A stretch of 64,000 nt of DNA from the NCBI GenBank assembly GCA_038087875.1, contig JAXLNO010001166.1:496001-560000 (forward strand). Direction: 5' to 3'. Shown here piece by piece: positions 1-64,000 of this stretch. How positions within the stretch are numbered: position 1 is the stretch's first letter; every line of letters starts with the position of its first letter. Source of the stretch: Malacoraja senta (lineage: Eukaryota). The notes under the pieces were generated by a model, which worked only from the letters and a program-made list of their open reading frames with translations, was not told the origin of the DNA and searched no databases. A program made the translations under genes and the position numbers.

Positions 1-789
1 AACTTGTTCAACCTTTCTCTGTAACTTAGTTGCTGAAACCCAGGCAACATTCTAGTAAATCTCCTCTGTACTTAAATACCGACATCTGTGGAGTTTGCAT
101 GTTGTTCCTGTGACCATGTGGGTTTCCCCAGGTGCTCTGGTTTCCTCCCACATCCCCAAAACATGGTTTGGGGTTAGTTGTCCCCTGGATTGTGCATGAT
201 ACAATGTGGGGAGAGCTGATGAGAATGTAGGACAAATGTAGGACTAGTGTACTTGAATGGTTGGTGCAGGTCAGTGGGACAAAGGCCATGTATATATATT
301 TCCATGACTCTTTATGATGTAGATGCTGACTATTTTTGAATTATAAGATTGGAAAAGACTGTGAGGGATGGTGCTAGAGTAACTCAGCAGGTCAGGCAAC
401 ATATAGGTGACATTCTGGTTCGTGACTCTTCAGGCAAATTGCAATGGGTATTCCTCCGCTTAAGTCTGATAGTAGTGCACAGATGCACCTCGACCACTGA
501 CGTGCTCAACAAGTGCCCCAATGAGTTGAATTAAAGTATGTTTGGAGTAACATGCAGCAGTCCTTAAAATCTACAATTTCCTAAATCCCAAGAGAGCTGG
601 ATGATCAGGGATTTAGTGTAAATTCAGTCATCTATATCACTGGTTTCTTGCCTGTGATCACACTGTTGTAAGATATATTCTGGTGATGAATTGCAGTTCA
701 CTTTCCTCCTGTGTAAAGGAGTTATTGTGTTGAATATAACAAGTGGAAGGGAAAGTCAGTGTAGGATTTAGAGTTTGTACATAATGCAG

Positions 790-1083
790 CATGGTAGTGC
801 AGCTGGTAGAACTGCTGCCTCACAACGCCAGAGACCCAAATTCAATCTGGACCTCGGGTACTGTCTACGTGGAGTTTGCACGTTCTCCTTGTGACTATGT
901 TGGCTTCCTCAGGGAGCTCCGGTTTCCTCCCATATCCCAAAGATGAGCAGGTGTGCAGGTAATCATCATCGGTTAGTCACCCTGATAGTGTAGGGGGTGG
1001 ATGGGAAATCTATTATGAATGGGCGATTGCTGGTTAGTATGGATTTGGTGCCACAAATGGCCTGTTTACACACTGTATCACTG
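790..1083 (+). mobile_element. tRNA-derived SINE (HE1/V-SINE-like), near full length; a partial copy also lies at ~90-300
   Basis: Head 'gcagctggtagaactgctgcctcacaacgccagagaccc', core 'ggagtttgcacgttctccttgtgac...ggtttcctcccatatcccaaag', tail 'ggcctgtttacacactgtatc'. The same family recurs many times in the window. Confidence 0.75.
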
Positions 1084-1263
1084 TTTTCAAGAGAGAGTTA
1101 AATTCAGCTCTTAGGGCTAAAGGAATCAAGGGATATGGGGAAAAAGCCGGATCGGAGTACTAATTTTGGATGATCAGCCATGATTGTATTGAATGGCGGT
1201 GCTGGCTCAAAGGGCCGAATAGCCTATTCCTGCACCTATTTTTTTTATGTTTCTATCTTTCTA
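1084..1263 (+). mobile_element. CR1 LINE 3' end fragment
   Basis: 'aaaggaatcaagggatatgggg...gaatggcggtgctggctcaaagggccgaatagcctattcctgcacct' followed by a (tttctat)-like tail; matches other CR1 3' ends in the window. Confidence 0.75.
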
Positions 1264-1799
1264 TTAAACTAACTAAATTGGAAGACAGAAGGTATTGACT
1301 GATGCATCTTCACGCCAGCTGTAAATGTCATAAACTGTGAGAATTGATTGCAAATGTTATACAATATTATAAAATAAACTGGGTGATCAAAATGTCAAGA
1401 TGGATGAAGAGCAGAGTTTTCATTGAAATAACAGACGTGCTGATTTCTCGAGCACTTGGCCTTGGTTGTGTAATATTTCCTCTTCAAAATACAATGTTCC
1501 CTGGCATTGCTGGTCTGAGACACCATTCAGCAAGTATATTTCCTGAAACGGAGGTTCTGCTTTCATGGTATCAAGATGTCTAACAGCTCCAGCACCCAGA
1601 TCAGGACCAAGCCATTTCTCACCTTGCCAAAACTAAGAATGTAGCAACAATTTAGTCATTGAACATCAACGACATGCATATTTGAACTGAGGCAATGGTT
1701 AGCTTATTATCACTGTAAACCAGTCGTGGTCATGGGTCTGCCATTGTGGTCACTATTAGTGAGGGTGATTAACTATCATTTAGCAGTGAAACGGAAAAG

Positions 1800-2185
1800 A
1801 ATTGGCTTTTCAAGCCCACGGAGCCATAGAGTCATACGGCATGGAAATGGGCCCTTTGCCTCAACTTGGCCATGCCAACCAAGATGCCATGTTCAAACTA
1901 CAATTTACCTGCAATTGACCCATATCTGACTGAACCTTTCCTATGTACAGTATGTACCTTTCCTAGTGTGTTCTAAAATGTTTTTTAATACCTGACTCAA
2001 CTCCTTCCCCTGGAATGTTCTTCCATATTTCCACTTCCTCTGGTTCCGAGTAACTCGTTTCCTTCTCACCTCAAACCTAAGTCCTCTGGTTCTTGATTAC
2101 ACAAGGCTGGTTAAAAGATTCTGTGCATTCAATCTATCTATGCTCCTTGATTTTGTAAACTTCTATAAGATCACCCCTCAGCCTC
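1800..2185 (-). mobile_element. CR1 LINE 3' fragment (degenerate)
   Basis: Reverse complement resembles the CR1 3' ends seen elsewhere ('ctataagatcacccctcagcctcc' on +). Confidence 0.6.
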
Positions 2186-5100
2186 CAAAAAACAAAAACA
2201 AAAATAAAACATAAAAAACAGAGCAAAAAGAATAATGATAAACATAACAATGGTATTGATACATAGGGATCAGGATTAAACACATTAATAACAGGTATAA
2301 CCTAATATGAGACCAGTGTCAAAATACACAATGAATATAGACCTCCTATGTAAATATAGTTAAATCTTTAAAAGGAAACATAAATGTAAAAAAAAGCAAA
2401 GATGAAAAGACAAAAAGCAAAGCAGAGCAAAACCGAATCTGAACTGAGAAATTCAACAATTTAAGTCTGTTTGTAGTTAAGTCCGTTCCACCCTATGAAG
2501 GTAAAATAATTTTTATAAAGGTTAAAGAGGGAACAATTTATGTTGTATGAAAGTGTTCAATAAATTTTCCCCAAGTCTTATCAAATTTAACCAAGGGTTC
2601 AACAATGTCACTTCTGATTTTCTCTAAATTTAAACATGATCTTTTGACATATGAGCTCTGTGGACCACCTTGAATTGTATCAAAGCGTGTCTTGCACACA
2701 TTGTAGAGGTATTAACTAATTGAAGGATCCTCTCCCATTTCTCTATAGATAAAGAAATTTGGAGTTCTCTTTCCCAGTCATTCTTAATTTTATCAAATGT
2801 ATCTATTTGCAATTTTAAAATCAATCATGAATAGTCGTTATTAATCCTTTCTGATAAGGGTTCAACTGTAAAAAAAATCCAAAATTTCGGGTTGATGTGG
2901 TAGCGGAAAAAGGGGTAGTTCCTTTTGTCTAATTTGTAAATATCTAAAAAAGTGTGAATTAGGTAAGTTATATTTATTGGACAGTTGTTCGAAAGACATA
3001 AAACAACCCTCCAAAAACAAATCACGAAAAGCTACTAATCCCTTCCTCTTCCATAACAAAAAAACTTGATCAGTACTAGATGGTTGGAAGAGAAATTTGG
3101 ATAAAATCCGATAGTTCAAAAAACTTATGAAATTGAAACCGTATTCGGAACGTATGTCTTATTATTGGGTTCGTCATATATTTATTCAATCTCGTAATTG
3201 TAAAAGGTAACGAGGTCCCGAGAATAGAAGCCAATTATAGCCCTTGTAAGGAATCACGTTCTAGGTTTATCCATCCAGGGCATTGGGTATCTTCTAAATC
3301 TTTTGTCCAAAATGTTAAATAACGAACATTGACTGCCCAATAGTATAGTTTAAGGTTTGGCAATGCCAAACCACCAACTTTTTTTGATTTCTGTAGGTAT
3401 TTTTTACCTAGTCTGGGATTTTTATTCTGCCATATATATGAAGAAATTTTAGAGTCTATAATATCAAAGAAAGATTTGGCAAAAAAATTGGTATCGTCTG
3501 AAATAAATACAGAAATTTAGGTAAAATGAACATTTTAATAGCATTGATTCGGCCAATTAAGGATAAGGACATTGGTGACCATTTAGTGAACTGATGTTTA
3601 ATATGGTCAATTAAAGGAATAAAATTAGCTTTAAATAAATCCTTGTGTTTCTTGGTGGTCTTAATACCTAAATAATTATTTAATGGGAAAGCTCACTCTT
3701 ACTAAGATTTAGTTTATAGCCAGAAAAACTACTGAATTGATTAAGTAATGCTACTATTGCCGGAATAGATTTCTCAGGGTTAGAAATAAATAATAACAGA
3801 TCATCTGCATAAAGAGATCGCTTGTGTGTCTTATTCCCGCGGACAATACCAAAAATATTAGGGGATTCCCTAATAGCAGTGGCTAAAGTTTCCAAAGCAA
3901 TATCAAATAGTAAAGGACTTAAGGGACAGCCCTGTCTAGTACCTTGAAAGAGCCTGAAAAAAGGGGATCTCTGAATATTAGTAAATACAGAAGCCTGAGG
4001 TATAAGATATATCAGTTTGATCCAAGAGATAAATTTTGGACCAATCTTAACTTTTTCAAGTATATTGAATAAGTATTCCATTCTACTCTATCAATAGCCT
4101 TCTCGGCATCAAGTGAGATGACACATTCTGGGGTTTTATTAGACGCTGTATATACAATATTTATTAATCTCCTAACATTAAAGAATGAGTAACGATTTTT
4201 AATAAAACCTGTCTGATCTTCAGAGATAATTTGCGATAAAATCTTTTCCAATCTCATAGCTAATATTTTGGAAAGAATTTTAAAATCTACATTTAACATT
4301 GATATAGGTCTATATGATGTTACTTCAGTAGGGTCTTTATCTTTTTTTTAAATTAAAGAAATAGATGCTTCATAAAAAGATTGTGGTAATCTATTCCTTA
4401 AAAAGGCTTCTTTAAATACCTTGCATAGCCATGGAGACAATAAATCTGAGAAATACTTTAAAAATTCTACTGTAAACCCATCTAAACCGGGAGCTATACC
4501 AGAATTCATTGAACAAATTGCTTTCTGTATTTCATCTTCTGTGATGGGTTCATCTAACAACAGAGACTCATTGTATGGTAAATTTGGTAAGTTCAGTTTC
4601 TTTAAAAACTCATGCATTATATTAGCATCAGTAGGAAAATCTGATTGGTATAGGGAGGTATAAACTTCCTGAAAGGATTTATTAATTTCGTCATGGTCTA
4701 CAGTTACTGTACCATCCCGTTTACTCACTTTAGTAATCTGACGCTTGGCCAACACTGCTTCAATTGATTAGCAAGTAATTTTCCAGATTTTTAGCCATTT
4801 ATATAAAATTTACTTTTGGTTTTAAGCAACTGGTTCTCAATCGGTGATACTAATAACAAATCATATCTCAATTGAAGTTCAACTCTATTCTTATAGAGCT
4901 CTAAACTAGGAGCTTTTGAATTTTTTTTATCAATTTCTTTAATCTCGTCAGCCAATGTGCGTATTTCTTTTTGTGTTTGTTTTTTTAATCCCGCGGAGTA
5001 TGAAATAATTTGTCCACGAATATATGCCTTAAAAGCATCCCAAACTATACCATTGGATATCTCTTCATTAGAGTTTGTCAAGAAGTAAAAATCAATCTGA

Positions 5101-5810
5101 TCTTTCATAAACTTAATAATAAAGTTTAAGTCTTGAAGCAAAGTAGCATTAAATCGCCATTCTTTAGCACTAAACTTGGAATCTGGTAGTTTGATCAATA
5201 GTTTCACTGGTGCATGATCAGAAATAGCAATTGTATCATACTCACATGCAATGACCGATGGAACTAGCCGAGAATCTATTATGAAGTAGTCAATCCTAGA
5301 ATAACTATGATATACATGAGAGAAAAATGAAAATTCTTTGTCATTTGCGTGTAAGAATCTCAAAATTTCTAACATTCCCGAGTCAAGTAAAAAACAATTA
5401 ATAAAATTAGCTGATTTATTTGGAAGCACATGATCAGATGTAGACCTATCAATCGAGGGATTCAAACAGCAATTGAAGTCTCCACCCATTATTAAAAAGT
5501 GTTCATTTAAATTAGGAAAGGATGCAATTAACTGTGTAAAAAACTCAGGGTGATCAATATTTGGTGCATAGACATTCACCATAGCGACTTTTTGCCTATA
5601 AAGGACACCGGTAATCACCAAGAATCTGCCATATGGATCAGAAATTGTTTCATGGTGAACAAACGGAATTGAGGGGTCAATAAAAATAGAGACTCCTTTC
5701 ACCTTAGCCTGTGAATTTGAATGAAACTGCTGTCCTCTCCAAAACTTGAAAAATCGTGACTTGTCATCTTGCCTTACATGAGTTTCTTGAACAAAGATAA
5801 TCTGATAGGA
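2186..5810 (-). mobile_element. L1-clade LINE ORF2 (APE endonuclease + RT + C-terminal domain), 5'-truncated and frameshifted
   Basis: ORF pieces show APE motifs (QETH, NVYAPN, MGGDFN, SRIDYF, SDHAP), RT motifs (LNVDFKIL, DQTGFI, LDAEKA, GTRQGCPLSPLLF, YADD) and a C-terminal 'W..IL..VN....CARHALIQFKVVHR' segment. Several frame breaks. Confidence 0.93.
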
Positions 5811-6519
5811 TAATCTGATGGCCTGATAGGATGAATGGTCTCCATCAGCACAGTAAACATTTAAATGATCCATTGATTTGTATTCATCATTGTATATCAA
5901 ATAAACTTAGGGATACGGAAGGAGAAATATTTTGGCCTGTTTATATGGTGCAAAATAACCCACCCCAGAACAATAAATAGTAGTGAATTTACACTTAATA
6001 TTACCTGTCACTGAAGCAGAGTGCAGAGGTTCTCAAATTCATTTAAGAAATCGTATTAAGGCGACTGTATAGAAAATGGTGGGTATTGCTTGGCTGCAAG
6101 ATGGGAGTAGTATTGTAGTGGTAGTGATGAGGTGTTTTGATGGCAGTGATCATAATTTAGCATGATTAAAGTAGCAATGTACACTAGGAATGCAGGTTCG
6201 CAGCTGAGGTGAAAACATTTCCAAGACTGCAACATAATTTAACAGAAATGTAATACAAAATGTAATAAAATAGGGCAATTAAATGGTAACAGTTAACAGA
6301 TCTCTGGGGATACTAGAAACTGCCGATATTTAATTGTTGAGCAAAACTGTTGGAGGAACAGTGGGTCAGGCAACATCTGTGGGATGGAATGAACCAACGA
6401 CATTTCAGGCTGGAACTCTTGTTCAGACTGGTGACTTCAAAACGTTGTCAGTCGATTCCCACCACAGACGCTGCCTGACACACTGAATTCTTCATGCACT
6501 TTGTTTTTAACACACCAGC

Positions 6520-7430
6520 TGGAAAGAGTCCAGAGAAGATTTACAAGGAGATTTGATAGTGGCATTTGAAGTCTTTAGAAAGGCATAGATATGCAGGGAA
6601 AGGATGGATATGGAACATGTGTTGGTGGAGGAGATTAGTTCAACTTGGCATCACGTTCGGAACAGAAGGTGTGGGCCCAAGGACCTGTTCCTATGCTGAA
6701 CTGTTCTGCAAGTCACTGAGTCTATGTTTAGGGAGGGTGAGGTTGAGAAGGCTCTGATTTCAATAGACAATAGGTGCAGGAGTAGGCCATTCGATCCTTC
6801 GAGCCAGCACCGCCATTCAATGTGATCATGGCTGATCATCCCCAATCAGTACCCCGTTCCTGCCTTCTCCCCATATCCCCTGACTCCGCTATTTTTAAGA
6901 GCCCTATCTAGCTCTCTCTTGAAAGCATCCAGAGAACCTGCCTCCACCGCCCTCTGAGGCAGAGCATTCCACAGACTCACCACTCTCTGTGAGAAAAAGT
7001 GTTTCCTCGTCTCCGTTCTAAATGGCTTACTCCTTATTCTTAAACTGTGGCCCCTGGTTCTGGAACTGTGGCCCCTGGTTCTGGATTTCATTCCTTAGAG
7101 TGCAAAAGGATGGGGTGATCTGAAAGGTTTACAAAATTATGTGAGCAATCAATCAGGTAAATGCGCATGAGTTTTTTGCCCACAATAGGGGACTCGAGAA
7201 CCAGAGGATATAGATTTACGGTGAGAGGTGGGTGAGTGTGGAGATTTAATAGGAACCTGGGGATAACATTTTACACAAAGAGTGGTGGGTATATGGAACG
7301 AGCTGCCAGAGGAGGTGGTTGAGACAGGTACTATCATAACAATCAACAGACAATTGGACAGGTACATGCATAGGATAGGTTGAGAGGGTTATGAGCCAAG
7401 CGTGGGGAGTTGGGACTAATGTGCCGAAAA
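6520..7430. mobile_element. Cluster of CR1 3' fragments in alternating orientation (+ ~6520-6750, - ~6760-7085, + ~7100-7430)
   Basis: The minus piece reads SRTRGHSLRIRSKPFRTETRKHFFSQRVVSLWNALPQRAVEA, the CR1 ORF2 C-terminus. The plus pieces carry the same kind of end. Confidence 0.8.
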
Positions 7431-7640
7431 GCCCGTTTCAACGCACTGTGATTCGATGACTCTATCCCACTTTGGCACCTTACATATCTTACTAGGGGCA
7501 ATTTACAGGGGGGCAATTAACCTATAAACCTGCACGAGTTTGGAATGTGGGTGGAGACCAGCGCCCAGAGAAAACCCACGTACGACGTTCACGCAGACAG
7601 CGTCCGTAGTCGGGATCAAACCCGGGTCTCTGACGCTGCG
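7430..7640 (-). mobile_element. tRNA-derived SINE
   Basis: On +: 'aattaacctataaacctgcacgagtttggaatgtggg...gtagtcgggatcaaacccgggtctctg', the reverse of the SINE body. Confidence 0.7.
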
Positions 7641-8974
7641 AGGCATCCGTTCGACTGCTGCGAATTTTGTTTGTATTTTCTGATTTAAATCAAAGATTTT
7701 GGTATAGATATGAGTTCCATGTTTAGGAAATGTGTGAATGTCAGCGACGTTGTTTGCAGGTGTAGTATTAGGCAAGATGTAAACTGCCTTAACACTCAAT
7801 AACATTACCAAGCTAACTCCTCCTCCATCAATCTCTGTTCAAATAATAATTGAATCACCGTCTTTTTGACCAGACAGTAGGACTCGCATGAACTTGGAAG
7901 CTGCAGGTGCTTATGTCCTGGGAAAACGACTCATTTGGACTGGTGTTACGTTTGGCCACTGAATGGACGATTATAATCATTTTCCTCTGGACAGTGGAAT
8001 CAACACCCTTTCGCTTTCCAAGCGGGCAATTAGTGCTGTTCTCCCTTTGAAATCTACCGTGTAATAATAGCACCTGCAGATCGAGATCCAAATTGACCGC
8101 CATTCTGATTTGGAAATATGTCGCTGATCCTCAGTATTGCAAATGCAGAAACACCCCACGCCGACAGAATATTGTACTGGCGCCAGGAGGTCTTCAGCGG
8201 TGGAAAAAAGGATGGCTCTTCACCACGTCGTCAAAGGCAAAAAGGAAATTTTAATAAAACCTTGCTAAACACTGGGTGCTGCAATCGATAGATACAACGT
8301 ATTGGTTTATTATTGACACGGGTAACTAGATACAGTGAAAAAATCTTTGCGTGGTATTTAGCCAAATCATACTATGCATGAATACAATTAAGCCATACAT
8401 AAGTAATGTAAATATTTAAAAAATACCAGCGTGCAGAATATAGTGTTACAGCGTTCTGACGCTGCGCTTACAGCTAATGTGCAGATAAAATAAATGTACA
8501 AGTGTACATTGCCTAACGTAGACGGGCTCGGCGATTTGCAACGATGCATAAAAGGCTTCTATGAAAGATGATTCCCCCCCGGTTGTATGAAGCTGATATA
8601 GGGATGCGATGCATGAATTCATGATGGGACTGAGAGAGGGAGCTGTGTGCTGAGAAGTTTCGCGCATTTTAGTGAGTCTCTGTGCTACGTCAGGATGATA
8701 ATATTTCGATTTTGTGACATCACAAAGAAATACGGATGGTAATTGACAATATTAAAGGCTGTTCCATGGAGACGTCGCATAGAACATGACGAATAGCATT
8801 TACAAGATATGAACAAAGAACAACCTATCGGAGGAACTCTGTGGATCAGGCAGCATCTGTGCTGGGAGGGACAGATTAAGTTTCGTGTCGAAACCCTTGG
8901 CTTCCTTCAGAAATGTGGGGGTTTTCTCAGGATTCAAGCTTCGGCAACCTCTTGTGCCTCCATTTGCAAGACAT

Positions 8975-9260
8975 ATTGAATAATGAAAGGACTGGATAGA
9001 GTGTATGTGGAGGGAATGTTTCCACTATTGGGAAAGTGGAAACATTGTGGAATTGGGTGCTACAGAAGGCTGTGGAGGCCATGTCAATGGATATTTTTTC
9101 AGGTGGAGATGGATAAATTCTTGATTAGTGCGGGTGTCAGTGGTTAAGAGGAGAAGGCAGGAGAATGGGGTAAAGAATGAAAGATAGATCGGCCATAATT
9201 GAATGGAAGAGTAGTCATGATGGGCGGAATGGCCTAATTGTGCTCCTACAATTTGTCATT
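8975..9260 (+). mobile_element. CR1 3' fragment
   Basis: 'atgaaaggactggatagagtgtatgtggagggaatgtttcca...gggcggaatggcctaattgtgctcct'. Confidence 0.7.
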
Positions 9261-9439
9261 TTATGAACTTATGAAGACTGGTTGTTTTACGTGCCTTGGC
9301 CTCTTTAGGATAGTTGATAAATACTTCAGAGATGCTTTCGTGGAGTTGCTCTTGTTCGAAACACAAACGGCATGCCATTTATGCTCTGTCCAAACATGTT
9401 TTAATGTGCGACAACAGGTAAATTGATTTAGATAATAGA

Positions 9440-10349
9440 TTACGAAAAAACGCTAGGTGATCTCTGGTCCGAGGTTAGAACTAATTTATTCAATAAGGTA
9501 AAAGGATATTTCAGCGTATTCGTCAATGATTCTCTGAACCTTGCTAGAGCCACCGCATAAATAAATGTGTTTGTGCACGAACTCAGGCACTGCAGCATAT
9601 ACCCAGTGTGCTCCATAATGGCGAAAGGATCGTTGTAATCTGTGAGCATGAACTCAACGCCTGTAAATTGTGTGCATATGTAATGTACAAATGTTACCAT
9701 TCATAGCAGTATAAAACAGCTTGAGACGGTTTACAATCTCCGGATCAGTGCAACCCTTGCTTTTCCCGTCCCCCCCGGAGTCCCTTCCTTATCCGACTAG
9801 CCTGTAAAATATGTCTGGTGGTCAGGACATTAAGCAGCACAATCAAAAGGAAAGGTACAAACGGTGTTAAGGTGATGTCGAAGAAGAAGTATGCAACCCA
9901 TATTGGTAAACTGGAGAGGCTTGACATCACTTTGCAGAACCATGGCACGCTGTCAATGATCTCCTGGTGCTCGTTTTCAAAATAAATTGGGATATTTTCT
10001 ACAAAGCTTAATCCAGACACTGCCACAATAACTATGACGGCAGTTCTTTCAGTGCAATATTTTAATCTCAACTTCTAACAACAAATGGCGATGTATCGGT
10101 CAAATGTGAAGGCAACGGTTAGCCAGACCGAACAGTCAATGGCTGCGTACACCAGGGCAATTTTAAGGCAGCAAACGGGAGTATAATGCAAGAAGGAAAG
10201 CGGAACATACATGTCATTAATCTCATATAATACTACATCAAATATTATCACCAGTAGGTCTGCAACAGCCATGGGAACCATGTAACGTGTGATGCATTTG
10301 GAAAGACCACAGTTCCCACGATATAGAATCACAATCGCCATAAGATTAC
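9440..10349 (-). pseudogene. Class A GPCR pseudogene, GPR139/GPR142-like, main coding exon
   Basis: Translated pieces give TM1-TM7: NLMAIVILYRGNCGLSKCITRYMVPMAVADLLVII, TVAFTFDRYIAICC (DRY motif), KYCTERTA, LTPFVPFLLIVLLNVLT, LQCLSSCTNTFIYAV. Splice acceptor (ttcttgcag) at 10350-10351. Nonsense codons at 10075-10077 (TAG) and 9701-9703 (TGA), plus a frameshift/deletion at ~9710-9760. The short first exon was not found and may lie in the gap. Confidence 0.88.
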
Positions 10350-10569
10350 CTGCAAGAATATAAAGATGCGCAGTCACAGAGTATAACCACTTTGGACAAA
10401 ACGTTACTTGGCGATTAACTCCAAATCTTTCATAAATAAAACACAACGCGTTGGGGTAACTCGGCGGATAAGGTCTCGACCCGAAACGTCACCCATTCCT
10501 TCTCTCCATGATACCTGTCCCGCTGAATTACTCCAGCTTTTTGTGTATATCTTCGTTTTAAACCAGCAC

Positions 10570-10864
10570 NNNNNNNNNNNNNNNNNNNNNNNNNNNNNNN
10601 NNNNNNNNNNNNNNNNNNNNNNNNNNNNNNNNNNNNNNNNNNNNNNNNNNNNNNNNNNNNNNNNNNNNNNNNNNNNNNNNNNNNNNNNNNNNNNNNNNNN
10701 NNNNNNNNNNNNNNNNNNNNNNNNNNNNNNNNNNNNNNNNNNNNNNNNNNNNNNNNNNNNNNNNNNNNNNNNNNNNNNNNNNNNNNNNNNNNNNNNNNNN
10801 NNNNNNNNNNNNNNNNNNNNNNNNNNNNNNNNNNNNNNNNNNNNNNNNNNNNNNNNNNNNNNNN
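10570..10864. other. Assembly gap (N run)
   Basis: 295 N characters. Confidence 1.
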
Positions 10865-11149
10865 TGGCTCATGTGGAGTGCATTTGGTGGAATTTGAACA
10901 AGTGGCATATTTTCTACAGCTGACGATTTCTCCCCTCTTGATTTCAATGCAAGTAATAACAAAACATGGAGAGATATTACATTGGGTTTATGATCTTAGA
11001 CGAGATGTGAAAATCGTGCTTTGCATTTCCATTAACGTTAATTTGAGGGTTTGTTTGTATCAATGCTACATTATCTGCCAGCATTAGGATTGTATTAGAG
11101 GGTATTCGCTGTAAGTCTTGTTTGTACAGAATTGGATTGTTTTCTCTGG

Positions 11150-11490
11150 AAAGACATAGGTAGAGCTGAGTTCTGATAAAGTATATAACATTTTGAGATG
11201 TAAAGATATGGTAGGCAGACGAAAATATTTTTCTCCCCAGTTGAAGGGAAAGGCGAAAGGGCATAACTTTAAAATGAAAGGGGAAACGTTTGACAGTGAG
11301 GGTGGTTGGTGCCTGGAATGCGCTGCCACATGTGGCGGTGGGCGGATGCAATAACGACGTTGAAGAGGGTTTTAGATAGGCACGTGGGTATGCAGGGAAT
11401 GGATCATGTGCAGGCAAATTAGGTTACTTTATCTTCACATCATGTTCAGCACCGACATTGTCAGTTCATGTGCTGGAATGTTCCATGTTC
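11150..11490 (+). mobile_element. CR1 3' fragment (degenerate)
   Basis: 'gggcataactttaaaatgaaagggg...ggtgcctggaatgcgctgcca' is a CR1 C-terminal coding remnant. Confidence 0.65.
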
Positions 11491-11659
11491 TGAGCCTTCA
11501 AATTACTCTCCGACATGAAAAATGCCCAGAAGAATCAGCCAAGCATTGGAGATCGCGCAATGGTCTCATTAACAAACGTAATAAACCGAGGAATTAACCA
11601 TTCGTCGAAAAGATTCCGTGTTCTGCATGGACTGAATATAGAAACAAACAAAAAGGCAA

Positions 11660-14110
11660 TGCTATGGCGGTCATGGGAGATTTCAATATGCAGGAAAATC
11701 AGGTTGGTACTGGATTTGTAGAGTGTCTCCGAGATGGATTGTTAGAGCAGCTTGGAGTTGAGCCAACCTGGGAAAAGGCAATTCTGGATTTAGTGTTATG
11801 TTATGAACCGGATTTGATAAAGGAACTCAAGATAAAGGAACCATTAGGAGGTAGCGACCACAACATGATGAGGTTTAATCTGGAATTAGTGAGGGAAAAG
11901 GTGAAATCGGATGTGTTTGTATTGCAGCTGACCAAAGGGGACTACAGAGGCATGAGCGAGGAGCTGGCCAAAGGAGGCTGGAAATGTACACCAGCAGGGA
12001 TGACGGTGGAACAGCAATGGCAGGAATTTCTGGGAATAAGCCAGAAGGTGCAGCATATTTTCATTCCTAAGGGGAAGAAAGATTCTAAGGGGAGAAAGAG
12101 GCGAGCGTGGCTCACAAGGTAAGTCAGGGACAGTATAAAACTAAAAGAGAAAGCACATAACATTGCGAAGATTAGTGGGTAGCCAAAGGATTGGGAAGCT
12201 TTCAAAGAATAATAGAAGATATCGAAACGGGCAATACGGGGAGAAAAGATGAAATATGAAGGTAAGCTAGCAAATAATAGAAATGGGGATAGCAGCAGTG
12301 ACTTCAGTTATATAAAAAGTAAGAAAGAGGCAAGAGTGGAAGTTGGGTTGCTGGAGAATGATGCAGGAGAATTGATAATGGGGAATAAAGAAATGGCAGA
12401 GGAATTGAATCTTTTTTTTTTGCACCAGTCTTCACAGCGGAAAACACCAGCAATGTGCCTGAAATTCTAGAGAGTCAGGGGTGGAACTTAGTGGAGTGGT
12501 TATTACTAGGAAGAAAGTACTTGGGAAGCTGAAATGGCTGAAGGTGGATATCTTACCTGCACCAGATGGACAGCACCCTAGGTTTCATAAAGAGGTGGCT
12601 TTAGAGAATGTGCATGCATTGACAGTGATATTTTAAGAATCACTAGAGACATGAGAGGTCCCAGATGATTGGAAAATGTCCAATATTACCCCGCTGCACA
12701 TGAAGGGAGCAAAGCACAATAGAAGGAACAAAAGGTCGGTTAGTCTGATTTCGGTGCTTGGTTAGATTTTAGAATCCATTATAAATGTTGAGGTTGCGAA
12801 GTACTTCGAAATTCACGATAAAATAGGTCGAAGTCAGCATGGCTTTGTGAAGAGGAGGTCTTGCTTCACAAATTTGCTGGAATTATTTGAAGATGTAAGT
12901 AGCAGGACGGCAAAGAGAGTCAGTAGATGGTGTTTACTTAGATTTTCAGAAAGCCATTGATAAGGTGCCACACGTGAGGCTGTTAAGCGAGATGAAAGCT
13001 CACGGTATCAAAGGACAAATACTAGCATGGATTGACTGGATGACAGAAGACAAAGAGTGGCAATAAAGGCGGCTTTTTCTGGTTGGCTACCAGTGACTAG
13101 CGGAGTTCCGCGGGAGTCGGTGCAAGGTCCACTACTCTTCATGTTGTATATTAATGATTTAGACGAGGAGATTGAAGGCTTTGTGGCCACGTTTCGCGGA
13201 TGATATGAAAATAGGTGGAAGGGCAGGTCGTGTTGAGAAAGCAGGGACTACAGAAAGACTTGGACAGGTTGCGAGAGTCGGCAGAGAAGTAGCAGATGGC
13301 AAAATGTGTAGCAAAGTGTCGCTTCGTGCTTTTTGGTAGTAGGAATAAACACATAGACTATTGTCTGAAAGGGGGGAGATTTCAAAAATCGGAGGTGCAA
13401 AGGGACAAGGGAGTGCTGGTGCAGGATTCCCAAAAGACTCGAATCGGTAGTAAAGAAAGCATGTTCAATGCTAGCATTTATTTCAAAAGGAGTTTTGTAT
13501 GCACAAACAGAGATGTCATGCTGAGGCTCTATAAGGCACTGATGAGGTCGCATTTGGAATATTGTGAGCAATTTTGGGCACCATATTTGAGGAAGGATAT
13601 GCCGGCTCAGGAGCGGGTCCAGAGGAGGTTTATAAGAATGATCCCAGGAATGAGAAGGTTAACCAATGAGGAGCGTTTCTCGGCACTGGGCCTGTACTCG
13701 CTGGAGTTTAGAAGAATGAGGGGGACCTCATTGGAACATACATAATAGTGAAAGGCTTGAATATAGTGGGATGTAGAGAGGATGTTTCCACGAGTGGGAG
13801 ACTTCGGGACTAGAGGTTATAGCCTCGGAATTAAAGGACGTTCTTTTAGGAAGATGATGAGAAATGTATTTTGTCAGAGGGTGGTAAATCTGTGGAATCT
13901 GTGCCACAGAAGGCTGGAGAGGCCGTCAGTGGATATTTTTAAGGCAGGGATATATAGATATTTGATTAGTACACGTGGCAAAGGTTATGGGGAGAAGGCA
14001 GGCGAATGGGGTAGGAGGGAGAGATAGATCACCCATAATTGAATGGCGGAGTGGATTGATGGGCCGACTGGACCAATTCTACTTCAATCATCCATAACCT
14101 TATGACTTTA
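11660..14110 (+). mobile_element. CR1 LINE ORF2 remnant (end of endonuclease, RT, 3' tail), many stops and frameshifts
   Basis: MGDFN, EPT..KAILDLVLC, EPLGGSDHNM, 'agtcagcatggctttgtgaag' (QHGF), HLEYCEQFWAPYLRKD, LGLYSLEFRRMRG. Confidence 0.9.
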
Positions 14111-14541
14111 TGAATAAGAACAGCGTTTACCATGTGGTCACTTGTAGCTGACACGTTTTCAATTGTCATGTCTGAATTTTATTCTAGTTTTCTGCACTAA
14201 CCTAATTTTCCTTAATAAATACCGATCGCCAATATGTGTATATCCGTTTTGCCTGCATATCATCGTTCCAGTGCTGGAGCGATTTGATGAGAAAAACATC
14301 GCAACATCTTATAAAACATTCTCATAGAGGTAATCACATTTCTTCTTCGTGCATACTTGAAACGTATTTTACAATGAAACTTCAAAGCTATCAAAGACAC
14401 AAGCTGGAGTAACTCAGCGAGTTAGGCAACATCTAACCCGCGGAATAACACCAGCTTTTTGTGTCTATCTTCGGTTTAAGCAACTGCAGTTCCTTCCTGC
14501 TCTTCAAATCTATCATTCCAGGATTTCAATCTTTCTGATCG

Positions 14542-14741
14542 NNNNNNNNNNNNNNNNNNNNNNNNNNNNNNNNNNNNNNNNNNNNNNNNNNNNNNNNNNN
14601 NNNNNNNNNNNNNNNNNNNNNNNNNNNNNNNNNNNNNNNNNNNNNNNNNNNNNNNNNNNNNNNNNNNNNNNNNNNNNNNNNNNNNNNNNNNNNNNNNNNN
14701 NNNNNNNNNNNNNNNNNNNNNNNNNNNNNNNNNNNNNNNNN
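14542..14741. other. Assembly gap (N run)
   Basis: 200 N characters; probably hides the left end of the DNA transposon. Confidence 1.
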
Positions 14742-17700
14742 AACTTTATCATTTCTACCTTTTTTTCTAAAGCTGCAAATAATAACTTGTTTCTGTTAAT
14801 GATGTTCAGTGTTTTTTTTTAAATTTACATTGTAAATAGATGTCTCCAAAGAAGAAATGCAAAATTGTCAATCCAAAAGCCCAGGCAGGCATAGCTAGAG
14901 TTCAACTTGAAGAGAAGTTCTCTGTCATGCCTGAGTCTAAGAGGGATCTTAAAAATGGACACATCTTGTGCTTGTATACCTCGTTTGGAAAAAGTCTGCC
15001 TGAAACAGAGAAATCGCTGAGTTCACATTTCTCTTTGTCGGATGCAGAAGGCTATTCATTTGTTACTGTTAAGTTAAAAGTGAAGACTCTCGTTAACCGG
15101 ACTTTGCTTAAGTTTAAAAAACTCACCAATCCCAAGGAACTTGGAGTATTTATGGAAATTTGTGATGAAACTTTTAAACTTCCGGAAGGCAGTCAACACA
15201 TTTCTTTAGATGACATTCCACTGCCTGGTGCTCAAGATCCTGAATCCTTGACATCTGCCGAAAGCCAAGTGCCCATATTTCAAGACACTGAGGACATGGG
15301 CGATGACAGTCATAGTCTGCATCCTCCACTGAATCTAGCAATGCCAACGACACCTGCTGCCTCACCTGAACCAATGCCATCGACATCTAGTGTTTCAAAA
15401 AGATGTACCAGAGAATTTCTAAGTCTTTCACCAGGGAAACAAAAATTGACGAAAAGACTAAAGTATATGTACGAATCCAGGGCTGCTCTTTCAACAAAGT
15501 ATCACACAAAGATCAGTGAACTTAGGGCACGGTTGAAAACTCCCAAACGTATAGTTAATCAAGCCTTAAAGAGAAAGCAAAACCAAATAGATTTAAAGGA
15601 CAGAAAGATTCAGGAACTCAAAACCAAATTACGTGATAATACTTCTGCACGAGTGCTTGCTAACACCAAGGCAGAGTTTTTGAAACTTAAAAAAGCACAC
15701 AGACAATTGCTGATGTTTCGTGGCAGTACGAAAAGGAGGAAAACTGTTTCAATTCACCAGTACAGAAAAGTTCATGAAAATTTAAAGGACAGGGAAGAGG
15801 ATGTGAGACGCCTCGAATTTGACAATCTTGTCCTCAAAGAAACAATCGAAAATCTGCAGGCTGCCAGTATTGTCAAGGCAAAGGTGGGCCAGAAAACCTA
15901 CTCCTCAACAATAAGGATGCATGTGTTTGACAGTATTGTAAACAAAACTCCCACAGCAAACATTCCAATCCTGATAAGCCAGTTCTACAAGCGGAGTGGA
16001 CTTCATCTGGATTATGTTCCTCGACGCAGTGCAGTTGAAGTTATGGCCCGAGAATTGGGAGCTATTGCTGAGTTGCAAACAGCAGAGATGCTCCTTGCAA
16101 CAAGCGGTTTGACTGTTGGGTTTGATGCAACCACCCAGGAAGAGACCCACATTAACAGTGTTCATTTCACCACCACAAACAACTGTCTCTCTGCAGCAGT
16201 TGATGAATTGGCTGGTGGGACTGCTGAGGACTATGCACAACATATTTGCGAAACAATTGACAATTTGTGTAAAACTTACATTTATTTTAATGAGCAAACA
16301 AATTTTCAAGATACAAGACAAAAGATAATCGACAACATTTCAAACACAATGAGTGACAGGTGTGCAGCTAATCATGCTGCTATTAGAATTGTGAGTAGTG
16401 AGTGGGGTAAATATTTGAACGAGCTCTACTGCCACTTGCATCCTCTTGACTCCATTGCTACATCAGTTCGCTCAGCCCTAAAAATGCAGAAACAATCCGG
16501 AGGACAATTCTTATTTGGGAAAGACTGTCTAGCAGTAAATGCCATACTGCAGATGAGCAAACTTAGATACAAAAACGGAAAAGGGGACCCAAAAGGATTT
16601 GTCGCATTTTTAGATGACAGGAACATCCCCCGAGGTGTCCTCCCACGGTACCGTGGCAACAGATTGCACATACTGTTTCATATTAGTGGCAAGCTGATAG
16701 AATATTATGATGACTTTGTTGCACTGCTGAATAGCGGAACATCCTGTGGGGGGTTGAAAAGCGCCATCCTCCATGACTTCACCCAGGCTGAAGCAAAAGT
16801 AGAACTTCAGATATTGGGCTTACTTGGCAAATATCTGACTGGGCCTTGGATGAAACGCTTCTACACTTCAAGCCAGAATCAGATCAACCATGTTGATGGC
16901 ATCAAAGTGGTTAAAGGGGTGATTGCTGCTCTAAAGGAAGCCACAGAAAATCCAGAGAACATCATATTGGCAAGGGAAGATTTCTTCGGTGAGGAGGTAC
17001 ATCTTGACGCCACATTGAAAAAACTTTGGGAGCTACCAATACATCCACAGTTCAGTTCAAAGATGAGGAGCTGTCTTCAAGCTGTCATCACTGTGTTGGA
17101 GAGGCAATATAGTAAATACTTTGAACTTGATGTTACTGAGAAACTGAAGGAGGAGACTGCATCAGCAAGATCACACAACATTGATGCGGAGGAGATAATG
17201 GGGATGTTTAGCTCATCGAAACAGAAATCTCCCAATGCCACCATGTGTTATTTGTCATGTAGGATGCGGGCCTGCAAGAATAGAACAGTCAATTACCTTG
17301 ATAATCTCGAGGAGCATCGTAGGGAGGAGGTGCTCTGTAAGGCAATGAAATTGGGGAGAGTGCAGAGGAACAGACGGAAGAAAAAACAGAAGGAATTGAG
17401 AGCAGAAATCATCAAGCGACAGAAAGGCAAGGAGCATGCTCGGGACACGAAAGAGAGGAAAAAAATAGAAAAAAAATTGAAAGAGACTGATTTAAACAGC
17501 ATTCGCAGAGATTATCCAAATTTGGACTACTCCAAATGTGATGATCTACAGGACATACTTAATGGGAAAGTAGTGGGCAGAAAGGCATGTCATGTGTGGT
17601 TTGAAGAGCAAAAACCTGTAGTTTACAATGCCAAAATTGAAAAGTTGAGGAAAAACAAGGTGTACAGAGTTGCTTATTGGTTGCAATCTGACGAGTATGA

Positions 17701-18289
17701 TGATGCTACTGATTTTGATATGCCAATGTACCAGCTAGCAGCTGATCTTCTCCTTAAAGATTTGGTCTTTTGCTAGAAATTGTAAATTAATTACCTATCT
17801 GTTACGGACTTACAGCATATAATACAATAATATTAAAGTTCTGATCTTGAGAATATCACATTTTTGAATTTTCAAAGCAGTCTGGGTGTTTATTACTATT
17901 TCCGTCACATCGGTCAATTTTGTAATTAGCTACAATTAAGTAACTAACTAATTATATGCTGCAATTTCAGGTCATCCAAGTAAGATTATTTTATATTTGT
18001 TTCAGAATGCTTCAATCTATAATAACTGAAAATTTCATTCAGTTCTCTTAATTTTTAAGAAAGTTATGGGCTTTTGACTGTCCTCGATCACAGCTTTTGA
18101 GACAAGTCAATGGAAAGGCAATAGGGAACAAGATGCTAATTTCCGAGTATGAAAATGGCCATAACTTTTTTAATACTGAAGATATCAAAGTGAATTAGGT
18201 GTCAAATTAAACTTCTTGTAATGCTTTATCTGATGGGATAAATTACAGACTTGATTTTTAAAATCTCAAAATTTTGTAACATTGCTACT
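14742..18289 (+). mobile_element. DNA transposon containing the 978-aa ORF; right terminus ...GTAACATTGCTACT
   Basis: About 510 bp AT-rich 3' arm with internal inverted motifs (aaagttatgg ~18060 / ccataacttt ~18159), ending in ACATTGCTACT at 18279-18289. An AG...CT terminus fits Kolobok-type RR...YY ends. The left end is not visible next to the ORF. Confidence 0.6.
14840..17776 (+). CDS. Intact 978-aa DDE transposase-like protein (Kolobok-like or another CxxH-insertion family)
   Basis: Uninterrupted 2937-bp ORF. Basic coiled-coil N-terminal half. Candidate catalytic residues D429 (VGFDATT), D506 (MSDRCAAN), C531xxH534 (CHLH) and E784/785 (SHNIDAEEIMG). Lys/Arg-rich tail and a Tudor-like-looking C-terminus (VVGRKACHVW..YNAKI..VYRVAYW). 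Superfamily assignment is inference. Confidence 0.75.
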   Translation: MSPKKKCKIVNPKAQAGIARVQLEEKFSVMPESKRDLKNGHILCLYTSFGKSLPETEKSLSSHFSLSDAEGYSFVTVKLKVKTLVNRTLLKFKKLTNPKELGVFMEICDETFKLPEGSQHISLDDIPLPGAQDPESLTSAESQVPIFQDTEDMGDDSHSLHPPLNLAMPTTPAASPEPMPSTSSVSKRCTREFLSLSPGKQKLTKRLKYMYESRAALSTKYHTKISELRARLKTPKRIVNQALKRKQNQIDLKDRKIQELKTKLRDNTSARVLANTKAEFLKLKKAHRQLLMFRGSTKRRKTVSIHQYRKVHENLKDREEDVRRLEFDNLVLKETIENLQAASIVKAKVGQKTYSSTIRMHVFDSIVNKTPTANIPILISQFYKRSGLHLDYVPRRSAVEVMARELGAIAELQTAEMLLATSGLTVGFDATTQEETHINSVHFTTTNNCLSAAVDELAGGTAEDYAQHICETIDNLCKTYIYFNEQTNFQDTRQKIIDNISNTMSDRCAANHAAIRIVSSEWGKYLNELYCHLHPLDSIATSVRSALKMQKQSGGQFLFGKDCLAVNAILQMSKLRYKNGKGDPKGFVAFLDDRNIPRGVLPRYRGNRLHILFHISGKLIEYYDDFVALLNSGTSCGGLKSAILHDFTQAEAKVELQILGLLGKYLTGPWMKRFYTSSQNQINHVDGIKVVKGVIAALKEATENPENIILAREDFFGEEVHLDATLKKLWELPIHPQFSSKMRSCLQAVITVLERQYSKYFELDVTEKLKEETASARSHNIDAEEIMGMFSSSKQKSPNATMCYLSCRMRACKNRTVNYLDNLEEHRREEVLCKAMKLGRVQRNRRKKKQKELRAEIIKRQKGKEHARDTKERKKIEKKLKETDLNSIRRDYPNLDYSKCDDLQDILNGKVVGRKACHVWFEEQKPVVYNAKIEKLRKNKVYRVAYWLQSDEYDDATDFDMPMYQLAADLLLKDLVFC

Positions 18290-18290
18290 T

Positions 18291-18598
18291 GTATCCATTT
18301 CTGCAGCCACTTCAAAAACTTCAGAGGTAACTTGACCTTCAGACTTCTTCTGGTTTCTCAGCAGCTTTTTCACTGATCTCTGAGGGCTCTTGGCTGGAGA
18401 CAGTTTACTCATTTAAAAGGCTTTAAACCACCGTTTAAAACATCGCGCTTACTGATGACGTCATCAGCCCGGCGACCAGCAGCTCCGGTAAGGTTTTTAA
18501 ATCCAGTCCTGATTTATGGACCCGTTTTACACGATAAATCGTGAAATTTTTCGGGAGCGGAGCTAGGTGCACGTCTGTTAGTCCAACATGGCGCCTCA
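18291..18598 (-). mobile_element. Probable L1 5' UTR and ORF1 start fragment
   Basis: Reverse complement begins 'ggcgccatgttggactaacagacgtgcacctagctcc' (CpG-rich, L1-like head). An ATG at 18412 opens MSKLSPAKSPQRSVKKLLRNQKKSEG..., cut at the transposon end. Confidence 0.45.
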
Positions 18599-19783
18599 GT
18601 TTCTAGATTTATGAATGGAATTTTTAATTCCAATCCTCCCAGGCCCAGGTATTCGGTAATCTGGAATGTAAGCGAAGTTCTTATGCTCCGTTGTCAGTAG
18701 ACTCCTGTCACAGCCCTGTCTTTGGCCAAGGTCACCATGAAGGTAGTCGTGCTTATGGCGTTGGTTTCAGCCCAAAGTGTGCAGACATTACAGAAGCTGC
18801 GACTAGACAGGATGGAAGTGTCAGCTGATGCCGTCAGTTTTTACATCTATGATTTGCTCAAGCAGAGTAGACTAGGGGCGACAGGGTGTAAGATTACTTT
18901 TTCGGCATACCCCACGGATTCCCGCCTGTGTGTGGTGTCATGTTTGTTATATTACATCGAGGCTACCAGAACCCTAAGAGGTGCAGAATCAGCATTGTTT
19001 ATTAGCCACAAAAAAATGCATAGAAAGTTGTCAGTTCAGACTATTTCAAGGTGGCTAAAGCAGGTTCTGGTTTATGCTGGGATTGACACTGACAATTTTA
19101 AATCTCATTCCACCAGGGCGGCATCAACTTCAGCGGCCAGGGTAATGGACGTCCCTAGAGACCATATTCTCGCGGCCACAGGATGGTCCAATGAATTGAT
19201 GTTCCAAAAGTTTTATCATAAACCAATTGCCAAACCGGGGGTATTTGCCCATTAAGTTTTGAGTTCAGTTTTATAGTTTCCCCCTGGGATAGAAGGGATT
19301 GCTATTGTTTCTTTACAAAATAAACCGTTAATGCGTTTAAAGCAATGTTATGGTTTGATGCATTATTGATTATTTACTCATTCTGAGTCAATCGATGCAG
19401 TGAGACGCCTGGATTTGAATCTGCGGCATGAAATCACAGAGCTTTGAAATCTTCACGTAGTCACTCACGTGACTCCGAAGTAAAATAGTAAGATTAAACG
19501 AGAACTTACCAGTTTGAAGTTTGATCTTTATTTTATGAGGAATTACGATGAGGGATTACGTGCCCTCCGCTCCCAACCCTCATAAAGGTCATCTGGTAGT
19601 TCTAGTCTTCTCTAATCTTACTATTATACTTCAATTACTATTACCTGTGATTTCACACTGCTGCTTTGAAGATTGACGCGCATGCGGATGGACGGGGTCT
19701 TCTTCACGTAATCCCTCATCGTAACTCCTCATAAAATAAAGATCAAACTTCAAACTGGTAAGTTCTCGTTTAATCTTACTATT
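18598..19783 (+). mobile_element. DIRS1-like tyrosine-recombinase retrotransposon, 3' fragment (YR pseudogene + ICR/right ITR)
   Basis: SRFMNGIFNSNPPRPRYSVIWNV then an in-frame TAG. YR motifs FKSHSTRAAS (HxxR) and GWSNELMFQKFY. The first catalytic Arg position reads SAQSVQ. A 79-bp inverted repeat lies at 19484-19562 / 19705-19783. Confidence 0.88.
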
Positions 19784-19789
19784 ACTCCT

Positions 19790-19999
19790 TAGGATGGTGA
19801 CATCCAATTTCCAACAGTTCTCTATTTTAAGAACTTCTTCCTCCCATTCCCTCTTGGAATATTTAGTGTTATTATTCAGCAGAGATTCATGAACAAATAG
19901 AAGCAATCATGTCTACAGTATCAATCCCAATGGTGAGTTATACTCCTCCATTGGGCCCTGCATTCCCCTTTCATCTGCGCTGTCAGTTAAAGTCTGGAG
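19790..19999 (-). pseudogene. Possible decayed MHC class I alpha2-like exon
   Basis: Acceptor 'ctccttatcatag' at 20000-20001. Across frameshifts it reads LQTLT..QMKGEC..PNGGV..IGIDTVDMI..FVHESL..TKYSKREWEEE..WK, loosely paralleling alpha2 motifs. Highly degenerate. Confidence 0.3.
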
Positions 20000-20349
20000 C
20001 TATGATAAGGAGCGTTAGTGATATTAAAACGAAATGTTTTGTTGTTTTGCCAGAAATGCAAAATGAAGAGAGAAAAGGCTGTAAACTTTGTGCAAGATAA
20101 AACTGCAGATGCTGGTTTACACCGAAGATGTTGGCGTAACTCAGTGGGTCAGATAGCATCTCTGGGCATTCCTTCTCTCCAGAGGTGCTGCCTGACCTGC
20201 TGAGTTATTCCAGCATTTTGGGTCTAGGCTGGAAAATTAGTTCAGCCAGAGAAAAAACTCTGATTGGGAAAGTGGTGAGTTGCAGTGATCTTACAATTGA
20301 AGGCTTTTGTTCATGTCTTCACTGATTCTGACGCTTCTTACACTTGCAG

Positions 20350-20622
20350 AAACCTCTGAGGTGTTTATTGGGATTAAACGTGATGGGTCACAATCACTGA
20401 GACTCTCCTGCCTTGTCACAGGCTTCTAGCCACGGGCCATCGATGTAACGTGGCTGAGAGATGGTGAGGGGGTCCACGAGTCTGAATCCAGTGATCTGTT
20501 GCCCAATTGGGATGGGACTTACCAGCTGAAGAATACAATTCAACTGAATAGAGAAGATGTGGCAAAATTCTCCTGTTACATCGAACATGCAACTCTGCTG
20601 CAGGGAGTCAATGTTCCACAGG
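20350..20622 (+). pseudogene. MHC class I alpha3 (Ig C1-set) exon with a premature stop
   Basis: Acceptor cttgcag at 20349, donor gtaagt at 20623, 273 nt, phase 1/1. Reads TSEVFIGIKRDGSQSLRLSCLVTGF*PRAIDVTWLRDGEGVHESESSDLLPNWDGTYQLKNTIQLNREDVAKFSCYIEHATLLQGVNVPQ. Both Cys, W and LLPNxDGTYQ are present. TAG at 20427-20429 replaces the Y of GFYP. Absent from the ORF track. Confidence 0.88.
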
Positions 20623-20719
20623 GTAAGTGGCAAGTCAATGAGGCTGATCACTTGAGACCATAAACCTCCTGGACTGAGATAACAGCCTCAACACACTCTT
20701 AACTCAACTCTGGATTTAG

Positions 20720-21370
20720 ATTTTAAACTTTAGAGATATGGTGCAGATACAGGCCCCTCAGCTCACTGAGTCCTCACTGAACAGTGATCATCCCGTACAT
20801 TTACACTAACCAACACACTGGGGACAATTTACAATTTTACCTAAGCCAAGTAACCTACAAGCCTGTATGTCTTTGTAGTGTGGGAGGAAACCGAAGCACC
20901 CGGAGAAAACCCACGCAGTCACAGGGAGAACGTACAATGTCCTTGCAGACAGCACCCGTAGTCAGGATCTAACCCAGGTCTCTGGTGCAGTAAGGCAGCA
21001 GCTCTACCGCTACGCCACTGTGCCACCCATTATTAATTTGTGGTTATCTAATTGCCCAGAATTATTGATAGTCAATGGAATGTGGTTTTAGTTTAAGAGA
21101 TACAGCGCAGAAACAGGCCCTTCAGCCCACAGAGTCTGCGTCAACCAGCGATCCCTGCACACTTACATTATCTTACTTATTAGGGGACAATTTACAATTA
21201 TACCAAGCCAATTAACCTACAAACCTGTATGTCTTTGGACTGAGGGAGGAAACCGGAGATCCAGGCAAAACCCACACAGGTCCGGGGGAGAAGGTACAAA
21301 ACTCTGTACAGACGGGACCCGTAGTCAGAATTGAACCGGGTCTCTGGTGCTGTAAGGCAGCAGTTCCACC
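20720..21370 (-). mobile_element. Two tRNA-derived SINE copies (~20720-21030 and ~21090-21370)
   Basis: Both show 'aattaacctacaa(a)cctgta..tctttg', 'ggaggaaaccg' and 'cccgtagtcag' on +. Confidence 0.75.
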
Positions 21371-21379
21371 GAGTGGGCA

Positions 21380-21830
21380 AAGCAGAGCCAAATGGAATAC
21401 AGTGTAGCAAGTGTCTGGTTTTACATTTTGGCAGTCGGAATAAAGACATAGACTATTTTCTAAATGGGGAGAGAATTCAGAAATCTGAGCTCCAAAGTGG
21501 GAGTACTAGTGCAGGATTCCCAAATAGTTAATTTGCAGATTGAGTCGGTGGTAAGTGAGGCAAATGCAATGCCAGCATTCATTTCGGGGGGCCTAGGATA
21601 TAAAAACAATGATATAATGCTGAGGATTTATCAGGCACTGGTGAGGACACATTTGGAATATTGTGAGCCATTTTGGGCTCCATATTGGAAAGGATGTGCT
21701 GGCTTTGGAGAGGGTCCAGAGGAAGTATGTCCTGGGGATGATTGATTTAACGTATGAGGAATGTTTGATGTCTCTGTGCCTGTGCTCGTGGGATTTAGAA
21801 GGATGAGGGGGTAATCTCATTGAAACCTAC
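21380..21830 (+). mobile_element. CR1 RT C-terminal fragment
   Basis: HFGSRNKDIDYFLNGE, ALVRTHLEYCEPFWAPY. Confidence 0.8.
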
Positions 21831-21833
21831 CAG

Positions 21834-22510
21834 CAGGGCCGGATTTAGATGAAGAGAGGCCCTAAGCTGTCCACTTGTGAGCCCCCCCCCCCCCAATCCC
21901 CCATCCCCACGACTAGAGGAAGATGGTCCACCAGATTGACACCGATTTGCAGCCGAGCGTGGCCAATGAGATAAGGGGCTGGAAAGCTGGGCTTTATTTA
22001 TTTATTTATTTATTGCCTGTGCTAGTGTCGAGTTATTGGGTTAAAACACTATTATTCTGAAATGGAGGCCAAGGAAAATTACTGAAGGGTTGTTTAGAGA
22101 CTACAGTGCGTTGTGACAGCATATGTAAGAAAGGCCTATGCACCTTGCAGGGCTCTCACTTAATTTTTTTTCTCTGTTGTCAGCCGGGCAACCTTGGCAG
22201 CTTTTTAAGTTGCCAAATTACAGTTTAGGTGGTTATTTAAGACGGCTTGCATGGCGCGTGCGATAATGTGCTTGGACAAAGTGCATAGTTACCTGTCGGA
22301 ATTATACTCAATGAAGCACTCATATATTATTTCTGCTTCAAATAAAGCTACAAACTAAACATATTCACCAATCAGGACATGATATATACCACAATGACAT
22401 GCAGCAAAATTATAATACTGTATCTCAACTCTTTTTACACGTTGCAATGAATGCAATTTCTATTATTTCTTTCCACTTCCAAACAAAAATGTGGTTGGAT
22501 TATTCAGCGT
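21834..22510 (+). mobile_element. Non-autonomous DNA transposon fragment(s), hAT-like left end
   Basis: Starts CAGGGCCGGATTTAG, a hAT-type terminus, abruptly interrupting a CR1 coding remnant. No matching right end seen. Confidence 0.4.
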
Positions 22511-23110
22511 ATGATCAACCGAAGCGCAGGCTTGGCGATCGCTTCGCACAACACCTCCACTCAGTTCGCAATAACTAACCTGATGTCCCGGTGGCTCAAC
22601 ACTTCAACTCCCCCTCCCATTCCGAATCCGACCTTTCTGTCCTGGGCCTCCTCCATGGCCAGAGTGAGGCCCACCGCATATTGGAGGGGCAGCACCTCAT
22701 ATTTGCTTTGGTAGTTTACACCCCAGTGTATGCACATCGGCTTCTCTAATTTCAGGTAGTCCTTGCTTTCTCCCTCCTTCCCCTCCCATTCCCAGCTCTC
22801 TCACAGCCTACTGTCTCCGCCTCTTCCTTTCTTTTTCATGTCACCCACCCCCCCCGACATCAATCTGAAGAAGGGTCTCGACTCGAAACGTCGTCTATTC
22901 CTTCGCTCCACAGATGCTGCCTCACCCGCTGATTTTCTCCAGCTTTTTTGTCTACCAATGGGACCCACCACTGGCCACATCTTCCCATCTCCTCCCCTGT
23001 TGGCTTTCCGTAGAGACCGCTCCCTCCGTAACTCCCTGGTCGATTCGTCCCTTCCCACCCAAACCACCCCCTCTCCTGGCACTTTCCCTTGCAATCGCAG
23101 GGAATGCTAC
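22510..23110 (+). mobile_element. Penelope-like element fragments (GIY-YIG C-terminus, pLTR, second internal piece)
   Basis: 'cttggcgatcgcttcgcacaacacctcc', 'cacttcaactccccctcccattcc'. Hammerhead-like core at 22865-22892. A second piece encodes TTGHIFPSPPLLAFRRDRSLRNSLV. Confidence 0.8.
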
Positions 23111-23477
23111 ACTTGTCCTTTTAATTAAGTTCAAGACTATGGGGCTGTACATTGGCCATAAAGTTGCTGCCTAAAAGTGCCAGGGACCCGGAATTGATCC
23201 TGAATATGGGTGCTGTCTGTATGGAGTTTTCCCCTTTTCCCTTTGATCGCATGGGTTTTCTCCCGGTGCTTTTGTTTCCTTCCACATTCCAAAGGTGTGC
23301 AGGAACCTATTTCAGACCCAACCCAAAACGTAATATTTTCCTTTTGTCCAGAGATTCTGTCTGACCTGTTGAGTTACTCCAGCTTTTTGTGTCTATCTTC
23401 AGTTTAAACCAGCATCTGCAGTTCCTTCCTACACACACGATACTATATGATAGAACTTTATTAATCCCAGGAGGGAA

Positions 23478-23560
23478 ATTGTATGTGTGTGTGTGGGTAT
23501 ATATATTATACACACACACACATACACACACACGCACACACACACACACACACACACATA
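23478..23560. repeat. (TG)n/(TA)n/(CA)n compound microsatellite
   Basis: gtgtgtgtgtgggtatatatattatacacacacaca...cacacacata. Confidence 0.95.
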
Positions 23561-24282
23561 TATTTGTATAGTTATATATTCATATATAAATATACACCAT
23601 TTTGTTTTCTCGTTTATAACATTGTTTACAGAGTACTATGTTTACATATGCTGTTGTGCTGCTGCAAGTAAGGATTTCATTGTTCTCACTGGGACGTGAG
23701 AGAATAAAACACTCTTGACTCTTGACTTACTTCGCTAATGTGTGGGAAAGAACTAGTGTACGGGTGATCAATGATCGGCGTGGACTCGGTGGGCTGAAGG
23801 GCCTGTTTCCACGCTGTATCTTCAAATTAAACTAAAGACACTAAAACCAGAGGGAGTCTAAAGAAGGGTATCTACCCGAAACGTCACACAATTTCTTCTA
23901 TCCTGAGTTGCTGGCTGCTCTGTGGAGTTCACCCGCACAATTAAAGCATGGAATATTCTTCACCCTACCATAGTTACCCAACCAGACGCAACTAAATTTA
24001 AGGTACCTCTTTTTTCCCCAAGAACCCTTTTTTGCTTAAGTCCAAGTCAAGAATCAAGAGAGTTTTATTGTCATGTGTCCCAGATATGACAATGAAATTC
24101 TTGCTTGCTGCAGCACAACAGAATATGTGAACATAACACAGAACAGGAGATAAAAGTTCAGTGTGTTTATATACCATAGACCATATATATACACAATAAA
24201 TAAATAGATAAAATGCAATAGGCTGTTATTGTTCATCCCTCTACCACCTCCAGTTTAAATTCCTTTTAGAATATTTATGGAG

Positions 24283-24560
24283 GACTTCCGGTGGCGACAT
24301 GCTTTGCTAGCAGTCGCAAATTGGCCGGTAATGAAAAAATACTTGCGGGCATTGGTGCTCTGAAAAAAAGAGTGGATGATGTGCAAGAAGAATTAACGGG
24401 GAAAATTAATAAGATGGCAGAAGAGACCACAAAGATGTTTGAGGCTGTGCATGAAACTGTTTCTGCAAATGTAACTGCAGTGAAAGATATGGAAGCTGTT
24501 GTGGAAGAGATGACCGGAGAGATGCAGACGATGAAGTTAGAAATAGACAGCCATCTTCAA
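24283..24560 (+). mobile_element. L1-like 5' end with ORF1 coiled-coil fragment
   Basis: Begins gacttccggtggcgacatg (L1-type head). The ORF has a heptad pattern: ILAGIGALKKRVDDVQEELTGKINKMAEE...MQTMKLEIDS. Confidence 0.55.
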
Positions 24561-24680
24561 ATGATGTCACGTGCTCCAGACGGCTGTGCGTACGCATGTA
24601 ATCGCGCCCGACCTTCGCCGGACCATCGTGGCTCAACGCGTAATATGCGTGCCAAGGACACGTAAGTGGGACAGGCCCCT
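24560..24680. mobile_element. Harbinger-type MITE end fragment
   Basis: CpG-rich tract ending 'cgtaagtgggacaggcccct' then TTA. The terminus is related to the MITE at 53099-53415. Confidence 0.5.
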
Positions 24681-25174
24681 TTACTTAGATGATTCATTCC
24701 CTCTGGCATTGATTGATGAATCAAAGTGGGGGGGGGGGGGGGGTGGGGGGTTGATGGAATTTGTAAGGATTTGCTGAAGTCAGTTTGCTTAAAACTGCTC
24801 ACTTAAATTTGCTTAAAGTCTGTGAACTTTAGCCCAGAGCCAAAGAACAGTTTGTGAACTCAAGGTTATAACTGATAAAAACCTAGGCACAACTGTGAAC
24901 AACAACCCTTTATTAGGATGAAGGTAATGAGCTAATGCCAACCAGGCCCCTGGGACCAGGCGTAATAAGGAAGGGTCAAAACTTGGATGATGTTTTCATT
25001 CCAATAAGAAACTCTACAAACAACGATAGCTGAATAAAACACAATTATGTTGTATAGATGAAGAGCCTTCTCTTCAAGCTGCTTTCTGCAGTCTTTTAGT
25101 TGTTCTGCAGATCCTTTACATTCTCTCGTCTTCGTGTTTTCAAGAAACACCACAAATAGCCGAATGTATACTAA

Positions 25175-27310
25175 TTATAGAAACATAGAAACATAGGCAC
25201 AGGAGTAGGCCATTCGGCCATTCGAGCCAGCACCGCCATTCAATATGATCATGCCTGCATCTAGAATCAGTACCCCATTCCTGCTTTTAGAAACATAAAA
25301 ACACAGAAAATAGGTGCAGGAGTAGGCCATTCGGCCCTTCGAGCCTGCACCACCATTCAATATGATCATGGCTGATCATCCAACTCAGTATCCTGTACCT
25401 GCCTTCTCTCCATACCCCCTGATCCCTTTAGCCACAAGGGCCACATTTAACTCCCTCTTAAATATAGCCAATGAATGGGCCTCAACTACATTCTGTGGCA
25501 GAGAATTCCAGAGATTCACCACTCTCTGTGTAACAAATGTTTTTCTCATCTCAGTCCTAAAAGATTTCCCCTTCATCCTTAAACTGTGACCCCTTGTTCT
25601 GGACTTCGCCAACATCGGGAACAATCTTCCTGCATCTAGCCTGTCCAACCCCTTAAGATTTTGTAAGTTTCTATAAGATCCCCCCTCAATCTTCTAAATT
25701 CTAGCGAGTACAAGCCGAGTCTATCCAGTCTTTCTTCATATGAAAGTCCTGACATCCCAGGAATCAGTTTGGTGAACCTTCTCTGTACTCCCTCTATGGC
25801 AAGAATGTCCTTCCTCAGATTAGGAGACCAAAACTGTAGGCAATACTGCAGGTGTGGTCTCACCAAGACCCTGAACAACTGCCGTAGAACCTCCCTGCTC
25901 CTATCATCAAATCCTTTTGCTATGAATGCTAACATACCATTCGCTTTCTTCACTGCCTGCTGCACCTGCATGCCTACTTTCAATGACTGGTGTACCATGA
26001 CACCCATGTCTCGTTGCATCTCACCTTTTCCTAATCGGCCACCATTCAGGTAATAGTCTACTTTCCTGTTTTTGCCACCAAAGTGGATAACCTCACATTT
26101 ATCCACATTATACTGCATATGCCATGCATTTGCCCAATCACCCAGCCTATCCAAGTCATCTTGCAGCCTCCTAGCACCCTTCTCACAGCTAACACTGCCC
26201 CCCAGCTTCGTGTCATCCGCAAACTTGGAGATGTTGCATTCAATTCCCTCGTCCAAATCATTAATATATATTGTAAATAGCTGGGGTCCCAGCACTGAGC
26301 CTTGCGGTACCCCACTAGTCACTGCCTGCCATTCTGAAAAGGACCCGTTTACTCCTACTCTTTGCTTCCTGTCTGCCAGCCAGTTCTCTATCCACATCAA
26401 TAGTGAACCCCAATACCGTGTGCTTTAAGTATGCATATTAATCACTTATGTGGGACCTTGTCGAAAGCCTTCTGAAAGTCCAGATATAACACATCCACTG
26501 GTTCTCCCTTATCCACTGTACCGGGATTGAACAGTAAGACAGGGGAAGAAACCGCTGACCCTGATCTTTGAGAAAGAGCGATTGAACTAAAAGAGCGAAA
26601 TGCAGGGTTTGGCATGCGTACTGATAATGATGGTCACTGTAAGTAAATGTATAAACGACTGTGACAAATGTTACCACCTACCTAGTTACATCCCCGAAAA
26701 ATTCTATAAGATTCGTCAGACATGATTTACCTTTCATAAATCCATGCTGACTTTGTCCAATGATTTCACCATTTTCCAAATGTGCTGCTATCCCATCTTT
26801 AATAACCGACTCTAGCAGTTTCCCCACTACCGATGTTAGACTAACTGGTCTGTAATTCCCCGTTTTCTCTCTCCCTCCCTTTTTAAAAAGTGGGGTTACA
26901 TTAGCTACCCTCCAATCCTTAGGAACTACTCCTGAATCCAAAGAGTTTTGAAAAATTATCACTAATGCATCCACTATTTCTGGGGCTTCTTCCTTAAGTA
27001 CTCTGGGATGCAGCCTATCTGGCCCTGGGGATTTATCGGCCTTTAATCCATTCAATTTACCTAACACCACTTCCCGGCTAACCTGGATTTCACTCAGTTC
27101 CTCCATCTCATTTGACCCCCGGTCCCCTGCTATTTCCGGCAGTTAATTAAGTCTTCCTTAGTGAAGACAGAACCAAAGTAGTTATTCAATTGGTCTACCA
27201 TGTCCTTGTTCCCCATGATCAATTCACCTGTTTCTGACTGCAAGGGACCTACATTTGTTTTAACTAATCTTTTCCCCCATATCCCTTGATTCCTTTAGCC
27301 TTAAGAGCTA
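25175..27310 (-). mobile_element. CR1 LINE, 5'-truncated, relatively young RT with 3' tail
   Basis: KADKSPGPDRLHPRVLKE, NYRPVSLTSVVGKLLE, SQHGFMKGKSCLTNL, SGVPQGSVLGPQLF, SKFADDTK. (catagaaa) tail at ~25180. Interrupted by a ~155-bp insert at ~26520-26673. Confidence 0.93.
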
Positions 27311-28179
27311 AATCTAACTCTCTCGTGAAAGTACGTTGTTTAGATAAGAGCCTTCTTTTCAAGCTTCTTTCCGCGGTCTTTTAGTTGTGTTTTGCAGGTG
27401 CTTTAGTTTGTCTCGTCTTCTCTCTGCTGAATATGTCACAACTACAAGCTGTGAATAACAAAAAATCCTTGAAAACTAACACTGGACTGCGAGTGTGAGT
27501 ACAAAGCATGTTCTAATGTGACCCAACTTCAGTCTGAAGTAGGATCCTCACGCGAAATATCTGCCTTCCCATGTTCTCCAAAGATGCCACTTGACCCGTT
27601 GAGTTCCTCAGCACTTTGTGTGTGGAGGAAAGCAGCCTCTGCTCTTCCTTTCATCTACAATTTTTAAATAGTTCAATCCAGACAATTAGTTCAATTTTAC
27701 ATTGTTGAATAAAATGAGAAAGAAGGCAGTTCAAGGATAAATAACTGCCCATAAATCCATGTGACAGAGAAAGAGGCCTTTCAGCCTCCTGAGCCCACTC
27801 TAGCCCAGAGAACAAAACCATTCCAACACAAATTTTCCCCAAAACGGATCTTTCTCATTTCTATCAATGCCACAAATCCACCTATTTGCAGCGGTGGCTT
27901 AATCTACTAATTCAGCACATTTTGGTATGTGGGAGGAATCTGGAGAACAAACATTGTCACAGGGAGAATGCTTATACTCCACACAGACTGCACTGGAGAT
28001 GATTGAACCCGGATCACTGGAGCTATGAGGCAGCAGCGCTCTTTGCTATAAAGCAGTCATAGAGAGTCACACAGCAGGGAAACAAGCCCTTTGGCCCAAC
28101 TTGTCCATGCAAATCAAGATACCCCATTTAAGCTAGTCCCATTTACCCTGCAATGGGTAGACATCATTCAAAACGTTTC

Positions 28180-28650
28180 TCTCTAGATGTCAACTGCTCT
28201 ACATCGGTGAGACCAAGTGCAGGCTTGGCGATCGCCTCGCCCAACACCTCCGCAACAACCAACCTGATCTCCCGGTGGATCAGCACTTCAACTCCCCCTC
28301 CCATTCCAAATCCGACCTTTCTGCCCTCGGCCTCCTCCATGGCCAGAGTGAGGACCACCGTAAATTGGAGGAGCAGCACCTCATATTTCACTTGGGCAGT
28401 TTGCACCACAATGGTATGAACATTGACTTCCCTAATTTCAGGTAGTCCTTATTTTCTCCTCCCTTTCTAAGCTCTCCCTCAGCCCACTGGCTCCACCTCT
28501 TCCTTTCTTCTTCCTGCCCAACCCCCCCCCCCCCCCCCACCCTCACATCAGTCTGAAGAAGGGTTTTCGGCCCAAAACGTTGCCTATTTCCTTCGCTCCA
28601 GAGATGCTGCCTCACCCGCTGAGTTTCTCCAGCACTTTTATCTACCTATG
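28180..28650 (+). mobile_element. Penelope-like 3' fragment with pLTR
   Basis: 'ctctacatcggtgagaccaagtgcaggcttggcgatcgc' encodes the YIGET half of GIY-YIG. Degenerate hammerhead core at ~28553. Confidence 0.8.
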
Positions 28651-29019
28651 CATGTCCCTGTCCATGTGTCTTTTAAATATTGTTATTGTACCTGCCGCAA
28701 CTCCATTCTCTGGCAGGTCATTCCATATGCTGACCACTCTCTGAGCACAAAGATTGTCCCAAGTTCCAATTAAATCTTTCCCCTCTCACATTAAACCCAT
28801 GTCCTCTGGTTATTATATTCTCCTTCTCTGGGTAAAAGTCTCTGGGCATACACTCTATCAATTCCCCTCATGATTTTAAGCACCCCTATATGATCACCCC
28901 TCAGCCTCCTGTGCTCCATGGAATAAAGCCCTGGCTTGCCCAATCTCTCCCTCTTGTTCACACCCTTGAGCCCCAACAATATGCTCATAAATCTCATAAA
29001 CACAACAATGTTGCAGATA

Positions 29020-29390
29020 ATAATAATAATAATAATAGATTTTATTTATATAGCGCTTTTCAGGACTCAAAGTCGCTTTACAATTGAGAGTCAGGAATAA
29101 ACAAAACAAAATAGAGCAGTAAGACAGAGGGGAGGGGAACATGGGACTAAGGGTATGCAGAGGTGAAGAGATGGGTCTTGAGGCGGGACTGGAAGATGGT
29201 GAGGGACTCAGAATTTCGGACCGGTTGTGGGAGGGAATTCCAGAGCCTGGGAGCTGCCCTGGAGAAGGCTCTGCCTCCAAAAGTGCAGAGGTTTGATTTC
29301 GGAGTGGAGAGGAGACCAGCTGATGTGGATCTGAGGGACCGTGAGGGTTGGTAGGGGGAGAGGAGGTCAATGAGATAAGGGGGGGCCATT
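29020..29390 (-). mobile_element. L2 LINE 3' end with (TAA)n tail
   Basis: MAPPYLIDLLSPYQPSRSLRS...GGRAFSRAAPRLWNSLPQ...FQSRLKTHLF; (aat)n at ~29017-29036. Confidence 0.85.
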
Positions 29391-31164
29391 AAGTGCACCA
29401 TAAATAATGCAAATTAAAAATATATATTTTTGAAGGCAATATGATTCAATAAACATGGTTCAATGAATCAGATGATAATCTAATAAACATCATTCACATG
29501 TAATCACTTATAATTTGAAAATAATAATAAATATTGCAAGATGTAGAAAATTGATAGAAATTATGCCCAGTGCATAATATTTTGATGTATTGTTCCCTGT
29601 TTGAACCCTCACCCTGTTTTAGTCCAGTTAAAGATTAATAATATAATTTGTTTAATGTGTAACCGAAGAGGTAACAAAAAGCAATGTTTTCAGAAAGAAT
29701 TAATCATGAATGAATGATACTTTATTGTGACATGTGACAAGTCACAGTGAAATTCTTTGTTTTGTAAACCCAACGTATGTAAAGATTCTTCACATAAAGG
29801 GCACCGACAAAGTTATAAAGTCTCCCACACCAGGTCCTCCTTTGTCCCCCCCCCCCCCCGCCTCACGATGGTCCCCTCACTCCTAGTCCTGCTTTGTTCA
29901 ATGGTACACTACGAATTCCATTGAATTAACACAGTAATGGTGATAGGACTTATTGATTTACAATATAAAACATGTCCAATTGCAAATTATATGGATATAC
30001 AAGTGTGGTGCAGATGGATTTGGACAGCATACTTTACAATTGGTGCCCAAGATAATTTAGAGATATAGCACGAAAACAGCCCTTAGAGTCCACAGTGACC
30101 AGTGATCCCCTTTGGCATACAGGCTTGGAGTGTGGGAGGAAACCGGAGCATCCGGGGAAATCCCACGCAGGTCACGGGGAGTACGTACAAACTATGTACA
30201 GACAGCACCTGAGGCCAGGATCAACCCTGGGTCTCTGGCACTATGGCAGCATCACTACGGCTGAACCACAATGACATTTAGGTTATCCTTTAAATATTTC
30301 ACACAACTTTTCTTTCAACATTTGTCAATAAAAGTAAAAACAATTGGTGAGGTACGCAAGGGATTTTAACCATTCAAAAAGCCACCAACATTTCAATGAT
30401 TTGTAAAATGCTGGAACACACAGCAAGTTCAACAGAACCTATGGAAACAGAAACAAAATTAATGCTTCAGAATTGTGAGAATGTGTAAGTTACAGACAGG
30501 AGTGGGAGGCATGGCTGGACATAGCGGGTATCACTGATAAGGTAATGACAGGTTTCCATGGTGATAAACTGACAATGAAGCCATCAGACAACGGCATTTT
30601 TGGTTTTTATTTCACATTTGCAGCATCTGCAGTTCTTAGGTTAGTGACTCAGCATGGAAACGGGCCATTCTGCCCACCAATTCCATGCCAACCATCGATC
30701 ATCTTTCACACTAGTTCTATGTTATCCCAAAATGGACACAAAATGCTGGAGTAAGTCAGGGGAAACACTCTGTCTGAGGAAGGGTCTTTACCTGAAAAGT
30801 CATCCATTCCTTGTATCCAGAGGTGCTGCCTGTCCCGCTGAGTTACTCCAGCACATTGTGCCTATTTTTGCTGTAAACCAGCATCTTCAGTTCCTTCCTA
30901 CACATCTATGTAATCCCACTTTCTCACCCATTCTCAGCACACAAGAGTAATTTACAAAGCCCAATTAACCTACAAACTCTCTCGTTTTCAATACATGGGA
31001 CGAAACCGGAGCACCTGGAGGAAATATCTGTGGTCACAGGGAGAACGTGTAGTCAGGATCAAACCTGGGTCTCTGGCACATCAATGTTCATAAAAAAACA
31101 TCTTTGAGATGTTTTTTTATGAACATTGATCACACTCCAAATGTATAGAAATGAATGAACTAAC

Positions 31165-31425
31165 TTGCTGTTTCGTTTTGCCTCCGCATCCATTCATCGA
31201 CTTGCCCTTTGATGATTCCATGGAAACCAGTTTCAGAGACCGTATTTGTTACCCAGTAATTCCTGTCAAATGCAGCCGCCATCCATTTCTGTCTTGGAAC
31301 TGTAATGACCATGTTTTTGTCATAATACTGTATCTCACAACCGTCCAGAACACCCACGACACTATATTCTGGTAGATGAGTACTCCCGTGGTTCAGGGTG
31401 TAGTAATAGATCAGTGTGTGAGGCC
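31165..31425 (-). CDS. MHC class I-like alpha1 domain exon (divergent, non-classical type), open reading frame
   Basis: Acceptor tttatttgtgtctag at 31426-31427, donor gttagt at 31164, 261 nt, phase 1/1. Reads (G)PHTLIYYYTLNHGSTHLPEYSVVGVLDGCEIQYYDKNMVITVPRQKWMAAAFDRNYWVTNTVSETGFHGIIKGQVDEWMRRQNETA. Retains HxLxY, PE..VG.LD, YD, PRQ.WM, YW and the R.NxT glycan site. Confidence 0.88.
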
Positions 31426-32483
31426 CTAGACACAAATAAAATAATACAATTATTCTCAAGTAATAGAAATTTCTATGGATAGGAAAGGTTTGGAGGGAAA
31501 TCGGCAAAACACCAATTGGATTTACATTGCACTAAACATGATATCATTTACCCTGTATCTATAGATTGTGAACGGCTTCATTGTAATGTAGTCTTTTCAC
31601 TGACTGGACAGCACACAAGAAACATTTTCACTGCAAAACAATACACATTACATTAATAATAAATTAAACTAAGCTATAATATAGATAGGTGGGTCAAGGG
31701 TAGATGGGGCATCTTGGCTGGCATAGATAAGCTGGGCTGAAGGGCCTGTTTCTATGCTGTATATGATTCTAAATGTCAAGCTTACTGAGATTATTTTAGT
31801 TTAGTTTAGAGATACAGTGTGGAAACAGGCCCTTCAGCACAAGTCTGCACAGATCCCCGCACATTAACACTATCCTACACACGAAGGACAATTTACATTT
31901 ATATCAAGCCTATTAACCTACAAACCTGTACGTCTTTGGAGTGGGGGAGGAAACAGAAGATCTTGGCGAAAACCCACTGGTCATGGGGAGAATGTACAAA
32001 CTCCGTACAGACAGCACCCATAGTCAGGATCGGACCCGGGGCTCTGACACTTTAAGGCAGTAACTCTATCGCTGCCCCACCGTGTCGCCCTTACTGATCA
32101 ACATTTGGAAATATGATATTCAGATATTCCACACACAAAGGGAAGTCACGGCAGTTATTTGGTTCACAGGGCACCATTTATTGCTCCGTGTGTCGTTAAA
32201 GAGTAAAATCTAGGGGTAGGTATTGGAAATATCAGGAAAATAAAAAGAGATCAGGTCCCAAAATAGTTAGTATGGACTTGATGGGTCAAAAGGCTTGTTT
32301 CTGTGCTGCACTCTCTATGCTGCACTCTCAATTAGTTGCATCACATCATATTTATAAGTCGTAACCTTCAATTGATTAGTCTAACAAGGGTTCATTCGCT
32401 CGTGTGTCAGACGAGGTGTAGCTCACTGTTGGCTTCTGTCGCCGTCCAACATGTTGACAGAATTGGTCGCCCGACGCGTCTCA

Positions 32484-32609
32484 GCTGTTCCACCGTGTCA
32501 CCCTTTTGTGGGGGATCATGCAGAAGCCTCCTCGTGTCGTCGGTTCCGTGGATCGCCACGAGGAGGCTTCTGCATGATCCCCCACAAAAGGGTGACACGG
32601 TGGAACAGC
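32484..32609. repeat. Perfect inverted repeat, 53-bp arms and 20-nt loop
   Basis: Arm 32484-32536 is the exact reverse complement of 32557-32609. Confidence 0.92.
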
Positions 32610-33564
32610 GGTAGAGTTACTGCCTTACAGCTCAAGAGACCGCCAGGTTCAATCCTGACCATGGGTGCTGTCTGTATGGAGTTTTTACATTCTACCTGTG
32701 GGATTTCCCTGGGTGCTCCAGCTTCCTCCCACACTCCAAAGATGAGTTTGTAGTTTAATAGGGTTTGGTAAAGATTATATATTGTTGCTAGTCTATAGGA
32801 TATTGCTACTGTACAGTGATCGCTGTTCAGCGTGGACTTGGTGGGCTGAAGAGCCTGTTCCAATGCTATATCTCTATATCATCTTCAGCTGCAATATTCA
32901 GTAAGTTGTCCAAATCGGATTGCACCATGCCAGTACATCAACAGCAGACTAAAAATATCAATGTAACATTTAACTTCTGCTTTGATATGACCTCCTGGTG
33001 ACTTGTTCACCACATCCCCCTTTGTCGGGGATTCCCCAATCATCTCACTGGAGAGGCCCTACATTCACACTTACTCAAATACCACACATTTCCTGCTAGA
33101 CTCATTTTTCAACTGTTTACTCTCACAGTCTGCCCTGTGAACATGCAGAAATTAACATCACAAAACATCAGGATTGAACAACTCATTATCAACCTTAGAC
33201 ACAGAGTGCTAAAGTAACTCAGCGAGACCGGCAGCATCTCTGGAGAAAAAGGCTGGATGACACTTCGTGTCAGGACCCTACTTCAGTCTCAAGCAGGGTT
33301 AGTCTGAAGAAGGGTCCCAACCCGACACATCAGTCTGAAGAAGGATCCCAACCTGAAGCTTCACCCAGCATTACCCATCCTTTATCTACAGAGATGCTGT
33401 AGAACACCTCTGACCTGTTGAGTTACTCCAGCACTTTGTGACTCTCTTTGGTACAAACCAGCATCTGCAGTTCCTTGTTTCTACATCATTATCTATCTCT
33501 TTGAGAAAGCGTTCCCATAGAATTGGCATCCTAACAAAATGAGATCATACAAAGTTACCAATAA

Positions 33565-33880
33565 GGGCGGCACAGTGGCACAGTGGTAGAGTTGCTGCCT
33601 TACAGTGTTTGCAGTGCCAGAGACCCGGTTTCAATCCCGACTATGGGTGCTGTCTGTACGGAGTTAGTACGTTCTCCCTGTGACCTGCGTGGATTTTCGC
33701 TGAGATCTTCGATTTCCACCCACACTCCAAAGACATGCAGGAATGTAGGTTAATTGGCTTGATGCATGTGTCTCGTGTGCATAGGATAGTATTAGTGTGC
33801 GGGTTAGTCGCTGGCCGGTGCAGACTCGGTGGGCCGAAAGGCCTGTTTCCGCGCTGTGTATCTAAATTAAAAAACTAAAG
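33565..33880 (+). mobile_element. Full-length tRNA-derived SINE (HE1/V-SINE-like); representative of roughly 20 or more copies on both strands
   Basis: A-box-like 'ggcacagtggcacagtggtag', B-box-like 'ggtttcaatccc', central core and CR1-like tail 'gactcggtgggccgaaaggcctgtttccgcgctgt'. Other copies at ~23130, 27880, 30060, 30900, 31790, 32590, 36310, 45720, 46350, 53660. Confidence 0.8.
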
Positions 33881-34299
33881 AACCTATTTTACATATCTCA
33901 CTTCCTTTGGTTCACGCAGTATTCTCTCTGGTGCAGACTGCTTGAGCCATTTTCAGTGCTTATTCTGGCTAAATAGAGATAGCAACATGAAAACCACAGA
34001 AAGAATCTTAAAATAAACTGAATCCTGCAGCATATAAACAGGCCCATTTGCCCAATCTTGTCTATGCTGACCGAGATGTTTATCTTCAATTACATGAATT
34101 ACGCCCTTATCCCTCCCTGACTTTCCTACCAAAAGTCCAAATGCTTTATAGACATTGTGATTATATCTGCCTCTACCATCTCCCCTGCAGCTCATTCCAG
34201 ATAACCCCTTGACATTTCTCTCCCATCACCTTAAACCTCCAGTTCTAGTCTCCACTTCCCCGGGAAAGAGACAGTTACTCTCTATCCTATCTATACCCC

Positions 34300-34750
34300 A
34301 AAGATAGACACAAAATGCTGGAGTAACTCAGCAGGGCAGGCAGTATTTATGGAGAGAAGGAATGGATGATGTTTAGAAACGTCACTCATTCCTTCCCTCC
34401 AAAGATGCTGCCTGTCCTGCTGAGTTACTCCAGCATTTTATGTCTGTCTTCGGTGTAAACCAACATCTGTTAATCCTTCCTGAAGAAGGATGTCGACCCG
34501 AAATGTCACCCATTCCTTCTCTCCAGTGATGCTGCCTGTCCCACTGAGTTACTCCAGCATTTTATGTCTGTCTTCGGTGTAAACCAGCATCTGTAGATCC
34601 TTCCTGAAGAAGGGTTTCGACCCGAAAAGGTCTCAACCCGAAATATCACCCATTCCTTCTCTCCAATGATGCTACATGTCCCACTGAGTTACTCCAGCTT
34701 TTTGTGTCTTTCTTCAGTTTAAACCAGCATCTGCAGCTCCTTCCGACACA
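34300..34750 (+). repeat. Tandem array of three ~120-bp Penelope pLTR-derived units preceded by an inverted half-unit
   Basis: Unit 'cacccattccttctctcca..gatgctgcctgtccc.ctgagttactccagcatttt.tgtct..cttcggtgtaaaccagcatctg...ccttcc' repeated. 'ctgaagaagg..tcgacccgaaa' sits at the two junctions. Confidence 0.85.
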
Positions 34751-34784
34751 ATCTATAGCCCTCATTATTTCACTCCTGCATTCT

Positions 34785-35260
34785 AGTGAGGAGGAGGAGA
34801 GTAGGGCTTAGGTTTCCTAAAATTGGCGAGTTCAATGTTCACACCATCAGGTTGAAAGCTACACAAGAAGAATCTTAGGGGCTGTTTGCATGTGACCTCA
34901 CACTGGCAATGGAGGAGGCCCAAGACAGAAAGGTCAATATGGCAATGGGAAAGGAAGTTCAAATGGTTAGCATCCAGGAGATCCAGTGTGGAAGTCCATG
35001 GCAGATCCAGTGCATATTTTCGGCGAAATGGTCGTGGAGTCAATGCTTGGTCTCGTCGATATACAGGAGGCCACATTGGGAACACTGGATGCAATAGATC
35101 AGTTTAGAGAAGGTGTACATGAACGTCTTGTCTCACCTAGAAGGACTGCTATGGTCCCTCGAGGCAGACCACAGAGGAGGTACAGGAACAGATGTTACAT
35201 CTGCAGTTGCAGGGGAGATTACCTGGGATGCGATGGTTTGGGTGGGAAGTGATGAGAATT
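34785..35260 (-). mobile_element. Degenerate Penelope-like GIY-YIG fragment
   Basis: Reverse strand matches the C-terminal region of the other copies (HIDLSVLGLLHCQ). Confidence 0.65.
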
Positions 35261-38200
35261 TTAGGTAACCTAACCCCCCCCATTTCTTCCCCTCCCCTGT
35301 TCCCCATCTGGACTGGCATCTATTTCTGCCCTCCCCCATCACCTTCACATTCCTCTATTCTCACAATTCACCATTCTTTAATTCCTTTTGTCTTTTCATC
35401 TCTGGCCTTTGTCCAATCATTTGCCTGTCGGAAAATCCTCTCTGCAACATTTTAGATTAGTTTATTGTTTCGTGTACAGAGGTACAGTGAAAAGCTTTTG
35501 TTGCCTGCTAACCAGTCAGCGTAAAGACAATACATGATTACAAACTAACCATTTACAGTGTAGAGATACATGATGAGGGAATAACATTTAGTGCAAGGTA
35601 AAGCCAGTAAAGTCCGATCAAAGAAAGTCCGAGGGTCAGAAATGATGCAGATAGCAGTTCAGGACTGCTCTCTCATTTTGGTATCTATCACCTATCATCT
35701 GCCATACTTTGTTCTGCCCCTCCTCCCTTCTAGCTTTATTTACCCTCACAATCAGTTTGAAGAATGGTCCTGACCCAAAACCTTAGCATCCTACGCTCTC
35801 CAGTAATGCTGCCTGTCCCACTGAGTTATTCCAACACTGTGTCTTATTTTGTTAACCATCATCTTCAGTTCCTCCTTTCTGCTCCTTCCCAGTCCTGAAG
35901 GGTCTCTGGCCTGAAACATTAGCTCTGCTTTCCTGCCCACAGATGAGGCCTGACCTACTGCATATTGCCAGTGTGTTCGGTATTTTACTAAAGTCAATTT
36001 TAATAATACTATTCCTGCATGCATTAATGAATTACTATCCTTTTCAACTATGTTCAAGGTATGAACATTTCAGCATGCAATTCTACCGTAAAAAGATCAT
36101 AAAAATACCAAACAACAGTGTTATTCAAACAAGTAGTTAATATCGAGACATGTTGGAATCTTGAGCAATGAAATACTGGAGGAACTCAGTGAGTCAGGGA
36201 GCATCTGTGGAGCGAATGGACAGGTAATGTTTGGAGTCAGGACCCGTCTTCAGTAGTTTAAATAGTTTTGAATCTAGCTACTTGCAATAAATCAGTAATT
36301 TTAGTGGGTGTTAAGGTTAGTTTAGAGTTATAGCGGAAACAGGCCCTTCGGCCCACTGAGTCCATGCTGACCATTGATCTCCCATTCACTCTAGTTATTC
36401 CACTTTCTTGTCCACTCTTTATACATTAGGGGCAATTTACATAGGCCAATTAACCTACAAAGCTGCATGCCTTTGGGTTGTGGGAGGAAACCGGAACACC
36501 TGGAGGAAACCCACTCGGTCACAGTGAAAATGTGCAAACTCCACCTAGACAGACCTGAAGTCAGGATTGAACCTGGGTCTCTGGCGCTATGAGGTAGCAA
36601 CTCTCTACCATTGTACCACTGTGCTGTACTTCACAAAACCCATTAGCCAGATCAACACACGTAAATGGCAAAGAAAATCAAAGGAGCATTGGCGGCCATG
36701 GGTACCTGTGTTATATGGAAAATAAATTGGGAGGAATAGGACTGATGAATGAAAGAATGATTGAATGATACTCTATTGTCACATGTACCCAAGGTATCTG
36801 TGTATAGTGAAATGCTTTGTTTTCCATACAACCTCAGTCTATCCTTGACCGGACTTTGCTGGCTTCACCTTGCATTAAACATTATTCCTTTATCATGTGT
36901 CTCTACACTGTAAATGCATTGATTGTAATCATGTATTGTCTTTCTACTGACTGGTTAGTAAGCAACAAAAAGCTTTTCACTGTACCTCGGTACACGTGAC
37001 AATAAACTAAACTGAACCTAGGCAGTACAAAAATGGCGTCATGTGTTGGCGCAGACAAAGTTACAAAGTACCGAACAGTCCTATCCACTGCCTGTTGCCG
37101 CACATGGCAACAGACCCCATCCCCACCAGTTCCCCCTTTGTTCTTAGTGGCGCCCCCATCCCCACAGTTCCCCCTTTGTTCTCGTCCCCCTCAATGGGAC
37201 AGCCTCCCTGTGCTGAATGCCCTACGTCTACAATGTTCTAAGTATAAGATTAGATTAAGCAATGCTCACTGTTGGACTTTTTACCTGCAAACCTTTATTA
37301 CTTTGTTGGTCTGTTTGAATACAAACATTCTTGGGTGTTCTTGTCTGTACAAACTAAAATGTGTTGGTTTCTCTGTGACGTTTGAATTCGGGTACCATGC
37401 TCACCAATCCTTTTTAACAGATGCAGCATGGAAACAGGCCTTTCTGCCCACTGAGTCTGCACTGACCATCTATCACCCATACACTATTTCTATGTTTTCC
37501 CTGTTTCACATCCAACACACTCAGGGCAATTTACAGCGGCCAATAAACCTACAAACACACACGTCTTTGGAACGTGGGACGAAACAATAGACAATAGAGA
37601 ATAGACAATAGGTGCAGGAGTAGGCCATTTGGCCCTTCGAGCCAGCACCGCCATTCAATGTGATCATGGCTGATCATCCCCAATCAGTACCCCGTTCCTG
37701 CCTTCTCCCCATATCCCCTGACACCGCTATCTTTAAGAGCCCTATCTAGCTCTCTCTTGAAAGTATCCAGAGAACCTGCCTCCATCGCCCTCTGAGCACC
37801 CAGAGGAAAGCCGAGCGGTCACAGGGAGAACATATCAACTCCATACAAACAGAACTCATTGTTGGGATCCTTCTTGTGTCTGTGTAGGAAGGCACTGCAG
37901 ATGCTGGTTTACACAAAAGATAGAGACAAAATACTGGAGTAACGCAGTGGATCAGGCAGCATCTATGGATAAAAGGAATGTATCTTCTTGTACCCCACTC
38001 GTTATATATTAATTTATTGTAATTGGAGCAGTCTGCAAAACTCTCCATAGACAAGAACAAGTGTTTATGTGGATTGGCTACCATTAAACACTAGTCCCCT
38101 GCAATAAAATGCAGATTTAGGATTTTACAGATCAATACTTTGAGGGCCCCGTTTACAATGATATGTACATCCCATCATTTAGAATGCCCCTTCACCTACT

Positions 38201-41200
38201 CTTTTGAAGCCTTCTCCACACATATTGTCACAGAGACACACAAACAGAACCTTCAGCCGACAGTCCACTCTGACCATGAAGCACTCATTCCATACCATTC
38301 CATCCCACCATTGAATAGATCTACAGGAGGTGCTGCCTCAGAAAGACAGCTAATATCATCAGAGACCCACACCACCCTGGCCATACTCTCAGGGCCAGCC
38401 ACCCTGGACCAGGAATTTGCCCGGAAGATCTGGCCCATCCATCACGGACTGAGTTCTTGCTCGCTGTGGACCGTGGATGGAGGACCCACCTGGAAGGCCC
38501 AGCTGGCCCGCCCAGAGTGGAAGGAGTCAGATGGATGGCTTATAGGCAGACAAGCTGCGGGAGGGAATGGACTGCCTCAACAGTGGAGTGGGTGCTGGAG
38601 GCCCTGCAGCAGCCTGGGGCTTGGCTGTTCCAGGTGCCGCTCCAAGAGGTCGGGCACATGGACCAGTTGCTCCCTGCAGCAGTAGAGGACACCACAGCTT
38701 CGATTGGACAGGTCAACCCTGCAACAACACCAGGACAATGGGCCTCATGGTCAGGCCAAGAACCCTCACTTACAACAACTGGGACGTGAAAATGGCACCA
38801 TAAACTGGCGACACTGTATACTGTCTCAGCGTACTACTGCTATACACTTGTACTGTATCTGAGATGCTTATCTAAGATGTATCTAAGGACTTATGTATAG
38901 TGATACTTGTACTAAACTGTATACAATAATGAATTTCACTGTACCTCGGTACTTGCCACAAATAAAATACCGTTGAACCAATCAACTGTCTCTGAGGTTA
39001 GAGAGCCTGAGAACTGTTAGCTCCAGGTTTAAGAGCAGCTTTTTTCTCATGAGCAGCAGGCATTTAAACACTGCACAACACGAACCACAACCTTACCTCT
39101 ACCTCTGCGATAGACTTTATTTTGGTTGCAGTAAGGATGTTTGTTTTTCCACTGTTATTGTCTGGTTACCTAGTATAACTAATAGTAATTAATTGTACCA
39201 TTGATTGTTGTATATTTAATATGTGTATAAGAATGTCATTGTTCCATTGCCAGTACAGATGACAATTAAACTCTTGCTCTTGATCAACTCATTCTTATTC
39301 TCTGCAAATTCCCATCATCTCTCTCCAGATTCTATCACTTACCTACAAATGACAGTCAATTTACACTGTTGAAACAAGGAACTACAAATGTTGGTTCACA
39401 AAGAGACGCAAAGTGCTGGAGCACCTTAGTGGGTCCGGCAGCATCCCTGGAGAACATTTATATGTGATGATGGATAGATGTTTCGGGTCAAGACCCCTTC
39501 TTCACTCTGTGGAAGGGTGTTGACCCTAAACGTCATCTAGCCACGTTCTCCGGAGATGCTGCCTGACCAGCTGAGTTACTCCAGCACTTAGCGATAGACA
39601 CAAAATGCTGGAATAACTCAGTGGGACAGGCAGCATCTCTAGAGAGAAGGAATGGGTGATGTTTCAGATTGAGGCCCTTCTTCAGACTTTGTCATCATTG
39701 TGCTAACTTGCTCCATCCCATTCACCCATCATCTTTCTGATTGAAAAATATTCAGATTTCAAACTCTGATCATTGTATTTAAATATCTAAGACCAACAGC
39801 TCTTTCATTCAAAGCATATCTTTCAATCATTTGTTCTTATATATCTCTATATCACCGCCTGTATCTCTCGTTTCCCTTTCCCCTGACTATCAGTCTGAAG
39901 AATGGTCTCGACCTGAAACGCTACCTATTCCTTTTCTCCAGAGTCGCTGTCGGACCCGCTGAGTTACTCCAGCATTTTGTGTCTATCTTCGGTTTAAACC
40001 AGCATCTGCAGTTCCTTCCTACGCAGCTCCTCCCTCGGCATGCATACAGTCCATACAATTTCACAGTTGAGGTTAGCGTTGTGTATTGTTCACGTGCTTG
40101 ATAGTTGTTGGGAAGAAGCTATTCTTGAACCTGGAGGTCATGGTTTTCAAACACCTATACTTTCCACCCCATGGTGGGAGGTAATGAAAGCGCGGCCAGG
40201 GGGATGATGTTGCCTTCCTTTTTGAGGCAGCGTCTCGTGTGGATCCCTTCGATGGTGGTGAGGTCAGAACCCACGATGAACCGGGCAGTATAACTTCCTG
40301 ATTATTCACAAATTTACATATTTCATCTGAAGAGCAGGCCTAAGTAATAGAATTGCTCTCTAAATATCCCTTCCTTTAAGATGCACCTTAAATGTTTATT
40401 TTGCTAATTGTCATGTCATGCCATTATACTGCTCGAAGTAAAATGTTACAGAATAATATTCTTACGAATCTCATTGAAGCATTTTCCTACATTGGAACTG
40501 CTATAAATGTTATTCTTTATATCTAAGCCTGTTTCCCCTTTCACCAAATTAGATTATTACCATCAAAGGAGAATGTCATTGTTTTGTTTGGCTCTGGAGA
40601 TGCGTGCTGGAATGTGATCATTAAAATCTTCTCGTATATTGAACCCTGAACGACACTACACTCAGCTATGATTAATGAACAAAATAAAGTGTTCGAGTAA
40701 CTCAGCAGATCAGGCAGCATGGATAGGTAATGTGTCGAGTCGGACCCTGTAGACCTATGGACTGTCTTTGGTTAAACTAACCATTTGCGGTGTTTTTGCA
40801 CAGATTTGGGGATTATCAATTTACTGAATTTTTAGTATGTTATCTATTTGTATTGTCTTACAGGTCTGCTAAGCTGCTACAAGAATTTCATTGTTTTGTA
40901 GTCAGCACATATGGCAATTGAACACTCTATACTCTCTTTCCTTCTGGACTCTCTTGTGGAGTGGGATCAAACCTAACCTAAGCAAAATGTTGCCATTTCA
41001 TCCTTTGTTCCCAATCTCTGATATTCTATAAAATCATAACCGATCCTCTAGCAGACAACCATTTTCCCGAACTAACCCAGAATTCCTTTTGTATCCAAGC
41101 ATCTTCCTATCCCTGCCTCAAGCATCTGATTGACTGAATGCCCACAGCCTTCTTGGACAGAGAATTTGAAAGACTAATTACCCTCTGGGTGAAAAGATTT

Positions 41201-41489
41201 CATCTCATTACTGCACTGAATTCAACGATTCAATGATATTTTATTGTCACACGCACCTAGGTACAGTGAAATGCTTCGTTCCGTATACAACTCGGTAAAA
41301 TCATATAGCTGACCTAACCTAGGCAATACACAAGTGTCACCATGTTTTGTTGCCATAAGAATGTCTGAAGCCTTATTTTTAAACTGTGAATTTTGGTTCC
41401 AGACACACCAGTCTGGGGAGAAATAAAAAGATCATCCCTCATGTTCTGAACTTTGACTCACTTCATAAGTCAAAGGTGCAGAATTTGGT

Positions 41490-42800
41490 TGTTCAGCCCA
41501 TCGAGTTTACTCCACAATTTAATCATGGCTGACCTATCGTTCCCTCTCAGTGCCGTTCTCCTGTCATCTCCCTGTGACCTTTGACACTCTTACAAATCGG
41601 ACGCCATTTTCTGTTTTTGTATTCCAGTCCTCTTGATATAAATCACCTTCCTGACTACCGATTCAATTTGCAAATTAACCTTTTGGGAGTCCTGCACCAA
41701 CACTCCCATGTCACTGTGTGCCTCCGATTTCTGGATTCTCTCTCCATTTGTAAAATAATCTACGCCTTTATTCTTATTAGCAAAATGCATGTCTCCGCAC
41801 TTTGCTATACTGGATTTCATCTGCCACTTCTCTGCCCACTCTCCTAACCTGTACACATTCACATTACAGGAGTAGAATTAGGCCATACGGCCCATCGAGT
41901 CTACTCCACCATTGGATTATGGCTGATCTGTGCCTCCTAATCCCATTTTGCTGCCTTCTCCCCATGATAACCCGTTCTAATCAAAAATGTGTCGATCTCT
42001 GCCTTAAAAATATCTACCAACTTGGCCTCCACAGCCCTCTGTGGAAATGTGTTCCACAGATTAACTACCCTCTGACTAAAGAAATTCCTCCTCATCTCCT
42101 TTCTAAAAGAGCACCCTTCAATTCTGAGGCTATGACCTCTGGTCCTAGACTCACCCGCCAGTGGAAACATCCTTTCCACATCCACTCTATCTATGCCTTT
42201 CATTATTCTGTAAGTTTCAATGACGTTCCCCCTTCAACCTTCTCAACTCCGACGAGTAGAGGCCCAGTGCTGTCAAACGCTCATCATATGCTAACCCACT
42301 CATTCATGGAATTATTCTTGTAAACAACCTCTGAACCAGAGCCAGCACATCCTTCCTCAGATAGGGGGCCCAAATTTGCACACTGTACAAACGTGGCCTG
42401 ACCAGCGCTTTTGAAGCCTCAGAATGTCATGTCTGTTTTTGTATTCCAGTCCTCTTGATATAAATCACCTTCCTGACTACCGATTCAATTTGCAAATTAA
42501 CCTTTTTGAGAGTCCTGCACCAACACTCCCATGTCACTGTGTGCCTCCGATTTCTGGATTCTCTCTCCATTTGTAAAATAATCTACGCCTTTATTCTTAT
42601 TACCAAAATGCATGTCTCCACACTTTGCTACACTGGATTTCATCTGCCACTTCTCTGCCCACTCTCCTAACCCGAACAAGTCCTTCTGCAAAGTCCTTGC
42701 ATCCTCTACACTGCCTGCCCCTCCACCTATTTTAGCATCATCTGCAAACTTGGCCACAAAACATTCAATCCCCTTATCCACATCACTACTAAACAACATA
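41490..42800 (-). mobile_element. CR1 fragments including a ~240-bp near-identical direct duplication
   Basis: ECFVAKFADDAKIGGGAGS, ERMFPLAGESRTRGHSL. Segment ~41610-41850 is repeated at ~42432-42672. Confidence 0.85.
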
Positions 42801-43019
42801 AACGTGACGACCGCACGTTTGGAGTTAAGAGTTGTCACTCAGTCAATAGCAAAATCCACAGTGTGTGTTAATCTTTTACTGATTTTGCATTGTACTAGTG
42901 CCTCGCTCTCTTCCCACATTTCAGAATCAGATCAATCAGAATCAGAATCACACTTTATTCACCAAGTATGTTTTGCAACATACGAGGAATTTGGCCATAA
43001 ACTTGAACCTGTCAAACAA

Positions 43020-44420
43020 TGCACTTTGTGTAGGAAAGAACTGCAGATGCTGGTTTAACTAGAAGGTAGACACAAAATGCTGGAGTAACTCAGCAGGCCG
43101 GCAGCATCTCTGGAGAGAAGGAATGGGCGACCTATCGGGTCGAGACCCTTCTTCAGACTGATGTCAGGGGAGTTGACGGGACAAAGATAGAATGTAGTTG
43201 AAGACACTAAGACTAGTGTAAGAACTGGGAAGGGGGACGGGATAGAGAGGGAAAGCAAGGGCAATTTAAAGTTAGAGAAGTCAATGTTCATACCGCTGGG
43301 GTGTAAACTACCCAAGTGAAACATGAGGTGCTATTCCTCCAATTTGCACTGGGCCTCACCCTGACAATGGAGGAGGCCCAGGACAGAAAGGTCAGATTGT
43401 GAATGGGAGGGGATGTTGAAGTGCTGAGCAACCAGGAGATCAGGTAGGTTAAGATGGACAGAGTGGAGTAGTTCAGTGAAATGATTGCCGAGCCTGTGCT
43501 TGGCCTCGCTGATGTAGAGAAGTTGGCTCCTGCAACTGCGGATGCAGTAGATGAGGTTGGAGGAGGTGCAAGTGAACCTCTGCCTCACCTGGAAAGACTG
43601 TTTGGGTCCTTGGATGGAGTTGAGGGGAGAGGGAAAGGGACAGGTGTTGCATCTCCTGCGGTTGCAGGGGAAAGTACCTGGGGAGGGGGTGGTTTGGGTG
43701 GAAAAGGACGAGTTGACAAGGGAATTTCCGAGGGAACGGTCTCCACGAAAAGCAGAAAGGGGGGGAGATGGGAAGATGTGGCCAGTAGTGGGATCCCGTT
43801 GGAGGTGGCAAAAATTATGGAGGATTATATGCTGTATGCCACGGCTCATGGGGTGGAAGGTGAGGGCAAGGGGGACTCTGTCCTTGGTACGAATGGGGGG
43901 GGGGTAGGGAGAGCAAGAGCGGAGCATCGAGGAGACCCTAGTGAGTGCCTCATCTATAATGGAAGAAGGGAACCCCAGTTTCCTAAAGAATGAGGACATC
44001 TCCGATGCCCTGGAAAAGAAAACCTCATCCTGGGCGCAGATGCTGCGTAGACGGAGGAAGTGGTAGTCGGGATAGAGTCTTTACAGGAAGCAGGGTGGGA
44101 AGAAGTGTAGTCCAGATAGCTATGGGAGTCAGTAGGTTTGTAGTAGATGTCGGTCAATTGTATGTTTCCTGTTATGGAGATGGTGAGATCTAGAAACGGT
44201 AGGGAGATGTCGGAGATGGTCCAAGTGAATTGGAGTGCAGGATGGAAATTGGTGGTGAAGTTGATGAAGTCAGTGAGTTCTGCATGGGTGCAGGAAGTAG
44301 CACCAATGCAGTCGTCAATGTAGCGGAGGTAGAGTTCGGGGATCGGGCCAGTGTACCTCTGGAACAGTGATTGTTCGACGTTCCCTACAAAGAGGCAGGC
44401 ACAGCCCTTTCCCGCCTCTC
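43020..44420 (-). mobile_element. Penelope-like element (RT C-half + GIY-YIG + pLTR), frameshifted
   Basis: CACLFVGNVEQSLF, LYLRYIDDC, PTDSHSYLDYTSSHP, QRFTCTSSNLIYCIR. Confidence 0.9.
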
Positions 44421-44771
44421 CCACATTGTATTCCCATTCTTACAATAACAACTTGAAATCAAAGATGGTTTTGTTTCAAACCGCGTCGCTCCTGTTTGTT
44501 TTACACGAGTTAAAATCAGTTTAAAGCAATATCTGCAGTTCCTTCTTCCACAAAGGAAACGGGGCATTGTGCAAATCAAAGCAGAAATTCCAGTCTGGAT
44601 TGTACTGAAACAGTGGAGATTAAACCCTTTTAACGTCCGTCCGCATGAACCATGAATCAGACTGAATGTGTATTGCGCACTTTTTCAAAACTCAGTCGCC
44701 TCCGGTCAAGATTGAGATAAAGCCAAGACGCTTTTAGCCAGTAGTGAATAAAATGAGAATCATTAACTTAC

Positions 44772-44823
44772 CTGCTTGAGCCCCTTGTACGCGGAAGATA
44801 CTCAACAAGATGAACAGCATCAT
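44772..44823 (-). CDS. Probable signal-peptide (leader) exon of the MHC class I-like gene
   Basis: ATG at 44823 gives MMLFILLSIFRVQGAQA plus 1 nt, then a consensus donor cag|gtaagt (44771-44766). Hydrophobic core and an AxA cleavage site. The phase-1 end matches the alpha1 exon, giving ...AQA/GPHTL. The link across 13.3 kb is inferred. Confidence 0.7.
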
Positions 44824-44897
44824 TTCACGCACAACCTCACGCATCAACAGCAGCAACTGAGCCAAACTTCACCAACATCAAAGCAGGATCTCATCAT

Positions 44898-44940
44898 GCA
44901 ATCAGAATAAAAATACAACGGGTCGTCACCAGTTGTCGAG
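44898..44940 (-). promoter_or_regulatory. MHC SXY-module-like X1/X2 and Y boxes
   Basis: Minus strand reads CTCGACAACTGGTG-ACG (X1/X2-like), then CTGATTGC (Y-like) 21 nt after X1, 75 nt upstream of the leader ATG. HLA-DRA has CCTAGCAACAGATG, a ~20-nt spacer and CTGATTGG. Confidence 0.5.
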
Positions 44941-47519
44941 CGATGTCATTGAACCAGCAGGAAACAATTGACTGCAATGGAGACATGAGGAGGTGCTGAT
45001 GCTGATTTACAACAACAAAAGACCCAAAGTGCTGGTGTAACTCAACAGGTCAGGTCACAACTCCGGAGGGCATAGATAGGTGACGATAGACACAAAGCGC
45101 TGGAGTAACTCAACGGGTCGAGCAGCATCTTTGGAGAAAAAGGATAGGTGACTATTGTCAGTCTGAAGTAGGGTCCCAATCTGAAACAGCGCCTGTCAAT
45201 GTCCTCCAGAGATGTTGCCCGACCTGCTGAGTTACTCCAGCACTTTGGTTTTTTCGCACTCTATAGAAATGGAATGGAAAGGCAGGGCGTAGTTGCCTGG
45301 GACTGTAATTACGTTTCAGATAACTCTCCATTCTTATGCTGCTAACTGCTCCTTATGTTACCATTCAGGAGACCCATAAATCCAATGCCTATCCTGACTT
45401 GAATCATTACAATGCAGAACAAAAAGGAGGAAACCAAACACTGTCCACAACAGGTAGAGCTGCTGCCTCACAGCACCAGAGACCAGCGTTAGATCCTGAC
45501 CTCAGGTATTGTCTGTGTAGATTTTCTTTAAGAAAGAACTGCAGATGCTGGAAAAATCGAAGGTAGACAAAAATGCTGGAGAAACTCAGCGGGTGAGGCA
45601 GCATCTATGGAGCAAAGGAATAGGCGAAGTTTCCGGTCGAAACCCTCCAAGAAGGGTCTTGACCCAAAACTATTCCTTCGCTCCATAGATGCTCCCTCAC
45701 CCCCTGAGTTTCTCCAGCATTTTTGTCTAGCTACTGTATAGATTTTGTTCCTTCTTGCTGTGACCACCTGGGTTCTTCCCGGGTGCTCTGGTTTTCTCCC
45801 ACATTCCACAGGTGTGTGGGTTTGTCAGTTAATTGACATCTGTAAATTTCCCCTAGCGTGTGTGGGGATTGGACCAAAAAGTGGGATAACATTGAACTAG
45901 TGTGAAGGGGTGATCGGTGGTCAGCATGGTGGGCTGAAGGGCCTGTTTCCATGTTGTATCTTTCAACTCAAAATGGAATTCTTTAAAAAAGTTATATTGG
46001 AAGATAGTTTGGACATTGAAACTGTGCAGCAAATGGTAGTGGATATAGACGGCGATGGTGTCTACAAATTTATCAAGGATCTATCTATCAGATATGGGGA
46101 GAACTTTCACAATAGCATTGGTATTGGTTTATTATTGTCACTTGTATTGTGATATAGTGAAAAGCTTTTATTTGCATCCTAATCAAACCAGATCAGGAAT
46201 GACTGAGGGATTGTATTGAACAATAGGGCAGGCTTATGGGCCTGTTTCAATGCAATAAACTCCATATTAATGTACCATATAAAGAATGCAGGTGCTTGTA
46301 TGGTTGGTGATGAGCCCAAAATATTGCTTTTGTAATTCAAGATATCCTCAGTGTTGCAACGGTAGAGTTGCTGCCTATAGCAGCAGAGACTCGGGTCGAT
46401 TCTGACTAACGGCGCTGTCTGTACGGTGTTTGTACATTCTCCCTGCATCTCCATGCGTGACTGCATTGTTTTTCTCTGGGTGCTCCAGTTTCCTCCCACA
46501 TCTCAAAGAAGTACAGGTTTTTAGGTTAATTTGCTTTGGTAAAATTGTAAATTGTCACCTGTCGTGGTATAGTACTATTGTACGGGGAGTTAGCGAGGAC
46601 TCGGTGGGCCGAAGGGCCTGCTTCCGTGATGTACCTCTGAAGTCTAATGTCAAAATGTTGATTTCTATTCATTTTAATTTTCAGCTCTTAACCAAAATCA
46701 TTTCAATCCACCCAAAGATGTCTGTGTTTCTCCCTCACTACACCAGATTTAAGTCTGCATTTTTAAAAATGCTTTTAATTTTGCTCGGATAGTGCTGAAC
46801 TAATTTGCTTATGTTACTGGAGTTATAACTCACAGCAGTGACCACAGTAAGCAAGAGACATCAAATACATGAACACAAGAAAGGAGAAGCAGGAATAGGC
46901 CCACAAGCCACTGGCAGAATTAGTCCAAACCAATGTTTTAGTCCATGTTACTCAACCACTGATAGAGGCCACATTATTCTGCTCCCTTCTCCCTAAAGTT
47001 TAGTTTATTATTGTAATGTGTACAAAAATACAGTGAAATACCATGTTTTGCATGCTATCCAGTCATAATACACCATACATGAGTACAATCATAAACAAGT
47101 AAGAGTGCAATGGTTGTAGTGGGTAATTGTAGAGATCACAAGAAAAATGAAGTATTTGTTGGCCATGAGTAAAGTCTGTTCTGCAGCTCAATTAGGTCAT
47201 GACTGATCTACTCATGACCAGAAGAGTCTGTAGCCAGTAACCCACAACTTCCCAAAGAAACAAATCCATCCTTCTCAGTAACGTAATGAATCTACAATCT
47301 GTAGTTGAAAATTCCCACCCATTCGTTATCATCTGGGAGAAAAATAAAACAATTTTCTCCTCAGTTTGAAACCTTGGCCTCCAAGGTCTAGTTTCCTCCA
47401 TGAGGGGAACTATCAAGAACAGGAGGAAATAGAACAGTAGTAGGCTATCAGCCCCTGAGAATAGTCACCAAACTTGTCCCACCATTCAATAAAATGATCA
47501 CTGTTCAGTTGGCCTCAGC

Positions 47520-48050
47520 TCCTTAGATTAGTTTGGTATAGAGGTACAACCTCGAAACAGGCCCTTAGGCCCCACTGAGTCTATGCTGACCAGTGATCCC
47601 CCCACACTAACCCTATCCTACACACACCTGGGGCCAATTAACCTGCAAACCTGCATGTCTTTTGAGAGTGGGAGGAAGCTGGAACCCCCAGAGAAAACCC
47701 ACACAGGTCACGGGGAGAACGTAAAAAATCCATACATACAGCACCCATGGTCAAGATCAAACCTGGGTCTCTGGCACTGTAGCAACTCTACCGCTGCTAC
47801 TCCGTGCCACCCCTTTGCGTCACCGTGCTGCCTACACAGTTCTATCCAATACACATGGGACAATTTACAGATGCCAATTAACCTATAAACCTGCAGGTCT
47901 TTGGAACTGGGAGGAAACCGAAGCACCAGGGTAAAACCCATGCAGTCACAGAGAGAACATACAAAGTTGGTACAGACAGCACCCTTAGTCAGGATCAAAC
48001 CTGAGTCACAGGGACTGCAAGGAAGTAACTCCACTGCTGTGCCACTCTGA
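47520..48050 (-). mobile_element. Two head-to-tail SINE copies
   Basis: The SINE body repeats at ~47560-47820 and ~47830-48050. Confidence 0.75.
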
Positions 48051-48799
48051 GGCCCCTCTGATTGAAATGTTGGTTGCACGTTCTAACTTTATTCATGAGG
48101 GTAATCGTCAACAACACAAGTAAAAATAGCAGGAGTGGACGACGACTCCTCTGTTCCATTACCCCAAAACCCTCAATTGCCTGAATCTTTCAAAGCTTTC
48201 TCTATCTGTTCATAAGCGTATCTAATGCCTTAGTCACCACCACCTCTGGGCACAGAATTCCAGCGATTCACACACTTCTGAAAGAAGTAATTTTTAGGTA
48301 CCTCAGTTTTAAACAACTGGTCCCTTATTCTGTAGTTGTTTCCCATTGTTTTTAGACTTTCCCACCAGTGAAACATCTCAACATCTATCATGAAAAGCCC
48401 CTTAAGATATTGCATGTGTGAATAAGGTCACTCATCACGTTCTACACTCCAAGGAATGCAGACCTAAAGTGTTTACCGCTCTTGATGGGACAACCTTTTC
48501 ATCTCTTGACTTAGTTTGGTGAATTTCACCTGGTCTGCATCCAATGCTCCTATACCCTTTTTAATGTTAAACTGTGTGTGGTTTTCCAGTTATTGACTCA
48601 CTATCATCCTGCATAATTCCAATATAACTTCCCTGTTCTTAAATTCCATCCCCTTTGTAGTAAAGACTGCATTTTTTCCATTGGTTACTGGGCCTGCTAC
48701 TAACTTAATTTGATGCATGCACTTGAATACCAAGATCCCATCTGAACTTCACTCAGTTACAGTCTCTCTCCATTTAGACAATAATCCACCATTTAAGGT

Positions 48800-49520
48800 T
48801 TAGCTTTAGGTTTGGTATTGTGATGTGTACCAAGGTACGGTGAAAAGCATTGTGTTTGCTGTTGTATACATAAATACTATCAAGCCAAACGCAAGTACAA
48901 TAGGCAGACTGACGGATAAGATACAGTGTGAAGAATATAGCTCTCAACATTATTGTACAACAGTTCCAGAGACAAAATCCAATGGCCATATTGAGGTAAA
49001 GGAGAATTGGGAATGGGTCCTAGCACATGGAACATTCAAAAGCCTGATAACAGAGTAGAAGAAGCTGTTCCTGTGTCTGGTTCTCTACACCTTTAAGCTT
49101 TGCATCTTCTACCTGATGGAAGTGGAGAAAAAAGGAATCACTAGTGTGAGAAAGGTCTTTGACAATGTTGGCTGTCTTCCTGAAGAGGCAGGAAGTGTAA
49201 ATGGAGACAATGATGGGCAGTCTGGTCTGTGTGATGGACTGTGCTACATCCACACCTCTCTGCAATATCTTGTGGTCTTGGGCAAAGCCATTCTGAAAAC
49301 AAGCTGTGATGTAACCTGATAATATGCTTTCTATGGTGCATCTATGGAAGTTGGTAAGAGTCATTGGACACATATTAAATTTCCTCAGTCGTCTGAGGAA
49401 ATGGAGGCATTGGTGTGCCTTCTTGGCTGTCCCTTCAATGTGGTTGGTCCATCAAGGTTCGTTGGTAATATTTACACCAAAGAATTTGAAGCTCTCAACC
49501 ATTTCTACTTTGGCACCATT
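48800..49520 (-). mobile_element. Rex1/Babar-like LINE 3' fragment (degenerate)
   Basis: LTNFHRCTIESILSGYITA.F...QDHKILQRGVDVAQSIT; tail 'tttggtattgtgatgtgtaccaaggtacggtgaaaagc' on +. Confidence 0.7.
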
Positions 49521-50104
49521 GATACTGATTGGGGCAAGCTGACTTGATTCCTTATGCCAAAGAGCATGACTCGAAACATCACCAATTCTACCTAGAGATG
49601 CTGCTTGTCCTGCTAAGTTACTCCAGCATTTTGTGTCTATCTTCAGTGTGAAGCAGCATCTGCAGTTCCTTCCAATACAATTTGGCTGCTCCACTGAGAA
49701 ATCTCCTCAAGGTATGCCTACTTTGAAGAAGTTCTCCTCCTCTCTCCAACGAGAGTTCTGCAGTCCGAAAATGGGTCTCGACCTGAAACGTCACCCATTC
49801 TTTCTATCTAGAGATGCTGCCTGTCCCGCTGAGTTACCCCAGCATTTTGTGTCTATCTTCAGCATGACCTCACAGTTTCCCACATTAAACACATTAGCCA
49901 GGTTTTGACTAATCACTCAAGCTATCTATATCCTGTTGTAGAATCATACTTTCCTCATTAAACCGTACCATTTCATCTATTTTTGTATCATTCCCAAAAC
50001 TGAGTCCTTACATTGGTTCCCTGCTGCAATAGTTGAGGGGAGCCCTGATAGAAGTATGTAAAATTATGAAAGGCATGGATCGGTTTGGCTCCGGTCTGGC
50101 AGAA

Positions 50105-51670
50105 GGTGCAGAAGATTGCGCCGAGCAACTGAAAGATGTCTTCACAGACATTTTTAACATCTCACTCAGCCAGGCAGTAGTGCCCAACTGTCTTAAGAGT
50201 GCCACCATCGTCCCTGTCCCGAAGAAACCAAACCCAGCCTGCCATAATGACTTTCGACCAGTGGCTCTAACACCCATAGTAATGAAGTGTTTTGAGCGAC
50301 TGGTTATGCAGCATATCAAAAATAGTCTACCTGCCAACCTAGACCCACTGCAGTTCGCCTACAGAGCCAACTGATCCACAGAGGACGCAGTCTCAACAAC
50401 ACTGAACCTCGTACTGTCACACCTTGATCGGAAAAATACTTATGCCAGGATCCTCTTCATAGACTTCAACTCTGCTTTCAACACAATCATTCCGCAGCAG
50501 CTGGTGGAGAAGTTGGAGCTATTGGGGGTTGATGCTGGCACATGTAACTTGGTCCTGAACTTTCTATCGCAACGGCAGCAGACAGTCAGGGTGGGCAGTA
50601 GGACATCAAAAACCATAGCCGTGAGCACTGGCTCGCCCCAAGGCTGTGTCCTAAGCCCCCTGTTGTTTAGTCTGCTAACACACGACTGTACTGCTAGACA
50701 CAACAACAACTTCATCAACAAGTTCGCTGATGACACAACAGTGGTGGGTCTCATCAGTGACAATGATGAGTCGGCGTACAGGATGGAGGTGGAGCTGCTC
50801 ACAGGATGGTGCAAATCCCACAACCTCATTCTCAACGTGGGAAAAACTAAGGAGATGGTGGTTGACTTCAGGAGGGCGGGAAAACAACACCATACACCTC
50901 TGCACATCGATGGAGCTGATGTGGAAAGGGTCAACAGCGTGAAGTTCCTAGAACTCCACCTGTCAGATGACCTGACGTCCACGACCAACACCACAGCACT
51001 GGTCAAGAGAGCCCAGCAGCGACTACACCCTCTCCGAAGACTACGTAAAGCAGGTCTCCCCACTACACACCTACGAACTTTTTATAGGGGGACAATCGAG
51101 AGCACATTAACCTACGGCATCACTTCCTGGTTCGGGAGCTGCAAGGCGTACGAACGGCACCAACTAGACAGGATTGTGAAGACCGCCAGCAGGATTATTG
51201 GTGCTCCACTCCATTTCCTGCTGGACATATACAGGAAGAGATGTATCAGCAGAGCCATCTCCATCATCAAAGACCCCTACCACCCATCGCATCACATATT
51301 CTCCATCCTGCCATCTGGGAAGAGGTACCGGAGCATTAGGTGCAAAACCAGCAGGATGCTCCTCAGCTTCTTCCCGCAGGTTATAAGACTGATAAACGGT
51401 CTTTGTCCCCTGCCAAAGTATCGTGCACCAACCACCAACCTGGACACACTGCAGCAGAGCCACTGTCGTGCCGCTGCCGATCGGAACGCCTGTTGATGTT
51501 TAGTAGAGAGTAGAGTGTCAATTTGTTCATGATATATGTATTTTTATTCTATTTATTTTTTACTGCACACTGAAATGGACAATGGTTGAGCAACGTTTTT
51601 TTGTTTCCTCGATATACTGTGAAAACTCAGGAAATGACAATAAAGATATACAATACAATACAATACAAGA
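50105..51670 (+). mobile_element. Rex1/Babar-clade LINE RT, 5'-truncated, one nonsense codon, (TACAA)n tail
   Basis: [28 protein letters not shown] (TGA 50372-50374), [45 protein letters not shown]. Tail at ~51648-51667. Confidence 0.92.
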
Positions 51671-51909
51671 TTGAAGGCACGTACCACCAGCCTCAGCGAC
51701 AGTTTCTTCCCCTCTGTTATCTGGCTTCTGAACAGTTTTTCTGTAGGTTATGGTAAGTATGATTTACCTCTATCCACCGAGATCATTGGTGTTTCTCACT
51801 GGAACTGATGCGCTACAATGCTGAGATCATTATGCTGCATGATATTATTCCCCTTTTAATTGATTATATCTGTGTATAGTATATCTAATCTGTTTGGATA
51901 GCATGGCAT

Positions 51910-52960
51910 GCCTAGGTCCTTGGATGGAGTCAAGGGGGGAGGTAAAGCGACAAGTGTAGCATTTCCTGCAGTTGCAAGTGAAAGTACCAGGGGAGGGGGT
52001 GGTTTGGGTGGAAAGGGACGAATTGACCAGGGAGTTACAGAGGGAGCAGTCTCTGCAGAAAGCCGAAAGGGGAGAAGATGAGAAGATGTGGTCAGTGATG
52101 GTATCCCGTTGGAGGTGGCGAATATGTCGGAGGATTATCTGTTGTATGTGACGGCTGGTAGGGTGGAATGTGAGGACAAGGGGGACTTGTCATGAGTGGG
52201 GGGGGGGGATGGGGAGTGAGAGCGGAGCAACGGGATATAGAAGAGACCCTGGTGAGAGCCTCATCTATAGTCGAAGAGAAGAAGCCTCGTTCCCTAACCT
52301 TCCCCTCCCCTGGCACTTTCCCTTGCAACTGCAGGAAATGCTACACTTGTCGCTTTATCTCCCCCCTTGACTCCATCCAAAGATCTAAGCAGTCTTTCCA
52401 GGTGAGGCAGAGGTTCACCTGCCCCTCCTCCAACCTCATCTATTGCATCCGCTGCTCTAGGTGTCAACTGCTCTACATCGGTGAGACCAAGCTGAGGCTT
52501 GGCGATCGCTTCGCCCAACACCTCCGCTCAGTCCGCATTAACCAAGCTGATCTCCCGGTGGCTCAGCACTTCAACTCCCCCTCCCATTCAGAATCAGACC
52601 TTTCGGTCCTGGGTCTCCTCCACGGCCAGAGTGAGACCCTCCGCAAATTGGAGGAGCAGCATATCATTTGTTGCTTGGGTAGTTTACACCCCAGCGGTAT
52701 GAACATTGACCTCCATTTTCAGGTAGTCCTTGCTTTCTCCCTCCTTCCCCTCCCCTTCGAAGCTCTCCCACAGCCTACTATCTCCACCTCTTCCTTTCTT
52801 CTTCCCGCCCCCCCATCCCCATATCAGTCTGAAGAAGGGTCTCGACCCAAAAATCACCTATTCCTTTGCTCCATAGATGCTGCCTCACCGCTGAGTATCT
52901 CCAGCATTTTTGTCTACCTTCGATTTTTCCAGCATCTGCAGTTCTTTCTTAAACATGTAC
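51910..52960. mobile_element. Penelope-like element with an inverted 5' segment (- ~51910-52290, + ~52295-52960)
   Basis: ~51912-52000 is the reverse complement of ~52300-52390. The plus part encodes CRKCYTC...NLIYCIRCSRCQLLYIGETK (GIY-YIG) and ends in a pLTR. Confidence 0.88.
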
Positions 52961-53098
52961 TTGTTCCTTGTACTTTCCCCAAGTGTATGATGGGGGTAAT
53001 ATGGAGTGAGCTTTATCCAAAATCAAATGTGAGGTAAGAGTCGTTTAATTGTCATATGTATCAACAATAGAACAACATTCTGACTTGCTGCAGCTTAA

Positions 53099-53415
53099 AG
53101 GCCCTGTCGCACTGTACGAGCTAATTCAAGAGTTCTCCCGAGTTTCCCCTGATTCGAACTCGGAGAATTACGGTAATAGCCGCTGGTAGGTACTTGGGGA
53201 TCTTGTGGACTTTTTTCAACATGTTGAAAAATCTTCACGAGTCTTCACGAGCTTACCGCGTTTCCCCGAGTACCTGCCGTTAGTGTTACGAGCCGTTAGG
53301 AGACGTCCCGAGTTCCGACGTAACCGCTACGTACATTCTACGTACTTACCACGAGTTTGATTTTTTTTTAAACTCGGGAGAGCTCTTGAATTACCTCGTA
53401 CAGTGGGACAGGCTT
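53099..53415. mobile_element. Harbinger/Tourist-like MITE with ~45-bp TIRs
   Basis: Left 'ggccctgtcgcactgtacgagctaattcaagagttctcccgagttt' versus reverse complement of right 'gcctgtcccactgtacgaggtaattcaagagctctcccgagttt'. TAA at the left flank; CpG-rich interior. Confidence 0.75.
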
Positions 53416-54224
53416 TGAATTTTCTTTTTAAAAGGCAGTACATTGAGGCAACTGGCAGAATTGGTGCCCCTCTGCTACAGCAACTTGGATTCAATCCTGA
53501 TCTCGGGTACAACGTGTATCATTTTCATGTTCTCCATATGACACGTGGATCTCCACCAAATGCTCCGTTCCTCCTATATCTCAAAGACATGCGAGTTGGT
53601 TGGTTATAATTGAATTCTGTAAATTGCCCAGTGTGTGATTGGATGACAGATGTTGTCTATGTTTAGTTTAGTTTAGAGATACAGTGAGGAAACAGACCCT
53701 ACAGCCCACCGGGCCTGCACCGACCAGCGATCCCCGCATTTTAACGCTACCCTACACACACTAGGGGTAATTTTACCTTTTATACCAAGCCAATTAACGT
53801 ACAAACCTGTACGTCTTTGGAGTGTGGGAGGAAACCGAAGATCTTGGAGAAAACCTACGCAGGTCACGGGGAGAACGTACAAACTCCATGTAGAAAAGCA
53901 CTTGTAGATGGGACTGAACCCATGTCTCTGGCACTGTAAAGCAGTAGCCTTACGACTATGCCACCATGCCATCCTTCAGCAAGGCCCCACATGGGTGGCT
54001 GGTCCATTAGGTTGGAAAACATGGGATCCAGGGTGAGCTAGTCAATTGGACACAAAGTTGGCTTGGTGGTAGGAGTCAGAGAATGGTAATGCAGGGTTGT
54101 TGTTTTTTTACATAGGAAGCCTGTGACCAGTGGTATGCCTCAGGGACTGATGCTCTGATGTCATTCAGTCACACACAGTGCTCTCAGACTGATTAATGAT
54201 TTCAATTTGCAGAAATGAAAGAGA

Positions 54225-54345
54225 TGAAGGAAAGAGAGATAGAGCTGAGGGATGAGAGATGGAGAGATAAATAGACGGAGAGAGATAGGGAGATAGAGAG
54301 AGAGATATATAGTGAGATGGAGAGAGATGATAGATAGAGAGAGGG
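54225..54345. repeat. Imperfect (GA)n purine-rich simple repeat
   Basis: gagagatagagctgagggatgagagatggagagataaatagacggagagagatagg... Confidence 0.85.
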
Positions 54346-54509
54346 ATAATGTGATTGATACTTGTTGAGAGCAGAGCTGAAAATAGGTGAGGTGCCCTTG
54401 GGAAACAGTGTGGACACAGGATGTCTGAGGATGGCCAGTTTATAAATGGACTACACTATGAAGGAAAATAGATCAATGTTAAGAGTTCTCAAGCCAGATA
54501 AGCAAAACT

Positions 54510-55975
54510 AAGGTACACAAAAATGCTGGAGAAACTCAGCGGGTGCAGCAGCATCTATGGAGCGAAGGAAATAGGCAACGTTTCGGGCCGAAACCCTTCT
54601 TCAGACTGATAGGGGGTGGGGAGAAGAAAGGAAAAAAGGCAGAGGAGGAGCCCGAGGGCTGGGGGAGGGGAGGAGACAACCATAGGGCTGATGAAGGGGA
54701 GGGGACAGCAAGGGCTAGCAGAATTGGGAGAATTCAATGTTCAAGCCCCCAGGATGTAGACTGCCCAAGCGGAATATGAGGTGCATTTCCTCCAATTTCC
54801 GGTGTTGCTCGCTGTGGCCATGGAGGAGACCCAGGACAGAGAGGTCAGATACGGAATGGGAGGGGGAGTTGAAGTGCTGAGCCACCGGGGAGGTCAGGAT
54901 GGTTATTGCAGACCGACCGGAGGTGTTCGGCGAAACGATCGCCAAGCCTCCGCTTGGTCTCACCGATGTAGATCAGCTGGCATCTAGAGCAGCGGATGCA
55001 ATAGATGAGGTTGGAGGAGATGCAGGTGAACCTCTGTCGCACCTGGAACGACTGCTTAGGTCCTTGAATGGAGTCGAGGGGGGAGGTGAAGGGACAAGTG
55101 TTGCATCTCTTGCGGTTGCAAGGGAAAGTACCCGGGGAGGGGGTGGTACGGGAGGGAAGGGAAGAATTGACAAGGGAGTTACGGAGGGAGCGGTCTTTGC
55201 GGAAGGCAGACATGGAGGGAGATGGGAAGATGTGGCGAGTGGTGGGATCACGTTGGAGGTGGCGAAACTGACGGAGGATCACTTGTTGTATGTGACGGCT
55301 GGTGGGGTGAAAGGTGAGGACTAGGGGGACTCTGCCCTTGTTGTGAGTGGGGGGATGCGGAGAGAGAGCAGTGTTGTGGGGTATGGCAGCGACCCTGGTG
55401 CGAGCCTCATCTATGGTGGAGGAGGGGAACCCCCGTTCCCTGAAGAATGAGGACATTTCGGATGCCCTGGTGTGGAACGCCTCATCCTGGGAGCAGATGC
55501 GGTGTAGACGGAGGAATTGGGAGTTGGGGATGGAGTCCTTACAGGAAGCAGGGTGGGAAGAAGTGTAGTCCAGATAGCCATGGGAGTCGGTAGGTTTGTA
55601 GTGGATGTCGGTAAGGAGTCTATCACCTGCGATGGAGATAGTGAGGTCAAGGAATGGTAGGGAAGTGTCGGAAATGGTCCAGGTGTATTTGAGTGCCGGA
55701 TGGAAGTTGGTGGTGAAGCGGATGAAATCAGTCAGTTGTGTTTGGGTGCAGGAGGTGGCACCAAAGCAATCATCGATGTAGCGGAGGTAGAGGTCGGGGA
55801 TGGGACCCTGGTACGCATTGAACAAGGATTGTTCTACGTATCCGACAAAGAGGCAGGCGTAGCTGGGGCCAATGCGTTTGCCCATAGCTACGCCTTGTAT
55901 TTGGAGGAAATGGGAGGAGTCAAATGAGAAGTTATTGAGGGTAAGGACCAGCTCCGCTAGGCGGAGGAGGGTGTC
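54510..55975 (-). mobile_element. Penelope-like element, best-preserved copy (RT C-half, GIY-YIG endonuclease, pLTR)
   Basis: 346-aa ORF with QGVAMG (just upstream of the listed start), YLRYIDDCFG, DYTSSHP and IYCIRCSRCQLIYIGETKRRLGDRFAEH. Frameshift near 54880; 5'-truncated. Confidence 0.93.
54574..54609 (-). ncRNA. Minimal type I hammerhead ribozyme motif in a Penelope pLTR
   Basis: Minus strand TCAGT-CTGAAGA-A-GGGT(TTCG)GCCC-GAAAC-GTT-GCC: CUGANGA and GAAA cores, stem II with a UUCG loop, palindromic ACGU stem III and a GUU cleavage triplet. Activity untested. Confidence 0.7.
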
Positions 55976-57429
55976 AGTGGCCGGGTATAGGTTGCAGTCC
56001 CTGGATGAGTGGCAACTTGAATTTCTTGATTTTCTTTTCAGAGTTCAGACCTTGGATTAGAGTCTATTGTGCAACAAATCAGCTGAGCCCCTGGACAGAT
56101 TAATGGTTGCCTGTTCAACATTCTGTACAACTGTAACATGACACCCCAACCCTAGTCCTCAGTACCATGGCTGAGGAAACATGGCATAACATATACTCTG
56201 TGACGGAATGAACAGCAGATGCTAATTTAAACCGAAGATAGACACAAAAAGCTAGAGAGACTCAGCGGCAATATTTCTGGAGAGAAGGAATGGGTGACCT
56301 TTTGGGTTGAGACGATTCTTTAGACATATATTCCCTTCACTACCCTATCAAACTATGATGCCATTTTCAGGGAACTATGTAATTGTACACCAAGGTACAG
56401 CTCCATTTACAATCCTGCAATAACCCGGTGGGGGGGAGGGGGCAGGGGGTGTGGCACTCGGCAGCTTGAGAGCCCATCGTGATTGGTGCACTGGAGGGGG
56501 GGTGGGGAGGGGGGAGGGAGGGTTGGAGCACTGGAGTGCCCATCCCTCCTGGAGTGGCCCTGTCCTGCCTTGCGAGTGCATTGTGAAGTCACTCGGATTT
56601 TGTTTCCAAAATGGAAGAGTTTGAAGAAATCAGACTGTTAAATTTTTTTTTACGATTAATAACTTCGGAAATATAGGTGGAAATGTGACGGGAAGATGTT
56701 TATTGCCACCATGGGGAAAAATGTGAGTAAGATGTGTGAAAATGAGAAAGCTGTGGCCTAGCATCAGGAAGAAGATAGGAATTAACCAGATTGACACACA
56801 CAGAGACACATCGTGGGCACAAACAAGCCAAAGACTTTTAGTTATATAGAGATGTCCTAGATAGAACAATGACATTCTTACTTGCAGCAGCACAACAGAA
56901 TATGTAAACATAGTACACTGTAAACAATATAAGAAACAAGAAATAAAAATATCTGGGTGTGTATATATACACACATACTCACAAATACACATATATACAG
57001 ATCATATTCGTATATATATATACACACACACATACTCATATGTACACACAAAAAACAAACAATAATGGTGCAACAATAACAATAATAGTCTATTTAGTTA
57101 AGAGCTTGTTTAAGGCTGTAGTGTTTAATAGCCTAAAGGATGTAGGGTAGAAGTTATTCCTGAACCTGACGTTACAGTTTTAAGGCTCCTGTACCTTCTA
57201 CCCTATGGCAGGGGTGAAATAAGTGTGTGGCCAGGGTGGTGTGTGACTCTGATGATGCTTGCTGCCTTTTTGAGCTTCCTTCGATGGTAGGAAGGTCAGA
57301 ACCCGTGATGGACTGGGCAGTGTTCACAAGTTTTTACAGTCTTCTTCACTCCTACATTAAATGAATGAGGGTAACTTGATAAAGAATAAATCCACTCAGA
57401 AAATAAAAGCTGTCATCTCTGTGAGGAGC

Positions 57430-58330
57430 TGCATGAGATGAGCAAGATCTTCAATGAGTATTTCTCCCCTGTTTTTACTGTGGAGAAAGATTTGAAGATG
57501 AGGGAGCTTGCAACAGGAAATGGAGATGTCTGGAGGACAGTCCGTGTTATGGCCGATGATGTGCTGGACATCCTAAGACATATGAAAGTAGATAATTCAC
57601 CCAGACCTGATCAGATATATCTGAGGACAATGTGGGGAGCTAGAGAAGAAATTGCAAGCGCCCTGACTGAGAGATATGAATCATTGTTAGACATGGGTGA
57701 GGTGCCGGATAACTGGAGGGTGACAAATGTGGTGCATCTATTTAAGAAGGACTACAGGGCAAAACCTAGAAACTATAAATCAGTGAGCCTACAATCTGCG
57801 GTTGGTAAGTTACTGGAGAGGATTCAGAGAGAGAAGATAAATATGCATTTGAAGAGACAGGGGCTGGTCAGCGTGGTTTTGGACGTGGGACATCACGCCT
57901 CACCAATCTGATAGTTTTTGGAAAAAGTAACCAAGAAGGTTGATGATGATAAGGTCATAGACATTGTACATATGGTCTTTAGCAAGGCCTTTGATAAGTT
58001 TCTGCATGGTAGGCTGCCCTTCATGATTAGAGCTCATGGCATTCAGGGAGAACTAGCTGCCTAACCAATGAATTACGTTCATGGAAGCATAGGGTGATAG
58101 TGGAAGTGCTTTTCACACTGGAGGCCTGTGAATAGAGGTATCCCTCAGGGTTCAGTGCTGGGCCCATTGCTGATTGTGGCTTATATAATCAACTTAGATG
58201 AAAATGTGCGGCATGATTAGAAACTTTGCAGATGACATTGACCTAGTTGGTATCATAAACAGTGAACAAAGTTATCAAAAATTACAGCTGGATGTGATCA
58301 GTGAGACAAGTGGGCTGAAGAATGGTTAAT
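57430..58330 (+). mobile_element. CR1 RT remnant
   Basis: SKIFNEYFSPVFTVEKD, KVDNSPRPDQIY, VPDNWRVTNVVHLFKK, 'cctcagggttcagtgctgggccca'. Confidence 0.85.
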
Positions 58331-58599
58331 GGAGCTTCCAGGCCTGACCTACTGACACTGTTGATCATGCCACCATCGGCCCACAAAGCTTCCAGGCCAT
58401 GTTTACCTCCAACCTTTACCTGTACTCTAGCCACTCGTGGGCCCATTGACTCCGCCGATCCTCGCCTCTTCACCGGCCACCAGCCGGCCAAAGACATCAA
58501 CACATGGTTTGCAAGCCCCTTTTCCGGCCTTGGGCCTCTACGCTGCTGGCCCCGACAATATACAGTAAAGCTCTCCGGGGTCCTTCCCCCCTGACTTCC

Positions 58600-58860
58600 T
58601 TCTGATACAGAACAGTCAGTCTTCAACTGAGGCCTTATCTTTGTATCCCTACGCCCCCACCTCAACAAATTCAGGGCTCACCATGATGTAGAGATCTTCT
58701 TCAGTTGCCTCCGCCTCCAAGCCTTTTTCTACGGGAAGGAGTCCTCGCCTCCCGGTGAAAACACAGTCCTCCTTATCCTACAAACCCCTCTTTGACCCCC
58801 TGTGCCGGCCTTCTACCCTCTCCCGACCTGTTTATTTCGAACTGCTGGCATGACATATCT
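58600..58860 (+). mobile_element. Probable Penelope-like ORF N-terminal fragment
   Basis: Reads GLIFVSLRPHLNKFRAHHDVEIFFSCLRLQAFFYGKES, resembling the GL.F.P / F.R.LRL..FF pattern at the start of vertebrate Penelope ORFs (recalled, not aligned). Confidence 0.55.
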
Positions 58861-60074
58861 CTAAACCAAACTCAATTATGAATAAATGGTGATTCATTTC
58901 TAAGTCAGGATGGATCCCAGGTCAGGTTCCCACACATCTGCTGACCATGTTGTTCTTGTGCTTGAGATGTTGAGTTTGGAATGTTCTGATGGCCTAGACG
59001 ACCCGTATCTGCAGTGTGTTTTGTCACTGGTTGAAGCTTGTGGTGCAGTGAATAAATGAGGAAATGAAATTGAGCATTGTGCAATCAACAGCAGACTCTC
59101 ACTTTTGACTTTATAATGGAAGGATGGTCACTAAAGTACCAGATCTTGATATTGAGTACTCCACATCTTCCAGGAACCTAACATTGATTTACCTTGATCG
59201 GGTTACTTGGATCTGCATAAAGAATGGGAACAGCTTCAAACAATCTACTTGATTGTCGTTAATTAATTTTATTAATAATATCATAGTCATAGAGTGATAC
59301 AGTTTGGAAACAGGTCCGTCGGCCCAACTCGCCCACACCGGCCAACAATGTCCCAGCTACACTAGTCCCACTTGCCTGCGATTGTCTAACTGTTTCTTAA
59401 AAGATAGAATAGTCCCAGCCTCAAGTCCCTCCTCTGGCAGCTTGTTCCATACACCTACCACCCTTTGTGTGAAAATGTTAACCCTCGGATTCCTATTAAA
59501 TCTTTTTCCCCTTCACCTTGAACCTATGTCCTCTGGTCCTCGATTCCCCTACTCTGGGCAAAGTCTCTGTGCATTGAATAGCAGTTGATTGCGTTATCAT
59601 TTCAATGTGTGCTGATCTTTCAGGAAACGTTCCAAGTCAATCCATGTTCATCACACTCATAGTCACTTTGAGGTAACATTGGCTGGGCAGGTTGTCCCTT
59701 ATGGTAATCTTGATAAGGAATGTCTGGCCAAGTGTACAATGGCCAATTAATTCATGGAATCAGATTCAAGTTGGGGCCGTGGACCAGTGTCTGTTCCATG
59801 CAAAATTAATCCTGATATTATGAACTTTACACTAATACCAAATAATGTGGGCTAAACCCTGCAGCTCCAAACCAGTGCTGCCACCAAAGCAATAGGTTAT
59901 AAGGTCAAGTTAAATCTCTACATTGTTTACAACTTTGGAGTTTTGATTTATGCAAAATGTTAGTGGAAATGTGGTAACTCTTGTGTATTGTCTCAATGTA
60001 ATCTATATTTCCTGTAGTCTTGTACTAAAGTATGATTGTCCTTGTGTATTGTAAATGTTTGACAGAACTGTAGG

Positions 60075-60900
60075 GGCGTCAGGGCTACGTCTTGTCACCC
60101 TGGTTATTCTCACTCTACACAATTCAACTCGCATCCCAGTATAGTTCAGTTAAAATATATAAATACGCAGATGACACAACCATCATAGGTCTCATCTCTA
60201 ACAACAAGGAAACAGAATACCGCACTCAAACAAACAAAGCAGTCACTTGGTGCACAGATAATAACCTCTTACTCAACACATCAAAAACACATGAACTTAT
60301 CATTGATCTCAGATGGAAGGCACAACCCAAGACCCCCCTACTCATCTCTGGCAAACCCATATCCACCACTGACTCATTCAAATTTCTTGGCACTCACATA
60401 AGCAATAACCTCAAATGGAAAATCAATTCAGATCACATCTATAAAAAAGCCAACCAAAGACTTTTCTTTCTCCGTCAGCTCAAGACGTTCAGAGTGAGGA
60501 AACATCTCCTAATCCGATTTTACACAGCCATCATCCAAAGCATGCTCACTTCATCAATAACGGTTTGGTACAGCAGTCTAGACACTCACTCCCGTAATAA
60601 ACTACAGCGCATTGTCAACAAAGCATCCCAAATCATCAGTACTCCCCTCCCTATCAATAGATTCACTCAATCTCAAATGGTCCGTGTTAAGGGTGAAGAG
60701 AATCATTTCTGATCCCTCCCACCCAGCTCACCACATCTTCCACCCGCTGCCGTCAGGAAGGCGCTACAGCTCACTGCCCGCCAAAACATCACGATTTAAA
60801 AACCGTTTCTACCCATATGCAATTCGAACTCTGAACACTCTATGACAACATCACACAGCCACCTCGTGCATGTACTGTATACTGTATGTTGTTGTGTGCT
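60075..60900 (+). mobile_element. Rex1/Babar/L2-like LINE RT 3' part
   Basis: LSPWLFSLYT, YKYADDTTIIGLISNN, LLLNTSKTHELIIDLR, KKANQRLFFLRQL, PSGRRYSSL. Confidence 0.88.
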
Positions 60901-61299
60901 AACCAGTCAGCAGAAAGTCAATACATGATTGTAATCGATCTGAAGATAGACACAAAAAGCTGGAGTAACTCAGCAGGACAGGCAGCATCTCTGGAGAGAA
61001 GGAATGGGTGACGTTTCGGGTTGAGACCCTTCTTCAATTCTTCTCTCCAGAGATGCTGCCTGCCCCGCTGAGTTACTCCAGCTTTTTTGTGTCTATCTTC
61101 AGTTTAAACCAGTATCTGCAGTTCCTTCGTACACATTACAATCGATCCATTTACAATGTATCACAGCAACTGGAGAAAGAATCTTATCCTTTAATCCCAT
61201 TTTTTCCCCTCAGTCCAACACACTGAAAACAATGGAAATTAGCTGACTGACCGGAGATGTGTTCTCCATGACTTTGCACAACTCAAGCTGTGGAAGCTC

Positions 61300-62490
61300 T
61301 ACAGAGCTGTAGATGTTGTGTACATGGATTTCAGAAAGGTATTCGAAAAGGCTCCACATGGCAGGCTGCTCTGGAAGATTTGATCACATGAGATCCAAGG
61401 AGAGATAGCTGAATGGATAGCAAATGGCTCCGTGGAAGGAAGCAGAGGGTGATGGTGGAAGGTTGCTTCACTGATTGGAGGCGTGTGACTCAGGGTTCGG
61501 TGCTGGGCCCGTTACTGTTTGTCATCTACATAATTGATTTGGATGATATAATGTGGGGCAAGATTAGCAAGGTTGCTGATGATACAAAAGGGAGTGGTTT
61601 TGCAGATAGTGAAGATGGTTGTGAACGATTGCAGGTAGACAATGGTTGTGAACGATTGCAGCAGGATCTGGATCGATTGGCCAGTGGGCTGAGGAATGGT
61701 TGATGGAATTTAATACAGAGAAGTGTGATGTGTTGCTTTTTGGGACGTCTAACACAGTAAATGGTCGGTCTCTGGGGAGTGTTAAGAGGAGAGGGATCTA
61801 GGAGTACAAGTGCAAGGTTCCTTAAAGGTCGAGTCACAGGTAGATAAGGTGGTCAAAAAGGCTTTTGGCACATTGGCCTTCATCAGTCAGCATAATGAGT
61901 ACAGAAGTTGGGAGGTCATGTTGCAGTGGTATAAGACGTTGGTGAGACCGCATTTAGAATATTGTGTTCAGTTCTGGGCACCATGTTATAGGAAGTATAT
62001 TGTCAAGCTTGAAACTGGTCAGAAAATATTTACAAGGATGTTGCCAGGACTAGAGGGTGTGAGCTACAGGGAGAGGTTGAGTAGGCTGGGTCTCTATTCC
62101 TTGGAGCGCAGGAGGATGAGGGATGATTTTGTAAGAGGTATACAAAACCATGAGAGGAATAGTTCGGGTAGATGCACAGTCTTTTGCCCAGAGTAGGGGA
62201 ATCGAGGACCAGATGACATAGTTTCAAGGTCAATGGGATAAGATTTAATAGGAATCCGAAGGGTAACGTTTTCACACAAAGTGTGGTGGGTGTATGGAAC
62301 AAGCTCCCAGAGGAGGTAATTGAGGCAGGGACTATCACCTCGTTTAAGAAACAGTTAGACATGTACATTAATATGACAGGTTTGGAGGGATATGGACCAA
62401 AGGCAGGCAGGTGGGACTAGTGTAGCTGGGACATGTTGGCCGGTGTGGATTAGTTGGGCCGAAGGGCCTGTTCCCAAACTGTATCACTCT
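61300..62490 (+). mobile_element. CR1 RT 3' half with tail
   Basis: QGSVLGPLLFVIYI, KVADDTK, LVRPHLEYCVQFWAP, LGLYSLERRRMR. Confidence 0.88.
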
Positions 62491-63065
62491 ATGACTCCAT
62501 AACTAAAAGTCATGGAAGGAAGGAGATAAGTTTCATTGGAGATGGGTTGTATGATGTGAAAGTGTTCATCGAATGTAAAATTTCTGTTTGCATTCGACTA
62601 GGTCAGTTTATCTTGGCATTACATTCAGCATATACATTGTGGGCCAAAGGGTGAGTTCCTGACCTGTAATATTCTGTATATGATAGACTACAAAGCACAC
62701 ATTCACCCTGCCTCTGTTCCTGTACCTCTTCTGACTGATCTGTTGGGCTGAAACTCCAGCCCCAACCTCTTACACAATGTGAGACTTGTGGAATGACAAA
62801 TACATTTCCATCACTTAGTGACTGGAGCACCTCAGGCACTGGGCCAAGTGTTTGCTGATAAACTGTCCACTATTGCCTGGGGTCTTGAGTGAACAAGGAA
62901 CTCTTTCAATACCTTCTCAACTATCTAAAAGATCAGGTAACAGGGTGGAACGTAATTAATTCAATTTGAAGTTCATATTTATGTTATAAAATTAGATATG
63001 ATAAATATAGATTAATTGCATAAATGTATCTGTCATTGATAAACTTGATCTGTTCACACCAATTT

Positions 63066-63210
63066 GAATCACATGCTCCGTTCAAAATTCCTCCATTCAC
63101 ACCATTCTGAATCACATACCCCATTCAAAAATGCACCCACCAACACCATTCTGAAGCTTATACCCATTCAAAAAATTATCCATTCACACAATACTGATTC
63201 ACATACCAAA
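63066..63210 (+). repeat. Degenerate ~44-bp minisatellite, about 3.3 units
   Basis: tgaatcacatgctccgttcaaaa...cacaccattc / tgaatcacataccccattcaaaa...aacaccattc / tgaagcttataccccattcaaaa...cacacaatac / tgattcacatacc. Confidence 0.75.
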
Positions 63211-64000
63211 TGTGTAGGAAGGAACTGCAGATGCCAGTTTACACGGGAGACAGACACAAAATGCTGGAGTAACTCACAGGCAGCATCTCTGGAGAGAAGG
63301 AATGGGTGAAATTGTGGGTCGAGATCCTACTTCAGACCAAGATGTGTTCAGATCCAATAGACTACTTTTAAATTCTGTGCATTCACATTTCCATCCAAAT
63401 CCCACTGACTCACATTTCAGTCAACATCTCCATTCTCATTGACATGCGATTTACACATAGGCCATGATGATTTTTCCCCAAAGGATCTCAACCCAAAACA
63501 TCACCCATTCCTTCCATCCAGAGATGCTGCCTGTGCCTCTGAGTTACTACGACATTTTGTGTCTATCTTCGGCTTAAACCAGCATCTGCAGTTCCTTTGT
63601 TTACATTAAGAATTCCTTGGACTTGTTTAGCATGGTTTGAACTCATTGTTTGAAAGCAGAATTCATTAACATTGTCCAATAGGGAGTGTGAGTATTTCTT
63701 TAAGTAAATGCCACAATTTGTTTGCTTTTCCTTGTGAAAGGCTGTGTTTGGTATTGGGTTTCCTGAATTCAACTGTAATCAATATCAGACTGACAGACAA
63801 AAAGCCTTGATCTCACCATTAACTATAGAGTAGCATGCAGTCTAGTTCAGGCTAGGCTGTGATGTCTCCCAGTAAATGGAAATAGCTCTCAAACATACCA
63901 TGTGCAAACTGATCCTCAAAGTTCGGTCGTGTGAGAAAGGTATTGTAGAGTGTGTGTCTACTTACAGCTAAAGCACAACAAGAGGTCAGTGCACTTGTAT

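What the first reader, a model, noticed from the sequence alone, without database searches (positions are those of the whole stretch)
14840..17776. Fully open 978-codon DDE transposase-like ORF among decayed elements
Every other long TE coding region in the window has stops, frameshifts or truncation, while this one is uninterrupted. It shows D429, D506, C531xxH534 and E784/785, the D-D-CxxH-E layout shared by hAT, P, MULE and Kolobok transposases. It also has a long coiled coil and a Tudor-like-looking C-terminal domain, which is unusual and could be a chromatin reader for targeting. It resembles elements I associate with aquatic invertebrates more than familiar vertebrate families. The options are a recently active or horizontally transferred family, or a domesticated gene.
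Basis: partly seen in the sequence, partly recalled or inferred. Interest (0 to 1): 0.75.

Follow-up and report, generated by a model that had tools for sequence, protein, structure and literature searches.

The report
Intact hAT-like transposase with Tudor tail
This is an unbroken copy of the gene for a cut-and-paste "jumping gene" enzyme: its core is shaped like hAT transposases, its tail like the histone-mark reader Spindlin, and it belongs to a large, unnamed animal-wide transposon family rather than being a host gene.

Summary
There is one 978-codon ORF at 14840-17776 (+) with D429, D506, C531xxH534 and E784/E785. It is far longer than any other ORF in the window.

- A long coiled coil comes before the core.
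- The last 89 residues form a Tudor-type barrel closest to Spindlin.

The protein has no Pfam or PDB sequence match. It belongs to a very large unnamed metazoan family (2764 clusters).

It is a transposon, not a domesticated gene:
- Reads from this and related species show it is multi-copy, with many internal-deletion derivatives.
- The repeat ends exactly at 18287, on a terminal sequence like that of a 59%-identical relative.
- That relative has near-identical copies with 17-bp terminal inverted repeats and 7-bp target duplications.
- Copies in two other species carry frameshifts, and the sampled differences look neutral.

Canonical hAT, P and Kolobok membership tests are not fully met.

The 5' end of this copy lies at an N stretch and is unseen, so autonomy and activity are unproven. 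Horizontal transfer is not shown. Earlier notes of this scan describe the same family elsewhere in this genome.

The parts
14542..14741 (.). Stretch of N 98 bp upstream of the ATG. It hides the 5' part of the element, or marks its loss.
   Evidence: The expected 5' inverted repeat (reverse complement of 18272-18287) is not found on the + strand anywhere in the window.
14742..14839 (+). Visible remnant of the element's 5' untranslated region, directly upstream of the conserved start codon.
   Evidence: Bin 14742-14940 has word depth ~4900 in run X1, against ~172-199 for the unique flank at 20314-20700. A contig of another species runs through 14791-15122 without a splice (table 8).
14840..17776 (+). 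Transposase ORF, 978 aa, uninterrupted, including the stop codon.
   Evidence: 120 homologues, best 74% identical in the core. It keeps all 38 invariant alignment columns.
14840..15184 (+). N-terminal basic stretch (MSPKKK...) and a small five-helix domain (aa ~18-108) with the conserved NGH(V/I)L motif and C108. It has no BED or THAP cysteine/histidine pattern. It is presumed to bind DNA ends (inference).
   Evidence: pLDDT ~90; alignment A4; conserved Cys/His list.
15431..15865 (+). Long coiled-coil region, aa 198-342, preceded by a disordered linker (aa 118-196).
   Evidence: Helices H198-233, H235-265, H268-295 and H305-342. The profile hits only coiled-coil proteins in the PDB, e.g. BICDR1 at E 0.0026.
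15893..17317 (+). Catalytic core, aa 352-826: an RNase H-like fold with an all-alpha insertion domain (aa ~564-772). D429 is at 16124-16126, D506 at 16355-16357, C531xxH534 at 16430-16441 and E784 at 17189-17191.
17507..17773 (+). C-terminal Tudor-type barrel of the Spin/Ssty (Spindlin) kind, aa 890-978. Conserved residues are H918, W920, Y946, W947 and D969.
   Evidence: Domain model with pLDDT 93.9. Best PDB matches are Spindlin1 (prob 1.0, TM 0.54-0.57), then SMN, SPF30, PHF20 and SGF29 Tudor domains. Members give sub-threshold Pfam Tudor hits. The distant relative P0120 carries Pfam Spin-Ssty above cut-off at the same position.
17777..18287 (+). 3' untranslated part of the element, ending at its 3' terminus.
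   Evidence: Depth stays very high to ~18323 and then falls. Joints and loose ends sit at 18287-18289.
18272..18287 (+). 3' terminal sequence TTTTGTAACATTGCTA, the presumed right terminal inverted repeat.
   Evidence: 12 of 16 bases match the 3' terminus (CATTGTAACATACCTA) of the 59%-identical relative, whose ends were defined from multiple copies. It coincides with the read-derived repeat boundary at 18287.
14881..17480 (+). Interval removed in internally deleted, non-autonomous derivatives. Breakpoints are 14881-14884 joined to 17480, with 2-5 filler bases.
   Evidence: Joints seen in contigs of organisms A, B and I (tables 5 and 5c). Depth rises about 100-fold from 17480 onward.

Best explanation
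The ORF is the transposase gene of a cut-and-paste DNA transposon. The transposon belongs to a large, so far unnamed, metazoan-wide lineage whose enzyme core is built like hAT transposases.

Shown:
- The ORF is intact and keeps every family-invariant residue.
- The fold is RNase H-like with a Hermes-type all-alpha insertion domain.
- The family is repeated in this and related species, with internal-deletion derivatives.
- The element ends at 18287 on a conserved terminal sequence.
- A 59%-identical relative has copies 99.5-99.95% identical to each other, with 17-bp terminal inverted repeats (TAGGTATGTTA...) and 7-bp target-site duplications.

Inferred mechanism:
- The N-terminal helical domain binds the element ends.
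- The coiled coil assembles the multimer.
- D429, D506 and E784 hold two metal ions that cut and rejoin DNA.
- CxxH and the insertion domain (invariant W670) help handle the cut flank, as in hAT.
- Integration makes a 7-bp staggered cut.
- The Spindlin-like Tudor barrel tethers the enzyme to a methylated histone tail or another host protein and so biases where it lands.

This copy may still encode an active enzyme. Its 5' end is unseen, so whether the element itself is autonomous is not known.
For: - ORF and residues. Conservation of D429, C531, H534, E784 (invariant) and D506 (>=90%).
- Model with pLDDT 81.7 and correct placement of the catalytic residues on the secondary structure.
- Atlas neighbours by shape, and by features on the core alone, are hAT families.
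- Family size of 2764 clusters at E<=1e-3.
- Multi-copy state, deletion joints 14881-4>17480, repeat boundary at 18287 and frameshifting indels in copies of organisms I and E.
- Terminal inverted repeats and three clean 7-bp target duplications in the relative's copies L005, L009 and L011.
- The window's 3' end resembles that terminus.
- Tudor domain.
- No excess of synonymous differences (7 synonymous, 19 non-synonymous).
Against: - No sequence-level link to hAT: no Pfam hit and no PDB sequence hit even with a core profile.
- The target duplication in relatives is 7 bp, not the 8 bp of hAT.
- There is no BED finger.
- The 5' terminus and the target duplication of this very copy are not visible (N stretch), so it could be a 5'-truncated, immobile copy.
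- Transcription is not shown. The 'RNA?' runs may hold DNA, and their contigs are of frameshifted copies.
- No transposition or histone-binding activity has been tested.
- One pair of relative copies (L007/L008) shares 4942 bp at 99.98% without recognisable inverted repeats or target duplication at the shared boundaries.
Confidence: 0.85

Rival explanations
1. It is a domesticated host gene derived from such a transposase, kept open by selection for a cellular function such as a chromatin-bound factor.
For: The ORF is fully open and retains all invariant residues. The ORF body is low-copy: near-identical contigs have depth ~300 against ~172 for the unique flank. A pyrimidine-rich tract ending in AG sits directly before the ATG and could be a splice acceptor. 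Related sequence at about 97% identity, judged from word shares of ~0.4, is present in at least seven other organisms.
Against: Thousands of contigs at 90-99% identity and internal-deletion derivatives show a mobile family. The sequence ends on a transposon-type terminus at 18287. Copies in organisms I and E carry frameshifting indels. The sampled differences are 27% synonymous against 21% expected by chance. A contig crosses the putative acceptor unspliced. An earlier scan note reports a second 978-aa copy with a 7-bp target duplication about 20 kb beyond the window (not checked here).
Confidence: 0.05
2. It is a divergent member of the P or the Kolobok superfamily rather than a hAT-like lineage.
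For: A 7-bp target duplication is what P-superfamily elements such as Galileo and 1360 make (my knowledge; PMC4168063 was listed but not read). P element transposase is the second-best Foldseek match (6pe2, E 1.3e-5). Feature search with the whole protein lists P-like clusters as the nearest named ones, at scores of only 0.69-0.74. P transposase also has a coiled coil after its DNA-binding domain (my knowledge). The CxxH motif is shared by hAT, P, Kolobok and MuDR (PMC3706591).
Confidence: 0.08
3. The family entered this lineage recently by horizontal transfer from an aquatic invertebrate.
For: The family tree does not follow the species tree. The skate groups with an unnamed sequence and a sea urchin (Lytechinus), a fish (Misgurnus) groups with a sponge, and Priapulus groups with a limpet. 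Most relatives are from aquatic invertebrates.
Against: The best database hit is only 74% identical in the core and 66% overall, and branches are long (0.13-0.4 changes per site). The family is present at about 97% identity in at least seven other organisms that hold the sequence, which fits inheritance within the group. Old paralogous lineages with differential loss explain the patchiness equally well.
Confidence: 0.1

Closest known systems
hAT superfamily transposases (Hermes, PDB 6dwz/4d1q/2bw3; Ac, hobo, Tol2)
   Different: No detectable sequence similarity. No BED zinc finger. No Pfam hAT dimerisation-domain match. 7-bp rather than 8-bp target duplication in relatives. A 140-residue coiled coil precedes the core and a Tudor-type barrel is added at the C-terminus. 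Length is ~980 aa against ~600-700.
P element transposase / THAP9 (PDB 6pe2, 6p5a)
   Same: DDE with C/DxxH. An insertion domain sits at the same place in the RNase H fold. Second-best Foldseek match. P-superfamily elements make 7-8-bp target duplications, and P transposase has a coiled coil after its N-terminal DNA-binding domain (my knowledge).
   Different: No THAP domain and no GTP-binding insertion domain by Pfam. Structural score is far below Hermes.
Kolobok superfamily
   Same: D-D-CxxH-E layout. Frequent in Hydra, molluscs, echinoderms and fishes (PMC9587614).
   Different: Kolobok makes TTAA duplications, and almost all members have a zinc finger between CxxH and E (PMC9587614). Neither is seen here.
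Spindlin (Spin/Ssty) Tudor-like repeats, e.g. Spindlin1 bound to H3K4me3 (PDB 4mzg, 7bqz)
   Same: The C-terminal 89 residues fold into the same barrel (prob 1.0, TM 0.54-0.57, rmsd 2-3 A). The sister clade reaches the Pfam Spin-Ssty cut-off. Conserved aromatic residues W920, Y946 and W947 could form a methyl-lysine cage (inference).
   Different: There is a single repeat fused to an enzyme, not three tandem repeats. Foldseek E-values are weak (0.02). The ligand is unknown.
Chromodomain-bearing integrases of chromoviruses (Ty3/gypsy) and LEDGF-tethered lentiviral integrases
   Same: As an analogy only: an RNase H-fold integrase coupled to a chromatin reader that steers integration (my knowledge).
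   Different: Those are retroelement integrases with a different reader fold or a host adaptor.

Membership tests
hAT superfamily | RNase H-like DDE catalytic domain interrupted by a large all-alpha insertion domain, Hermes-like | tested here: met
hAT superfamily | CxxH motif after the second aspartate | tested here: met
   C531 and H534 are invariant in 44 homologues and lie just after strand 527-530.
hAT superfamily | Sequence match to the hAT family models (Pfam Dimer_Tnp_hAT, DUF659, DUF4371, hAT-like RNase-H) or to Hermes | tested here: not met
   No Pfam hit at E<=1 except a chance DUF1563. No PDB sequence hit with a single sequence or with profiles. No hAT Pfam domain on any of 120+120 listed relatives.
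hAT superfamily | 8-bp target-site duplication | tested here: not met
   In the 59%-identical relative, three copies show clean 7-bp duplications (GTTCTTT, TACACTT, CATGATA). This could not be tested on the window copy because the 5' end is unseen.
hAT superfamily | N-terminal BED zinc finger | tested here: not met
   The N-terminal domain is helical, and only H41 and C108 are conserved among Cys/His. No Pfam zf-BED hit.
hAT superfamily | Short terminal inverted repeats with the 5'-YARNG consensus (consensus from my knowledge) | tested here: inconclusive
   The relative has TAGGT... with 16 of 17 bases complementary between the ends. The window's 3' end implies TAGCA.... The first three bases fit and the fifth does not.
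P superfamily | THAP DNA-binding domain and GTP-binding insertion domain (Pfam TNP-like families) | tested here: not met
   No such Pfam hits. 6pe2 is second by Foldseek but is not among the 50 best VIA-align entries.
P superfamily | 7-8-bp target-site duplication | tested here: met
   7 bp in three copies of a relative.
Kolobok superfamily | TTAA target-site duplication | tested here: not met
   Flanks of L005, L009 and L011 are GTTCTTT, TACACTT and CATGATA.
Kolobok superfamily | [quoted passage not shown] | tested here: not met
   Only scattered conserved C563, H610, H614, H684, C745 and H779, with no compact motif. A metal site formed in 3D cannot be excluded.
Spin/Ssty (Spindlin-type) Tudor-like domain | Tudor-type beta barrel closest to the Spindlin repeats | tested here: met
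   Domain model with pLDDT 93.9. Spindlin1 and Spindlin4 head the list (prob 0.98-1.0), followed by SMN, PHF20 and SGF29 Tudor domains.
Spin/Ssty (Spindlin-type) Tudor-like domain | Pfam PF02513 above the gathering score | tested here: inconclusive
   The window's domain does not reach it. Among 44 members, 2 hit Spin-Ssty and 3 hit PTM/DIR17 Tudor, all below threshold. The distant relative P0120 reaches 33 bits against a cut-off of 25 at the same C-terminal position, and many of its clade carry PF02513.
Spin/Ssty (Spindlin-type) Tudor-like domain | Binding of methylated histone tails through an aromatic cage | not testable with these tools
   Conserved H918, W920, Y946, W947 and D969 are compatible with it, but no residue-level superposition or binding data are available.
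Domesticated transposase gene | Single orthologous locus without transposon ends, under purifying selection | tested here: not met
   Multi-copy with deletion derivatives, a transposon-type terminus at 18287, and frameshifted copies in other species. 7 synonymous against 19 non-synonymous sampled differences (a small, selected sample).

The most novel reading that the evidence does not exclude
The family is a separate superfamily-level lineage of cut-and-paste transposons, sister to hAT, with 7-bp target duplications. Its two deep clades, about 22% identical, both keep a Spindlin-type Tudor reader. This skate copy, together with a second intact copy reported nearby, would still be active in a vertebrate. 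A further possibility is that the vertebrate Spindlin repeats and this transposase tail share ancestry.
Probability: 0.25. Interest if true: 0.8.

Novelty: new variant of a known kind. Interest (0 to 1): 0.5.

Why it matters
Naturally intact cut-and-paste transposases are rare in vertebrates, and the few known ones (Tol2, Tgf2, some Buster and piggyBat elements) became genetic tools.

A transposase that carries its own histone-mark-reader-like domain would be a natural example of chromatin-guided integration in a DNA transposon. So far that idea is known mainly from retroelements such as chromoviruses and LEDGF-tethered integrases. This copy would give a ready test object: an intact natural ORF with abundant non-autonomous partners.

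The family is also very large (2764 clusters at 50% identity), spans sponges to fishes, and is annotated only as 'uncharacterized protein' with no Pfam model. Naming it would clean up many genome annotations.

Tried and rejected
- Pfam on the whole protein, and PDB sequence searches with the single sequence and two profiles, gave nothing but coiled-coil noise.
- Dada was considered and rejected. Dada has DxxH, many introns, CCCC and CCHC fingers, and targets small-RNA genes (PMC3706591).
- hATx of Hydra was checked and is a canonical BED + hATC element of 674 aa with an 8-bp duplication (PMC8721813), so it is not this family.
- The profile search of 1.84 billion representatives lists only the best 150 hits, all close family. 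It therefore gave the family size but no bridge to a named family.
- A second word-index search from the distant relative P0120 found a large sister clade but again no hAT, P or THAP Pfam domain.
- Searching the window for the expected 5' inverted repeat, or for the 3' flank heptamer followed by TAG, found nothing convincing.
- Inverted-repeat searches around the ORF in the window and in the Hydra locus L001 gave only chance matches or (TA)n tracts.
- DNA for the closest relatives P0001 and P0004 could not be fetched because the sample file is too large.
- The joints 18287/18289>20101 first looked like an insertion within the element. However, 20101-20220 is an unrelated high-copy hairpin repeat and 18722-19255 is a tyrosine-recombinase fragment. 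I therefore read 18287 as the true end.
- Literature searches for a transposase with a Spindlin/Tudor tail found no description.
- Repbase and Dfam are not available here, so 'already catalogued under some name' cannot be excluded.
Full report
**Observation.** One search lists one ORF of 978 codons at 14840-17776 on the + strand. No other ORF in the window exceeds 369 aa. The next longest are pieces of LINE endonuclease/reverse transcriptase and GIY-YIG (Penelope-like) genes. An N stretch at 14542-14741 sits 98 bp upstream of the ATG. I left it as it is.

**What the protein is.**
- It has no Pfam match and no sequence match in the PDB.
- It has 120 listed homologues of about the same length, all unnamed or 'uncharacterized'. 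They come from Hydra, molluscs, echinoderms, Priapulus, Lingula, a sea spider, a sponge and two teleosts. The best is 74% identical in the core.
- In an alignment of 44 full-length members, 38 columns are invariant, among them D429, C531, H534 and E784. D506 is conserved in at least 90%. The start (M-P-P-K-K-K) is conserved too, so the ORF is complete.
- A profile of the core finds 2764 clusters (50% identity level) at E<=1e-3 and 486 at E<=1e-30. This is a very large family.

**Fold.** The AlphaFold model built on that alignment has mean pLDDT 81.7. Its parts, in order:
- a small five-helix N-terminal domain (18-108)
- a disordered linker (118-196)
- about 140 residues of long helices (198-342)
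- a beta-beta-beta-alpha-beta-alpha-beta unit (424-530)
- an all-helical block (564-772)
- a helix starting at 781
- a very long helix (825-882)
- a beta barrel (915-977)

D429 lies on the first strand, D506 just after the fourth, CxxH just after the fifth, and E784 at the start of the helix after the helical block. This is the arrangement of DDE transposases with an insertion domain.

Beyond the family's own clusters, the ESM Atlas shape neighbours are all hAT families (DUF659, DUF4371/ZMYM1-like, ZBED1 RNase-like, Dimer_Tnp_hAT), with TM by the target of 0.41-0.81. A feature search with the core alone points the same way, after an unnamed Basidiomycota family. A core profile still finds nothing in PDB sequences. 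The link to hAT is therefore structural only.

**C-terminal domain.** The last 89 residues, modelled alone, give pLDDT 93.9. Their best matches are Spindlin1 and Spindlin4 (prob 0.98-1.0, TM 0.5-0.57, rmsd 2-3 A), followed by SMN, SPF30, PHF20 and SGF29 Tudor domains, although E-values are weak at 0.02 and above. Single members give sub-threshold Pfam hits to several Tudor families. A distant relative, P0120 (E 1.7e-10 and 22% identity to the core), reaches the Pfam Spin-Ssty cut-off at the same C-terminal position. Its large clade includes the sponges Dysidea and Sycon and often carries PF02513. H918, W920, Y946, W947 and D969 are conserved. That they form a methyl-lysine cage is my inference.

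**Transposon or host gene.** One call of read laying on 14742-20700 with four runs gave the following.
- Tens of thousands of contigs lie on the stretch in identity bands from 90% to over 99%.
- In run X1, the near-identical contigs of the ORF body have depth ~296-332 against ~172-199 for the unique flank at 20278-20700. Summed depth over the ORF body is about 1.7-8 times the flank.
- The 5' bin (14742-14940) is at ~4900, 17528-17925 at ~50,000-65,000, and 17926-18323 at ~590,000.
- Contigs of organisms A, B and I join 14881-14884 directly to 17480 with 2-5 filler bases. This is the signature of internally deleted, non-autonomous derivatives that keep the ends.
- Depth collapses after ~18323, and joints and loose ends with heterogeneous continuations sit at 18287-18289.
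- The copies assembled from organisms I and E are 4-9% diverged and carry frameshifting deletions (1, 2, 4, 11 and 13 bases).
- One contig crosses the AG-ATG boundary at 14839/14840 unspliced.

Of the 26 best-supported single-base differences inside the ORF, 7 are synonymous and 19 are not. That is 27% synonymous against 21% expected for random changes. This is a small, selected sample, but it shows no purifying selection.

The word shares (0.78 in organism A, ~0.40 in seven others) correspond to roughly 99% and 97% identity.

**Ends.** A relative 59% identical in the core (P0009) occurs as exactly the same protein on four contigs of one assembly, with further members in its cluster.
- The copies are 99.5-99.95% identical over ~4.49 kb.
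- They begin TAGGTATGTTAAAATGA and end TCATTGTAACATACCTA, with 16 of 17 bases complementary.
- Three copies have clean 7-bp target duplications: GTTCTTT, TACACTT and CATGATA. The others have a damaged end or non-matching flanks, and one of those also carries a LINE insertion.
- The window's element ends TTTTGTAACATTGCTA at 18272-18287. That is 12 of 16 identical to the relative's terminus, and it falls exactly at the read-derived boundary.
- The matching 5' repeat is nowhere on the + strand of the window. The 5' end is therefore hidden in, or lost at, the N stretch.
- What lies upstream of the gap is other repeats.

**Classification.** The fold, the CxxH motif and the style of the ends are hAT-like. 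The missing sequence similarity, missing BED finger, 7-bp duplication, coiled coil and Tudor tail are not.
- P shares the 7-8-bp duplication and a coiled coil, but the THAP and GTP-binding domains are absent and the structural score is much lower.
- Kolobok is disfavoured by the non-TTAA duplication and by the lack of the zinc finger that nearly all Kolobok carry between CxxH and E (PMC9587614).
- Dada and hATx were checked in the literature and do not fit.

I file it as a hAT-like lineage that fails several canonical hAT criteria. Whether Repbase or Dfam already holds it under some name cannot be tested here.

**Horizontal transfer.** A maximum-likelihood tree of 52 cores puts the skate sequence next to an unnamed ENA protein, in a supported clade (95/97) with a sea urchin, and next to a clade with the teleost Scleropages. 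Elsewhere a fish groups with a sponge and Priapulus with a limpet. The tree is patchy, but branches are long and nothing is near-identical. Recent transfer is therefore not shown.

**Earlier notes of this scan.** The same family was noted elsewhere in this genome, which those notes call a skate, as a hAT-like transposase with a Spindlin-type Tudor domain. The notes cover intact and dead, internally deleted copies. One note describes a second 978-aa copy with a 7-bp duplication about 20 kb beyond this window. These are unchecked AI notes. My fold, Tudor and deletion-derivative results were obtained independently and agree. The second copy would fit the ~1.7-1.9-fold depth of the ORF body.

**Mechanism.**
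- Shown: an intact ORF with all conserved residues; a Hermes-like catalytic architecture; a mobile family with inverted repeats, 7-bp duplications (in a relative) and deletion derivatives.
- Inferred: end binding by the N-terminal helical domain; multimerisation through the coiled coil; two-metal catalysis by D429, D506 and E784; hAT-like handling of the flank by CxxH and the insertion domain (invariant W670); and tethering to a methylated histone tail or host factor by the Tudor barrel.
- Not shown: transcription, activity, and autonomy of this particular copy.

Noticed in passing
window 17916-18287: This last ~370 bp of the element is about ten times more abundant in reads than 17480-17915: depth ~590,000 against a ~172 unique flank in X1, and ~1.8-2.0 million in X3. 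Many contigs share one different, conserved sequence just upstream of 17916. It looks like a very high-copy MITE-like derivative that shares only the 3' end.
   Followed up: partly
window 18722-19255 and 19484-19783: A 177-aa ORF ends in a tyrosine-recombinase-like tail (HSTRAA...GWSNELMFQKFYHKP). It is followed by a 79-nt, 99% complementary inverted repeat pair (19484-19562 / 19705-19783), which is itself very high-copy in reads. It is probably a DIRS/Ngaro- or Crypton-like fragment directly downstream of the transposon end.
   Followed up: no
window 20340-20625: An exon-like stretch between an AG acceptor and a GT donor encodes an Ig C1-set domain of the MHC class I alpha-3 type (...LSCLVTGF*PRAIDVTWLRDGE...DGTYQL...FSCYIEHATL...). 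It has an in-frame TAG where GFYP is expected.
   Followed up: no
window 20101-20220 and 14436-14498 (and about ten other places): A high-copy repeat of about 65-120 bp (CTGGAGTAACTCAGCGGGTCAGGCAGCATCT-like) recurs through the window. It produced misleading joints to 20101 in the read contigs. It may be the element another note calls rod-like with hammerheads.
   Followed up: no
L007:3757-8698 and L008:3757-8698: Two copies of a relative (P0017, 942 aa) share 4942 bp at 99.98% identity in different flanks. I could find neither inverted repeats nor a target duplication at the shared boundaries. The 3' side ends in a T-rich run.
   Followed up: partly
L004:1412-5539: One copy of the P0009-type element is interrupted by a ~4.1-kb non-LTR retrotransposon (ORF with Exo_endo_phos and RVT_1), and its two flanks do not form a target duplication.
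   Followed up: no
P0120 clade: A second deep clade with the same architecture (~1000 aa; Pfam Spin-Ssty at the C-terminus) has 261 hits, including the sponges Dysidea avara and Sycon ciliatum. One hit is labelled as a Pelagibacterales MAG protein, which is probably eukaryotic contamination.
   Followed up: partly
L001:5883-5994 and 10696-10987: The Hydra vulgaris homologue (P0070) is flanked on both sides by long (TA)n tracts, and its annotated gene spans 3693 bp for 943 aa, so the model has introns.
   Followed up: no
window 52192-53037 (+) and 54845-55885 (-): Two ORFs of 281 and 346 aa give weak GIY-YIG hits and are probably Penelope-like element remnants. The G-rich skew at 54001-56000 (GC skew 0.41) coincides with one of them.
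   Followed up: no
window 11049-11068: Just after the first N stretch (10570-10864), the sequence GTTTGTTTGTATCAATGCTA resembles the 3' terminus of the element (13 of 16). About one such match in the window is expected by chance.
   Followed up: no
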